Source: Phaeosaccion multiseriatum
Lineage: Eukaryota > Protista > Ochrophyta, other classes
Direction of reading: 5' to 3'
DNA length: 64,000 nucleotides
Assembly (NCBI GenBank): GCA_965112735.1
Contig: OZ218952.1
Location: 3,782,001-3,846,000, forward strand
Positions 1 to 64,000 of the stretch are shown here, piece after piece (position 1 is the stretch's first letter; the number at the start of each line of letters is the position of its first letter). The position numbers and the translations under genes were made by a program. The notes under the pieces were generated by a model that had not been told where the DNA came from, ran no database searches, and saw nothing but the letters and a program-made list of their open reading frames with translations.

Positions 1-376
1 CTCCTCCCCACCCTTTACTACTGGAGCAAGCCACAGCACCCCCTCCGTGGAGACCACGCGCAACGTCACAGCCGCACATAGTGGCACAGCCGAAAATAGT
101 CCCCTACTCCCCCCCCCCCTTAGTCACTAACCCCCCCCCCAACTGTGCCAACTCCTCTGGCGACGGAGTCACGCCTCGTCACCAAGAGAAGAGGGGCAGA
201 GGGCGGTGGACAGAAGGGCAGTGGACAAGATGCCCATTTGATAAGATGACCACAGGACCAGAGAACAAAAGATGACCACATGACCACATGACCCGAGAAC
301 AAAAGATGAGATGAGCTGGGAGGAGTTCACACTAGATTAGATGCCAATACTCAAAAAGCCACTCTGCGGTGTGTTA

Positions 377-653
377 TTAAAAGCCACTCTGCGGTGTGTT
401 ATTGAGTCTGTTCATGGCCGCGCGCACTTCGCGCATTCCGTTTGCGATATCGGTTGCCGCCGCTGGGCCTTCCCACCCCACCCCCGCCGCCCTGCTTGAA
501 GTGCTTCCGGGCATGCCACCCTCCCTCCCCTCTGGACCCTCCGTCTCACTGCCGTAACTGCCGTAACTGCCGTAACTGCCTCGCAAGGGGGCGCCTCGCC
601 TCGTCTTGCCTGCCTTCTTTTTGATGACCTAAGAGAGAGAGAGATAAGAGAGC

Positions 654-685
<32 letters not shown>

Positions 686-3600
686 CAGGTAAGAGCAAGT
701 CTTCACAACACAGTCAAGTTCGGGCCATTTGGGATCCATTGGGGGGCCACCAGGGGGAAGGGAGAGGGGAAGACTTGGGCATCTAATGGAACTAACCTGA
801 TACCCAACCACGAGCGCGAGGCCCACCATTAGGAGCGGCGCCCTCATCCAGCTGATGTCCACCTCCTTCGGTTGGTACGGAAGCTGCGCATCAAACAGGA
901 GAACAACAGAGGAGTCCGCTCGACCGCTGCTCCTGCTGCGACCGCCGCTGCCGCCACCGCATACGGACAGGAGGAAGGAGGAGTCTCGGCTGAAGCCCAC
1001 GGGAGAGACATGCACATGCAGGTAGTCTCCTGCCCCTCCTCCTGCTGCGGCGACGGCCACCTCCTCCTCCTCCTCCTCCTCCTCCTCCTCCTCCTCCTCC
1101 TCCTCCTCCTCCTCCTCCTTCCCTACCTCTCTTCCCTCCTCTAACCACCCCGCCATCGCCCCAGCGCCAGTCTGCTCGTACAATTGCTCTATGCCCGTCC
1201 GCCCTACGCTTGTCGTGTTGTACACCGCAAAAGAGGAAGGAGTCGTCACAAGCACGTATCCTCTCACTGCAATCAGTGACGTCACGCCCCCCTCTGAGAG
1301 AGGAAGTGACATGCCGCCACTGCCGCCGCCACCGGAGAGGAGATCTATTTGCTGCAGGACAGAGCAGCCCCCCTCCACCCCGGGGCCTCCTACGTCCTCT
1401 CCAATGTTCTGCTCAGAGAGAGAGAGAGACAGACAGAGAGAGTGAGACGAGACAGAGACAAGAGAGAAGGAGAGGGACCGAGACAGAGACGGGAAAAACA
1501 CACATCCGAGAAGGAGAAGAGAGCGACGTAGAAGAGCGCCTCATCACTACAAACAAACCCACAGGATGAGGGGATGAGGGGATGAGGGGACAGGGCGAAG
1601 AGACCACGAACGACGGCCACGCACGCATCCCTCTTTCCTGCTCCCTCCCTCCCTCCCTCCCTCCCTCCCTCCCTCCCTCCCTCGCTCGCTCTTCTGTTGT
1701 CTGCCCCCTGCCATCTCTCCCCCCCCCGCCTTCCTTCCGTCTCTCTCTCTCTCCTGACAACAGAAACACACTCCAGAGGAAGAATGAATGCTCTACTCGT
1801 GCGCTCTACTCTCATCCTCCTGCTTGACCTTAGTGCCTGACCTTAGTGGGAGCTCGAGTGTAGAAGACCGCCATCGCCCCGCTCTCGTACCCCACGTACA
1901 GGTACGAGCTCACCAGGGCGTCGAAGGCAAGCGCTGGTGTGGCCGTGTGAGACGGGCGGGGACGACCGAGTGAGGTAAGGGGAGGGGAAGGGAGGAGCGG
2001 GGCCGCGAAAGAGAGGTCAGGCCAGGGCGAGGCAGGGCAAGGCAAGGCAGGTAGGAGGAGGAGAGTACCACAGTGAGCACGTTCACACACACATACACAC
2101 ACAGAGACACAGACGCACAGGCACACATGCAAACATGTACACACTCAATTGTTCCTTCCCTTCCTTCGTACCAGTGACCACGCCGTCTCCCTGTCGGCCT
2201 CTGCAGTACTTGTTCTTCTTGGGAGTGAACTTGGTCGAGCTGAGGAAGCGCACGTCTCCTCCATCGTTGTATGCAATGGACTGTCCGCCCTTGTGCAGAG
2301 CCGTTACTGGTGAACCAGTCTCACTGGAGAAGCTGTGCACGAGTTTCCCAGAGCTCCGCTGATACGCGCCCACGTGCCCTGAGTCGTCGCCAACGAGCAC
2401 CAGTGTACGGCCCGTGGAGCGATGGTAGTAGACGTGCATCGCCCCCCCCGGGGTGGCCCAGCGAGGAGGAGATGCCCTACTGCCAAAGCTGTTCGTACCC
2501 ATTCCATGGACGGCATTGGTGGTCGGCCCCTCAGCAGACACTTCTGATTCTGATTCTTCTTCTGAGTGTTCTGATTCTTCTTCCTGCGACAAGGGGCGCC
2601 CCCTCCCCCTCTCCGGCGGCATCTCCGGCCTCTCCAACGCGCTCTCCCAGAGCAGCTCCAGACTCACCCCGGGCCCGAGGAAGCGCCCCCCCTCCTCCCC
2701 CCTCTCCTCCCCCCCCCCTTCCTCCTCCTCATGCTGCTGCTGCTTCTGCTGCTCTCCCCCCTCAAAGGAGAAGGACGACGGTTTCCGAGTCGAGTGTTGA
2801 GCGTGACCAGCGCTACCATCCCCCTCACCATAAGCCTCTTCGCCACCACCCTGTTGTTGGGTCTTCCTCACCCTCCCTGCAATTCTCGTTCCATCGAGGA
2901 AAACGGTAACAGAATGGACGTGAACTTCACCGCTGGCGGACATGGTTGCCAGCATCGGGGCTGCGGGTGGGTAGAAGGAAAGTGAGGAGGAGGAGGAGGA
3001 GGAGGAGGAGGAGGAGGAGGAAACAAAGGAGGGGGAGGAGGAGGAGGAGGAGGAGGAGGAGAGGTGCGGTTAGTTCATGGCGGTATTCGCAAGGAAGAGG
3101 AAGACTGAATTGGACAGCGAAAAGCAAGCAGAGAAAGACGAAGCAGAAAGCAAACACGTACCCACCCACCGCCCCACCCACCCATCGTCTCACATTCCAG
3201 CCCCTCGTGTGCCATGCCCACGATGGGGTCTCCCTCGCGGTGTCTCGTGTCGTACTCCCGCACCAGTTCCTCTCCCTGTGAGTCGAACACCGACAGCGAT
3301 CCATTCCTGCGACCCACCAACAGGAAGTGCTCAAAGGCGAATTTTGCGTCGGCACTAGTGCGGCGGCTGCGGCTACGGTTGTTGCTTCGACTGCTGCGAC
3401 CGCCGGAGTCGGAAGGGCCCATCCTATTGTCCGCCAGAGCTGGTCTCGTTCGGACGGCCAGGACGTGTGTGCACGTTACCTCAGCCGCGGCTCTCATGTT
3501 GGCATCCCCACGCCCTCGCTTTCCCGCTACTGCTATTGCGGCGGGAGAGCTGGGTGGACCTACATTGACCGCTGCAACGGGAGTGACGTGCTTGAAAAAG

Positions 3601-4097
3601 CCTTTACGAAGAATCGCCGAGCGCCGGGCCTGGGGCTGTCCATGAAAGGCATGCGGCTGTTGCCGCTTCTGCTGTTGCTGCTGTTGCTCATGTTGCCGAG
3701 CAAGATGCTGTTTCTCCGACCGCCAAGCGCCGGCGTCCTCACTACTGCTGCTGCCGGCAGCGTCGCCGGCCGACACCTGAGTCTGAGGCTGCCCTCCTCC
3801 GATTTCGAGGATGTGACTTCGCATCTTACTGAGGGCGGCAACCCGCTGCTGCTGCAGGTTGATGAGGCGCTCCACTTCCAGCAGCTCCTGGTCTAGGTGG
3901 GCAATGTACTCCTCCCATGGCGCCTCTCCTCGTGCTCCACGCGTGTCGTGAAGAGTGCACTCCTCTCTGGGGAGGGACTCATCAGGGACGGCGCCGACTT
4001 TGCCAGGGTGAGGAGTGGAGAGCACAACATCTTCCTCGCTGCTCACAGCATCTCCCCTGCCCTCTCCTTCTGAAGGCCTCTTTCTCCCCCATCTCAT
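377..4097 (-). CDS. Multi-exon conserved membrane protein, At1g75140-like (coiled coil, beta-propeller-like region, C-terminal TM helix)
   Basis: Exons encode a coiled coil (LDQELLEVERLINLQQQRVAAL), beta-rich segments (FEHFLLVGRRNGSLSVFDSQGEELV; VLVGDDSGHVGAY; YLYVGYESGAMAVF) and a TM helix WMRAPLLMVGLALVVGYQ, spliced in phase 0 to a last exon VIKKKAGK...SGF* with its stop at 377. The layout resembles plant At1g75140 from memory. The start codon is uncertain. Confidence 0.6.
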
Positions 4098-4520
4098 GCT
4101 CCCAGCTAGCGCAAAGAGGAGGGAAGCCAGCGATCAGCCGGCAAGAATTTAGGGGGGCAAACGATCGAGCGGCAAACGGAACGGCCAGGGTTGGATTGTT
4201 AAAGGATCGATGAGCTTTGGCGCGCAAAGCAGTGCAGGGATCGATCCTCACATACAAATCCCACCAAAAAGGGGTAATCAGGTAAGGATGCGTCTCCATG
4301 TGCTGACATTTCGCGTGATCAAGTGTCTGACCTGTCCTGCTCCTCTGCAGCAACTGTGCAGGGGTTGGCTGTTGATATCGGCTGTTTGAATTGACCAAAC
4401 AAACACCTGGACTCCTCTCAGCCCCTTCCCACTTCCCCACCCGCAACCCCTTGTGCGCTTGTCACTCGACAGACACAGCAGGGGAGGAAGCGAGCTGCAG
4501 TAGCCGCGAGCGTGGCCGTC

Positions 4521-6320
4521 ATGCCGATGTCCGAGGAGAGCGAGGAGGCAGGAGGGTGTCAGTCGGAGGACGAATCAGCAGCTGTAGCGGCAGGAGCAGA
4601 GGGCGAGGAAGAGGACGATGCTGCCGCTGCTACGGAGGGAGAAGAAGGGGAGGAGGCGGGGAGCGAAGAGGACAAGCATGGAACAGAGCAGACGGAGAGG
4701 GAGGAGCGGGATGGCGGGAAAGGGCCAGTCGCCGAGGAGGAAAGTGGGGAGGAAGAGAATGAGGACGAGAAAGAGGGGGAGGAGGAAGAAAATGACACAG
4801 AGGAGGAGGAGGAGGAGGAGGAGGAGGAGAGAAAAAATCCTTTCCCTCTCGGGCCCGGCACCACCAAAGGCAAGAGCGTGGTGGACGCTGGCGAAGAAGG
4901 AGACGTGGAGGATGAGGAGGAGGAGGAGGGGGACGAGGACGACAAAGAGGGAGATGAGGATGAGGAGGACGACAGGGGGGGCGGAATCGGGAAGGAGAAT
5001 GTCGGCACCACCGCTGCGAAGAGCACCAGCGCCGGCAAGAAGAAAACGAGCTTTCAGGACCCGGCGCAAGCTTCAGCAACAGGAACGGCAACAGGAGCAG
5101 CAGAGTTGAGCAATGGGGGAGCTGGAGCGGGAGGTGCTGAGCTCAACGCCTTTGTTGATCGAGTGGTGCGCGCAAAGAGGGGGCTGCTTGGAGGCATACT
5201 CACCACCGAAGATGTCGTTTCGCAGGTACGCCTCGTACGGAAAGAGGAAAGAGAGACAGGGAACCGGTTTACGAGAGGCCCACAACTCCGTTGTGAATGC
5301 ACACGCTTTGTGCTTCAAAACAGTACACGGTGTTTCCTCCCCAAACGCCTTGCTCCTCCTGCTGTCTGTCTTCCTCTTCCTCCGCCCTCCTCCCCACCCT
5401 TATACCCATCCCACCCCCTCAACCTCTCTGCTACGCCCTCCTTCTCTCTCCTCCGCAACCACAACACCGAAACGCTAGAACTTGGGCACCGCGGAGGATG
5501 CCCAAGTGCAGCAGCTGAAGGAGGACCTGGACATGTTCAAGCCTCAAAGCGCCCTCTTCGGGAGGCCCCTTGCCGCCCGCCTCATCAAGGCCCGCACCTT
5601 CGACGACTACGCCAAACAGGTGCTCCTGCTGTATCACCAACTGCTACTACAAGTGGTTCTGCTGCTGCTACTGCTGTTGCTGATCTATCTCACCCATGAC
5701 TGCCATCTATGTTTGTTCGCCTTCGTAGACATAAATTCGACCAACCCTTCGACTAAAACTTCGACCGCCATCCGGGCCCCGGCCGACTCTCACCCCCCCC
5801 CCCCCCCCCAGGTGCTGTTGTTGAGCCCACCCAGCAGCGTTACAGGCAGCAGGAGGCGCTCCGACTTCCTGAAGCTCGGTATACACCTGTTGGTGAACCA
5901 CAGGGACGGGCTTCTCACAGACAGAGACGCCTCCAGCTTGCGCCACCAGCTCAGCGGCGAGGCCTCGTCGGCCGATGTGCAAGTCGTGCCGGAGCTGGTC
6001 AGGGCCATTATAACTCGCCTTGTGGACGACTCGGATCAGCAGCAGCAGCAACAGCAGCAGCAGCAGTTGGGCTTACAACAGAGGGGTGGTGGTGGTGGAG
6101 CGGCAGCTGCACAAGACGCGGCGGCCAGAGCTTTGGCGGGTTTGGTGCTGGCCCTCGATCTTGTCCCACAGCTCCTTGGGCAGGTGCGGCACCTGTCGTG
6201 GCTGCACACGCAGGGGTCCAGCGGGGCGCAGTTCTTGGCCTCGGTGGTGGAGCAGGTTTGCAGGTGAGGGAGAAAGTCTCGAGAGCGACTCGTTCAGTTA
6301 AACGCTCCTCCTCCTCCTGG

Positions 6321-6363
<43 letters not shown>

Positions 6364-9300
6364 TTGCTTATCATTTAAAGTATCGTTCGTGGCTCTTGGA
6401 AGGCAGCCCATGCCCGTTGACGTTCTCCATCCCTTTTGGCTCCTCTTGACACCCCTCGCCCCTCCCCCTCTCCCCCAATGCGGAGTCAACCTCTCTCGAT
6501 CTCCTCTTTCAAGTATGCAAGCTTACCCGTCTTGGCTGTATCTCTCTCTCTCTCACACACACACATACACCCACACAAACCCCCACGCACACACAGGCAC
6601 TCGTATCGCTGGCCCCCTGGCTCGGCTGTGGCCATCGCGACGATGCTGAAAGACCTCCCCTTAAGCGAGGATCAGCTGCGAATGGCTGTCACGAGTCTGC
6701 TCCGCTTCGCCCGCGCGGGCAAGCCTGACCCAGAGGAGCTCCCGCCCCTCGTGTACCAGCTGCTGCTCCTGGCAGGGAGGGGCTGCAAGGAGGAGACTCT
6801 GAGGGGCATCTGCGCGGTTTTCGACTCCCTCGACAGAAAGGCAGAGGCCGCGGAGCAGCAGTCGTCGAGGAGGGCAGGGCAGAGGGGGGGGGTGCAGGAC
6901 GAGGACGAGATTGGTCGTGGTGGTGGTGGTGGTGGTGGTGGTGGAGGTGGAGGTGGAGGCGGAGGCGTTCGACTAGCCAAGCTCATTTCCGCACACGAGC
7001 TGCGTGGAGTGGAGGCCCTGGTGTTTGAGCACTTTACCTTTGTACTCTCTCAGGACCACGCCTTGGCCAGCTGCCTGCTCAAGATGTTCAAGAGGGATGC
7101 CATGGCACCGAACATTGCCAAGGTACGTGCGTGCGTGTGTGTGTGTCTGAGAGAGAGGGTGAGTGAAGTGCGAAGGAAGTGAAGATACGAAAAGCGGCTC
7201 CTCCGTTGAATGAGCGAATGAATGAATTGAACCATGGTGGTGCTGCTGGCGCTGTTGCTGCTCAAGGAGCGATGAGTCCTCTCCCCGCTCTTTCTGTATG
7301 TCAACCTTAACTTGATGCCCCCAAACACACCAGGCTGACTGAGCATGTGTTTCAATTTGTTTCGCTTGGTGCGCTGCTTGTGCTACCCATGCCCCATTCC
7401 CCGCTTGTTTGGTCCGTGCCATGGTGCAGGTCTTCACCCGCTTTCGCCTGCTGCTCTTGCTGGCGGTGATGGACATGCAGCGCTTCAGCCAGCGCGCCTC
7501 AGACGAGCTTGTCCACCTCATTCAAGAATGCTCTGTCTACCGCCAGCGTCGAAGCTCGTCGCCCTGGCTGGACGTTGAGGAGGACATATGCGGCAGCGGC
7601 GGTGGTGGCAGCGACAGGCACCGAGATCAGGAGCCATTCACCGTGGTCGAGGAGGTGCTCCTGCGCCTGATTCGCTCTTCCGACCTCCTCAACGCCATCA
7701 AGCCCCATCTGCTGGACTTGGGTGTGCGTCTCATCGACCAGGGGGGGGGAGGAGGGGGTGGAGGGGGGGCAGCGGGAGGAGGAGGAGGAGGAGGAGGAGG
7801 AGGAGGAGGAGGAGGGGTAGGAGGGGCGTCACCACCGGTGGAAGGCTTCTTTGCGCACACCATGTCTTCGCCTGCGCTGTACGCCAATTACGCCGCATCC
7901 AAGTTGGGCTGCAGGGTGGTGCTCGAGGCGTTCAGCGAGCACGAGCTTGTGAGGGACAAGGTGATCAAAGCCGTATCCACGCGGGTGGCGACGCGAGCAG
8001 GCAATCTGAGTGTGTACATCAGGCTGCTGGGGCTGCTGGTGACGCAATACCCTAACCTCGTGCTGGAGAACTGCGACACTGTCAAGGAAATGTTTGGATT
8101 TGTTCCGCTCTTGCCCTCGGCCATGGCCAAGCAGTTCCTCGGGGCCGTCATGCCTCTGCTCCGCCTTCGACCTCAGCTGAAGGACTACATTGTGCTGCCT
8201 CTGCGAAAGGCTCTCTTCAGTCGGGAGGAGTCCAATCGCATCGTTGCCGTGCAGGGCCTCATTCTGTTGCTAAGGCTGCAGGCAGGCGGGCTCTCTAGCG
8301 CTGGGTTCAGCTCCACGCAGCTCAGCCAGCTCTCCCAGAGTGAGCACGCCGTCCTGCCTAGAGGAGGAGGGGGCGGCAGCAGCAGCAGTAGCAGCAGCGA
8401 CATTGGCAGCGGCAGGACAGTTAGCGCGTCAGGGTGTGCATTCTCCGTCTCGGAAGGGTTCGGTCTGCTACGGCGATCGCTGACGCAGCAACCCGCGGTA
8501 AGGAGTGCCCTGTACGACGGACTCGCGTCTGCGTACCGCGACGGCGGAGATGAAGTACGCGCGGGCGTGCTCTCCATGTTGTCTTCACACTTTCGTCGCT
8601 TCCGCAACGCTGCTGGGGTTTCCGCTGCCGCTGCCACCGCCAAGGGGAGTCGGGGGCGGCAGAGTGACCAGCGTGCCGCCGCCCCCTTTGTGATGAAGGC
8701 ATGCATGAATGAAGCAACGAACTGCATCGGAGAGCCCTTGGCGCTCTTGGTGGGTGGGTTGTGCTACATCCTCGACCAGGGCCACAGTCGAAGCAGCAGT
8801 AGAGGGGGCATAGAGGATGTCCCAGAGGGAAACGAGGACGACGAGGAGGAGGAGGAGGAGGGTGATGATGACGAAGACGAGAATATGGACGTCGATGGTC
8901 GGGGGGGAGGTGACCAAGGCCTGGCCAAGGAGCGCAGGGAGGATCAGAAGCAGCTCATCAGCTCACACGCCGCCCTCGCTAAGGACCTGCGCAGTCTGTC
9001 ACAAGAGGTGCGTATGTGTTTGGTATTGTGTGTGTGTGTGTGCGTGTGCGTGTGCGTGTGCGTGTGCGTGTGTGTGCGTGCGTGTGAGTGTGTGTGCTTG
9101 CACCGTGCCCGCGTCAGTCTGTTGAGGGTCACTTGTGACTTGACTTGCTTGATGGGAGGGAACATGACGAACGCCTCCTTTCCTTTCCCTGGACCTGCAC
9201 CGCCTCTTCTCGGCTTCCCCTTGCCCTTGCATCATGGCGTTCCATACCACCATCCACATTCACAGGTTGGCGGTAGTCGCCCGGAGACGTTCGGCCTGGA

Positions 9301-12264
9301 CAAGGCTTCTGACTTTTCCCTAAGCTGCAACGAGGGCAGGTACAACTGCTGCACCGCCGCCATTCTGATGGGCGTGCAGGAGAGCCTGATGCTGGCCGAG
9401 CTCGTGTTGCAGGAGGGCAGTCAGGGAGGGCGGGTGCGTGTGTCAAGGCCCTCTGCGGCTGTGCTCACGCGAGTGCTGACGCTGGCCGCCGCGAGGGAGG
9501 AGCTCGGTGACCTTGTAAGGCCTCATTTAGAGCTCGAGCGAGCCAATGCCAAGGCAGCAGCAGGAGGGGCGTCAGGAGGATCAAAGCGGGGTGGGAGTGG
9601 GGGTGGATTGTCAGCGGCCCTGAGTGGAGGAGGAGGAGGAGGAGGAGGGACGCAGCAACACCTCTCTGTGGCGTCTTCGGAGGCAGCACTGCCTGGAACG
9701 ATGGGTCGCGGCTGCTTTACCCTCACGCTCGCACCTGGCGGTATGCCCTGCCTCGGTTTGCGCTTCGTTGAGGACATGCTCACCGTCATGACATCAGAGA
9801 GTGGACCCGACGACGAGCATGAACAAGAGGAGGACGAGGATGATGATATGGGTATGGGGGAGGAGCATTCGTTCGGCAGCAGCAGCAGCAAAAACGTACC
9901 TCTGTCCCGCGCCTCAGCGGCGCCATTCCGAACTGCTCGTGGCAACGTGGGGTTCCAGCGATTGGTGCTCCAGACGTGCCACTCACATTTGGCGCTGCTG
10001 AGGGCGGGAGTGTCATCCGTGGCCGACTTGGCCATCGAAGTGGGCGGTGGCAAAGCCGTCAAGTCGCGGAGCTGCAGCAGCGCGGGCGATGGAGGCGGGG
10101 ATGTGGATGCCTCCACTCGGGCCAAGAAGGCCGCAAAGCGGTGCATGACTCTTGGGCCGCTGTTACTGAAGGAGGTTTTGAGGCAGTTGGCCAACGGTGA
10201 GACGTCTGGCACCATGGCGAGCGCTTCTTCTGCTCCCTCCTCTGCTGCGGTGAGCAGTAGCGGTGGCGGGGCCAAGGACAAGGGCAAGGGTAAGGGCAAG
10301 GCTGGAGCCAGCGGCAAGGGCAAAGGCAAGGCGGGCACAGCCAAGTCAGGCGGAGGAGGAGCAGCAGCAGCAGGGAAGCAGGAGGAGCCGCTCGCTGTGC
10401 TGGCGATGGAGTGTCTGTACAGCTGCCTCGCCATCGGAACGAGCGTCTCCCACAAGAAGTCGAGCAATGTGAGCCGTGCTCTGAAGCTGCTGCAGGCCTC
10501 CTTCCGAGGGGTGGACGTCAGCGACTTACGGGGTGATGATTACGAGGAGGAAGGCGAGGATGGCGAGCAGGGGGGGGGGGGGGAGGAGACAGAGGAGGGA
10601 AGGGAAATGAGTTTCGAGGGTGCTGCTGCCCCGTACCGCATCGAGAACCCCCCCCGACCCCTCCCTAGCACTCAGGACAGCAGGAGAGGAATGGGGGGAC
10701 GAGGGGGACGGGAGGGGAGCAGTGACAGTGAAGTGGCGCAGCTGAGCGGCTACATGCAGCTGCTCGTGGCACTGCTGGGCAAGCTGCTGGCGGAGAAGGA
10801 GGTGAAGGAGAGCCAGGTGCTGGTGCGCATCCTCGACATGCTCACACCTCTCCTGCACGGCGACCAGCAAGCGCTAGCGGTGCACACGAGCTCCATCTCT
10901 CGACTCGTGAGGAAGGTGCGCGCTCGCAGTATCCCCCTGGCCAAGGATCTGTGCCGGCTGTGGATGCAGGCCCACAATGCCACAGGGGCCAGAGGCAGCA
11001 GTCTGAAGTACTTGGAGCTCGTCTGCGGCGAGATTAAGGCGTGCTTGGGGCCTATCCGGGAGGATGATGAGGATGAGGACGAAGACGAGATCCAGCGGCC
11101 GACTCTGCTCTTCATCAACAGCTCCACGGTCGAGACTGTGGCGGAGGTGGCTGTAGCAGCTCTGGAGGATTGCGTCAACGAGGTGAGGGGCGGGGTGGGC
11201 GGCAGACCGAGAGAGGAGAAGGAAAGCGTGCCGGGAGGGAAAGAACGAGGGAGGAAGAGTGGTATTTGCATTGTATTGTAGGTGCGCGAGCCGCGTGATT
11301 TGGAGTGATGGTAGAGTTCCCTCTCTCTCTCCCACTCTCTCTCTCGCTCGCTCCCCCACCCTCCTCTCTGTCTCTCCTTGAAGGGGCCTGCCTGTTCTTC
11401 GTATTGTTTCACCCCCGCTCCCCTCTACACACCGATCTGCCTGCCCCCCCCGCTAAACTGCTTACCCTCTCTCTCTCGCTCTCATGGCCATGGCGATTTG
11501 TGTCTCTCTCCCCCCCCCCCCCCCAGGCGGAGTTTGCATTCACCTATTTGGAGCGCCTCTCTGTATCGAGAGCCAAATCGGCTGCCACGGTCCTGCTCGG
11601 GTCTCAAACGGACAATGAGGGAGGGGGGGGAGTAGGAGCAGGGGGAGGAGGGGATGGAGAGGAGACTGACAGCAACGAGGACGACGAGGAGGTCGAAGCG
11701 GTGGGCGTGGGGAAGGACGGGTACGCCAGTGATGTGGTGGATCGGCGTGAAGACATGCTCTGTGGCAGACTGAAGAACGTGGCGGTGGGCATTTGTCAGC
11801 TGGTCACCGCGAGAGTGACGGGCAAGTCAGTGGAGCAGCTCATCAAGTGCATTTCGCGTCTGCTCAAGTGCGTGAGCAAGATTCTCAAGCTGCGCATCAG
11901 CACCAAGCGTTGCTGGGTGGGCACCGGCATGCGGGAGCTGCTGGACTTTAAGAAGAAGACGTTCATTGACGCGCTCAACGACTTTTTGCTCACCGTCTCC
12001 AGCGTGGGGGGTAAGGGGAACGACAGAGAGGGGGGCAAGGGGAAGGGCGGGGCGTCCAAGGCGAGGATCAGCAAACAGTCCAAGCTGATCCCCGTCATGG
12101 CGTACGAAATTGAGCAAGGTACGCGTGTGTGAGTGTGTGTGCCGTGCTTGCTTTGCTTTCGATGGGGTTTGTCTCGTCTGAGGAGCAGTACCATAGCCCC
12201 CCAGACAACCAAACTTTGCTCGTTGGGCGCCCTTTGTTTGTCTCGGTTCATCTCTGTACGTCGG

Positions 12265-12299
<35 letters not shown>

Positions 12300-12585
12300 A
12301 CCGTGACTTCCTGCCCCTTTCCTTGCAGTCGACTCCTTCCTATTGCAGCTTTCGAAGCGAGGCAGTGCCGGGCAAAGGGTCAACACCGATCGCTGGCTGA
12401 CGGGCTCCAGCGTGCGAGACTTTAGAGTCGATCGCGGTCGAATGAGCGAGATCCTCAGAAACAACAAACTCAAGGAGTGAGTGCGAGTGTCAACGTGGGG
12501 CGGTGGGAGGAGCAGAGGCTAGGGAGAGGAGAGTTAGTCCCTGCGTCTCTTTTATCATTGACTGAGCTCACATTGTCGCGGTTTC

Positions 12586-12617
<32 letters not shown>

Positions 12618-12822
12618 CAGTGCGAAGGTTGAAAAAGGAGCAAAGAAGAGGAAGCAATCCGGCGGTGGTGGTGAGGCCGGGCAGAAGGGGAAGGCAGCGT
12701 CGGCCGGCAGCAGCAAGAAGAGGAAACAGCCGGAACAGCAGCAGCAGCAGAAGCGACGGAGGGAGGAAGACGACGAGAATGAAGACGACGAAGAGGACGA
12801 AGACGAAGAGACCGAGGAGTAG
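4521..12822 (+). CDS. FANCI: Fanconi anemia group I protein (about 9 exons)
   Basis: FANCI motifs: EELPPLVYQLLLL; DYIVLPLRKALFSREESNRIVAVQGLILLL (contains the monoubiquitinated LRK lysine, about 8207) followed by the S/TQ cluster SSTQLSQLSQ; LRRSLTQQPAVRSALYDGL; SKLIPVMAYEIEQ; SSVRDF. GT-AG introns at about 5227-5478, 5620-5811, 6264-6596, 7123-7429, 9008-9265, 11183-11526, 12119-12328 and 12477-12620. Stop TAG at 12820-12822. Confidence 0.93.
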
Positions 12823-13148
12823 GCTGCTGATGGGATTGCAGCGGCCTGGAGGGAGGGCCGGTGGTGTAGGCGGGTGTAGGCGGGGCAATGTGCCTCTGCG
12901 TGCAGTAAGGCAGTCGTTACCAACGATATCACCCTCTCTTTGTCGGAATGAGTCTTTGCCTGCCCAGTAAAGAATCAATTTCGCATCGTACCCCTCCCCC
13001 CCCACACGCTCACCCACACACACATACACACATGCGCGCGCGCACACGCACATGAAATACGATAACGTGAGCGAACGACAGAGAAAACACAGGGTTTCAT
13101 CATACAATGTTTATATCCGGCATCTCCTTTGGTTCTTTTCGTCCATAG

Positions 13149-14652
13149 CTATTGCGCCGATTCAGACTCTGCTTCCTGCCGCTCCTGCTGTTGCTCTTGG
13201 CTTAGGCTTCGTATGCGGAGGAGCACCAGCCAAGCCCTACGCTTCCATGCTGGAAAGAGTTATGTGAGGAGGGTAACGGAGGCGGGAGGGTGAGGAGGAG
13301 CAGGAGCAGCAGCAGGAGGAGGAGGTGGTGGTGGGGGAGGAGGAGGACGAGAAGGAATGGAAGTAGTAGTAGTAGCAGAAGGAGGAGGACGAGAAGGAAT
13401 AGAAATAGTAGTAGTAGTAGCAGAAGGAGGAGGACGAGAAGGAATGGAAGTAGTAGTAGTAGCAGGAGGAGGAGGACGAGAAGGAATGGAAGTAGTAGTA
13501 GTAGCAGAAGGAGGAGGCGTAAAGCTTGCGCCCAGAGGATTGCCTCATGCGACACGACCCGCGTAAACCAAAGCACCAACACGCCAGACGGAGGTCCAGG
13601 CAAGCCTGGGTAGATATGTACAAGTGTATCTCGCACCATCGCTCGCTTCTAACCCCATTGGCCCCACCTTTTCCCTCATAGGGACAACCCCTCGACAGAT
13701 GGACGGCCGTACATTCGACCTTCCAACAATGACGTCACTCACCCGCGTGAGAGCGCAAAAGGCGCACGACTTGCGCAATGCGTTGGTCCTTCTTCGCCGC
13801 CCCTGTGATTGTCACAAGCGTTCCCTGGGAAACGTCCACTGCGCCCCTCTCCAGCAGCAGGGTGACGCTGGCGACCTCACCGATCAGTGCGGCCCGCTCC
13901 AGTGCTGTCTTGCCTTCCATCGGGTCGCGCTCGTTCACGTCGGTACCTCTTGACAAGAGTGCCTGCTCCCACATACAATGATGAAAGGAAGGGAGGAGGA
14001 GAAGGAGGAGGGTGAGACCACCATTGCTTCCTCTACTTCTTATCGTAACAAAGGCACAAAATATAATCCTGCGCACCTTTAGTGTCCCATGCGAGCCCCT
14101 TGTGGCCGCCCACCCAAGGGCAGTGTAGCCGTTGTCGCTGCTGGACCAAGGAGCAAGCCAAGGAGGCACGACACCGTAGCGTGCACAGAGACAGGAAAGG
14201 GAACGATGTTAAGGCGGTAAAAAGCAGAGTCTGAGACGCAAGTCAGTAGCGCAAGTCGTCAAATGCCATCATCTGAGCCCATCAAAGCGCTATAATCTGA
14301 GGACACCCACATACACAAACATGCACACACACACATACACACACGCACGCACACCCACCCACCCACCCACAACACACGCGCGTGCGTGCGCGCGGAGAGT
14401 CATACCTGGCAGCAGGGCCTTGGGTTTGGCCTGCTTGGGTTTGCCCCCTGTGGTCAAGGAGGAGGTGGAGCATGTCGACATTGTTGTTCCTCGCCGCCCA
14501 CATCACCGGGGAGACGCCCCAGCAGTCCGCAACTCTTGGGTCATCCACCGCCTGTGTCGGTAAGTGAGTTGCAGGATGGATGTGGTGAATGTGTGAGTGG
14601 AATGAACAGATGGACGGGAGGGCGACAAAGGTGCCTATTTCGAGTGAAGCTT

Positions 14653-14728
<76 letters not shown>

Positions 14729-15383
14729 GCAAAGTCCATCGGACGGGACCGAACCTTCGCACTTGGGTGAGTAACTCAAATGAACCGCATCCCACCCACG
14801 CACCACTACGCACCTCGCCCCTGCACAGCAGGACCTTAACGACCTCCAGGTGGGCTCTCTTGACGGCAACAACCAGCATGCTGTTCCCGTCCGTGTGCTC
14901 GCTCCTGGGGTTCGCGCCTAAGGGAACAGGGAAGCAGCGTCTCATGACTAGAAACAAAGACATGTGTTTATGCTCGAGCCACTCACCATGATGCAGTAGG
15001 GTCTCAACCACCGCGGCATGCCCATAGTACACGGCCATGCTCAGCGAGGTGCAGCCAAAATTGTCTGCCCCATTCACACCTTCATATACGGCCATACTCA
15101 GCGAGAGGCCTTCCTTCATCCCTTGCAGCTCGGACCCTTGGAGCGGAGCCTGCACCCCGGCATCCGCTCCTTCTCCTGCCTCCCCTCCTCCTCCTCTTGC
15201 TCCTTGATCCAGGAGGAGTTTGATGATATCCGTGTGGCCCCGGATGGCGGCCCAAATGAGAGGGCTTCTGCCCATATCATTGGAGTCGCCAAAGAAGGGG
15301 TCAGCCCCACCCGCGAGGAGCTTTGCGACAGCGGCTGAGTCGCCCCGGGCACTGGCTGCACACAGAGGCGTTATCCTACCCAT
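13149..15383 (-). CDS. Ankyrin-repeat protein (multi-exon)
   Basis: Ankyrin consensus in successive exons (TPLCAASARGD, SPLIWAAIRGH, TSLSMAVYYGH, SPVMWAARNNN, TALGWAATRGS, TALERAALIG). A phase-1 splice from ...RSHA G|gtgagt (about 13742) to the last exon AWKRRAWLVLLRIRS...AQ* gives a stop at 13149. Confidence 0.85.
13325..13518 (+). repeat. Intronic minisatellite, about 4-5 copies of a 42-45 bp unit (GAGGAGGAGGACGAGAAGGAATGGAA(GTA)nGCAG)
   Basis: Tandem units directly visible; lies in the last intron of the ankyrin gene. Confidence 0.9.
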
Positions 15384-15638
15384 TTCCAACCTCTGTGCCA
15401 CGTCTGTGTTTGAAGGAGTTACTGAGGTTGCTGATTGATATATTTCACCGCCCCGAAATCCCCCCCCCCCCCCCCGTCGAGTTTGCTGAAAAGGAAAAGT
15501 AAGGATCTTCACGCGTTGTTGCACGATGACGCATTTCACAGATGGGTTGGCGCACCAAGAGAGTGTCTCAAGGGCAAAAGGATGAGGAATCCGTAGGAAC
15601 GGGGGCTGAGGCGGGCAAGAGAGGGAGGCCTGGCGGCT

Positions 15639-17491
15639 ATGGGCGGTGTGGGCAGGGCAGTGCGACCTGTGGTGCGAGCCATCCGACTGCAGAACAGACA
15701 CATCTTCGACCAGTTGTGCATAGAGGAGGCGCTCTTTTACAAGACCAAGGGAAGCTGGTAAGTTGGCTGAGGCGCTCGTTCGTTCAATACACTTCATGTG
15801 CTCGCTTAAGGGGCGGCTGATGGAGACTGTGGCAAGCTCTGAAAGTATACATGCTCTTTCTGTATCTCTTTCAACACCCACGCAGGCTCGTGTTCAACGA
15901 AGGCAGCAAGGCTCACCCCCCTGCTATAGTTCTCGGTATCTCGGGCAAGCCTCACAAGCTCTGCAACTTGGACTTGGTGAAGGAAGATGCGGTGCCCCTC
16001 ATAAAGCGCTTCTCGGGGGGAGGTACGATGGTGCTGAACCTTCCGTTCCGCGGCCAGGCCGCAGATCAACTAATCTTGGTGTTTGTATTTGTTGTTGCTG
16101 TTTGCTGTCGTTTGTGATGCTAACGGACCAATGCAGGCACGGTAGTTGTGGACGACCAGACTCTATTCTGCACCATCATCATGGACGAAAGTGACCTCCC
16201 GGAGTGCAAACCCTACCCCCGAGAGATCATGGAGTGGACCACGTGAGTGCGTGCGTGCATGGGGGAGTGAAGGATGGCCAGTGCGTGAGGGAGCACGGGG
16301 GTGCTGCTTACACGCGAAATGGGATGAAACGAGGGGCGCTTCGCAGGAAGGCACGCGGGAAGCTCTTGCGGCCGTCCGGCGTGTCTTCTCACTCGTCTTG
16401 TGCTCTGCATTTCCCCTGACAGAAAGGTTTATGGCCCGGCCTTCTCAAACCTTGTCACCAAAAGCGACGCTCAGTTCGGGCTGCGCGAGAATGACTACGT
16501 ATTCGGTACGAGGAAATGGGGGGGGGGGGGGGTGAGATCCGCGCTCTCACACAACATATCCCTCCTCTGTCTTGCCCCCCCATCCGGGCGGCTTGATACA
16601 GCAGAAACGCGCTTTTCTCTCTCCACCCTTGTCCATTCCCTTGCACCCGATCGATCGTGTTCATTTCATCCCTCCCCACGCACACACACACGTCGGCTCA
16701 TACACCCCCACCTTGCCAACACATGATGAAGGGAAGCACAAGTTCGCGGGCAACGCTCAGGCCATCTCTCGCGGCCGCTGGCTGCACCACACCTCCTTCC
16801 TGTGGAGCTGGAGTGAGCGCGCGATGGCCTATCTGTCCCTGCCGGAGAAGCGGCCCGACTATCGGGGAGACAGAGAGCACTCCTCCTTTCTGTGCCCACT
16901 CAAAGATCACGTCGGAGAGCGGACGCGCTTCTGGCCAGAGGTCGTGGCGGGCTTAGGGAGCGCCGGGTGAGTAAGGGAGGGGGGGAGAGAGGGAGGGAGT
17001 GAGTGAGTGAGTGAGTGAGTGAGTGAGTGAGTGAGTGGATGAGTGAGCGAGTGGATGAGTGAGTGAGCGAGTGGATGAGTGAGTGCGTCAGTGCGTGACG
17101 GAGTGAGGGAGTGGGGGGGGGGGGGGGGGAGGGCAGCATTGGCAGTGGTTTGGGATACCGCGTGATGGAGGACATTGACATGAGAGAAAACAAAGCGAAG
17201 TGGCTTGCTCTCGTCATTCGCTGCGAATTATTAATTTGCGTGGTGGAAAGTGCGAAGGAATGGTGTGAAGCACAACATGTGACGCTACTACGCCCCCTAC
17301 CCCGATCCCTTACCATTCTCTACAGATTCGATGTAGAGGAGGTGGGGATGGGTGAGGTGGAGGAGCTCATGGAAGAGTTGGGAGGCTGGGCCAAGTGGAG
17401 TGCTTCTTGCCGCACCAAGTTTATTGATGCACACGCCAAGACCATCCCACAACCGACGACGGAAGCTGTCACTGAAGCTGCAGAGCGCTGA
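15639..17491 (+). CDS. lplA: Lipoate-protein ligase A-like protein (BPL/LplA/LipB family), multi-exon
   Basis: IFDQLCIEEALF, IVLGISGKP, IKRFSGGG|TVVVD, YPREIMEWT, RENDYVFG, KFAGNAQAISRGRWLHHTSFLW, PDYRGDREHSSFL, all typical of short eukaryotic LplA. Last exon 17326-17491. Confidence 0.88.
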
Positions 17492-17905
17492 GGTGTGTGT
17501 GATACAGCACACCATACAGAGGAGGAGGAGACCAAACTCACAAGAAAATGCCTTCCGCTGTGGGGGGGCGGGGGCAAGCAAGCGGCGATGACGCCCAGGA
17601 GCACGTGCATGATGTTCATGATGGTGAGAGTTCGAGCGAGACGAGACCTTTGTCTTGCAAGAGGGGAAGTTGTGATTTGCACATGGAGAGGGCATGTATC
17701 CTGTCGTCTACGACGGGTTTTTTTTTTTTGACAAGGGCTCGAAGGCATCGGGTAGAAGGCATCGGGCCGGAGATTTGGAGGGGCTTCGGAGCTGGCGTGT
17801 TTTGGGGGCATTTTAGGGCGGCAAGCATGGCTGTGGAGGAACTCCCAGCCAGTCGGAGCCACTGGGACGCTGTCTGCCGCTAGTGATGAGGGTCTGACCC
17901 TCTTC
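17321..17905 (+). repeat. Copy 1 of an inverted duplication (partners 60940-61170 and 59404-59626)
   Basis: The reverse complement of 17321-17583 aligns to 60940-61170, and that of 17583-17905 aligns to 59404-59626, with high identity apart from indels. Confidence 0.93.
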
Positions 17906-18812
17906 TGCAGCAAAAACCAGGGTGGTCACACGCTCCAAAATTTGACCTTCAAGTACTACTGTAGTAGAGAGCCAGGGAGGGAAAAGGGGGAGAGGGAGTA
18001 GAGCTGCAGGACAGGGCAGCATACTCAGAGATCGCCTGCGTGGCCTACTTTAGGGGGTCCGCAACACAGCGGGAGATCATGACTCTCCAGGAGGCCGAGG
18101 CCGAAGCGGCAAGCAGCAGCGCACCCACCAAGCGCTCTGTGCGCTTCCGTAGCTAAGCAAGCAGACAACAACAAGCGCAGAGCCGGAAGCGGCAAGCAGC
18201 AGCGCCGTTATGAAGCCTCCCCTCCCCCCCTCCGGCCGAGTAGACGCCCTGTGGACTGTGGCGGCCGTCTTTGGCATCTGATCTGCGCTCTCCTGCAGCA
18301 CGGCCCACCGTGCAGTACCATGCTGGTAACTCTAACCCTATGACCCACATGAGAAGGAAGGCTCCCCGAACGCCTATGGTCCTTCAACGGTGGTGGGCCC
18401 CAAGTCTCCAGAAGCTCCGACGTATCAACACGCGTATCTGCCTCGGGCTTCGTCCCTCACTGTAAGACTTCAACTCAGACACACGGGGTAAAGCGCCCCT
18501 TCGTGCTGTATCACCAACCCTGATACTTGCTTGCGCCCCCCTCCCAGCCTGGCAATGCCATATCAGCGTGTGTGTCAGCATCCTCCCTCCTCTTCTTTTT
18601 CCTCCCCGCTTTGCGTCTTGGACATCCCGTCATCGCCCTGCCGTATGGCTTGCCGTGTGGCTTGCCGTGTGGCTTCTGTGCTGGCTGCTCCTCGCACGGT
18701 ACCGTCGTGCTTGCGGTACCACCAACGACTGCTGTGTCGCGTCTATCCCTATCCCATTCGATCCCTCTCATCGGCGCGGGCACCCAAAAGACTTGGGCCA
18801 GTACAAGCAACC

Positions 18813-21216
18813 TCACCCTCCTTGGCCCCCTTGCAACACCTCCTGCAGGGCCTGCTTGGACATATCAAGCACCTGTGGAAAGTCGCAATGGTTACAGCAG
18901 CCGAAGCCCAGGGCCTCGTTGGCCAGCTTGAGCTTGCTGATGCGAGGACTGCGCACTCCACACGCAAACCTCGCCAACAGGTAGGCGCAATCTGTGGGGA
19001 GGAGTGACTTTCCCTTCTTCTCCTCCTCATTCGACAACAAGGGGGTCGAAAGGGGTGGCAGCAAAAGCAGCTTTCGAACCTCGTCAAAGGCTTGCAGGGT
19101 CTCCTCAGGCGAGGGTGTAACGAGAGGTGGCCACCTCTCTTCCTTATCGTCTGCCACACTCACCCCCCCACCCCCTACCCCTCTCGCCTCTGTCGCCTCT
19201 CGCCGCCTTCTCTCGCGGTGATCGGCCCCAGCGGCGGTCAACGACTCGAGCGAGTCGCCAAAGTAAAGCGACAGGTCCTGCGCGATGCTGCTGTCCCCAG
19301 ACGCTCCCGAGGCGAATGCCGCTGCTGCTACTGATAGCCCCACAGGGTTGCTGCTGCTGCTGCTGCTGCTTGGCGTGTTGGCATCTGCGGTGGTGATGCG
19401 TTGCTGCTGCAGGAGCTGCAGCACGTCGTGGAGCCTTCCAATCTCTTGGCGCTCAAACAACAACGCTCTCTCGTACATGTCACGAGCGACTTCCGACAGG
19501 GGTTTAGTGGGGTAGTTGATGATCTGGGGGGAGGGAGGGAGGGAGGGAGGGAGTGAATGAGCGAATGAGAGAGAGCGCATCCAGAGTTAGAGCCCACCGA
19601 TGAATGATAGGAGCGGGTGGGACACAAGGTCAAGAAGACGGCAAAGTTATCATCGCACGTTCTCTTGTTCATCGCGTTTGCATACATATGCGTACGGCTC
19701 ACCTGGAAGCGGGACCTTCTCTTCCCCACCTGTCCTGCCGTGACTAAGCCTCTCTCCACCAAAGACTGCGAACGCAAGAGAGAGTAGTGGTAGAGGTGCA
19801 CAATTCATTAGTACATACATGCAATGATGTGCAAGGACCCTCACAGGGGAAAGGGTCTGTGAAAGTCTAGAAATTCGAAGAGTAGGGTGGAGGCCACAAT
19901 GCCGACTGCTGCGGGTTGACTGACTCACGCTGATTGCCCCAGCCACCGCAGCCTTGCTCACACGCAGCGCCTCTGCTGTGGCCTTGACGTCAACCTCTGC
20001 CCATTTGGCATTCTTCCTCTTGCCCTCCAGGAACTGGGCTATGCCACCGAGTATGTAGGCCTCTCTGGAGGGTGGATGGCAGTGAATGGCAGTGGATGGG
20101 GTGGGGGGAGGGGGGGGGGGTGTTGTGATTGGGGTGCGGATGGATGGATAGAAGGTAGGTGATTGTGATACGCGGACGGAGCAAAGAGAGAGAATGACAG
20201 AGAGAAGAGAAAACAAGAGAGAATGACAGAGAGGAAAAGCGAGAAAGAGAGAGAAAGCGAGAAGGAGAGTTAGAGAGAGTGCACTTACGCCTTGGTGAGT
20301 CTGGACGGGTCTCGCTCGTCCTGCTGAGACAAGGCAATGAGCGTGTCGCTCGGACTGGGACCGTCGGGTGACAGCGCCACCTGATGACAGTTACATTTAC
20401 ATGTGGCACACATGCACACAGAGACACACGGGGCCAACAACAGAGATGCAGATTATGTGTAAATATTAGAAAAGACAAACATACAGTCAGACATACATTC
20501 AGACAGACAGACAGAAAGGCAGGCAGACAGACAGACAGACAGACGCACTCCCCAGCTGCTGGGTATTGGAGTCTTGATTGGGCGCTGTTGCATGGCCTAC
20601 CTACCCTAATCCAACACACGGGCCTTGGGGGTGTGGGTATGGGTATGAGCATGGCATACGGGGGGGGGGGGGGGGTATAGAACTAAGGTGAGTGCTGAGC
20701 ATACCCCACATACCTTGTGTGTCATGAAGTAGGAGGTACCCTCTCGGATGCAGCCCTGCTCCTGCTCCTGCCCATATGCCTGCCCCTCGAGCTGTGCGAG
20801 TAGAGTGTGCACCACGATGTCCTTCACATCGAGCTCCTGTAGGAAGAGGGGGGCGCACGCACGCACAAACACACAGACACAAATACACACAGACACAGAC
20901 AGACACACATATACGCACGCACAGACACACAGACACACATATACACACATACGTACGCACACGCACACACGCACACACACGCACGCACACACACACACAC
21001 ATATGCACGCACACACACACGCACCCGAGAGAGACAGGTATGGGTAGAGATAAGACAGTGGGGGGTGGGGCGGAATCACAGCGGGCGGCAAGAGGCGCGT
21101 CACGAGGAGGGCGACTGGTAGGGCGGGGTGATGCGTGCGATGGAGCAATGGCAGGTATATGGGGAGGCTGGAGGGGAGGCGGACAGGCAGGCAGGCAGGC
21201 AGGCAGACAGGCAGGT

Positions 21217-21247
<31 letters not shown>

Positions 21248-21790
21248 TGGGCCTCAGAGAAACTTGCCCCGCAAACAATGCTTTCCTTTACTTGACTCAC
21301 CACTCACCTGAGACAAATCATAGAGAGACACGTCCACTTCCCTTGCCTCCTCTTCCTCCTCTTCCTCCTCTTCCTCCCCCTGCCCCGGACCCTCCTTGTC
21401 CCCCCCCCCCCGCGCGCCAAAGACCGTTTGCACAAGCCTAGAGACGGCCTTGGGGGAGGGCGTTTTGCTGTAAATGAGGCCCTTGAGCACAGGCACGTCT
21501 GCGTTGGACACAAGCGCGTCGCACACGGAGGGTAGTCCATCCCGCCCGGCCCGCCCCACCTCCTGCGCGTATGCCTCCACGCTGCGGGGCATGTTAAAGT
21601 GGTACACATATCTGCCATCCAATGCCATTTGTGAGTGAGTGTGGAGTCGGGGTGGGGGGTGAATGTGGGGGTGGGGTGCTACGTTAGGGTGAGCGGCCTT
21701 TTGGATTGTCTGGCCCTCCAATTTACGTACAGTACTTAAGATACATACATACATACGTACCTGCTTCCTTCATCAACCATACATACATAC

Positions 21791-21821
<31 letters not shown>

Positions 21822-22324
21822 CATACATACATACATACATACATACATACATAAAGACAGACCGACAGACACTCAGTCTGAAACGCAGGACCCGAACAAC
21901 CAATACAACGCCATTTCCGCCCCGTGCGTCCGTCGGTCAGGTCATCCACACACACACGCACACACACACAAACACAAGCACGCATGCACGCACACACACA
22001 CGCAAGCACGCACCTAATATCGCTCTTATCGATCCCCATCCCGAACGCCACCGTCCCTACCACCACGGGAGGGCGAACATGAAGGCGGTCCTCCTGGTGC
22101 TCTGCATCACCAACTTGCCCACCATCTTGCCCCCCCACCATGAACCACTCCTGCACGTCCTCTCTCGCCTCTGCCCCGAGCCCTGCATGGTAGGGTCGTG
22201 CGTTGATGCCCTCTCTCACCAAAGCCTCCGCAACCTTCATCGCAGTTGCCTGGAGCGTTACATAAACGATGGTGGGCCCGCCTCCGCCTCCTCCTCCTCT
22301 TCCTCCTCCTCCGGCTCCTGCTCG

Positions 22325-22357
<33 letters not shown>

Positions 22358-23874
22358 ACTGGCCTTGATTTTCTGTGTGAGGAGCTTCACTCGCTGGTCG
22401 AAGTCAGTGGGAGCCACAGAGGCTGTGAGGTGGAGGTTGGAGCGGTACAGGGGGGTGCGTACGATGTTCCCAGGGGGGATACGCAGGCGCTCCAGCACGT
22501 CCTGAAATTAAGTCAGAAACCAGGGTCAGTAAGTTAGTGAGGACAGTGAGTTAGTAAGCACAGTCAGTCAGTCAGTGACCACCCGAGAGAGTGCGGCATT
22601 AATGAGAGAGACAGAGAATGGATGAGAAAGAGTTGGAGCGTTGAGATGAACACGAGGGAGCAGGAGGATAGAGGACGCGGGGTGAGTGAGTGTGTGTGTG
22701 TGTGAGAGAGAGAGAGAACAGACTACGCGCATTGCGTGACACCTTCCTTCCATGACTTACGTTGGCAACTCTGTCGGTGGCGGTGGCTGTCAGCGCCAGT
22801 CTCCGCGTGGCGCGTGCCTCGTCAGCGAAGCTCAGCAGGCGGAGATAGTCGGGGCGGAAACTGTGGCCCCACTCTGATATGCAATGGGCCTCGTCCACGA
22901 CAAAGAGGGCCACCTTTGTCGTATATAGTGCGGTGTGGTGGGATTGTTGAGTGGTGTGGTGTGATTGTGGCGACAGAGAGTGGTGTGGTGTGGTGTGGGT
23001 GCCAGGACAAAGGATCAAGGTAGGATGGGTTTGCTAGTCATCACATCCGCCGTGGCCGATGCCGATATTAGGACAATAATTGGTCCATGTGCTCTGTTTC
23101 TGTGCAATCTTCTTGCAACCGCCGGGGGAAAGGAGGAAGGGGAGGGGTGGGGAGGGGCGGGATGTGGTACAACAAAGCCGGACCTCTTTGATGATAGGGC
23201 AACCACCACATGGCACTGGATGGCGCATGCTCTTACCCGGAGGGCGGACAGCAGGCGTACGAAGCGCTCGTTGTGGAAGCGCTCAGGCGCGACGAAGAGG
23301 ATGGTCACTTCGCCCTTCCTGGACGCGTGAGGCAGGGGGGGGAGGCAGACGGGATTTGAGATTTGAGCATCGTCGGGTCCTTGTTGATTGTGTTGCTTTT
23401 GTTTTGCGTTGATTCTTCCTTCCTTCTTCATGTTATTGCTCTTCATCCTGCCTCGGGCCTGAAGAACAAAAAATAGGGGCGTTGTCCGTGGGAGGCGGAA
23501 TGAAACGACGCGAGTTACAGTGCGAGGAGCAACTGCGGGCCCCAAAGGGCTCGCCAAGAACGGGGGTATAGTAAGGGAGGGGACGACCGCCCTTTCTTGA
23601 CTGTTGTTGTCTCAGACAAAACGGAAGCGTTTCTCGTCCGCTGTGTGCACGCTCGCTCACTCACCTCAAGCTCTCGAAGAGGGCGCGTATCTCGTGCGCG
23701 TCTAAGGAGGAGTCCATCCTCGCGCTGGACACCCCCTTGGCCTGGTGAGTGGCATGAGGCCAAGCAAACGGTGGTTGAAAGAGCAAATCGAAGAGTTCCC
23801 GGAGTGGGCATATGCATGCGTGTGTGTGTGTTGTGTGTGTGTGTGTGTGTGTTCGTGTGTGTGTTTGCGTGTGT

Positions 23875-23928
<54 letters not shown>

Positions 23929-24772
23929 GTGTGTGTGCGCGCGAGTGTGCGTGTATGTATGTGTGCGTGTGTGTGCTCTCGTGAGCGCGCACCTGGAGAG
24001 CGTCCACTTGGTCCTTCATGAGGGAGATGAGGGGCGATACTACGATGGTCATCCCCTTCCCTCTCCTCTCCAGCACGATGGCCGGCAGCTGGTAGCACAG
24101 AGACTTGCCTGCGCCTGTGGGAAACACCGCACATGCAGATTGCCCCTCTGCCCACAGACGGTTGCCGGTACGGGGGTCGATCGGCACTGTTGTGCGTCCG
24201 AGGAGGAGGAGGAGGAGGAGGGAAGAGCAGACTGGGGTTGAGCACACGAGTGGAGAGGAGATAGAGAGGAAGGAGGAATGCATGACTGGGCCAAGAGGAA
24301 AGGATGGGGGGATATCTACACTTGTACACTCGCCTGGTCCCGGCTCTTGTAGCAAGGTCTGGATTACTCGCTTCTGTCCGGCCCGCCACTCTGTGTGCCC
24401 AAACACCGTTCGGAGCAGGTCATCCATGACGACATGGTCCTGCTGCTGGTCAAAGGCAGGGTCGTGAGCAGCGATGGCAGAGATTCCACTCTGGTCTTCT
24501 TGGTCTGACTCCTGTTCCTGGGAGAACAGCTTCACACGTCCTGCTGTCCTACTATCAGTCGTAGTCATCCCTCGCAGACTATGACACCGGTGCAGCCGGT
24601 AAAGGCATTGCAGCTCTTGACCGTCACACGCGTGTCCCAAAGGCTTCTGGGCATACGACCGGGATCCCTGAATGACCAAAAGTGGGGCTTGAAAGGAGCT
24701 CACCAAAGGCAAGTACAGATATTCCACAAGGATGACTCCGACCGATCTCCTTAGCGAGGATAAGAGCTGCAT
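18813..24772 (-). CDS. recQ: RecQ-family ATP-dependent DNA helicase (multi-exon)
   Basis: Motif 0 [26 protein letters not shown], Ia [78 protein letters not shown]; C-terminal [11 protein letters not shown]. The start may be ATG 24772 or 24568, and an extra 3' exon near 18520-18735 is possible. Confidence 0.92.
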
Positions 24773-25041
24773 TGCTGCATGTCCCCCTCTTCTCAGATCC
24801 AGACACTCATGGGGAGCTTGGCAACGACAGCGGTAGAGCTCGAGGGGAAGCAAGGGAAATAAGAGGGAGAAAAAAAAGCTGAGAAGGCTTCCCCGCCATC
24901 TGTGACTTTCGTGTAACCAACACGTGAGCTTCGACTTGGCCTTCTCCTCCTCTTCCCCTTCCCTTCCTCATTCTTCTCCTTAACTTCTTCCTTGTATCAT
25001 CTCGCTACCAGTACGATGGCATAACGGGCCTGCATCAGATT

Positions 25042-27391
25042 ATGGGTACCCAACCTCATCAGCAACAGGATGTGGTGCAGGATCAGGGGCAGCAGCAGCA
25101 GCAGCAGCAGCGGCGGCGGCGGCATCAGTCGAGGAGGAGGAGAAAGAGGGGAGAAGAAATTGGGGCGAAGACCTTGCGGCAATGGCTGGTAGAGGAGCCA
25201 TTCTCACTGGCCATGTCTTCCTCCTTTCTCGGAATGTTCTGCCACACAGGGGTGCTGGCTGCCCTGCTTGAGAATGGGCTTATTCCAGTTCAGGTAAAGT
25301 CCAAAGATGAGGAAGTGAGGCGCAAATACCAATTCGGCCTTCCCATCCCCACTGCAGCAGCTTCCGTCTGATATTTTCTGGTACAACTCTTGCTACAACC
25401 CTCCTACCACTCAGGTTTCAGGCAGCTCCGCCGGGGCACTCGTTGCTGCGCTGTGGGCCGCTACGCTTGACATTGGGTATATGGAAGAGGTGTTCACTCA
25501 TTTAGACAGGTGAGAGAGGGAGAGGAAATGTTCATGATGCGTCAATTGGGAAAGCGGGGAAGCTGCACGTACCCCATTCATTCCCTGCAATGCTTGTTGC
25601 GTCCAGAGGGCAATCAATCGACAATGGCCCTGTGTGTGTGCCCCTGTGATTGTGTGTGATACGCTGCGTGTTCGATCCTCTCATTCTCCCAATGAACTCC
25701 TTTCTTCCCCCCCACCCCTCTCCTTTCGATCTCTATGGCGCTCACCAACAGAAACATGCTCTACGCAGCGTCTCTCTTCTCTGCCAATCGTCTACCTGGC
25801 CTGGTCAACACACACAAGTCTGTGGAGGCCTTCTTCGCGCTCTACTTCCCACATCTGCTGCCTTCCTTCCCAAACGCTCCGACGGTGCCACCACCACCAG
25901 CAGCAGCAGTCAAACCAACTCCTGACTCCAAGCGCCTGGAAACACCAGGACCAACACCAACACCACCCCCATCACCATCACCTCCACCCCCACCACGCAC
26001 GACGCCCTTCTCTCTGCAGGACTGCAAGGCCGTGCCTCTCTTTGTCTCTGCCTGCGACGTGTTACGCGGCCGCTTGCGAGTCTTCTCCCCGCAGCTGAGC
26101 CCCAGCATGAGCCTGGTGGAGGCCGTGGCGGCGAGCTGTGCCGTGCCGTTTCTGTTCAAGCCCGTGTGGGTGGAGGGGAGGCCCTATTGGGACGGTTTTA
26201 TGGGAGATGTGGCGGGGTTAGGGGGACTGCTGCCGAGGAGGAATGAGAGCGGTGGTGGCAGCAGCAGCAGCAGCAGCAACGATGGGGGCAGTGGGAGCAC
26301 AAGTGCAGCAGCGGGCCGGGTTCTCTATCACCACGTGAGTTGTGTTTGAAGGGGGCAGAGGACAGAGGAAGGAGGTTACAGAGAGAGTGAGGGGGGGGGG
26401 GGTGAATTGGGTTCGCGGTGGATGGATGGACGGCCAGGAGGGAAGAGAGATGACGTGCTTGCGCTTGAGCTTTCCAGGCCCCGAACAAGGCTTGCCTCTC
26501 AAGTTCCCTACACCTGTCAGCAAACACCATGCATCGCTTCTCGAACCTACAAGGTGTACCTACGAATCCACATGAGCCCTCCCTCCCTGTAAGCGGTTGG
26601 CCCGAAGCAACCTAACGTTGACGGCAACGAGCATCCTCCCTCTTCCCCTCCTCAGGCGACCAGCACCCCGCTGGCCTTCACCAAGAGAGCAAGCTTCGGA
26701 GCCAATATACAGACCTTGAGGATTCACGGTGCGCATCGGGCAGGCTGAATTCTATGGTTTTCCCCCCATCTTTTGGATCATGCCTCTCCCCTCTCTCCTC
26801 GCTTCCTTTGATTTCACTCTCCCTCTCTCATTCATTCGTCTCTCTCCCCTCCAAGTTCTTTGATGGGGCCTGGGTCAGGAAATGCTGTTCTTGGCAGTCC
26901 GCGGTTTCGATGCTCTCTCCGCCTCTATACGCACACACACGCACGCACATTCCCCACCACTAGCTACCCCTTGCGTATCCCCATCTCTCCTTTGCTCTGC
27001 TGCCGCTGCTGCTGCTACTGCGGGTGCACGCGCGGACACGCCTCCCTCCGCCTCTGCTCCTCCATCCCACCACTCAGGTCTCCCCTACCTCCACCCCTGG
27101 GGGCTCCACCAAGGCCTGGGTCAAAGAGCCATGCGGGACGCCAAGGCAGCGACCACCGCCGCTCTGGACATGCCCCTGTGCGCTTCGCAGGTGGTGCAGA
27201 TGTGGGTCGGGGGAGAGGAGGGTGGGGGGAGGAGGAGGAAGAGGAGGAGGAGGAGCGCTACTTCCACCACCCAAGAGCTCGACTGTAGGCTGCGAGGAAG
27301 GACGGAAGGAAGGAAGTCAATGTATGACTTTTGTAAGGGTCTTTGTCTTCGTCGCTACTACCACCCGCGTCGGCCGAGGCGTCTGCATTGA
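25042..27391 (+). CDS. Patatin-like phospholipase/lipid acyl hydrolase (multi-exon)
   Basis: FSLAMSSSFLGMFCHTGVLAAL (oxyanion region), VSGSSAGALVA (GxSxG nucleophile, exon from about 25415), AVAASCAVPFLFKPV, YWDGFMGD (catalytic Asp), C-terminal GLPYLHPWGL. The 3' end is approximate. Confidence 0.85.
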
Positions 27392-27499
27392 GGCCCACGG
27401 CGTCGTGAAGGAGCACAAAGCCAAGCCAAGCCAAGCCTTTTGGGGTGGGGTTGGAGGAGGGGTGCGAGACGGGTGCTTGCCGGGGGAGGAAGGTCCGAC

Positions 27500-28169
27500 A
27501 GAGGGTTTCCGGCTGGACGCGCTCGCGATGTAGATGGTGGAGAGCGCCTGGACCCTCCTCCACCCCTGTGGCACCTCGTCGCTCTCCCGCATGAGCCTCA
27601 CCATCGGGGAGCAGTATTCTCCGGGGTCGCGTGGTTGGCGACGACGTGAGGACTCGGCAACTGTTCAACAACCTCATGAGCAACGCATCACAGCTCACAA
27701 CGTACGGCTCCAGCGACGTCTTTCTGGACGCTGAATAGACGAGCAGCAGCAGTGAGTCCGAGGCCGTGATGACTTCCTCCCTGTACGCGACACTGGCACC
27801 GGGATGGCACCTGACGCGGTCGAGCGCCTCTTCAAACACTTTGGTCCAGGTGCACGACAGCGCTACTGCCAATGCACAGCAGGGTACTGGCCTGGGGCTG
27901 GCCATCTCCACCGCCTTTCTGAGGCCATGGGAGGAGAATCGGGGGATGTGACCTACTCGTCGGTGTTGGGCAAAGGGTCAGAGTTTCGCTACACCTTTCA
28001 CGTGGAACGAAAGCTTTGCGAGGCTACCACTATGGCCCATCGGCGAGTGTACACAGAGATCACATTGCTTGTACGAATGGAAGGAGAGGCACTCATCCCA
28101 CCCAGTGAAGAGGGCACAGCCTACGTCCGGATCGGCGGCGAGCGCGACTCCGAGGGAAGGAGGAGTTGA
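27500..28169 (+). pseudogene. Degenerate intronless histidine kinase HATPase_c fragment
   Basis: N box VGDDVRTRQLFNNLMSNA (27634-27687), in-frame TAG at 27736, G1/F boxes VRDTGTGMAPDAVERLFKHF (27783-27842), G2 box GTGLGLAIS (about 27883-27909) and HRLSEAMGG...SVLGKGSEFRYTF. The boxes alternate between two frames, implying at least 3 frameshifts. Confidence 0.82.
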
Positions 28170-28408
28170 GAAGGGGCAATGGAGAAGCTACCCCCCCCCT
28201 TTTGTACTATACCACGCACGCTACTGGATGCGGAACACTCACTTCCTTGTTCCTTTGGGCGGTTCTTGACAACCAAAAAAAACAACTACAGTAGTTATAA
28301 AAGTAATTTGAAAGGGAACCGTGGTTTCCGACGCGTTGTGAGCTGTGTGTGAGCACGACGCCCAATCCAGAGAGAGGGAGAGATTTTTCCCTGCGCACAC
28401 GGAGAACA

Positions 28409-31055
28409 ATGGTGGACTTCCATAAGCTGGACGTGAGTGAGCGGAAGTGCTTCTGCAGGCAGCAGGTTTTGTGTAAAGGCTTGTCTGTACCAGGCCCAAC
28501 GTTGTGGAGACGGCAGATCCCCGTTAAAACACCCGGAGTACTCGCTCAACCTAACCACCTGTGTGCTCTCTCGTCTCCTCTCTCTTGTGGCCGCAGGAGA
28601 GGGCCCTATGGACGTACATTGGCCATCATGGTATACAGCGAATCAAGCGCGATGCGAGCCAGCAAGACTTGGCCGAGGCAGTAACACGGTGAGTGGGCCA
28701 TAGCAGTAAGAGCCTCCACACACATGCAGTAGGAGCAAACAGCGCCTCCCAGCCATAGCCTGCCCATTTTTCTTTGTCCGTCGTGGCCGCGCATCGCGTG
28801 TTCCTCTTTGAGCTTTCCTCCTCACCTTGCGACCCAGGCAAAAGAAACACAGAATGGAAGGGGAAAGGAGAGAAAAAGAAAGAGCAACAACTGTTCTGTG
28901 GAGAGAGAGAAGGGGGCCTCGGCCAGCGGCTGCTGGCGCCTGGCCGCTGTGCTAGGACAAATGCATGGGGCAGGGGGGGCACCGCTGTGGCTCATGCGTT
29001 CGGATAGAAGACCCCCTCTGGGGGAAAGGGAGGGGCGTGGCTCTGGGCCCTCTCCAAGCCTTTCTCTTCCTCCTGGCCCGCCACTTGGAGTAACTACTGC
29101 CGCACTATCCTCCATGCTTACTGCTGTCCTTTGAGCTCCCATACGACCCGCTTGCCCGTGGTTTACTTGCTGTGGAGTCTCCTTAAAAATGCCCGGCATG
29201 CAAACACGGTGGAAACACTTCCCCCCCGGACAACCCCCCTCTCAACTGCTTGTAGCAGCACGCACTCTTACCGCCCTCCTCTCTCAACGGCTTGTAGCAG
29301 CACGCACTCTGACCGCCCTCCTCCCTCTGCCCTTACTGCTGCTCCGCGTATGTGTCCTGTATCTGTCTCTGCAATCCTCTCGTGCCTGTGAACAAGGCAC
29401 TTCAACGACTGGCAAGTCGATGAGGAGTCCATCGTTACCAACTTTTGTCTCAGCGGGAGGGGCGGCTCCAGCAGCAACAGGGAGCTCTTGGGGGCCTCCT
29501 CCTCCTCCTCTGTTCCCCGCCGCCGAAAGAGGACGGAGTTTAGTCCATATGGACAGCACGGGCACGCGGCAGGAGGAGGAGAGGGGGGAGGAGGAGGGGG
29601 AGGGGCCAAGCACCAGAGACTGCACTCTCCGAGAGGAGGAGGCGGGATGGCAGTGGATGGAAGGTCGCTGGGGAGGCACACCTTCCTGCGACCAGGGGAG
29701 CAGGTGCGGTGCCGAGGGTGGTCTGGGTGGGTGTTTCATTGGCGTTTGGTTTGTTTCGTCTCTGGGGCTCTCGTTTTGTTCTTGCCTTCCCTTGCCCGTT
29801 GCCCTTTCTCTCCCTCTGTCTCTTTCTCTCTCTCTCTGTAATACACACTCGTCTCTCACGGTCTACCTCACTCGCTCTTTCCCCTTTCTCTTCTCCCTCC
29901 CCCCACCCACACACACGCTCTCGCACACGCACATACACAGGTGGCTGCCAAGGTGAGCCCTGGCGATGAGAACGGGTGCTGGATCCTTGCCAGAATTGTG
30001 CAATTCTTCAGGTGAGGTTCTGAGAGTCCATACGCTCCCGCTGTTATATGTTCCGTGGTGACACCCCACCCATCGACTCCAAAAGAATCCCCTGCAACCT
30101 CCTTGCTCACTTCCCTCCGTCTCGGTCCCTCTTCCTCCTCTTTTTCTCCCTCCACCCATGTCGACGACCCCACCCACCCCACCCTCCCTCCCTCCCTCCG
30201 TCTACCCTTAGCACCCTGGACCGCTATGAGGTTGCGGACGAAGACGATGCCTCTCGCCGCGTGATTGTGTCTGCCCAGAGCGTGCTGGAGCTCCACGACG
30301 GTCACGAGGGACTCCAGAAGGGGGAGGATGTGCTGGCCATGTTCCCAGAGACCACCTCCTTCTACCGCGGAAAGGTACGAGTATGTAATCTATATGCATC
30401 TCCTCCTCCTTCCTCCTCCTCCTCCTCCTCCTCCTCCTCCTCCTCCTCCTCCTCCTCCTCCTCCTCCTCCTCCTCCTCCTCCTCCTCCTCCTCCTCCTCC
30501 TCCTCCTCCTCCTCCTCCTCCTCCTCCTCCTCCTCCTCCTCCTCCTCCTCCTCCTCCTCCTCCTCCTCCTCCTCCTCCTCCTCCTCCTCCTCCTCCTCCT
30601 CCTCCTCCTCCTCCTCTCCTCCTCCTCCTCCTCCTCCTCCTCCTCCTCCTCCTCCTCTCCTCCTCCTCCTCCTCCTCCTCCTTCTCCTCCTCCTCCTCCT
30701 CCTCCTCCTCCTCCTCCTCCTCCTCCTCCTCTCTCGCCCCATTCCACCCCACCCCTCTCCCTCCTCCCTCACCTTTCCCCCCCCCCCCCTTCGTCCCCCC
30801 GCCCAACCCGAACGAACCCCCATTCCAACCCCACCCAAGGTGAGCAAGCCCGTGAAGCGTGGCTCAAGCGAATGCACCGTGCAATTCGAGGACGACGAGG
30901 AGGGGGGAAGGACGCCACACCGAAAGATTAACGTCCGTTACGTCATGAGAGGGCATCGCAACCCCATGTGCGGCCACTCGAGCGGGTCGTCGCCCTCCTC
31001 TTCCCCGTCTCGCTCCTTGTCCTTCAACTCTACAATGCCCTCTTACGGGTCGTGA
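28409..31055 (+). CDS. SGF29: SAP30 Sin3-binding domain fused to SGF29-type tandem Tudor domain (6 exons)
   Basis: Exons 28409-28432, 28597-28688, 29397-29703, 29941-30011, 30212-30374 and 30840-31055 join in consistent phase. N-terminus: MVDFHKLDERALWTYIGHHGIQRIKRDASQQDLAEAVTRHFNDWQVDEESIVTNF (SAP30 SBD pattern). C-terminus: GEQVAAKV...WILARIV...YEVADED...VLAMFPETTSFYRGKV...VQFEDDE (SGF29 Tudor). Confidence 0.88.
30401..30732 (+). repeat. (CCT)n trinucleotide microsatellite, about 330 bp, intronic
   Basis: Near-perfect CCT run inside intron 30375-30839. It produces the spurious poly-S/P/L/E/G/R ORFs. Confidence 0.97.
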
Positions 31056-31921
31056 TTGGTTTGTGGTGGTTTGGTTTGGATTGTGGATGGGATGGCAATG
31101 GACGGGATGGGATGGCAGTGGATGGGATGTTTGTGCGGGGGGTTTGCGGTACGTGGGCTGGCAGTGGGGTAATTCACAAATCCACAGCAGTGGGGGAAAG
31201 CAAGCCACACGCGGCACCACTGTGGGGTAGAGAGTTGCATGGCGATCAGTAGGGCTGTGTGCAGGGGAGTGCTTCTCGCGGCGCCGAAACAGTCGAGAAG
31301 GAGCAGTAGCAGGACCGCCCATGCACAAAGAAGAGCAGAGAGGGAGTGGGGGAGGGAGAAAAAGAGAGGAGATAGAGAGAGAGGGAGGGAGGGGGAGGGG
31401 GAGAGAGAGAGCGAGGGCATAAAGGCAAGCAAAGCAGCGTGTTTAATGCTGTTTTCGGTGGGTTATTTCCATCTCTTGTTGTGTTGTTTATAGGCTGTGT
31501 TGGGTCAGTGGGTTAAGGTTGTACTTACGTGTATCTGTTGTAGTATTTTAAAAAATAAAGAGGGGGGGGCATACGGACGGGGCCGGAGCGAGGGGATTGT
31601 ACACGCGGCCCCCCTCACGCACACATAACGCGTATTTTATGGTATGTAAAGTTGTGAATCCCCGTACAATGGGATGATTCATTATGAATAGTATTCCTCT
31701 TTCTTGTGGAGAGTACGGTAGGAGAGACATATCAAGAGTGAGCCTCCATCCATCCATCCATAGTGCCTGACCCTGACCCCAGGTACCAGCCTACATGCAG
31801 CCGCATTCACTGCCATCCCGTAAGGCAGCAGGCGGGTCCTACATTGGCTAGGGGAGAGCTCTCTCTCTCCGACAGATGGTGGATGTATATTTAATCGCTT
31901 ACTTACAACACCGCTCAATGG

Positions 31922-33049
31922 TCACATGTCGGCAAACTGGAACTCCAGCCCCTTGAACCCCCCCTGCTCATTCAGCCCCCCCAGCCACTGGAACAAGCCG
32001 TCCATCTTCGCTAGCTTACCGCCGTCCACTTCTATCCATCCGTCCACAGCCTCCGCGCCAGCGCGTCGAACGCTCTTGAGCTCCCGCCTTCTCTCCCAGT
32101 CCACTACCCGCTTCCTCCTCTGCCCCGTTGCCTGGTCCAGGTAGTGGTCGATCATGAGCTCTGTGCCCGAGGACAGGGTCAGGCACAAGCCCTCCCCTTC
32201 CTCCTCCTTCCTCTTCTCCTCCTCCTCCTCCTCCTCGTCCTCCACCACCACAACCTCATCCTCCCCCTCCTTGTCCTTCTGCTGCTCTCCAGGAGGAGGG
32301 CGCAAGACAAACTTGACCTCCGAAAGCTTTCTCGCCTTAACACCAATGGTGCCTCCTTCCTCGGCGGCTTTGCAGGCCCGGCGCCATACCTCCTGTACCG
32401 ATCTTCCCTCGGTGGCCTCCCCCGCTACTGCAATCACCTGGCCAACCTCTCTCAGCCGCCCCGGGAGGAGTGCAAGCACACCGCGAACCACACCTCCCCG
32501 ACCGTCCTCCCACTCGCCAGCAAAAAACAGATCTCGGGAGGGCTCATCCACCACCTCGGGGGCGGCTGCCCCGACAGGATTGTGAGAGACAGAGAATGAG
32601 GAGGAGGAGGCGCCGGAGTCCGAAGACGAGTAGGACGAGGACGATGCCGAAGATGCTGATCTCCGCCGAAACGACGTCGATTCGTCACTGTGGACTCCCC
32701 TATCTTTTTCTTCTCTCCTGTCTCCTCCTCTCTCCCCTCCTCGTCCTCTGCCGCCACCACCATCGCTGCCACCACCATCTTTCCGAGGTCTCCCTCTCTT
32801 CCTCTTCGTTCTCACACTACTGTCGCCTCCATGCGGAAGCTCCACGGGGGTGGGGTTGGCAGAGGTGGTGCTCGTGCTCCTCTGCATGCCTCCTCTTGAG
32901 CTCTGAGTGCCTCCTCTCCCCCCTCTTCCTCTCCCTCTCCCTCTTCCTCGACCTCGTCCTCCTCCTCTGCTGCTTGCAGCCTCACTGGCATTCATCTTAT
33001 CCTTCTTCTTCGATCCACTACCCGCAGTACTAGTAGTAGTAGTAGTAGT

Positions 33050-33088
<39 letters not shown>

Positions 33089-33503
33089 AGCACCTTTCTT
33101 GTTTTGCTTTGGTAAAGGTTTATCGCTGTTCAGATCCAGAGCAGCCCGTGCCGCTTTTTTGCGGCCCTCTAAGCTTCGGAGATTCTCATCTGGGGCGGCC
33201 TGTCGTTACGATTTTTCAAGGTGAGAAGAAAGAGAGAAATGGCAGATATTAGAAAATTGGTTGGTTGATTGAAGGGAGGGAAACACGCCAGCGCCGTCCC
33301 AGTTTCACCTCTCTCATCCTATACGTGGCTTGGTCAAACGCCAAGGCACGAGCCTCCTCGGTGGGCCGCGAACCGTCCGCGAGGACTGTATCGACGAGGA
33401 TCTTTTTCATCTGTGGGCGAGTGAGGCCGACCTCGTTCATGTTGAGCACCATGGTCAAGAGCTCCTTCCCCCCCTCTCCCTTCCCTCCTCCCTGACGCGC
33501 CAT
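31922..33503 (-). CDS. Hypothetical nuclear protein with AT-hook and RG-rich region
   Basis: A long open exon contains GRGRGRG tracts, the AT-hook KRKRGRPRK (about 32784-32810) and a globular-looking C-terminus ending ...GLEFQFADM*. An upstream exon encodes ...LNMNEVGLTRPQMKKILVDTVL.... The start is uncertain. Confidence 0.55.
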
Positions 33504-33920
33504 CCTCTTTGTGCAGGGGCTTCCCTTCCGCCCAGCCCCTTCCACTTAGACACAAGAAAGATGGAGACCCTCCAAGGGGGACGAAGGATGTATGTATGGA
33601 GAGAGCGAGAGAGAGAGAGAGAGAGAGAGGCGGGAACGCAGATTCAATCCAGAGACCCAAAAAAAAAAAAAAAAAAAAGAGTTTCCGTTTCAGTTCTTTG
33701 TTGACTTCGACAAAATAGCGACACAGCTTGCCGTTGGAAAACAACATCAAACAATAGCAGCAGCAGCAGCGCAGAAGAAGAAGAAGAAGAAGAAGGAGAA
33801 GAAGAAGAAGAAGAAGAAGAAGAGAAGCAGCAGCAGCGATAAACCATATAAGGGGGGGGAGGAACTGTCGTCTTTTCAATTTTTTTAGTAGGAAAATCAC
33901 TAATACTGCCTCCGGAATGG

Positions 33921-36473
33921 ATGCGCTTGCTTCGCCAACGTAGCTCCCACACTCTACCTATTCTGTGTCGTGCTGCTGCAAACTCCCAGTGCGCATCTCC
34001 TAAACAAGACTTCGGCAGTCTGCCTGTCCCACTGCCCGAGAGGCAGCTGGAAGAGCAGGCAGCCAGGATACGTTTTAAGATGGACGCAGGCGTGCTGACC
34101 TTCGGCTTGTACAAGAAGGAGAGGCATCAGCAGCGGAAGCAGCAACGCAAGGCCAAGCGGGAGGCGCAGGAGAAGCTCTTAAGGGAGGAGAAGCATAAAC
34201 TACAAGAGTCGCTGCAAAGGAGAGAGGATGAGCTGCAGCGCCGTAAGATTGAGCTCGGGAAAGGGCGGCGGGAGCAGGAGGACAAGGAGCGACAGCACCT
34301 CCACCAAGCTGAGAAGCTCGTGAAACAAGCGGAGGAGAGGGAGCTACAGCGGCAGCGTCTCCACCGGGAGAGGGTTACGAAGGAGCACCAACAGAAACTG
34401 CTGCAACAGCAGGAGGGCAAGCTGCGGCGGGAGAGTCCGAACCACCCTGACGATGACAACGTCGAGGAAAGCGAGTGCTTGTCTCCCCTTGCTGGGTCGA
34501 TCTTCTGGCCCAACCTCCTAGAGCACCTGCCCGAGCCTCTCCTTTCTCTCCCCTTCCCCTCCTCTTCCTCTGTGTTGGCTACCATCTCCTCCTTGTCTCG
34601 AGCGGCGGAGCAGTGTGTGGAGAATGGACGCAGCTTCGTGGCCCCACATCTTGTCATCGGAGGCGGAGGCCGCAGGGATGCGTCGTCTTACGCCCCCGTG
34701 TACGGTACTGCAGCGGTGGCTGTGCTCGGTTGGTTGTTGGTGGGGGCCACCAGTCGCAAGTGGAGGGGCCGCCGCACGAGGCTCCCCAAAGGGGACAACA
34801 AAATCGTAGTCGGAGAGGACCAAGGGGCATCCGTGGTTGCGGCGGCGGCCAAGGCTGCATCGGCTGAAGCGGAGGGTGTGACAAGGGCAACGGCGGTGAA
34901 GGGGGTGAAGGAGACTGGAGCCGAAAGGCAAGAGAGCGCGACGGCGGATGGAGTGGAAGCATTTCACGACGAGGACGACGACGACGACGAGGACGATGAC
35001 GAGGAGGAGGAGGAGGAGGATGAAGGGCGAGAGGTGATGGTGTTTGTGGGGGGGGTGGGGGTGGAGGTGGTGGACGAGTTTGTTATGGCAATAGAACAGG
35101 AGGAGGAGGAGGATGAGGAGGGACTCGAAACGAATGAGGCCGGGGAGGGGACGACGGAGGATATGGTGGTGGTAGTGGAGGAGGAGGAGGCGGAGACCAA
35201 AGCCCGCCAGGAGATGGAGGCCCGTATTGCAGTTGTGGAGGAGGATCTCGAAGTACCGGTGGTGGAAGAGGACGAGGATGACAGGATTATAGACGAGGCT
35301 GGAGATGCGGTGGAGGTGGTAGGTATGGAGAGTGGCATTGTAGTGGATGAGGAGGAGCAAGGAGGCACACGCCGGGTGGAGGAGGGGGAGGGTGCACTGA
35401 ATGGTTCCGTGTGCAGCGTCATTGAGTCCATCAACGCCACCCTCGGCAGCATCAACATGCTCTGTGACATTGGAGGGGATGAAGCGGACGGACAGGGGCC
35501 GGGATCCGCCCAAGAGGAGGAGGACCGAGCGGTTCTGGGTTGGGGCGGAGCTGCGATGCCAGCAGAGGAGGAGGAGGAGGAGGCGAGGACGACGACGAGG
35601 AGGAGGGCACCCATTGCAGGAGGGAATGAGTCGGAGACCCTCAAGCAGAAGGTAGAGGAGGAGGAGGCGGTGGAGGGGCCACGGAAGGATGCCGGTGCTG
35701 ATGCCGGTGCTGATGCCGGTCCTGGCTTCGCTCTGCCCCGCGTCACGCTGCAGGCGAAGGGCATTTACGTGCCCCCCCCTCGGGTCAGCGAGGCCGAGAA
35801 AGATAGCGCAGAGAGGTTAAGCGGCGGCATTTGGAGGCGCATGGGTGCGGAGGTGGTGAGTAGCAATGAGGTGAGCAACAGCAGCAGCAGCAGCAGCAAC
35901 AACAACAACAACAACCACAACAAGGAGAATGAGCATCAGATGGTGAGCAACAGCAGTAACAAGGAGAATGAGTATGAGCAGGACAACAGGAGGCTTCTCG
36001 ATGAGCAGCACGACGTGGTTATCGAGTCCACCCCCCTCCACCAGAGACTACAGGGTCGGGGGGGGGCAGAGGCACAAGGAGCGGAAGACAACGCCGGCGA
36101 GGACAAGGCAGTTTCATTAATGAACTGCAGCGGCCTTAGCAGCCTTGGGACTGCCTCCACGGGACAGGCATCCGGCTGGGACGACAGTATCAGCAGTGAA
36201 GACATCCTCAATGCCAGCATGGGGGGGTTTGGCAGGGAGGAGGAGGAGGAGGAAGAGGAGGGTGGAGGTGGTGGTGTTGGTGGTTCGCCATCGTCGCCAG
36301 GTGAGGGCAGCAGCAGCCTGAGCAGCAGCGGCAGCGGCAGTACGAGCAAGGTGGATGCGCTGGAGGCCCTCGTCGCTGACTTGCAGGCCCGACTGCAGCG
36401 GCAGGAGGATCAGGAGCAGTTGGTGATTCAACAACAGAAGGAAGAGGGGAGGGTGGGCTCAACTGGAGACGCC

Positions 36474-36525
<52 letters not shown>

Positions 36526-39063
36526 AATCGCCCACTGGTGGCGTTGGTGGCGATGCTGCTGCTGTGTCGCCATCGTCTGCGGGCCCACTCACTGGAGAAG
36601 CGTATGGCCGATGCGAACAAGAAGAGGACGACGACTTTTCCGTCAAAGAGGAGGTATGCGAGCGAGCGAGCGAGCCAGCGAGAAGTTGCATTTCGTTAGC
36701 GTATAATGTTGGGTGGGGGGTCGTTGCTTTTCGTTAGTGTATAATGTTGGGTGGGGGGTCGTTGCTTTTCGTTAGTGTATAATGTTGGGTGGGGGGTCCT
36801 CTCTTCTCCTCCCACCAACTTTCCTCTGCTTCCTCCTTGGGACCTTGCTTGCGCTGCTCCTTGCCTTCCTTCATTCCTTCACACCACCCCCCACTCCTTC
36901 CCTTGCTCTGCCCTCCCAGGGTGTGGTGGTGCTGACCCGAATCCGGCCTCTGAGTGCCTCCGAGACCCTGACAGGAGGCAGCAACAGGTACCTGCAGAGG
37001 CAGGGCAAGACAGGGCTGCAAGTGCTCCCCAGCTCCAAGCGCATGTCGGTGAGTGAGTGAAGAGGGAGAGGAGAGGAGGAGAAGGTCCATCAGCAATGCA
37101 TGGCTGGCAGTGGGAGTCCAACCGAGACGCAGCCCTCCCCCCACCCCCCCGATCGATTGATCAGTTACCCCCTGAACGCCGAAATCCTTCTTCCTACTCC
37201 CTCCCGCTCGCACCTTATCCCATCCTCTGCTATCCCCCTCCCCTCCCCTCCCCTCCTCCAGTCTCAGCCCGCCGCCCCTCGAACCTTCCAATACGATGCC
37301 GTGTTGGGCGAGGAGGCGTCTCAAGAGGACGTGTATGGGCTTGTGGGGCCGCGCCTCGTCAAGAAGGTTCTTGCCGGGTACAACAGCACCTGCTTCGCGT
37401 ACGGACAGACGGGCTCAGGTCGGTGGGTGGGTAGCGAGCGGAGAGGGGGGAGGAGCGTTCTCTGTGGCTCTTTGTCTCCCTTTGTCTCCCTTATTGTTCT
37501 TTTTTTCTCACCCCCAACCCCCCGCCGCCTCCGCTCCTGTTGCTCCTTCCGTCTCTCTCTCCCTCCCCTCTGGGTCTTATTTTACTAGGCAAGACGCACA
37601 CCATGGAGGGCGGGGCAGACACCCCGGGCCTCATCCCCCTCATCTGTCAGCAGCTCTTCGCCGACATTGAAAGGCTCAAGCAGGCGAGCAAGGACAAGGA
37701 GCAGAAGGAAGTTTCTGTTACTGTCACGTACCTGGAGATTTACGCCGAGCAGCTCACAGACCTTCTGCTGCCATCTGACCAGCACGAGGCCGAGGTGCTC
37801 CGGCGCCAGAGCGAGCAGCAGCAGCAGTTGGTGATACCGCCGCAGCAGCACTTCGTGGTACAGCAGCAGCAGGAGGCGTGCCTCTCACCTATCCCAAACA
37901 TCAGGAGAGGATCCAGCGGCTCCTGCCGCGGCGGCAGCTTCGGCACCCCACCCACCAGCACTAGGACCACCACCAGCAGCAGCAGCAGCAGCAGCAGCAG
38001 TAGCAGAGGAGGAGGAGGAGGAGGGAGAATATGGAACGGCAAGGGCAGCAGTGGCGGTGGTAGCCCTGCCATTACCATTCGTGAGGCCAAGAACGGGACC
38101 GTGCAAGTGGATAACCTTCGCGCGGTGAGCGTCGCCAGCGCGGAGCAAGTCATTGCTCTCCTCAAACAGGTGTGTGTGTCTGTGTGCTGTGTGCGTGTGT
38201 GCGTATGTGCTCGTCTCGTTTTGTGTGTGTGTGTGCGTGCGAGCGTATTGAAGTCCGATGAAGCGGCAAGGGCGCCCAACCCCACCCCCTGAAAACTACA
38301 GCATCATGTAGATGGCTACCATCCCACCTGTGCCTCCCTCCCTCACTCACTCCCACCCCACTCCCACCCTCCCTCCTTCCTCCACTCATCCCACCCTCCC
38401 TCCCTCCCTCCCTCCCTCCCACCCACCGTGCGCATTGCGACGAATGAACATGCATACAACTACCCATGTTGGTACTCCAGGGCTCGAGCCTCCGCCGCAC
38501 CGCCTCCACCGCAATGAACTCGACCTCCTCCCGCAGCCACGCGGTCATGACCCTCACCGTGCTGCAGACCACTCGCTCTCTCTCAAGCGGCGAGGGCGAG
38601 GAGGACACTCTCCCTGTGGAGGTCAAGAGCAAGCTTAACCTTATCGACTTGGCCGGGTGAGTGGTGTACGTATGCTTTGTTGTGTTTCTTTTCGTTCACT
38701 TTGTTATGCCACATGTTTCCTTGTGTTGTTGTGGTTGTTGTGGTCGTGGTTGTTGCTGGCCACCTCCGTCCTTTGCGTAAACCCTCTTCTGGCTTCCTTG
38801 CTCACTTGCTCTCTCCCTCCCTCCCTCCCCTCTGAACTCCGAAGGTCTGAACGCCAGAGTCGTGCTCAGACGGACGGCCAACGCCTCAAGGAAGGCGCCG
38901 ACATCAATCTCTCTCTCTTCGCGCTGGGCAATGTCATCAACGCCCTCACCTCGTCCCCAGCGACGGCCCGGAGGCGAAGAAGTAGCACCAGCAGCAACGC
39001 CAGCAGCACACTGAGTGCGACTACAGACATGAATGATGACGAGGACGGCGACGATGAGGGGGA

Positions 39064-39094
<31 letters not shown>

Positions 39095-39679
39095 GGGGAT
39101 GGTGAGGGTCGCCTCAGCAGCGGCTCCGGCAAGACAAGGCGGCAGCAGGCTTCTACGCACGTTCCGTACCGCAGCAGTAAGCTCACGCGCCTGCTGCAAG
39201 ACAGCCTCGGCGGCTCGGCCTATACCACTGTGTGCGTGTGTGTGAGCCCCGAGGAGGCGAGCGAGCAGGAGACGCTGAGCTCTCTGCGTTTTGCCGAGCG
39301 ACTCAAGAAGGTCAAGAACAGGGTCGTGGTGCAGATGGACCCTGGGGCGCTGCAGATTTGTCGCCTCAATGCGTATGTGCAGAAGCTGGTGGAATGCCTC
39401 ACCACCCACGGCCTCTCCGTGCCCCCGGTCGCTGATGGTGCGGGGGCTGCTGTCTCACCAACTGTTGCTGCCGCTGCTGCTGCTGCTGCTGGTGGTGGTG
39501 GTGGTGCGATGCCAGCCTCTGCGGTGACGCCCAAGTCCACCAAGCGTCGCGCTATTGTAGCACGAACTGCGACTGCTGTACCACCAACTGCACCGCCAGT
39601 TGGTGCTACGACTTCTCCATCCACTGGGGGCGGGCGAAGGAGCGTCTCCAAGATTCCCCGCATGACGTTCGCATCATAG
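33921..39679 (+). CDS. Kinesin motor protein with C-terminally placed motor and about 910-aa N-terminal extension
   Basis: VVVLTRIRP, FQYDAV, P-loop FAYGQTGSG|KTHTM, TYLEIYAE, switch I NSTSSRSHAV, switch II LIDLAG|SER, INLSLFALGNVI, HVPYRSSKLTRLLQDSLGG. First exon 33921-36652 is spliced in phase 0 to 36920. Confidence 0.9.
36692..36797 (+). repeat. Three tandem copies of an about 38-bp unit (TCGTTAGTGTATAATGTTGGGTGGGGGGTCGTTGCTTT), intronic
   Basis: Directly visible in kinesin intron 1; the third copy is partial. Confidence 0.9.
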
Positions 39680-40496
39680 GTCGAAACCAGGCGGGCATGG
39701 CAGTGCCTGGGGAGGCAGCATGGAGAGAGAGAGAGAGCGACAGAGGGAGAATAAAGCAGCGCAGAGCTGGGATAGAAGAGAAGATGAGCGCGGCTTGATT
39801 GCGTCCTCTCCCTCCGTCATTTAAAAGTTTTTCAATGGGGGTGTGAGTGGGCACGTATGTGCGTAAGTGTGCGACGAGAGGACAACAACAGACAGGGAAG
39901 GCGAACTTGGAGTGTGCCTCATTGCAAGCTGCTTCGTTCATCAGGGCACAATGCCCCCTCATCCCAGCAGTTGGTGATTCAGCATCAGCCTGCGAGGAAG
40001 AGCTCTTGCGTGGGACAAATGGGAGGACGAGAGAGTAGGTACATAGAAAGGGGGGGGGGGCGACCCGTATGAGGCACACCTTTTGGGCGTGCGTGGCTCT
40101 GGTCCCCTGGCCCACCCCAAAGAAAATTAATTGATCAATCCACAAGTGCGAAAAGTGAAGGACGAGTGCAATCGTGTTTGAGCCCCCACCTAAACAATCG
40201 CGTCGAGGCAAGAAAGCGGCCCTATAGTTGTTACAAGGAGGCTTTTTCGTATTTTTGCCAATCTTCCGGTGAGAAGAGGCCTCGGAAGGCCTTTTTTCCC
40301 CCTGGGGGATTTGCGTATCCACGGGATCGCCGCACACACTAACCATTTCCATCCTCCGCTATCGAGAAGCGGTCTTCTCCCCACCAAGGGGTGTTCAGCC
40401 TAGCTTGGACTCGTGCTGTCGTGTTGTACGGAGGCTGTGACTGAAAAGGTCCTTCTCAGCACTCCCGCACGGGGCCGGCATCGCGGGCCTTCCATC

Positions 40497-41663
40497 ATGA
40501 AGAAGGCAGGGCTTAGCCACGAGGTAAGTCGCTCACCACCCGCACGCCAACGTGTGGGTCTGCAGCCAGCTACGCTCGAATCCTTGGTGGGGCTTATTCT
40601 GGGCCCTTTTGTCGCCCGTGCACACCCCTTTCTACTGTACTCGCACTAGGCCAAGCGGCTCTGTCGCGCCATCGAGAACGAGCCGAATCTCAGCAAGGTC
40701 AAGGCTGCGGTGCAGGAACTCATCGCCCAGCACGGAGGGGATCGTGCCTGCCTGGAGGAGGGTATCGATTTGGAGGGGCTCACTCCTGTGTACCTCGCGG
40801 CATGGTGGGGTCGAGCGGACGTGGTGGAGATGCTTCTCAGGGAACGAGCGTCTCCGAATACTCCGGCAGGAAGAGGCCTCACCAGTCCACTGTTCCTGGC
40901 CAGTCATCACGGCAAGCAAGGAATCGCACAGCAGCTCCTCTTGGCTGGTGCTACAGTTGACCAGGCAGACAGGACAGGTGGGACACCGCTGCACGCTGCC
41001 GCATTGGGAGGGCATGACGGCATCCTCCAGCAGCTTGTCTCCAAAGGTGCTGATGTCAATGCCGCAAATCGTGGGAGCAAGACGCCCCTGCACATGGCTT
41101 GCCGGAGAGGCCACCTCGCCACCGTTCAATATCTTCTCGATGAGGGTGCCGACATCGACAGAAGCGATCGCCACGGGTGGACCGCGCTACATCGTGCCGC
41201 CTTCTATGGCCATGTCACCACACTGAGAGCTCTGCTTGCGGCTGGCGCTTATGCTGATACACAAGAAGGCACCCAGCGCTTCTCGCCTCTCCAACTAGCC
41301 ACCCAAGAAGGGCACCTTGAAGTGGTGGAGGCACTTTTATCGGCAGGCGCCAAGGTGGACATGCTGTCTGCCGAGGGGTTCTCCCCGCTCCACTCGGCGG
41401 CGGTGAACGGCCATGTCGCCATGATCCGCCTGCTCCTCTCTGCTGGGGCGGAGGTGGACAGGACGGGAGGCAGTCCGCCAAGGACTGCGCTGTTTGAGGC
41501 TGCTCACCAAGGGCACGATGGGGCCGTGCAGGAGCTGCTTAGGGCAGGGGCGTCAACTGCCAAAGCTGCAGCTCTGGCCCGCGAGCACAACTTACTTGAA
41601 GTTGAGCAACGCCTCCTCTGCTTTGCGGGAAGACGTACCTTGAGCCCTGACTTCAGCCCTTGA
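40497..41663 (+). CDS. Ankyrin-repeat protein (about 8 repeats, 2 exons)
   Basis: Exon 1 40497-40523 (MKKAGLSHE|gtaagt) and exon 2 40650-41663 are in frame. Repeats include TPVYLAAWWG, SPLFLASHHG, TPLHAAALGG, TPLHMACRRG, TALHRAAFYG, SPLQLATQEG, SPLHSAAVNG and TALFEAAHQG. Confidence 0.92.
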
Positions 41664-41848
41664 ATCCTGAGGGTGAGCTCAGCGGGGGGGGGGTTGAAGA
41701 GGGCACTCGCCCCGAAGCGCGGGATGATGTATTGCCGCTATCATATACGAAGAAGCAGGTAGAAGGGGCTGAAGACAGTAGTAGGCCTCAGGCACAAGCG
41801 AGGACAGACGAAACTGGAGCATCGCTCCACAAGCATTGGGGTATGGCT

Positions 41849-41895
41849 GCACACGCACACGCACACCACACACACACACACACACGCACGCGCAC

Positions 41896-41927
<32 letters not shown>

Positions 41928-41976
41928 GCACACGCACACGCACACGCACACACACACGCACACGCACACGCACACG
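41849..41976 (+). repeat. (CA)n/(CACGCA)n microsatellite
   Basis: Directly visible. Confidence 0.92.
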
Positions 41977-43576
41977 CCTACTTAGGAAGGCGGCCGCCTA
42001 GGGAAAGCTCAGCAGCACACAAAGAGGAGCGGAGCTTCACGAGAGGATAAACCAATTTCATTGAGCCTTTTTCCCCTCCTCAGTCTCTGGACTTCGTAGT
42101 TCCCCGGGGGGGAATCTTGCGTACGCACGGGATGTGCACGCGCTCTCCCCCCCCCAAACACACAGGACACCTTTGCAGCAGCCGTTCTTCTCCTTAGCGT
42201 TTAGCTTGCTCCTGCCTTTGGACTGCGTCAAGGGCTGAGCTGCTGGAAAGGTTCTCCCCCCTAAAATCTCCGACTGTGGAGAACGCGACCCAAAGCCGAT
42301 CGGCTCCAGGCGAGGTTTCTCTGGCCCCCGATAAGCAAACAAGCAGAAGCCAGAGGCGGCCTGCGGCCGAAAGCAAGAAGCAAGGGACTCGGCCTACGGC
42401 TTCAGAAGCCAGCGGGACAGTAGCGAGCCCCCCCCCCCCTGTAATTTTTTCCCCCCTCCCAGCCTGAGAAGCCAGAAGCCCGAAGCCAGGAGGGGCGGCC
42501 CAGAAGCCAGGAGCCAGAGAAACCTCGCCTGTAGCCGAAGCACAGAGGTGAGCCGCCGGAGCATGACGACAGTCCGTCCGCCCCCTGGGCCGTTCTGCTG
42601 CTGTCATTCTTTCAGCTCGGATGACGTCGGCAGCACGTTCATAACAACACTGCCTGGCCTAACTCGTTCCCCCCCATGAGCAGCTACGCTCTGGGCCTGA
42701 GCTCCTGTATGCCTTCGCGGCGTTATGTGCATGCCATACCAACCATGCAGCGCCTTGCCTAGCTTCGCTCTTTGACTAGAGTTCTTCGGTTCGCTCTGTC
42801 CTTGCTACTACTCGCGCCAGGCTCATCGTCTCATACACGCCATCCAACATGAGCCGGATCTCCGCAAGTTCAGCGCCGCAGTCAGCGTACTCGTCGTCCA
42901 GCGAGGAGGGATTATGACCGATTCACAGAGGGTTGAAGGAGTAGGCTGAGCGCACACCGACCAAGAGGGCTGAGTGAGTGAGTGAGTGAGTGAGTGAGTG
43001 AGTGAGTTGGGTGTCTCGGGGGGAGAGAGTTGAATGCGCACACCGACCGCAGTACGCACTGAGATGTGCTTCTCCTTTTCCCGCGTTTGATCAAATCTTT
43101 GCGTCGTTGCATCACCTCGCGCATGAGATTCAAAGAATAAAAAAAATAGAGGAAGAGAGGGAATTTGATTTATCAATTAAAATTAATTTTTTAATTAATT
43201 AAATGAAGATGTTATAATGTGTTGGCCTTTTTTCCCTTCCCTCTTACAATTACCCTATTGTTCCTCTACTACCCAGTCCACATACTTATCGATCAGTATC
43301 GCCTTCCCAACACACTTCTCTCTGTCGCCTAGAGTACAGCTACAGCTGAAGTGAGGAAGGTCGTAAGTACCCAACGAGCTAAGCTACGCCACACCCACAA
43401 CCTTCCTTTCTCGCCTCTCTCGCCGCCCCGCCCGAAAGAATCCATCTGTTTACACCACCTCTTCCTTTCCTTCCTCTCACAGCATGAGTCAACCCATCGA
43501 CCCATCCGTTTACACCTCCACCACTTCGTCTTCAACTTCCAACAGCATGGACTGATATGATATTCAATCCATTTGC

Positions 43577-45432
43577 TTACGCCACCATTTCCTTGACAGC
43601 CTTGACCAGATCCGCTGCCCGCTTCACCACCGCCTCCTCCATGCTTGCGGCATATGGGACAGGGGCGTCGTCCATGCACAGCCTTCGGACGGGCTTGTCG
43701 AGCTCATTGTACAGCTGCTCAGACACGATGGCCGACACTGTTGCACCCACCTGGGAGGGACGGAGCGAGGGATGAGGGAGTGAGGGAGCGAGGGATGAGG
43801 GAGTGAGGGAGCGAGGAAGGGGTTAGGCAAGCACACCCATAGAGACCGTAATAACCGGGGAGCGACCAACGACTGAACAAGCGAACGAATCGAAGAAACA
43901 TTGGCTACTACATGTCTACCCTGCCTCCCTCCTTCCCTTCCTGCTTCCTTCCCTCCCTCCCTCCCTTCCCCTCTTCACTCACCCCTCCGGACAGCGTGCT
44001 CTCATCCAAGATAGCGGCCTTGTGTGTCCTCTGTAGACTCGTCTTGATGGTGTCCAGGTCTAGCGGCTTGAGCGAACGAAGCTCGATGAGGTCCACATCG
44101 AAGCCTTCTGCCTGCAGCTCTGCTGCTGCCTTTTGCGCCTCGATGACGCCGTGCAAGTACGTGAGCACGGTCACGGCCTTGCCCGCCTATTGAATCAATC
44201 AAGAGAGACGGATGGATAGATGGATGGATGGATGGATGGATGGATAGGTAGATGGACAGATACATAGATCAGCAGGCAGGTCGGTACATACACATAGAGG
44301 GAAGGCACAATGCTCGATGTAAGATATCGATATTAATATGGATACAAATAGTACCATCCCCATACACGTAAGGAAATCAAGGGCAACACCTAAGCTGAAA
44401 CTGCAAACTGACCTTGACTGCCTCTGGGGAGGCCTCGTGGAGGAGGGCGGCCTTGTTGAGCGGCATGCACTGCCCCTGTGTGATGTGCCCCTTGGAGGAC
44501 TTCATCATCTTGACGGGCAGGAACAGCATGCCTGTTGGTGATACATATACATGATACGTGCCAAGAGCAGGCGGAGGATGGAGGGTGGGCAGTGAGTGTC
44601 CCCAGTGAGTGAGGCTGAGGGGAAGGCACTTCTTGCCGTGAACGGAGCGACAATGGGTACGGTGAGGCTGGCTCCAGTTGAGCCAGAGTGAGAGAGAGAG
44701 AGCAGTAGAGAGAGGGGGAGAAAGACAGACCGACAGACCGACAGACCGACAGACGGAGTGGGTGGGTGAGTGGCTGACGAGCCAAGTCTACTCACCTGGC
44801 CCATTGTCCCTGATGAGTGACTTGGTGATTCCATAGGCGGCGTCGGGGGTGCTGGCGGTGCAGATCTTAAGACCGGGGATGCCCATCACGTAGGCATGGA
44901 GCGGTTGAGAGTGCTCCGCACCCAGGGCCTGGGGGAAGGGTGGGGGGAGGGACGGAGGGACGGAGAGAGGATTGGTGAAAGAGTGAGGGAGAGAAGGGGG
45001 GCACAGGGGGAGTACAGGAGGCCAACTCACCAATCCAACTCCTCCACACACACACACACACACACACACACGCCTACCCAACTTGTCCCCCACATACATC
45101 CCATCCACCCAACCCACTCACCTGATTCGGTGCGGTCCCGCCTGCCCCGATGATAGTCAGGGGCATGTTGAACTGCCCTCCGGTGGTGGCGTACGTGTTG
45201 CCGGCACTGGAGATCTCGGCCATACCGTAGATGCCAAAGTTGGTGTTCATGAGCTCTACGATGGGGCGGTAGCCGTTCATGCCCTCCCCGAGAGCCTTGC
45301 CGATGAAGTGCCCCTCGTCGATGATCTCGTCGGCGGCTCGGAGGGTGCCGAAGGTCTGTTGGGTGAGCTTGGGGATGTCGTAGGAGGAACCGGCCTGTTG
45401 GACAGGCACACACAGAGAGAGAGTGTGTGTGC

Positions 45433-45467
<35 letters not shown>

Positions 45468-45792
45468 TGTTAGGAGGGAGGGTGGAGAGGAGACGATTCA
45501 GGTTCAGCTTCAGTTATAAACACCAATCAAGGGACATCAATCACTTGCGAACAAGGAGATGAACAACCAACACACCCACCTGGAGGTCCTCAGCGTGTAT
45601 GGTGGTCATGGGGTCCCTGATCATCTCCTCAATGACGGCGAGGTTCACAGCGTCACCAACGGTGATCTGCCCCGCCTGGGCCTTGGCCTGCAGGGCGGCG
45701 ATGTGCGCCTCTGCGTTGGCAAGCTTGGCAGGGTCCACTGTGGCCTTGGTCAGGGCCTCGCTGCCTGTGTGCATCAGTCAGGAGTATGGGCA

Positions 45793-45853
<61 letters not shown>

Positions 45854-48800
45854 CCAGGTAGGCACAGATGGGGTCGTATGTGCCGTGAGGGGAGTGAGTG
45901 AGTGAGTGAGTGAGAGAGTAAGTGTAGTGTGTGGAATGAGCGCAGAGAATGTAGTGAGCTGCTACAGTCATTGGTGCACCCTGTGCCCTATACCGCACCT
46001 GCGGGTGCCTCTCTTTGGTTGAAGTCTGTATCAGGTTTGTCAGGGTACTCCAGCTCCTTGGCAAGGTCGGCGGGGGGGGGGGGGGACGCTAAAGCAAAGT
46101 TGATCACGTCCTTCACTTGTTGCTTCACGGCGGCGTCGATCTCCTTCATCTCTGCGGAGGTAAGGCCTGGGGGAGGGAGGGGAGAGAGAGAGAGGGGTCA
46201 ATTTCGTTCAAAGCTAAGTCGTCGCACCAAGGGTCAACGAGGAGCGACCGATAGACGAGAGAGAGAGGGAAAGAGCATTCAACCACCCATCCCTACACCC
46301 CCCCTTCCCTCTGCCATGCACGCACACACACACACACACACACACACAGAAACACCCCCCCCCCCCCCCCCACACACACACCCGCGTCTCCGGATGCCTC
46401 CATGGTCCTCTCGAACTGCTTCAGAGGGTCCTGCTCGGCCCTCGCCCAGCGCTTCTCATCCTTGCGGCCACGCTCGTGCTCAGGGTCAGCAGGGGAGTGT
46501 CCGTTGAAGCGGTACGTGTGCACCTTAGAGAGTGTAGATAGGTAGGTAGGTACGTAGGTAGGTACGTAGGCAGGTAGGTAGGTTGGCAGGTAGGTCGGTG
46601 CGTAGGTAGGTCGGTGCGTAGGTAGGTCGGTGCGTAGGTAGGTCGGTGCGTAGGTAGGTAGGTAGGTGGGTGGGTGCGTAGAAAGGTGGGTAGGTAGGCA
46701 GGTAGACAGGTAGGCAGGTAGGTGCGTAGGTAGAAAGGTAGGTAGGTAGGCAGGCAGACAGGCAGACAGGCAGGCAGGTAGGTGGGTGGGTGCGTAGGGA
46801 GGTGGGTAGGTAGGTAGGTAGGTAGGTAGGTAGGTAGGCAGACAGGCAGGCAGGTAGGTGGGTGGGTGCGTAGGGAGGTGGGTAGGTAGGCAGGTTGGAA
46901 AATGGGTCGGTGGGTAGGTGCGTAGGTAGGTAGGGACAAAGGTGGGTGGTGGGTATGTGGGTGCTTAGTTTGGGGGGCGGTCTTATGATTGACTCTTTTG
47001 GCAGGGGTTGTCATTCAATCAAAAGCACACACACGCGCGCACGCATCCACCCACCACCCACCCTCTTGTCCTGACACCCACCTGCAGAATGGCCGGTCCT
47101 TTAGTCCTGACATAGTCCACCACTGCTCCTCCTGCTCGCAGCACATCCACGCTGTTCAAGCCGTCCACCTGCCCAGAGACGATGGCAGGGGATGGCAGGG
47201 GATGGTATACGAGACACAAGACCGAGGAGGGTGGTGTGGGTGACGTGTGTTGGGCGAGTAGGCACACGTGACGAATGCCTCATGAAAGGGAGAGAAGGGC
47301 GGGGGTGAGGTGGGGGGAGAGGGGAGAAGAAGGAAGCACAAAAGCTGACTGAAGCAAGACGAGAGGTACCGCAAGGGGGCCTTCCCTTCTTTGGACATGC
47401 CCTTCCTTCTGCGCCTGTCCGCTATGTCACAGTCTCTCTCTCCCTCCCTCCTCCCTCCTTCATCTCTCTCTCTCCTTTCCTGCCGGACGGACCATGCCGC
47501 TCCCCTCCCCTTCAAGTGGCGTCATCCCATCCCGTCCATTCCCTGTGCCTCTCTCTCCTCTCCTACCGCTCTCCAAATCACTCGCTCCTATCCATCCATG
47601 CTGCCGCTTGCTTCCCCCCTCCCTCCTTCCTGCCTTCCTCCAAATGGCGCAAGGCGAATGTCCAACAAACCTTGAGGCCTGGCACTCCGTAGTGCTTGCC
47701 CTGTGCGTGCACCTCTGAGTTTGTGGCCACGTCAGGGGTGAAGGTGTTGATGGCTCGCCCGTTGTCAATCACCTGCAGCGAGGGGAGAGCGAGGGAGGGA
47801 GGGCGAGAGAGAGATAGTGAGGGAGGGAGGGAGGAAGAGGGAGAGAAAGAGAGAGAGAGTGCGCACAAGAGGAGAATATGAGTTTTGTAAGGAAGAGGAG
47901 AGGGGGAGGTGCAGGTGCGAGAAAATGTCGAATGGGGTCTTTACGCTCACGGGGCGAGAACCCCGAGGGGGACTTGGGCACGCCGTCGCTATATTTACCA
48001 CCTGTTGCTCTGGGCTGTCCAGTAGCGCTGCAGAGCCAAGGGGGAGGGCTGGGCAGTGACTCTAAAAAGGCAGCCGCACACCGACAACCGCACCCAAAGG
48101 GCTAAGCAAATCACCCCCCCCCCCCCCCCTTCAAAATCCCTGGAAGAGGTGGGCCCTAACCCAAGCATAGTATATCTGACTCTGGGTCATGCGTTAGACG
48201 CCTACCCATATGCCTGCCCATGCACATAAGTTTACGTACGTACCAGGAAGAGGATGGGCAAGTTCTCCTTGGCGGCGGCGTTGAGGCACTCGGCCATGCG
48301 GCCGTTCTGCGCACCGCCCTCACCCACAAACACGATAGAGATGCGGTCGTCGTCTAGGGGGGGTGCGGGGTGAATGAGTGAGTGAGTCAGTCAGTGAGTA
48401 AGTGAGTGAATGGGCGAGTGAGTGCGTGAGTGAATGAGTGAGTGAGATAGGTGAGATAAAGCGCGAGGATGAGGGAAACGAGTACGCTGCCTCTGTCCCT
48501 GCCACTGGGAGAGGACAAGACAAGAAGAGGAGGGTGTTCATGCCTGTCATCAACGCAGGCACACACGGTGAACACACAACTGTGAACAAACACAAGTGCC
48601 TCTAGTGCCCACAAGTCTCACCCTTGGTTCCCTCCGGGTCAAGCTGTCTATCCAAGAGAATCGATCTCGCGGCCCCTGTGGATGGAAAGGAAGGAAGAAG
48701 GGCAAACAAGGCAAGGCAAGGCAAGGCAAGGCAGGAACCATATACGGATTGCGTCAGCGCCTTCTCATGTGTGTGTGGGGGGGGGGAGGGAGGGTAGGAG

Positions 48801-50556
48801 GTCACCCTCACTGCCTGTCGCACTCGCAGTGCTTCGCAGTTCTGCCCATTCCCTTCCCCCATCTGCCCTCCTTCCCTCGCTGACCATGTGCGTGTGTATG
48901 TCGCCCTACAGCCGCCCCGGCTCGACTGTGCCCCTACATCCCTCATTCCTCCTTCCCTCCCTCCCCTTCCTTCTCCCTCCCCGCATGGTCAGACAAACGC
49001 TGTTGCCTCACTCTCTCACTCACTCTGACTCCCCTGCCCACTCGCTGACTGACTCACTGACTCACTGACTCACTCGAGTCCCTCCCTCACTCACTCACCC
49101 ACAGCGTAGGGCAGCTGCTCGGCCACCAGTGCCCACCCCCCCTGAAAGTTGGTCTCAACGTCGAAGATGTGCATGGAGCCGCCTGCCCCTCTGCACACCC
49201 CACCGTCCTTGGCATACAGCTCAGCCATGACCTGCATACAGAGAGGGGGAGGAGGAGGGGGAGGGAGGCAGAAAGGGAGAGAGAGGGAAGGAGGACAAGG
49301 AGGGGGGGAGGGGGGAGAGAGATGGGGCAGTCAACTGAGCCATCCATGGGTGGAGAGTGGTGGGGTGGGATGCAGATGAGGAGCCGCAGCGGAAAGAAGG
49401 CCTTTCCACCGCTCAGTTTGCTTTCTTCCTTCTCATCCTCCCCTCCAGTTTGTCAAGGTAGTCCATCGACTAATCCACTGCACCCTCCTCCTCCGACCCC
49501 ATCCCCCCCTCCCTCCCTCCCTCTCTCCCTCCCGGCCTCCCTCCCTCCCTTCCTCACCCACCTTCTCTGCGGGCACTCCCGAGGCGAGTGCGTGTGTGTG
49601 CTCCCTGTAGTAGCTGTACTTCTTGTCGCCCTTGTTGATGCTGTTGGCCACGAGAGCCGGGATGGACTCCTGCCCATTGTCCAAGTGCATGAATCCTCGG
49701 ATGTGCTGCTGCATGTAGCCCTGCGTACATGAGTTCTCGAATTGGCGGCACAGCTGCGGGTATGTGCATGTGTGTCCATGTGGGTAGAAGGGGGGGGGTC
49801 GGGGGGGGGGGCAGTTTTGACAAGAGAGAGAGAGAGAGGGGGGGGGGGATGTAAGCTATCGCCATTTGCTTGCCTTCGCCTGTATTCTACCCACCCAATC
49901 CACCCACCCACTGCCCCCTGCCCGACACTCACCTGCATCATCTGGTAGGCGCTCTTGAGCTCATCCTTGGTGAGAGAGTCGTACTTGCTGACTTGCTCGG
50001 CGTTGAGTCCGAAACGCTCCACCAGGTCCCGCTTGCTGTCTTCCCAGCTGATGTTGACGGGGGGCCGCATCTGACCCGAGGGCTTCTCCTCCACTGCCGC
50101 GACCTTGGTGGTCACCTGAGCATGACGATGGTGGGGGTGGTGGTGGTGGTGGTGATGATGATGACGACGACGACGACACATACATCCACATCCATATCCA
50201 TCCATTGATGGGTCCAGAGAGCCAGGTCAAGAGGTCAAGAGAGCATCAGGTCAGTGTGGGAAGAAGAGGTCTCGTTCTGAGGCGGAGAGGCCGTTTATTG
50301 TCACCACCACTTCCCCTGCTGCCACAGAGAGGGGAGAGAGAGGGCAACTAGCAGGGGGTCTATCTGTCTCTGTTTTCTGTGACTGCGACAGTGTATCGAG
50401 ATTGATAGGCAGTCATGCAACCCGTACCTCGATCACCGTCGAGGCCATCCGCAGAGGAGTGTTGCGGACGCCACCCACCGCCTACGTAAGGGGAAGGATC
50501 GGGTGAGATGGGAGACACGGGGCAAGAGGAGGAGACGGCGCAAAGCAGAAGGCATC

Positions 50557-50589
<33 letters not shown>

Positions 50590-50827
50590 GAGCACACACA
50601 GAGGATGACGGCCTCCTCCAGAGAGTTGCAAAAGGCATACATGTCATAGGGTAGGGTACCCACAAATGCGCTACGCCCTCTCTCACCTGAGGGGCAGTAA
50701 GGCCATGCTGCTGCTGGTGCTGCTGCTTGAGCTGCAGAGAGGGGAAGTGCTGCACAAACGCCTCAGTGGAGGTAGTCCCTGCTAGCACAGCCAACGCAGC
50801 TAGGAGAGCTACACCGGCAGACTTCAT
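43577..50827 (-). CDS. pdhA/pdhB: Plastid pyruvate dehydrogenase E1, fused alpha+beta subunits, with bipartite targeting presequence
   Basis: Signal peptide [25 protein letters not shown]. Alpha motifs: [49 protein letters not shown] linker follows, then beta motifs: [53 protein letters not shown]. One transcription unit ending with TAA at 43577. Confidence 0.93.
46536..46935 (+). repeat. Compound (GGTA)n/(GGCA)n/GGTGCGTA microsatellite in a PDH intron
   Basis: Directly visible. Confidence 0.9.
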
Positions 50828-51873
50828 GCTCGGGCTGCTACTGTGTCCACTCGTGTGCCTGTCGCTCCTCTGTCTACGGCTGCTGGGCTGTCGTTGTTGT
50901 TTATAGTCTCCTGTTAGTATTGCAGGCAAGGGAAGGAAGGGTGTGAGAAGGCTGAAGACACGAGCAAAGTGGTCAGGAAAGAGGGTGGGGAAGGGGGGGG
51001 TGAAAGGAGAAGAAATGCCTCCATTCGGGGGGGGGAGAGCGTAGGGGTGGGGGGGAACGTGAGAGTGACGTTGAGATACGCCGACTACAAGTAGGGGCAA
51101 TTAACCAGTAGCCTGCCACGCGACAGTAGCAAAGCACAGAAAAACAATCTCCATTGCGGTGTGTGGCAGGAGCGTATGTGGTGGTGGAAGTTAGGGCCTC
51201 AACTCTCTTCCTTTCCCCCTTCCTGTCTTTCCTCATGCTGCATTATAACCCATTCTTTCAGCGACCCTTTCATTCCCTTCCCGCCACATCTCGGCCCCGA
51301 GCTCCCGCACCTCAGTACAAGAGCACACAGGCTACAAGATGGCCCCCGTGAATCCGTCCTGCTGTCCTCCTATTCTTCTTTTGTTCTCCTTTTACTTACC
51401 GGATAATTTGGTGACGCGCGAGTACGGTTCCAGCCTGTATGCCTGCATGACATCCACCTTGAACGCAAACTGTCGTCCATTGCCATCGCCTTCCCGTTAC
51501 GGGACATTTTTCCTGCTTTGATTGATAGAGCAGCAGCAAGACGAGGAAGGAGCACTCGAGCTGATATCGGAGTCGGAGGAGTTGGATATGAGGTGAAGTA
51601 GCAACAGGGGCTCTCGCTGCTGCGGAACAGAGCCCTTGTGAGAGCAATCAGAGGGGCCCAAAGAGAAAAGAGAAGGTCGCGAGGGGAGAAGATTTGCTCG
51701 CTTCTTGCGTAGAGAAGGGCAGAGAGGTGCTGAAACCCAACAGGGCCTTATGCCAGAGAGGTGGGTTTAGAAGTGAGGGGGGAGGAGGTTACCTCTCCAG
51801 TATCGTTCAATCTGAAAAGAGGAGCGAGAGGGGAGAGACAAAGTGAACGGGAAAGACTGGTATAAAAGAGAAG

Positions 51874-54800
51874 ATGGTGGAAGTGAGGAAGCAGGTAACG
51901 GACATTGTCATCTCCCCGGACACGGAGGACATCGCCGACTTGGCCATTGTTGTGCACTTTGTCGTGGAGTCCACCAAGGTCGACGAGAATGGTGAGTCAA
52001 TCAGCCAAAGCTTACTTCACTTCCTCCCTCTCTTGAGCATGTACACTAGACGCAGGCTATTCTATCGCTCGCTCACTGGCAAGTCCGTGCTGTAGTACAA
52101 CAGATATTGAAGCACACAGAAGAAGAACAACAAAGTTACCACGCCCAAGCTGAATTTACCACCCCACCACCACGTCGCCGTCTCTTCTCTGTCTCCACAG
52201 GCGATGCTATCAGCGGAGAGCGCAAGCGTGAGCGCAAGCACAAGCGCGTCCGCCTGGCCAAAAAGCTCAAGGCGTCCACTGTGGTCTCCAAGCTCGCGAG
52301 GGACGTCATGAAGCTGTGCCCCTTCATTCACGTGTCTAAGAAGGACGAGCTGGAGAAGGTGCTGCAGGAGCTTCAACACCTCCTCATTCGGTGCGTACGG
52401 ACTCACAGTGATCGGTAACGCATACCGGTTTTGTATGACTGCTTCCGTTACTGGATAAGTTATGCCAGGGGGGAGTGGGTGGCAACGGGGGAGGGTCGTC
52501 CTCCGATCCTTTCCGTGTCCATCGTACCGAACCCCTCACGTATGCTATCCCGAGCAGCAGATCCTTCGTGCGCCCTTCTTCTGCCTTCCCCTCCTCTGCT
52601 CGTCTGGAACCCTGTCCAAATTTAAAGAACTGATTTGAGACCTCTTGCCTGGTTTGACCCTCACCTCAACCCTCACCACCCCCACTGTTAGCCTCATCAG
52701 AACCTTGTCTTATGCTGCCTTCTTGCCGTGCCCTCTGCTCTCTGCCCTCATGCAGCGAGGACATCAGAGCGACGACAGCAGAGGAGGGGGGCGACTGGTG
52801 GAAGCACGACGACGAGACAGGGGAGGAAGACGACGACGGAGGTAAGGCATTCAAAGTCGGAGGGAGGGAAGACATGCATGGCCGTGGATGGGGGCTGCGG
52901 GGTTTGGCAAGGAGGACGGCCTGTGACAGAACAGAGCGTTGAGAACACTTCCTTCTACACTGCCTCAATGAATGGTCCCCTGCGGCGTCACTCACTCACT
53001 CACTCACTCACTCACTCACTCACTCACTCACTCACTCACTCACTCACTCACTCACTCACTCACTCACTCACTCACTCACTCACTCACTCACTCACTCACT
53101 CACTCACTCACTCACTCACTCACTCACTCACTCACTCACTCACTCACTCACTCACTCACTCACTCACTCACTCACTCACTCACTCACTCACTCACTCACT
53201 CACTCACTCACTCACTCACTCACTCACTCACTCACTCACTCACTCACTCACTCACTCACTCACTCACTCACTCACTCACTCACTCACTCACTCACTCACT
53301 CACTCACTCACTCACTCACTCACTCACTCACTCACTCTCTCACTCACTCACGCACAGGGCCGGCGGACCTTTCAAAGCTGGAGGACTACATCGAGCTGCT
53401 GTACGAGGGCAGCAAGGACAACATGGGACCCAAGATCAGGTCAGTAGTGACTGCCAGTCAGTCAGTCAGTCAGTCAGTCAGGAGGGTCAGTGAGCGTCAG
53501 TCAATACGTGCCTGCTTGCGTGTGTTGCGTACGTTTCTGCTCTGGTGCTTGGGTGTGCCTCGGCCCTGCTTCCCACTCATCCCCTCCTGCGGTCCTTCTC
53601 GCCCCCCTCCACCCCTCTCTTCTTCCTTCTCCAGGGGGACGGCCAAGATTCTGGAACTGTGCCATCACGTCGACAACCTCGAGCTCCTTATACAGGTGAG
53701 AGACAGGCATATAAACATGAAGAGGTGTATGGTCACACACAGCCCACAGCCCACACAATGACAGACGAACAAGCATATTGCAATGCAAACCGTTACCCTG
53801 CCTCATGAATACCCTTCCGAACGCCTCATCTACGTGCTTTGTCCTTCTTCCTTCGACCTCCTCCTCCCCTTGGTCTCAGGATACAACCCTGATGGGCGCT
53901 GTGACCCGTGTGCTGGGCGACGAGTACAAGAGCAGCGTGGCGCTCTGCTACAACATCATGAGGATGTTCCTCGCCTTTTGTAACTTTGGGGTCATGCACC
54001 CCATTCTGGCCCAGTACCGCGTCGGCAGCGTCACCATGAAGATCGGTGGGTAGGGGAGGGGAGGGGAGGGGGGGATTCGGAGGAGTATGGGCAGAGCGAG
54101 AGAGAGGGGGAAGAGGGAGAGAGAGCGACGGACAGACGGGGGAAAACAAGAATAGGCAACGTGACCATGATGGCCGGGGATGGGAACGATAGATTTGACT
54201 TACAGCAGTAGGCCTAAGCATACGCAAGGGGGAGGAGACAGTGAGCGACGGCAATACACATCCCGACTGTGAATCAATGCGTCTAATCATCTTCCTCTCT
54301 CCCTCACCCCCCCCCCTCTGCTGTGTGTGTGCGTGTAGTGGAGTTGGAGGTGAAGCGGGCCCAGCATAGAGAGGAGGAGCGGAAGAAGCGACGGTTACAG
54401 AGCGAGAGGGACAAGTCGTCAAGCACGCAGACCAGCAGCGAGCTCCAGGCCATGAGGCGCAAACTGGAGAGGGACGAGCTCAAGTGGAGCATTCAGAGCA
54501 AGCAGCAGGACAAGCTCCTCTTCGTGTGCTTCCACGTCCTTATCAACCTCGCTGAGGACGTGCAGACCGAGAAGAAGATGGTGCGTGTGACAGCCTGCTG
54601 ACAGACAGACTGACTGACTGACCGACTATCTGACTGACTGACAGACTGGCTGACTGGCTGGCTGACTGACTTACTGACTGACTAACTCCTCCCTCCCTCC
54701 CTCCCTCCCTCCGTCCACACCCCCCTCCCTTCTACCCCCGTATCACCAACAGGTGAAGAAGGGCCTTGTGGAGCACTTGGGCGCGCTCTTGGACCGCACT

Positions 54801-57122
54801 AGCGTGAACCTTTTGTATCTTGTGGTGACCTTCCTCAAAAAGCTGAGCATCTTTGAGGAGAACAAAGAGCGCATGTGCGAGGCAGACATCGCTAAGCACC
54901 TCGGTAAGGCAGGGGCCGTAAGGCAGTCAGGCATCATGTTATAGTCAGGAGCACTTCGCTGTCGAGATTGGTGTCGAGATTGATGTCGATATTCATGTCG
55001 ATGTCCAGGGAGGTGAAATGGAACTCTCCCCACAACAACCTTGCCTTTCTCTCGCCTCCTCCCTCATCTTCCACGTACCTGCATGTAATACGTACATACA
55101 CACATACGTGCGTATCCCTCCCCTCCCCTCCCCTTCCCTCCCCTTCCCTTCCCTTCCCTTCCCTTCCCTTCCCTTCCCTTCCCTTCCCTTCCCTTCTCAG
55201 TCAAGCTGGTGGGCTGCTCGTGCGAGCCTCTGACGGTAATGTCCCTGCGGCTGCTGTACAATGTCAGCTTCGACCGCGCCATCCGACAGCAACTCGTCAA
55301 GGGCGGCCTCATACCCAAGCTCGTTGACTTGCTCAAGGACAACGAAAGGTAAGATGGGGGTGGGGGTGGGGTTGAGGGATGGCAGTGGATGACAAGGTGG
55401 GGCTATAAAGTGTGTGTGTATGTGTGCTCATCCCATGTACCCCCCCCCCTTCCCACCCACAGACCCACCTACCGCGGCCGATGCCTCCGCCTTCTCTACC
55501 ATATGAGCATCGACGACCGCACCAAGAGCCTCTTTGCGTACGCCCAGGCCCTTCCCGTAGTTGTCCAACTCGTCCTCAACTTCCCCAAAGAGATGCTCGC
55601 CAAGGAGCTCGGTGCCCTCGCCGTCAACCTCAGTCACTGCCCCCGCAACGCCGAGCTCATGTCCGAGAAGAGAGGGTTGCAGCATCTGGTGGCGCGATTG
55701 GAGGAGCATCGCGACCCGCTGCTGGCCAAGGTGATTCGCAACATTGCCCTTTGGACGTACAGTGTGCAGTCGGAGCTCGCCCGCCCGGAGAGAGAGTACA
55801 AGTTCAGGTGGGGGAGAGTGGGAGTGTGTGGGTGTGGGAGAATGGGAGTGTGTGGGTGGGGGAGAGTGGGAGTGTGTGGGGGTGGGAGTGGAGTGTCGGA
55901 GTGTGGGGGTGGGGTGTGTGCAGATGTGGGGCGGTTGTAGGGAGGGGGTGTCGGGGTGGGTGTGCGGTGGGAGCAGGTGGGGGCAGGGTGGGCATGGTTG
56001 TGAGTCGTCTTGTGATTGACAGCAAGTCTGACCCTGACCCCGACCTTGACCCTGACTCCGGCGTTTGCTGGTCAGACAACTGTGGCCTCTCTGCTTGGAG
56101 CAGCTTCTTGATGTAATGACGGACACGGAGAGCCATGACGTCATGATCGAGGTGAGGTATAGGCATTGGCATACGGGCACAGGCAGGCATACGGGCATAG
56201 GCAGGCATATGGACTTAGGCACAAGCAGAGGAAAGGCGTACGCATGGGTACGGGCATGGTCAGGGGCAAACAGGCATAGGCAGGCATATGGGCAAAGGCA
56301 TAGGCATATACGGGCAGAAGCATATGGGCAGAAGCTGACCCCTCGTCCTGACACCAGGTGATGGGCACGCTGTCGTGCCTGACGGAGCTGGACTTCCCCA
56401 AGGACGTGACGTGGGAGGAGGTGGTGAAGAAGTACAATCTCATCCCGTTCCTGTGCAAACTCCTGGTGCCCGGCATGGCGCAGAATGACGTGCTGCTGGA
56501 GGTGGTCATTCTCGTGGGGCAGTTCGCCACCGACGCCAAGGTAAGGGTAAAGCAGGAATGGGCAAACTTCAATTTGGGGTATTGAGAGTATCTTAACTCA
56601 CTCGCGCACCTCCATCCCTCCAACTCCAGTGGATAGCCGTTTGCCACTCCACTTCCCCTCGCCTCGCCTCGCCTGTTTCCCTTCATCTCGACGTGGATCA
56701 TCCCCTGCGTCTGCTCCACGGCTTCACCTGCCTTTCCCCCTCTTACCGTACATGATGCGACGGAATGACCCACCGAGAAACCAACCGAATGACCAGCGAA
56801 TGAATGACCGACGGCATGACTAACCGAATGACCAAACCTTCCTTCCCTCTTGACAGGTGGCGCGTCTGCTGGGCACGAGCAACATCGTATCTGCGCTGCA
56901 CGAGCTCATGCTCGACGCCGCCACAGATGACGTGGAGATGAAACTGCAGTTGCTCTATACCTTGTGGAGGCTCCTCAAGCACCCAGAGACCAGAGAGGTG
57001 AGTGTGAGTGTGAGGTTATGTGCATGTGTGTGTGTGAGAGTGTGTGGTGTGAGTGTGTGTGTGTGCGTGCGTGTTTGCGTGTGTGTGTGTGCTTGCGTGG
57101 TGTGAGTGTGTGTGTGCGTGTT

Positions 57123-57165
<43 letters not shown>

Positions 57166-58465
57166 AAGTTAAGAAGGCCTTCCCGAACCCCAACCCACAC
57201 TCTCACAGCTAACCCCTCTCACAACTAACCCCTCAAACCGCACCCCTCACGCCTCACCGCCACTAACCGACCACCCACCGCAGGAGGTGATGTGTAGCGA
57301 CAGCTCCTTCAACGAGGCCCTAGCGGCACTCTCCTGTAACCACCCCCCCACCCGGGAGATGGCGGATCTGTACCTTGACCTGGTGCTTGAGCTCGAGAGA
57401 AACGAGGACGGGTCGTTGGGAGAGTTGGGAAGGAAGGTGAGAGGGAGAGTGTGGCGTACGAGCGATGTGTGATGTGTGTGAGTGGGTCTGTGTGTATCCT
57501 GTGGTATCCATACGCAGCATAAGAGGTGGGAATAGCACGTACGCTCTGAGTGATGCCTTCTTTAGACGAATAGAGAAGCGAAGCGAAGGAGAAGATGCAC
57601 CAAGCGTCTTTTAACCTTCTCCGCCTTCCTTCCTTCCTTGCAGTTAGCATGCTCCTTCTCATTCCCCTCCTCTCCCCACACCAGGTGTTCCCTTTTCTAA
57701 CTCTCACCTCCGACCCCCCCACCTCTGTCTGCCTGTATGCCTTCTTTGGTCTACCCGTATATCGACCCATCAGATCCGCAAACGTCGCTTCGAGGCCTAC
57801 AACCGCGAGTGGCTGGCGCTGGACACTAGGGAGAACGGAGAAGGAGGCGGCGGCAACAACATGTCGGTAAGAAGAGAGGAGAGCAGTTATCTAAGAAGAA
57901 AAGAGCACCAAGCGCCTTGTGTAGGGGAAGGACGGTCGCTCCCTGCTCGTATTCGTCCTTGCCGTTCAACTGTATGTTGAGAAGCCTCCGGCGGATATAG
58001 AGAGAAGTAGCGGGTTGGGAAGCTAATCTTGCCACCGTACAGCGTTGTCCCACCGCCTTTGTTGCCTCAGAAGCGTTTGTCTTGCCGCGTCTTGTCGACC
58101 GCCTTTGTTGCCTCCTTCCTTCTCTTCTCCTACCCTACTCACACCCCTCCCCACCCCTTTTATATCACCAACAGTACAACCTGCACCACGGAGGAGGGGC
58201 GTACAGTGACGGCCTCAGCGAAGAGGAGCCCGACGAGTTAGCAGCAGGGAGGCGGCACAGCGAGGCTCTGGCTATGGAGATGATGGGGGGGGGGGGGGGG
58301 CACCCGCACCATGACATGATGGGCATCGGGAGAATGGGGGGGGGCAGGGGGCAGCACGACGAGCACTCTGATGTCAGTGATAATGACTCCCCGCGAGGAG
58401 GAGGAGGGGCGGGGGGCAAGTCACCCGTGCAGCAGAGGGATGAGTACGGGAACTACAGCAGGTGA
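51874..58465 (+). CDS. KAP3: Kinesin-associated protein 3 (non-motor subunit of heterotrimeric kinesin-2; KIFAP3/FLA3), multi-exon
   Basis: AIVVHFVVE...[114 protein letters not shown]. These are the KAP armadillo-repeat signatures. Confidence 0.93.
52989..53351 (+). repeat. (CACT)n tetranucleotide microsatellite, about 90 copies, directly upstream of a KAP3 splice acceptor
   Basis: Near-perfect run ending about 5 nt before cag|ggccggcgg (about 53357). Confidence 0.97.
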
Positions 58466-59403
58466 GACACAAGGAGGGGGGGGGGGGCGAGAGAGTGAAT
58501 GAGAGAGAGAGAGAGGGGGCGCGTGTGAATGAGGGAGAGAGGGAGAGCGAGAGAGAGAGAGAGAGATTGAGATTGAAAGAGAGATTGAATTCCATCGCGC
58601 GCGATGGTGGCAGTGTGCAGAGACGCTCAGGGCTGTCCGCGACTTACGCTTTCTGATCGCCCCTCTCGCCTCGCCTCCTCTCCGATCTCTTCCCTACTGC
58701 GTGTGTCATTTCTCACTTTCTGACGCCTTCGATCCTCCTTTCCTCCATGCTCTGCCCTCTGTCGACGTGCTTGGCGTTGTCTCTGCTTCTCCCCGTCCCT
58801 TGCTTCCTTCCTGCTGCCCCCACCTCTCTCTCTTTCTCTCTCGTCTCCCACGCACCATATATCAATGATGGAAAGGATGCATTCCGGGGGCGTTGAGGGG
58901 GAGGGCAAGAGCCGCGATGAGGACGCGTGGTCCAACAATGGCTGGCGGTAGCAGCAGCAGAGCAGCAATTGGTGATAAAGCAACCCAACCGCCCGCGGTG
59001 TCGGCGATCGATAGCAGCAACCGCAGTTGGTAGTAGCCTAAGCGGTCGGCGACAGCACAAGCCGGCCACTGACAGAAGCATAGCAGCAAGGCTTACAGGA
59101 GCCTCACATAAGAATACGTGTTGTGCACGGCATGCCCTCATTTTTACCTGATTCAAACTGGGGCTGCGTCCCCGTCCCTTCCCCTCGAAGCGAGCTGAGC
59201 GAGCCGAGCTGATCCCTTCCGTTACAACCGAGCTACGGTTCGACCCACCCCTCTTGCCCATCTACTCCAACAGCTTTCTCACTACTTACGTCGACCCTAT
59301 AGGCTATACAAAACAAACACACGACGAGAGCGCGCTTCGTCAAGCTCTCCGCCAACTCGCACTCTCACTCTGCCACGGGCGGCGCCTCTCACATTGCGTA
59401 ATG

Positions 59404-59626
59404 GAAGAGGGTCGGACCCTCTCCACCGGCGGCAGACAGCGTCCCAGTGGCTTTGGCAGGCTGAGCTTTCCTCCACAGTCATGCTTGCCCCCCTAAAAAA
59501 TGCCCAAACATACCAGCTTCGGAGCCCCTCCACAACAACTTCCCCTCTTGCAAGACAAAGGTCTCGTCTCGCTCGAACGCTCACCATCATCAACATCATG
59601 CACGTGCTCCTGGGCTTCATCACCGC
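59404..59626 (+). repeat. Inverted duplicate, part A (matches the reverse complement of 17583-17905 with an about 100-bp deletion)
   Basis: For example GGCAGACAGCGTCCCAGTGGCT and CTTCCCCTCTTGCAAGACAAAGGTCTCGTCTCGCTCGAAC occur in both places in opposite orientation. Confidence 0.92.
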
Positions 59627-60884
59627 CCTCGCCCTCGCCACCGCCGCCACCGTGCCTCCCGTCAAGGAGGACCAGCGTGAACTCGTCGAGGTGGACCAGC
59701 GTGAACTGTGAGTGCTCGAAGATGAGTGCGTTGCGTCTCTTTGCCTTACATATCCGCACGGTGTCTGCTCGAGTCGTCGTCTGGGGTAGACTCTTCTGAC
59801 GTCTCTCTGTCTCTTGCACTCGCTCCTCGTCTTCATTCTTCGTTGCCTTCGACTTGGTCTCGCTCCTCGTCTTCATTCTTCGCTGCCTTCGACTTGGATC
59901 GCTTGCTTCCCTCCCTCGTCGTCCTTCTGTAGGTACAGAGCCCCATTGGTGAGCTCCAAACCCCCTCTCCCCTTCTCCACTCGCCTTCCGCGCAACGCTG
60001 CCCCCAGCCCCCCTTACTTACATGTAACCGCCCTTCGACCCTTTGACCGTCTCTCTGCCCGGACTACCTTCCGCCCGTGACAAGTCGAGGTCACATAACT
60101 CCTCCCTGTCTCGCTTGACCCCAAAGATCACTCGCCCGAAGGAGCCAAATATGATATCCCCATGCGGCTCCACGTCGCCTCCCCCTTCTCCCCCACACAC
60201 CTTCCACCGCCTGAATCACGCTCCAGGTCAACGGTTGGCTGAGCGATGGGCCCAATACTCACCCTTGCTCCTCATCCCTTTTGCCGTCTCCTCATTCCCT
60301 TCTTCGCCGCTGCCACCGAATAATGATCTGTCGGCAATCGGCACACCACCCCTCTTCACCCTCGTGGGCCACTTCCGCAATGTTGAAAACGATACGGTGT
60401 CCACCGCTTCGCCCCTCTCTGCACATCGGTGAGCCGTGAAGGCCTACCGACTCTCCGCCGCGCCTTCCTCATCTACCTCCTTCTCTACCCACGCTCTCTG
60501 CCCTACGGCCCACATCACTTCACCCACGCCCTCCAACATGACGGATGAGACCCTTGTGACGAAAAAGTACTCCAGCGTCCTGTCGCGCAAGGTCAATCTA
60601 CACCGCCCCTTTCCCTTCCATCCCCGGCTCCAAGCGCGACTAGCCCCTCCATCAACCCCACCCTTCTGCCTGATGTTGCCTGCCCTCACCCCCCTTTTGA
60701 TCCTTGCTCGTTCATCCTCTGGACGGCGCCAAGGTTATCTCCACCTACTAGCACCGGAGCCCCTTTCCTCTCCCCCCTGACTCCTAGCTGGGCCACCGCA
60801 AAACCCTCCTCCACCACTGTTGCTGACCGTGCCATCAAGCTGGTCGGTACCCCTCTGTGGTTGGCGAAGCGGTTAACAGGCTAA
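59598..60884 (+). CDS. Putative small secreted protein (signal peptide plus repeated DQREL), probably several micro-exons; may be degenerate
   Basis: Exon 1 59598-59707 encodes MHVLLGFITALALATAATVPPVKEDQRELVEVDQREL and ends at gtgagt. A phase-compatible micro-exon lies at 59933-59948, and a candidate last exon at 60788-60884 (WATAKPSSTTVADRAIKLVGTPLWLAKRLTG*). Middle exons are unresolved. Confidence 0.45.
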
Positions 60885-60939
60885 CTGCGCTCTCTTTGAT
60901 GAATGCCAACAATGCCAGTGTCAGTTTTCCGACAGCAGT

Positions 60940-61170
60940 GCTTGCTTGCCCCCGCCCCCCCACAGCGGAAGGCATTCTCTTGTGAGTTTGGCCTCCTCCT
61001 CCTCTGTATGGTGTGCTGTATCACACCTCAGCGCTCTGCAGCTTCAGTGACAGCTTCCGTCGTCGGTTGTGGGATGGTCTTGGCGTGTGCATCAATAAAC
61101 TTGGTGCGGCAAGAAGCACTCATGAGCTCCTCCACCTCACCTACCCCAGCTCCTCCACGTCGAATCTGTA
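60940..61170 (-). pseudogene. Orphan inverted copy of the lplA last exon and 3' UTR (duplicate part B)
   Basis: Encodes ...GEVEELM-SASCRTKFIDAHAKTIPQPTTEAVTEAAER*, matching the LplA C-terminus except for a 27-bp deletion and a disturbed 5' end. No other lplA exons are adjacent. Confidence 0.88.
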
Positions 61171-61425
61171 AAGTACTACGAAGTACAAGGGAGGGCGGGG
61201 GTCGGTTTGCCTGGTGCTCGCTAGGCTGGCGTCTTATGCCCGACCACCTCCACCACATCCGCTCCTCTCCTTGGTTTCTGTTATTTTTGTTCCTCTGGAG
61301 GCTTTCTTGAAGGGCAACCTAGGAGTAGCGGCCCCTTTCCATCGTCACTCACGCAGCCAGAGCAGCAGCAGTTGGAGCAGTTGACCCCCGTTCTCGTGGC
61401 TTGCGCTACAGCCGCTGCGCCAGCA

Positions 61426-63596
61426 ATGATGGGCCGCCTGGTGACTGCGTTTCTCCTCCTTATTGACGGACAAGTTGCCCAAGGAGGTAAGTGTGTGTGA
61501 GTACTTGATATTGCCCTCTCAAACGAGCTTGGCGACGGGAGAGGAGGGGGTTCAGAGTCTGCACGTCGCACTCCGTGCGTGCAAGAGGTGGCGGGGAGAG
61601 GGCCAGAACAACAAGCGCTCTTCTTCCTCTTAAAACCTCCCTCCCTCACCCTCGCCCGTCTCTATTAATCTCTGCGTCGTACACAGCGCCAAGCTTTGAG
61701 AGAGCTTGCACCGACGCAGGAGGAACCTTATCAGGCAACACCTGCTCCGGAGCCACCAGCCACATCCAGTGTGGTGACTCCAAGTGCCAGGTACATAAAC
61801 AGCTTCTCAGCTGTGCTTCTTGCTTGCCTTGTGGCGCTGCTTGCACGTGGCTGCTCCTCCGGCTCCGCTCTCTTGTTGTACTAAATCTCCCTCGCTTTCC
61901 CCCGTCTCTCCTCACCTACTTCCCTCATTGCACTTCCATGGCGCATCACACCCCTCTCCTGGCTGCTACATCTCGCGGTGGTGCCCCTGTCCCCTTTCGC
62001 CCCTTTCCTCCTGCCGCCGGGACTTGGGCAACCTCTATCTCCTCCCCCCTTCTTCGGTCGCTGCTACGGGTGCGTGAAGTTTAAGCGCTTTGAGGATTGC
62101 GCGGTGGACTGCTCTGGCCTTTTCGCTTGCGAGGTGAGTGGCAGTAAGACGAGCCGTGGTCGCCATGTGGCCTGAACAGCCTTGAACTCACTCATCCCTC
62201 CCTCCTTTCCTCCCTCCGTCTGCCCGCCCCTCCTTCTCCCTGCTGCTGCACATCACAGTTCTCGTCCTTCCTCGGCGCATCATCGGCTCTGTGCTCTGGC
62301 TCTCGAGGGTGTCAAGTAAGTGGCGCTCTCTTTCCTTTCAGCCCTCTCCTGCCTTCCCGTCTGCTTCGTTGTTGCTTTGCGTATGTGCCTTCCTTCAGTC
62401 AGAGAGAGGGACGGGGAATACCACTTTGTGCAATTGAGCAGCACCAGAACACGCGTGTGCGAGCCAACAACAACGCACCCCCCCCCCACCGGTCCCTGTT
62501 TCAATGCTCGGACTGCCTGCACGGCTCCGTCGGTCCGGTCTTAGCGCCTCATCCCGCTTCCTTTGCCTGGCTTCGCCTTCTCTCCGGTGGCCTCTACTTC
62601 GTTACCTTCCCCGCGCCATGGCTCTCCCTCTCTTGACTACAGAGCCGAGGGTCATCCCGCTTCCTCTGTTGACCTGGCCTCCTTTCCCTTTGTCTCAAGA
62701 ACTTTGATACCACCCCCCCCCCCACCACCACCATGGCTCTCCCTCCCCGCCGGCTGTCCGCCTCCTGCACAGTTCGCCGACTTGCTCGGCTCTTCAGCAG
62801 CTGTTTGTGCCGACGAAGCCTGTCACGGCCTCGAAGTAAGTTTGAATGTGCGGTGTGGGGCACGCATGCTGGCTCGGCTCGCGCCCCTCCCTCACTTCTC
62901 TGGCTGTCTACGTTTCGGGTGCCTCTCGCAAGGCATTTTCCGCAGCAGCGTGCGGCGCTGGAAGCGGGCTCCCTACGACGGTTCGAGAATGCGGTCCGGG
63001 CGAAGGCCCCCCCCGTTCTCCGGCAGACCCCATCACATTCCTGGGCACCACTGCGCCTACCCGATCTCCGCTCCAAGCCGACCCCACCACGGAGCCGACC
63101 AACGCTCTGCCTTCCGTCCGTCCTGCGCCCCAAGCCGATCCTACCATCCCTCCGGTAGCAGCCCCCACCACAGAACAAGGTACCACGGAACAAGTGACCA
63201 CCGCTGCGGGGCCTGGTGACGAGACGCTGCCGGGCACGTCATGCGAGTGCACGATCCCCTCCGAGTGTGCCGTGAGCGACGCTGACGCAATGTATCTCGA
63301 CATGTTCGACAATTGCGTGGAGGTGTCCGGGGAGTGCGTCTCGGGCAACGAAACGCCATCTCTGTGTAACTTCTTCGGGTCGGGACAGAGTTGTCGCGGC
63401 TGCTTTCTCAGGTTGGTTGGTTGGTTGGTTGGTTGGTTGGTTGGTTGGTTGGTTGATTGGTTGGTGGGTTGGTTGGGGGGGTTGGGTGGTTGGTTGGTTG
63501 TTGGTGTGTTGGTTGATTGTTCGGCCTACCTACCATTCCATTTCGTTTAACCTTCCCTGCCTGTCTGTCTATCTGCCTGCCTACCTTCCTGCCTGT

Positions 63597-63651
<55 letters not shown>

Positions 63652-63776
63652 CTTGCATGCCTGCCTGCCTGCCTGCCTGGCTGCCTGCCCGCCTGCCTGC
63701 CCGCCTGCCTGCCTGCCCGCCTGCCTGCCTGGCTGCCTGGCTGCCTGCCTGCCTGCCTGCCTGCCTGGCTGCCTGG

Positions 63777-63817
<41 letters not shown>

Positions 63818-64000
63818 TGCCTGCCTGCCTCCGTCTGCCTGCCTGCGTGTGTGTGTTATGTACGCGTGTGCCCCAGCTGTCAAGGGGCCCGAACGCACGC
63901 CCGCCTCTTCCCAGACACCCCCGGCGAGAATTACCCCTTCTGTGCCTGCACTGGGCTCAGCTACGCCCTCTGTTCCTTCCTCAACGACGAAGAACTCTTC
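61426..64000 (+). CDS. Putative secreted/cell-surface Cys-rich protein with Pro/Thr-rich mucin-like linker (3' partial)
   Basis: Signal-like exon MMGRLVTAFLLLIDGQVAQG G|gtaagt is spliced in phase to APSFERACTDAGGTLSGNTC...CGDSKCQ. Short exons CAVDCSGLFACE, ALCSGSRGCQ and AVCADEACHGLE each end at GT donors. Exon about 62946-63411 holds the PT-rich stalk and a Cys-rich module CECTIPSEC...C...C...CNFFGSGQSCRGCFL. Confidence 0.68.
63411..63846 (+). repeat. Intronic (GGTT)n followed by (GCCT)n microsatellites
   Basis: Directly visible. Confidence 0.95.

Follow-up and report, generated by a model that had tools for sequence, protein, structure and literature searches.

A putative Sin3-docking domain of the SAP30 type joined to an SGF29-type tandem Tudor in one ochrophyte gene

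Introduction

The wiring between readers of histone marks and chromatin enzymes is usually seen as conserved, with the Tudor of SGF29 paired with acetyltransferases and the PHD fingers of ING proteins paired with Sin3-HDAC or with HATs. SGF29 (PDB 3ME9, 3MP1) is a subunit of the SAGA/ATAC acetyltransferase module and is anchored there by an N-terminal coiled-coil helix, and SAP30/SAP30L (yeast Sap30; AFR1/AFR2 in plants) is a core Sin3L/Rpd3L subunit that binds PAH3 of Sin3. A 64,000-nucleotide stretch from the ochrophyte Phaeosaccion multiseriatum (contig OZ218952.1, positions 3,782,001 to 3,846,000; hereafter the window, within which all positions are counted) contains a locus that appears to combine the two. 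A sequence-only reading of this locus had described a SAP30 Sin3-binding domain followed by an SGF29 tandem Tudor. This raises the question of whether the two halves belong to one gene, whether each is what it resembles, and which chromatin complex such a protein would serve. Judged from the sequence, 28409-31055 is one real gene joining a SAP30-type, putatively Sin3-docking domain to an SGF29-type Tudor, and a deacetylase complex could plausibly be sent to H3K4me2/3 by its product.

Results

Gene structure

The gene model (28409-31055, + strand) comprises six exons separated exclusively by GT..AG introns, and encodes a protein of 290 aa (Table 1). At the start codon (ATG at 28409), positions -3 and +4 are A and G, and there is an in-frame stop codon upstream of it. 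A TATAAAAG motif at 28296-28303 is a possible core promoter, and no ATG was read in the sequence between this motif and the start codon. The three junctions proposed by the sequence-only reading (28432/28597, 28688/29397 and 29703/29941) are all canonical GT..AG and in phase, and the spliced N-terminus is exactly the one it had quoted. For the downstream part of the gene, donor and acceptor sites were enumerated on a small scale and filtered for an open frame and for fit to homologues, and a single set of junctions, 30011/30212 and 30374/30840, yielded an open frame matching the homologues. The ORF track runs straight through intron 5 because this intron is free of stop codons and spans a whole number of codons; at this position homologues show no insertion (alignment with 22 homologues).

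Exons 2 to 6 were recovered independently and in the same order by tblastn with homologous proteins. Specifically, homologue P0014 matched exon 2 at 28594-28689, both P0014 and the Tribonema protein P0110 matched exon 4, and exon 5 was 64% identical to P0110. The resulting window protein model aligns end to end with the 22 homologues.

Table 1. Position and content of the gene's features within the window.
Feature	Position	Strand	Length	Content
Candidate core promoter, TATAAAAG motif	28296..28303	+		~105 nt 5' of the ATG; read from the sequence
Exon 1	28409..28432	+	24 nt	Residues 1-8; start codon and VDFHKLD motif; donor GTGAGT
Exon 2	28597..28688	+	92 nt	Residues 9-39; middle of the SAP30-like domain; acceptor CAG, donor GTGAGT
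Exon 3	29397..29703	+	307 nt	Residues 39-141; last SAP30-like helix (HFNDW...TNF), linker, first Tudor residues (LRPGEQ)
Exon 4	29941..30011	+	71 nt	Residues 142-165; first Tudor strands (VAAKV...WILARIV); acceptor CAG, donor GTGAGG
Exon 5	30212..30374	+	163 nt	Residues 165-219; acidic pocket (D174, D176) and half of the aromatic cage (F209, Y216)
Intron 5	30375..30839	+	465 nt	(CTC)~111 microsatellite at 30400-30731
Exon 6	30840..31055	+	216 nt	Residues 220-290 and stop codon; remaining cage (F235, D237), end of the Tudor (262), Ser-rich tail

The N-terminal domain

When joined across the splice junctions, the first 62 residues match the Pfam family SAP30_Sin3_bdg (PF13867) with 51.6 bits (E 1.2e-13), more than twice the gathering cut-off of 22.2 bits. 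The match covers residues 8-56 and spans profile positions 2-49 of 53, and its two main contributors are partly recognizable on their own, with 17.5 bits for exon 2 by itself (positions 5-30) and 17.1 bits for the start of exon 3 by itself (positions 33-49). A profile of the family's N-terminal domain compared with the PDB retrieved the Sin3-interaction domain (SID) of human SAP30 in its PAH3-SID complex (2LD7_A; E 2.8e-9 over 64 residues), as well as yeast Sap30 in three Rpd3L cryo-EM entries (E 3e-7 to 8e-7). The positions of the hydrophobic pattern common to SAP30, which are kept across the fusions, are L7, L12, Y15, L33, F41, V46, E48 and F55 in window numbering. The SAP30-type zinc finger (PF13866) gave no match in the window protein pieces or the homologues scanned, the SID beginning at residue 2.

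An AF2 fold, made with family alignments for homologue P0014 (43% identical to the window protein), consists of three N-terminal helices followed by a disordered linker. Block-mean pLDDT was 77-94 over residues 11-70 in a model of the N-terminal domain, and 83-95 over residues 11-60 in the full-length model. In a Foldseek comparison of the N-terminal model with 350,542 chains, the SIDs of SAP30L and SAP30 ranked 1-2 (probability 0.99, E ~0.05, TM 0.54) and yeast Sap30 occupied ranks 3-4. A wide VIA search placed 2LD7 at Z 5.1 and yeast Sap30 at Z 5.0, with unrelated chains tying with both, and helix-extended-helix domains of the SAP and LEM types aligned to helices 1-2 with Z 3.7-4.8. Given these ties and the SAP/LEM matches, the structure is consistent with a SAP30 SID but not decisive alone. 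The segment of SAP30 aligned to the P0014 domain (residues 140-207; 2LD7, VIA) overlaps the reported Sin3 interaction region at residues 130-167 (PMC1500868), and in yeast Rpd3L at least three Sap30 helices engage PAH3 of Sin3-I (PMC10224958).

The SAP/LEM similarity opens another reading, in which the N-terminal domain would be a SAP/LEM-like binder of nucleic acid or protein rather than a Sin3 dock, and the protein a free-standing H3K4me reader, not necessarily a constant part of an HDAC complex. The best PDB match of the N-terminus taken as a single sequence is indeed the SAP domain of Ku70 (E 0.0037), many SAP and LEM domains align as described above, and long-form paralogues carry an additional Forkhead-like DNA-binding domain (see below). 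We nevertheless consider this reading unlikely: SAP and LEM domains match only ~40-50 residues of the 79-residue model, as opposed to 68-69 residues at 21-23% identity for SAP30, and the SAP30 profile E-values (1e-7 to 1e-9) and the Pfam score both argue for a SAP30-type SID.

The predicted histone-reading half

Residues 57-131 form a Gly/Ser-rich linker with a basic, NLS-like PRRRKR at residues 79-84 (29515-29532). This motif is present along with YEVADEDD (residues 170-177), AMFPETTSFY (207-216) and VQFEDD (233-238), which cover the stretches pointed out by the sequence-only reading (PRRRKR, YEVADED, AMFPETTSFY and QFEDD). Downstream of the linker, SGF29_Tudor (PF07039) matches the read-through ORF at 30048-31052 (exons 5 and 6) with 54.2 bits. 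A family-specific HMM extends the Tudor to residues 135-262 (172 bits), with an envelope that begins within exon 3, and the family Tudor profile matches human SGF29 (3LX7/3ME9) with 98 bits. Likewise, Foldseek aligned the P0014 model to the H3K4me3 complex 3ME9 (E 2.4e-10) and the H3K4me2 complex 3MET, both at E ~1e-10.

Counted along the profile alignment, human SGF29 residues D194, D196, Y238, Y245, F264 and D266 correspond to D174, D176, F209, Y216, F235 and D237 of the window protein, and all six histone-pocket columns are invariant or nearly so among 23 family members. With D194/D196 of human SGF29, which we take to be the H3A1 pocket, the acidic pocket and aromatic cage that had been recognized from the sequence are retained at all six positions. 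The composition of the human cage for K4me2/3 was taken from PMC4589357. The one departure from human SGF29 among these residues is a Phe at the Y238 equivalent throughout the fusion family (F209 in the window protein), which is compatible with H3K4me2/3 binding since the human Y238F variant binds H3K4me2/3 like the wild type (PMC4589357).

The long N-terminal docking helix (coiled coil) of canonical SGF29 is absent from the window protein, its first 56 residues being SAP30-like, and from the AF2 model of P0014. This bears on the reading in which the protein would simply be the ochrophyte SGF29 of SAGA/ATAC, still promoting acetylation at H3K4me3, with the SAP30-like domain serving as a lineage-specific dock to the acetyltransferase module or in some other role. 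SGF29 is the closest solved Tudor, several family members are named 'SAGA-associated factor 29' by JGI, and no canonical SGF29 occurs among the relatives retrieved (a divergent canonical SGF29 would be beyond the reach of these searches). However, with three short helices and a disordered linker in the place of the docking helix, and with Pfam, the PDB profile and the top Foldseek ranks all pointing to the SAP30 SID, we regard an acetyltransferase-bound role as distinctly improbable.

Distribution and forms of the family

With the Tudor exon of the read-through ORF as query, a word-indexed search for homologues returned nothing significant. When exon 5 was compared exhaustively with 1.84 billion cluster representatives by HMMER, 68 matches were obtained, 65 of which contain SGF29_Tudor and 25 SAP30_Sin3_bdg as well (Pfam). 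With a profile built from 21 full-length fusions, 161 proteins were retrieved, and in many of them PF13867 and PF07039 already appear together among the precomputed labels. An HMM of the family's own N-terminal domain showed that 120 proteins, out of 183 Tudor proteins retrieved, carry both domains. We also considered whether the Tudor-only relatives could be canonical SGF29 proteins, and rejected this: most are N-terminally truncated models that start within the last SAP30-like helix. A search for stand-alone SAP30 in ochrophytes with the P0014 N-terminal domain yielded 6 candidates and 2 matches, too few to argue for or against such a protein.

The fusion layout occurs in complete transcriptome ORFs of diatoms and a raphidophyte, as well as in database proteins of six further ochrophyte lineages (Table 2), and every named ochrophyte lineage sampled has members of the SAP30-SGF29 family. 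A large number of these members come from MMETSP transcripts labelled 'type:complete', which indicates that a fused mRNA exists in relatives. Overall, the architecture described by the sequence-only reading, a SAP30 Sin3-binding domain with an SGF29 tandem Tudor and no N-terminal coiled coil, is borne out by Pfam, by the profile matches to 2LD7 and 3ME9, by the AF2 model of a homologue, and by ochrophyte proteins and transcripts of the same layout.

Table 2. Lineages in which the SAP30-SGF29 fusion was found.
Lineage	Species	Fusion
Xanthophyceae	Tribonema minus	Present
Chrysoparadoxophyceae	Chrysoparadoxa australica	Two copies; both short and long forms
Raphidophyceae	Chattonella subsalsa	Present; complete transcriptome ORF
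Diatoms	Aulacoseira subarctica, Proboscia alata, Proboscia inermis	Present; complete transcriptome ORF in Proboscia
Bolidophyceae	Triparma columacea	Present
Dictyochophyceae	Octactis speculum	Present
Chrysophytes	Ochromonas danica, Mallomonas annulata	Present
Foraminifer transcriptome	Bolivina argentea	Present; may reflect contamination

These relatives also bear on whether the fusion could be an artefact. The GEQVAAKV motif, which is interrupted by intron 3 in the window gene, is continuous in every homologue of the 22-protein alignment. Although exon 1 is very short and intron 2 long (708 nt), it is very unlikely that two adjacent genes, or a pseudogene, were joined here by an over-optimistic splice model, because parts of both domains, with the linker between them, are encoded within exon 3 alone as one uninterrupted reading frame, the continuity of GEQVAAKV links exon 3 to the rest of the Tudor, the same colinear layout recurs in complete transcriptome ORFs (Proboscia, Chattonella) and in proteins of several further ochrophyte classes, and the pocket and core residues are all intact in the window protein.

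The window protein is at most ~43% identical to the 22 aligned fusion proteins. A Tudor tree places it, with moderate support (87/85), in one group with Tribonema, Chrysoparadoxa and three more sequences, the highest Tudor identity in the tree set being 54%, to Tribonema P0110. Two forms of the family can be distinguished: a short form of ~230-300 aa with SID and Tudor, to which the window gene belongs, and a long form in which SID and Tudor are followed by a C-terminal Forkhead-like winged helix. Among ten proteins scanned for Forkhead, P0024 scored 29.3 bits, above the Pfam cut-off, and six others 17.7-22.7 bits. A tblastn search for a winged-helix exon 3' of the window gene's stop codon found none, which identifies the window copy as the short form.

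Discussion

Taken as a whole, the fusion protein resembles two well-known subunits, each in one half. By sequence it shares with SAP30/SAP30L the Sin3-interaction domain, recognized by PF13867 above its cut-off and by profile matches to the 2LD7 SID and yeast Sap30, with three helices predicted in a homologue, but it lacks the N-terminal zinc finger of SAP30, its SID opens the chain where SAP30 has it at the C-terminus, and a putative histone-methyl reader comes after the SID. With SGF29 it shares the tandem Tudor fold, including the equivalents of the H3A1 pocket and the K4me2/3 aromatic-cage positions, whereas a SAP30-type domain stands where SGF29 has its N-terminal coiled-coil helix.

The product of this gene, with SID (1-56), linker and Tudor (135-262) in one chain, is probably a Sin3 PAH3-docking, H3K4me2/3-reading subunit of a Sin3L/Rpd3L-type deacetylase complex. 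We infer the binding to Sin3 and to H3K4me, and the effect on chromatin, as follows. The N-terminal domain would wrap PAH3 of Sin3 like SAP30 does, making the protein a subunit of a Sin3L/Rpd3L-type complex, and the Tudor would bind the free H3 N-terminus together with K4me2/3. Acting together, SID and Tudor could then keep the deacetylase in place, or set its orientation, on promoter and 5'-end nucleosomes that carry H3K4 methylation. In Rpd3L, the PHD fingers of Pho23 and Cti6 are flexibly tethered (PMC10224958). By analogy, the proposed logic would be that of ING1/ING2, Pho23 and Cti6 elsewhere, in which a flexibly tethered H3K4me3 reader brings or orients Sin3-HDAC. The components nevertheless differ: the reader is a Tudor in the fusion and a PHD finger in ING/Pho23, and the predicted dock is PAH3 via a SAP30 SID in the fusion, as opposed to the Rxt2/Pho23 helical bundle in Pho23.

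H3K4me-reader subunits of Sin3-HDAC are already known, but the direct fusion of a Tudor with a SAP30 SID, conserved across a whole algal lineage, is not described in the literature searched, in which we found no paper discussing the SAP30-SGF29 architecture. The architecture itself already has automatic entries in public databases that list both Pfam domains; in UniRef and NCBI these proteins are called, for example, 'SGF29 C-terminal domain-containing protein' or 'SGF29 tudor-like domain-containing protein', and at JGI 'SAGA-associated factor 29'. This creates an annotation problem, since names of the SGF29 type, along with the many public gene models that lack the N-terminal exons, hide the SAP30-like half. 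The family comprises more than 100 unstudied proteins in which a reader module sits on a putative Sin3-docking domain, kept in diatoms, chrysophytes, raphidophytes, xanthophytes and their kin, and it includes paralogues as well as the winged-helix long form. If the docking holds, these proteins would represent a natural experiment in which the response to H3K4 methylation has been rewired, directly testable in tractable diatoms and relevant to the way in which ecologically dominant algae reset acetylation at their promoters.

A more far-reaching scenario, which we view as unlikely, is that in ochrophytes the SGF29-type Tudor was removed from SAGA entirely and is now the H3K4me reader of Sin3-type deacetylases, with SAP30-Tudor proteins as the only SAP30 orthologues and ING proteins in which a Tudor replaces the PHD finger. 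If true, the reader's usual pairing with acetylation would be inverted across a major algal lineage, and the winged-helix long form would bring contacts to DNA, a histone mark and a corepressor into one chain. The ING scaffold does occur with an SGF29 Tudor in ochrophytes: proteins with ING_N and SGF29_Tudor were found in Fibrocapsa and Chrysoparadoxa, the latter also carrying both forms of the fusion. The suggestion of the sequence-only reading that the fusion may have taken over the role of ING/Pho23 therefore appears doubtful, since relatives possess ING-Tudor proteins alongside the fusion.

Annotation of the SAP30-SGF29 family

Among the relatives retrieved from databases by Tudor and family searches (P-numbers), many public gene models begin within the last SAP30-like helix, in the stretch ...EDDVV..F..K.C.... 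These include P0153, P0160, P0162-P0168, P0170 and P0171, along with similar entries, and their upstream exons have been missed. Because these exons are left out of public models, the fusion of a SAP30 Sin3-binding domain (SID) to an SGF29 tandem Tudor is hidden in annotation. Separately, P0191 (NCBI RYG66746.1, labelled "MAG: archaeon") is a 143-aa fragment of this eukaryotic Tudor family, found in a metagenome bin that carries the "archaeon" label. It falls in the same 90% cluster as the eukprot protein P0118, and its contig is probably mis-binned eukaryotic DNA.

Domain architectures

Long-form members (P0024, P0033, P0039, P0068, P0081, P0154 and P0157) are extended at the C-terminus by a Forkhead-like winged helix, the start of which is marked by the conserved motif LP..G.FK.ICPVW; the winged helix of P0024 scores 29.3 bits, above the Pfam cut-off. 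Both forms were found in Chrysoparadoxa, the short form (SID and Tudor) as P0001 and the long form as P0157. The SGF29 tandem Tudor also occurs in ING proteins from Fibrocapsa japonica (P0012) and Chrysoparadoxa australica (P0060) and in a third member, P0047, C-terminal to the N-terminal ING domain (PF12998, 44-59 bits) and in the place expected for the PHD finger. These ING-Tudor proteins form a single, well-supported clade in the tree of Tudor domains from the window protein and its relatives.

For the N-terminus of the window protein, the top single-sequence PDB match was the Ku70 SAP domain (PDB 1JJR, E 0.0037, residues 24-55). Helices 1-2 of the three-helix AF2 model of the homologue P0014 can likewise be aligned with SAP and LEM domains, and a helix-extended-helix motif may be common to the SAP30 SID and SAP domains.

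Repeats and surroundings of the window gene

Owing to its length and lack of stop codons, intron 5 would keep the reading frame if retained, and its sequence predicts that ~155 Ser/Pro/Leu-rich residues would then enter the Tudor. Upstream, a neighbouring intronless ORF stops short of the promoter-like AT-rich stretch of the window gene.

Features in and upstream of the window gene
Feature	Position	Description
Intronless ORF	27804-28169 (+)	240 nt upstream of the window gene; region 27500-28169
Tandem duplication	29239-29327	42-bp unit, 2.1 copies, 93% match; inside 708-nt intron 2
Intron 5	30375-30839	465 nt, multiple of three; no stop codons
Microsatellite	30400-30731	(CTC)~111, within intron 5
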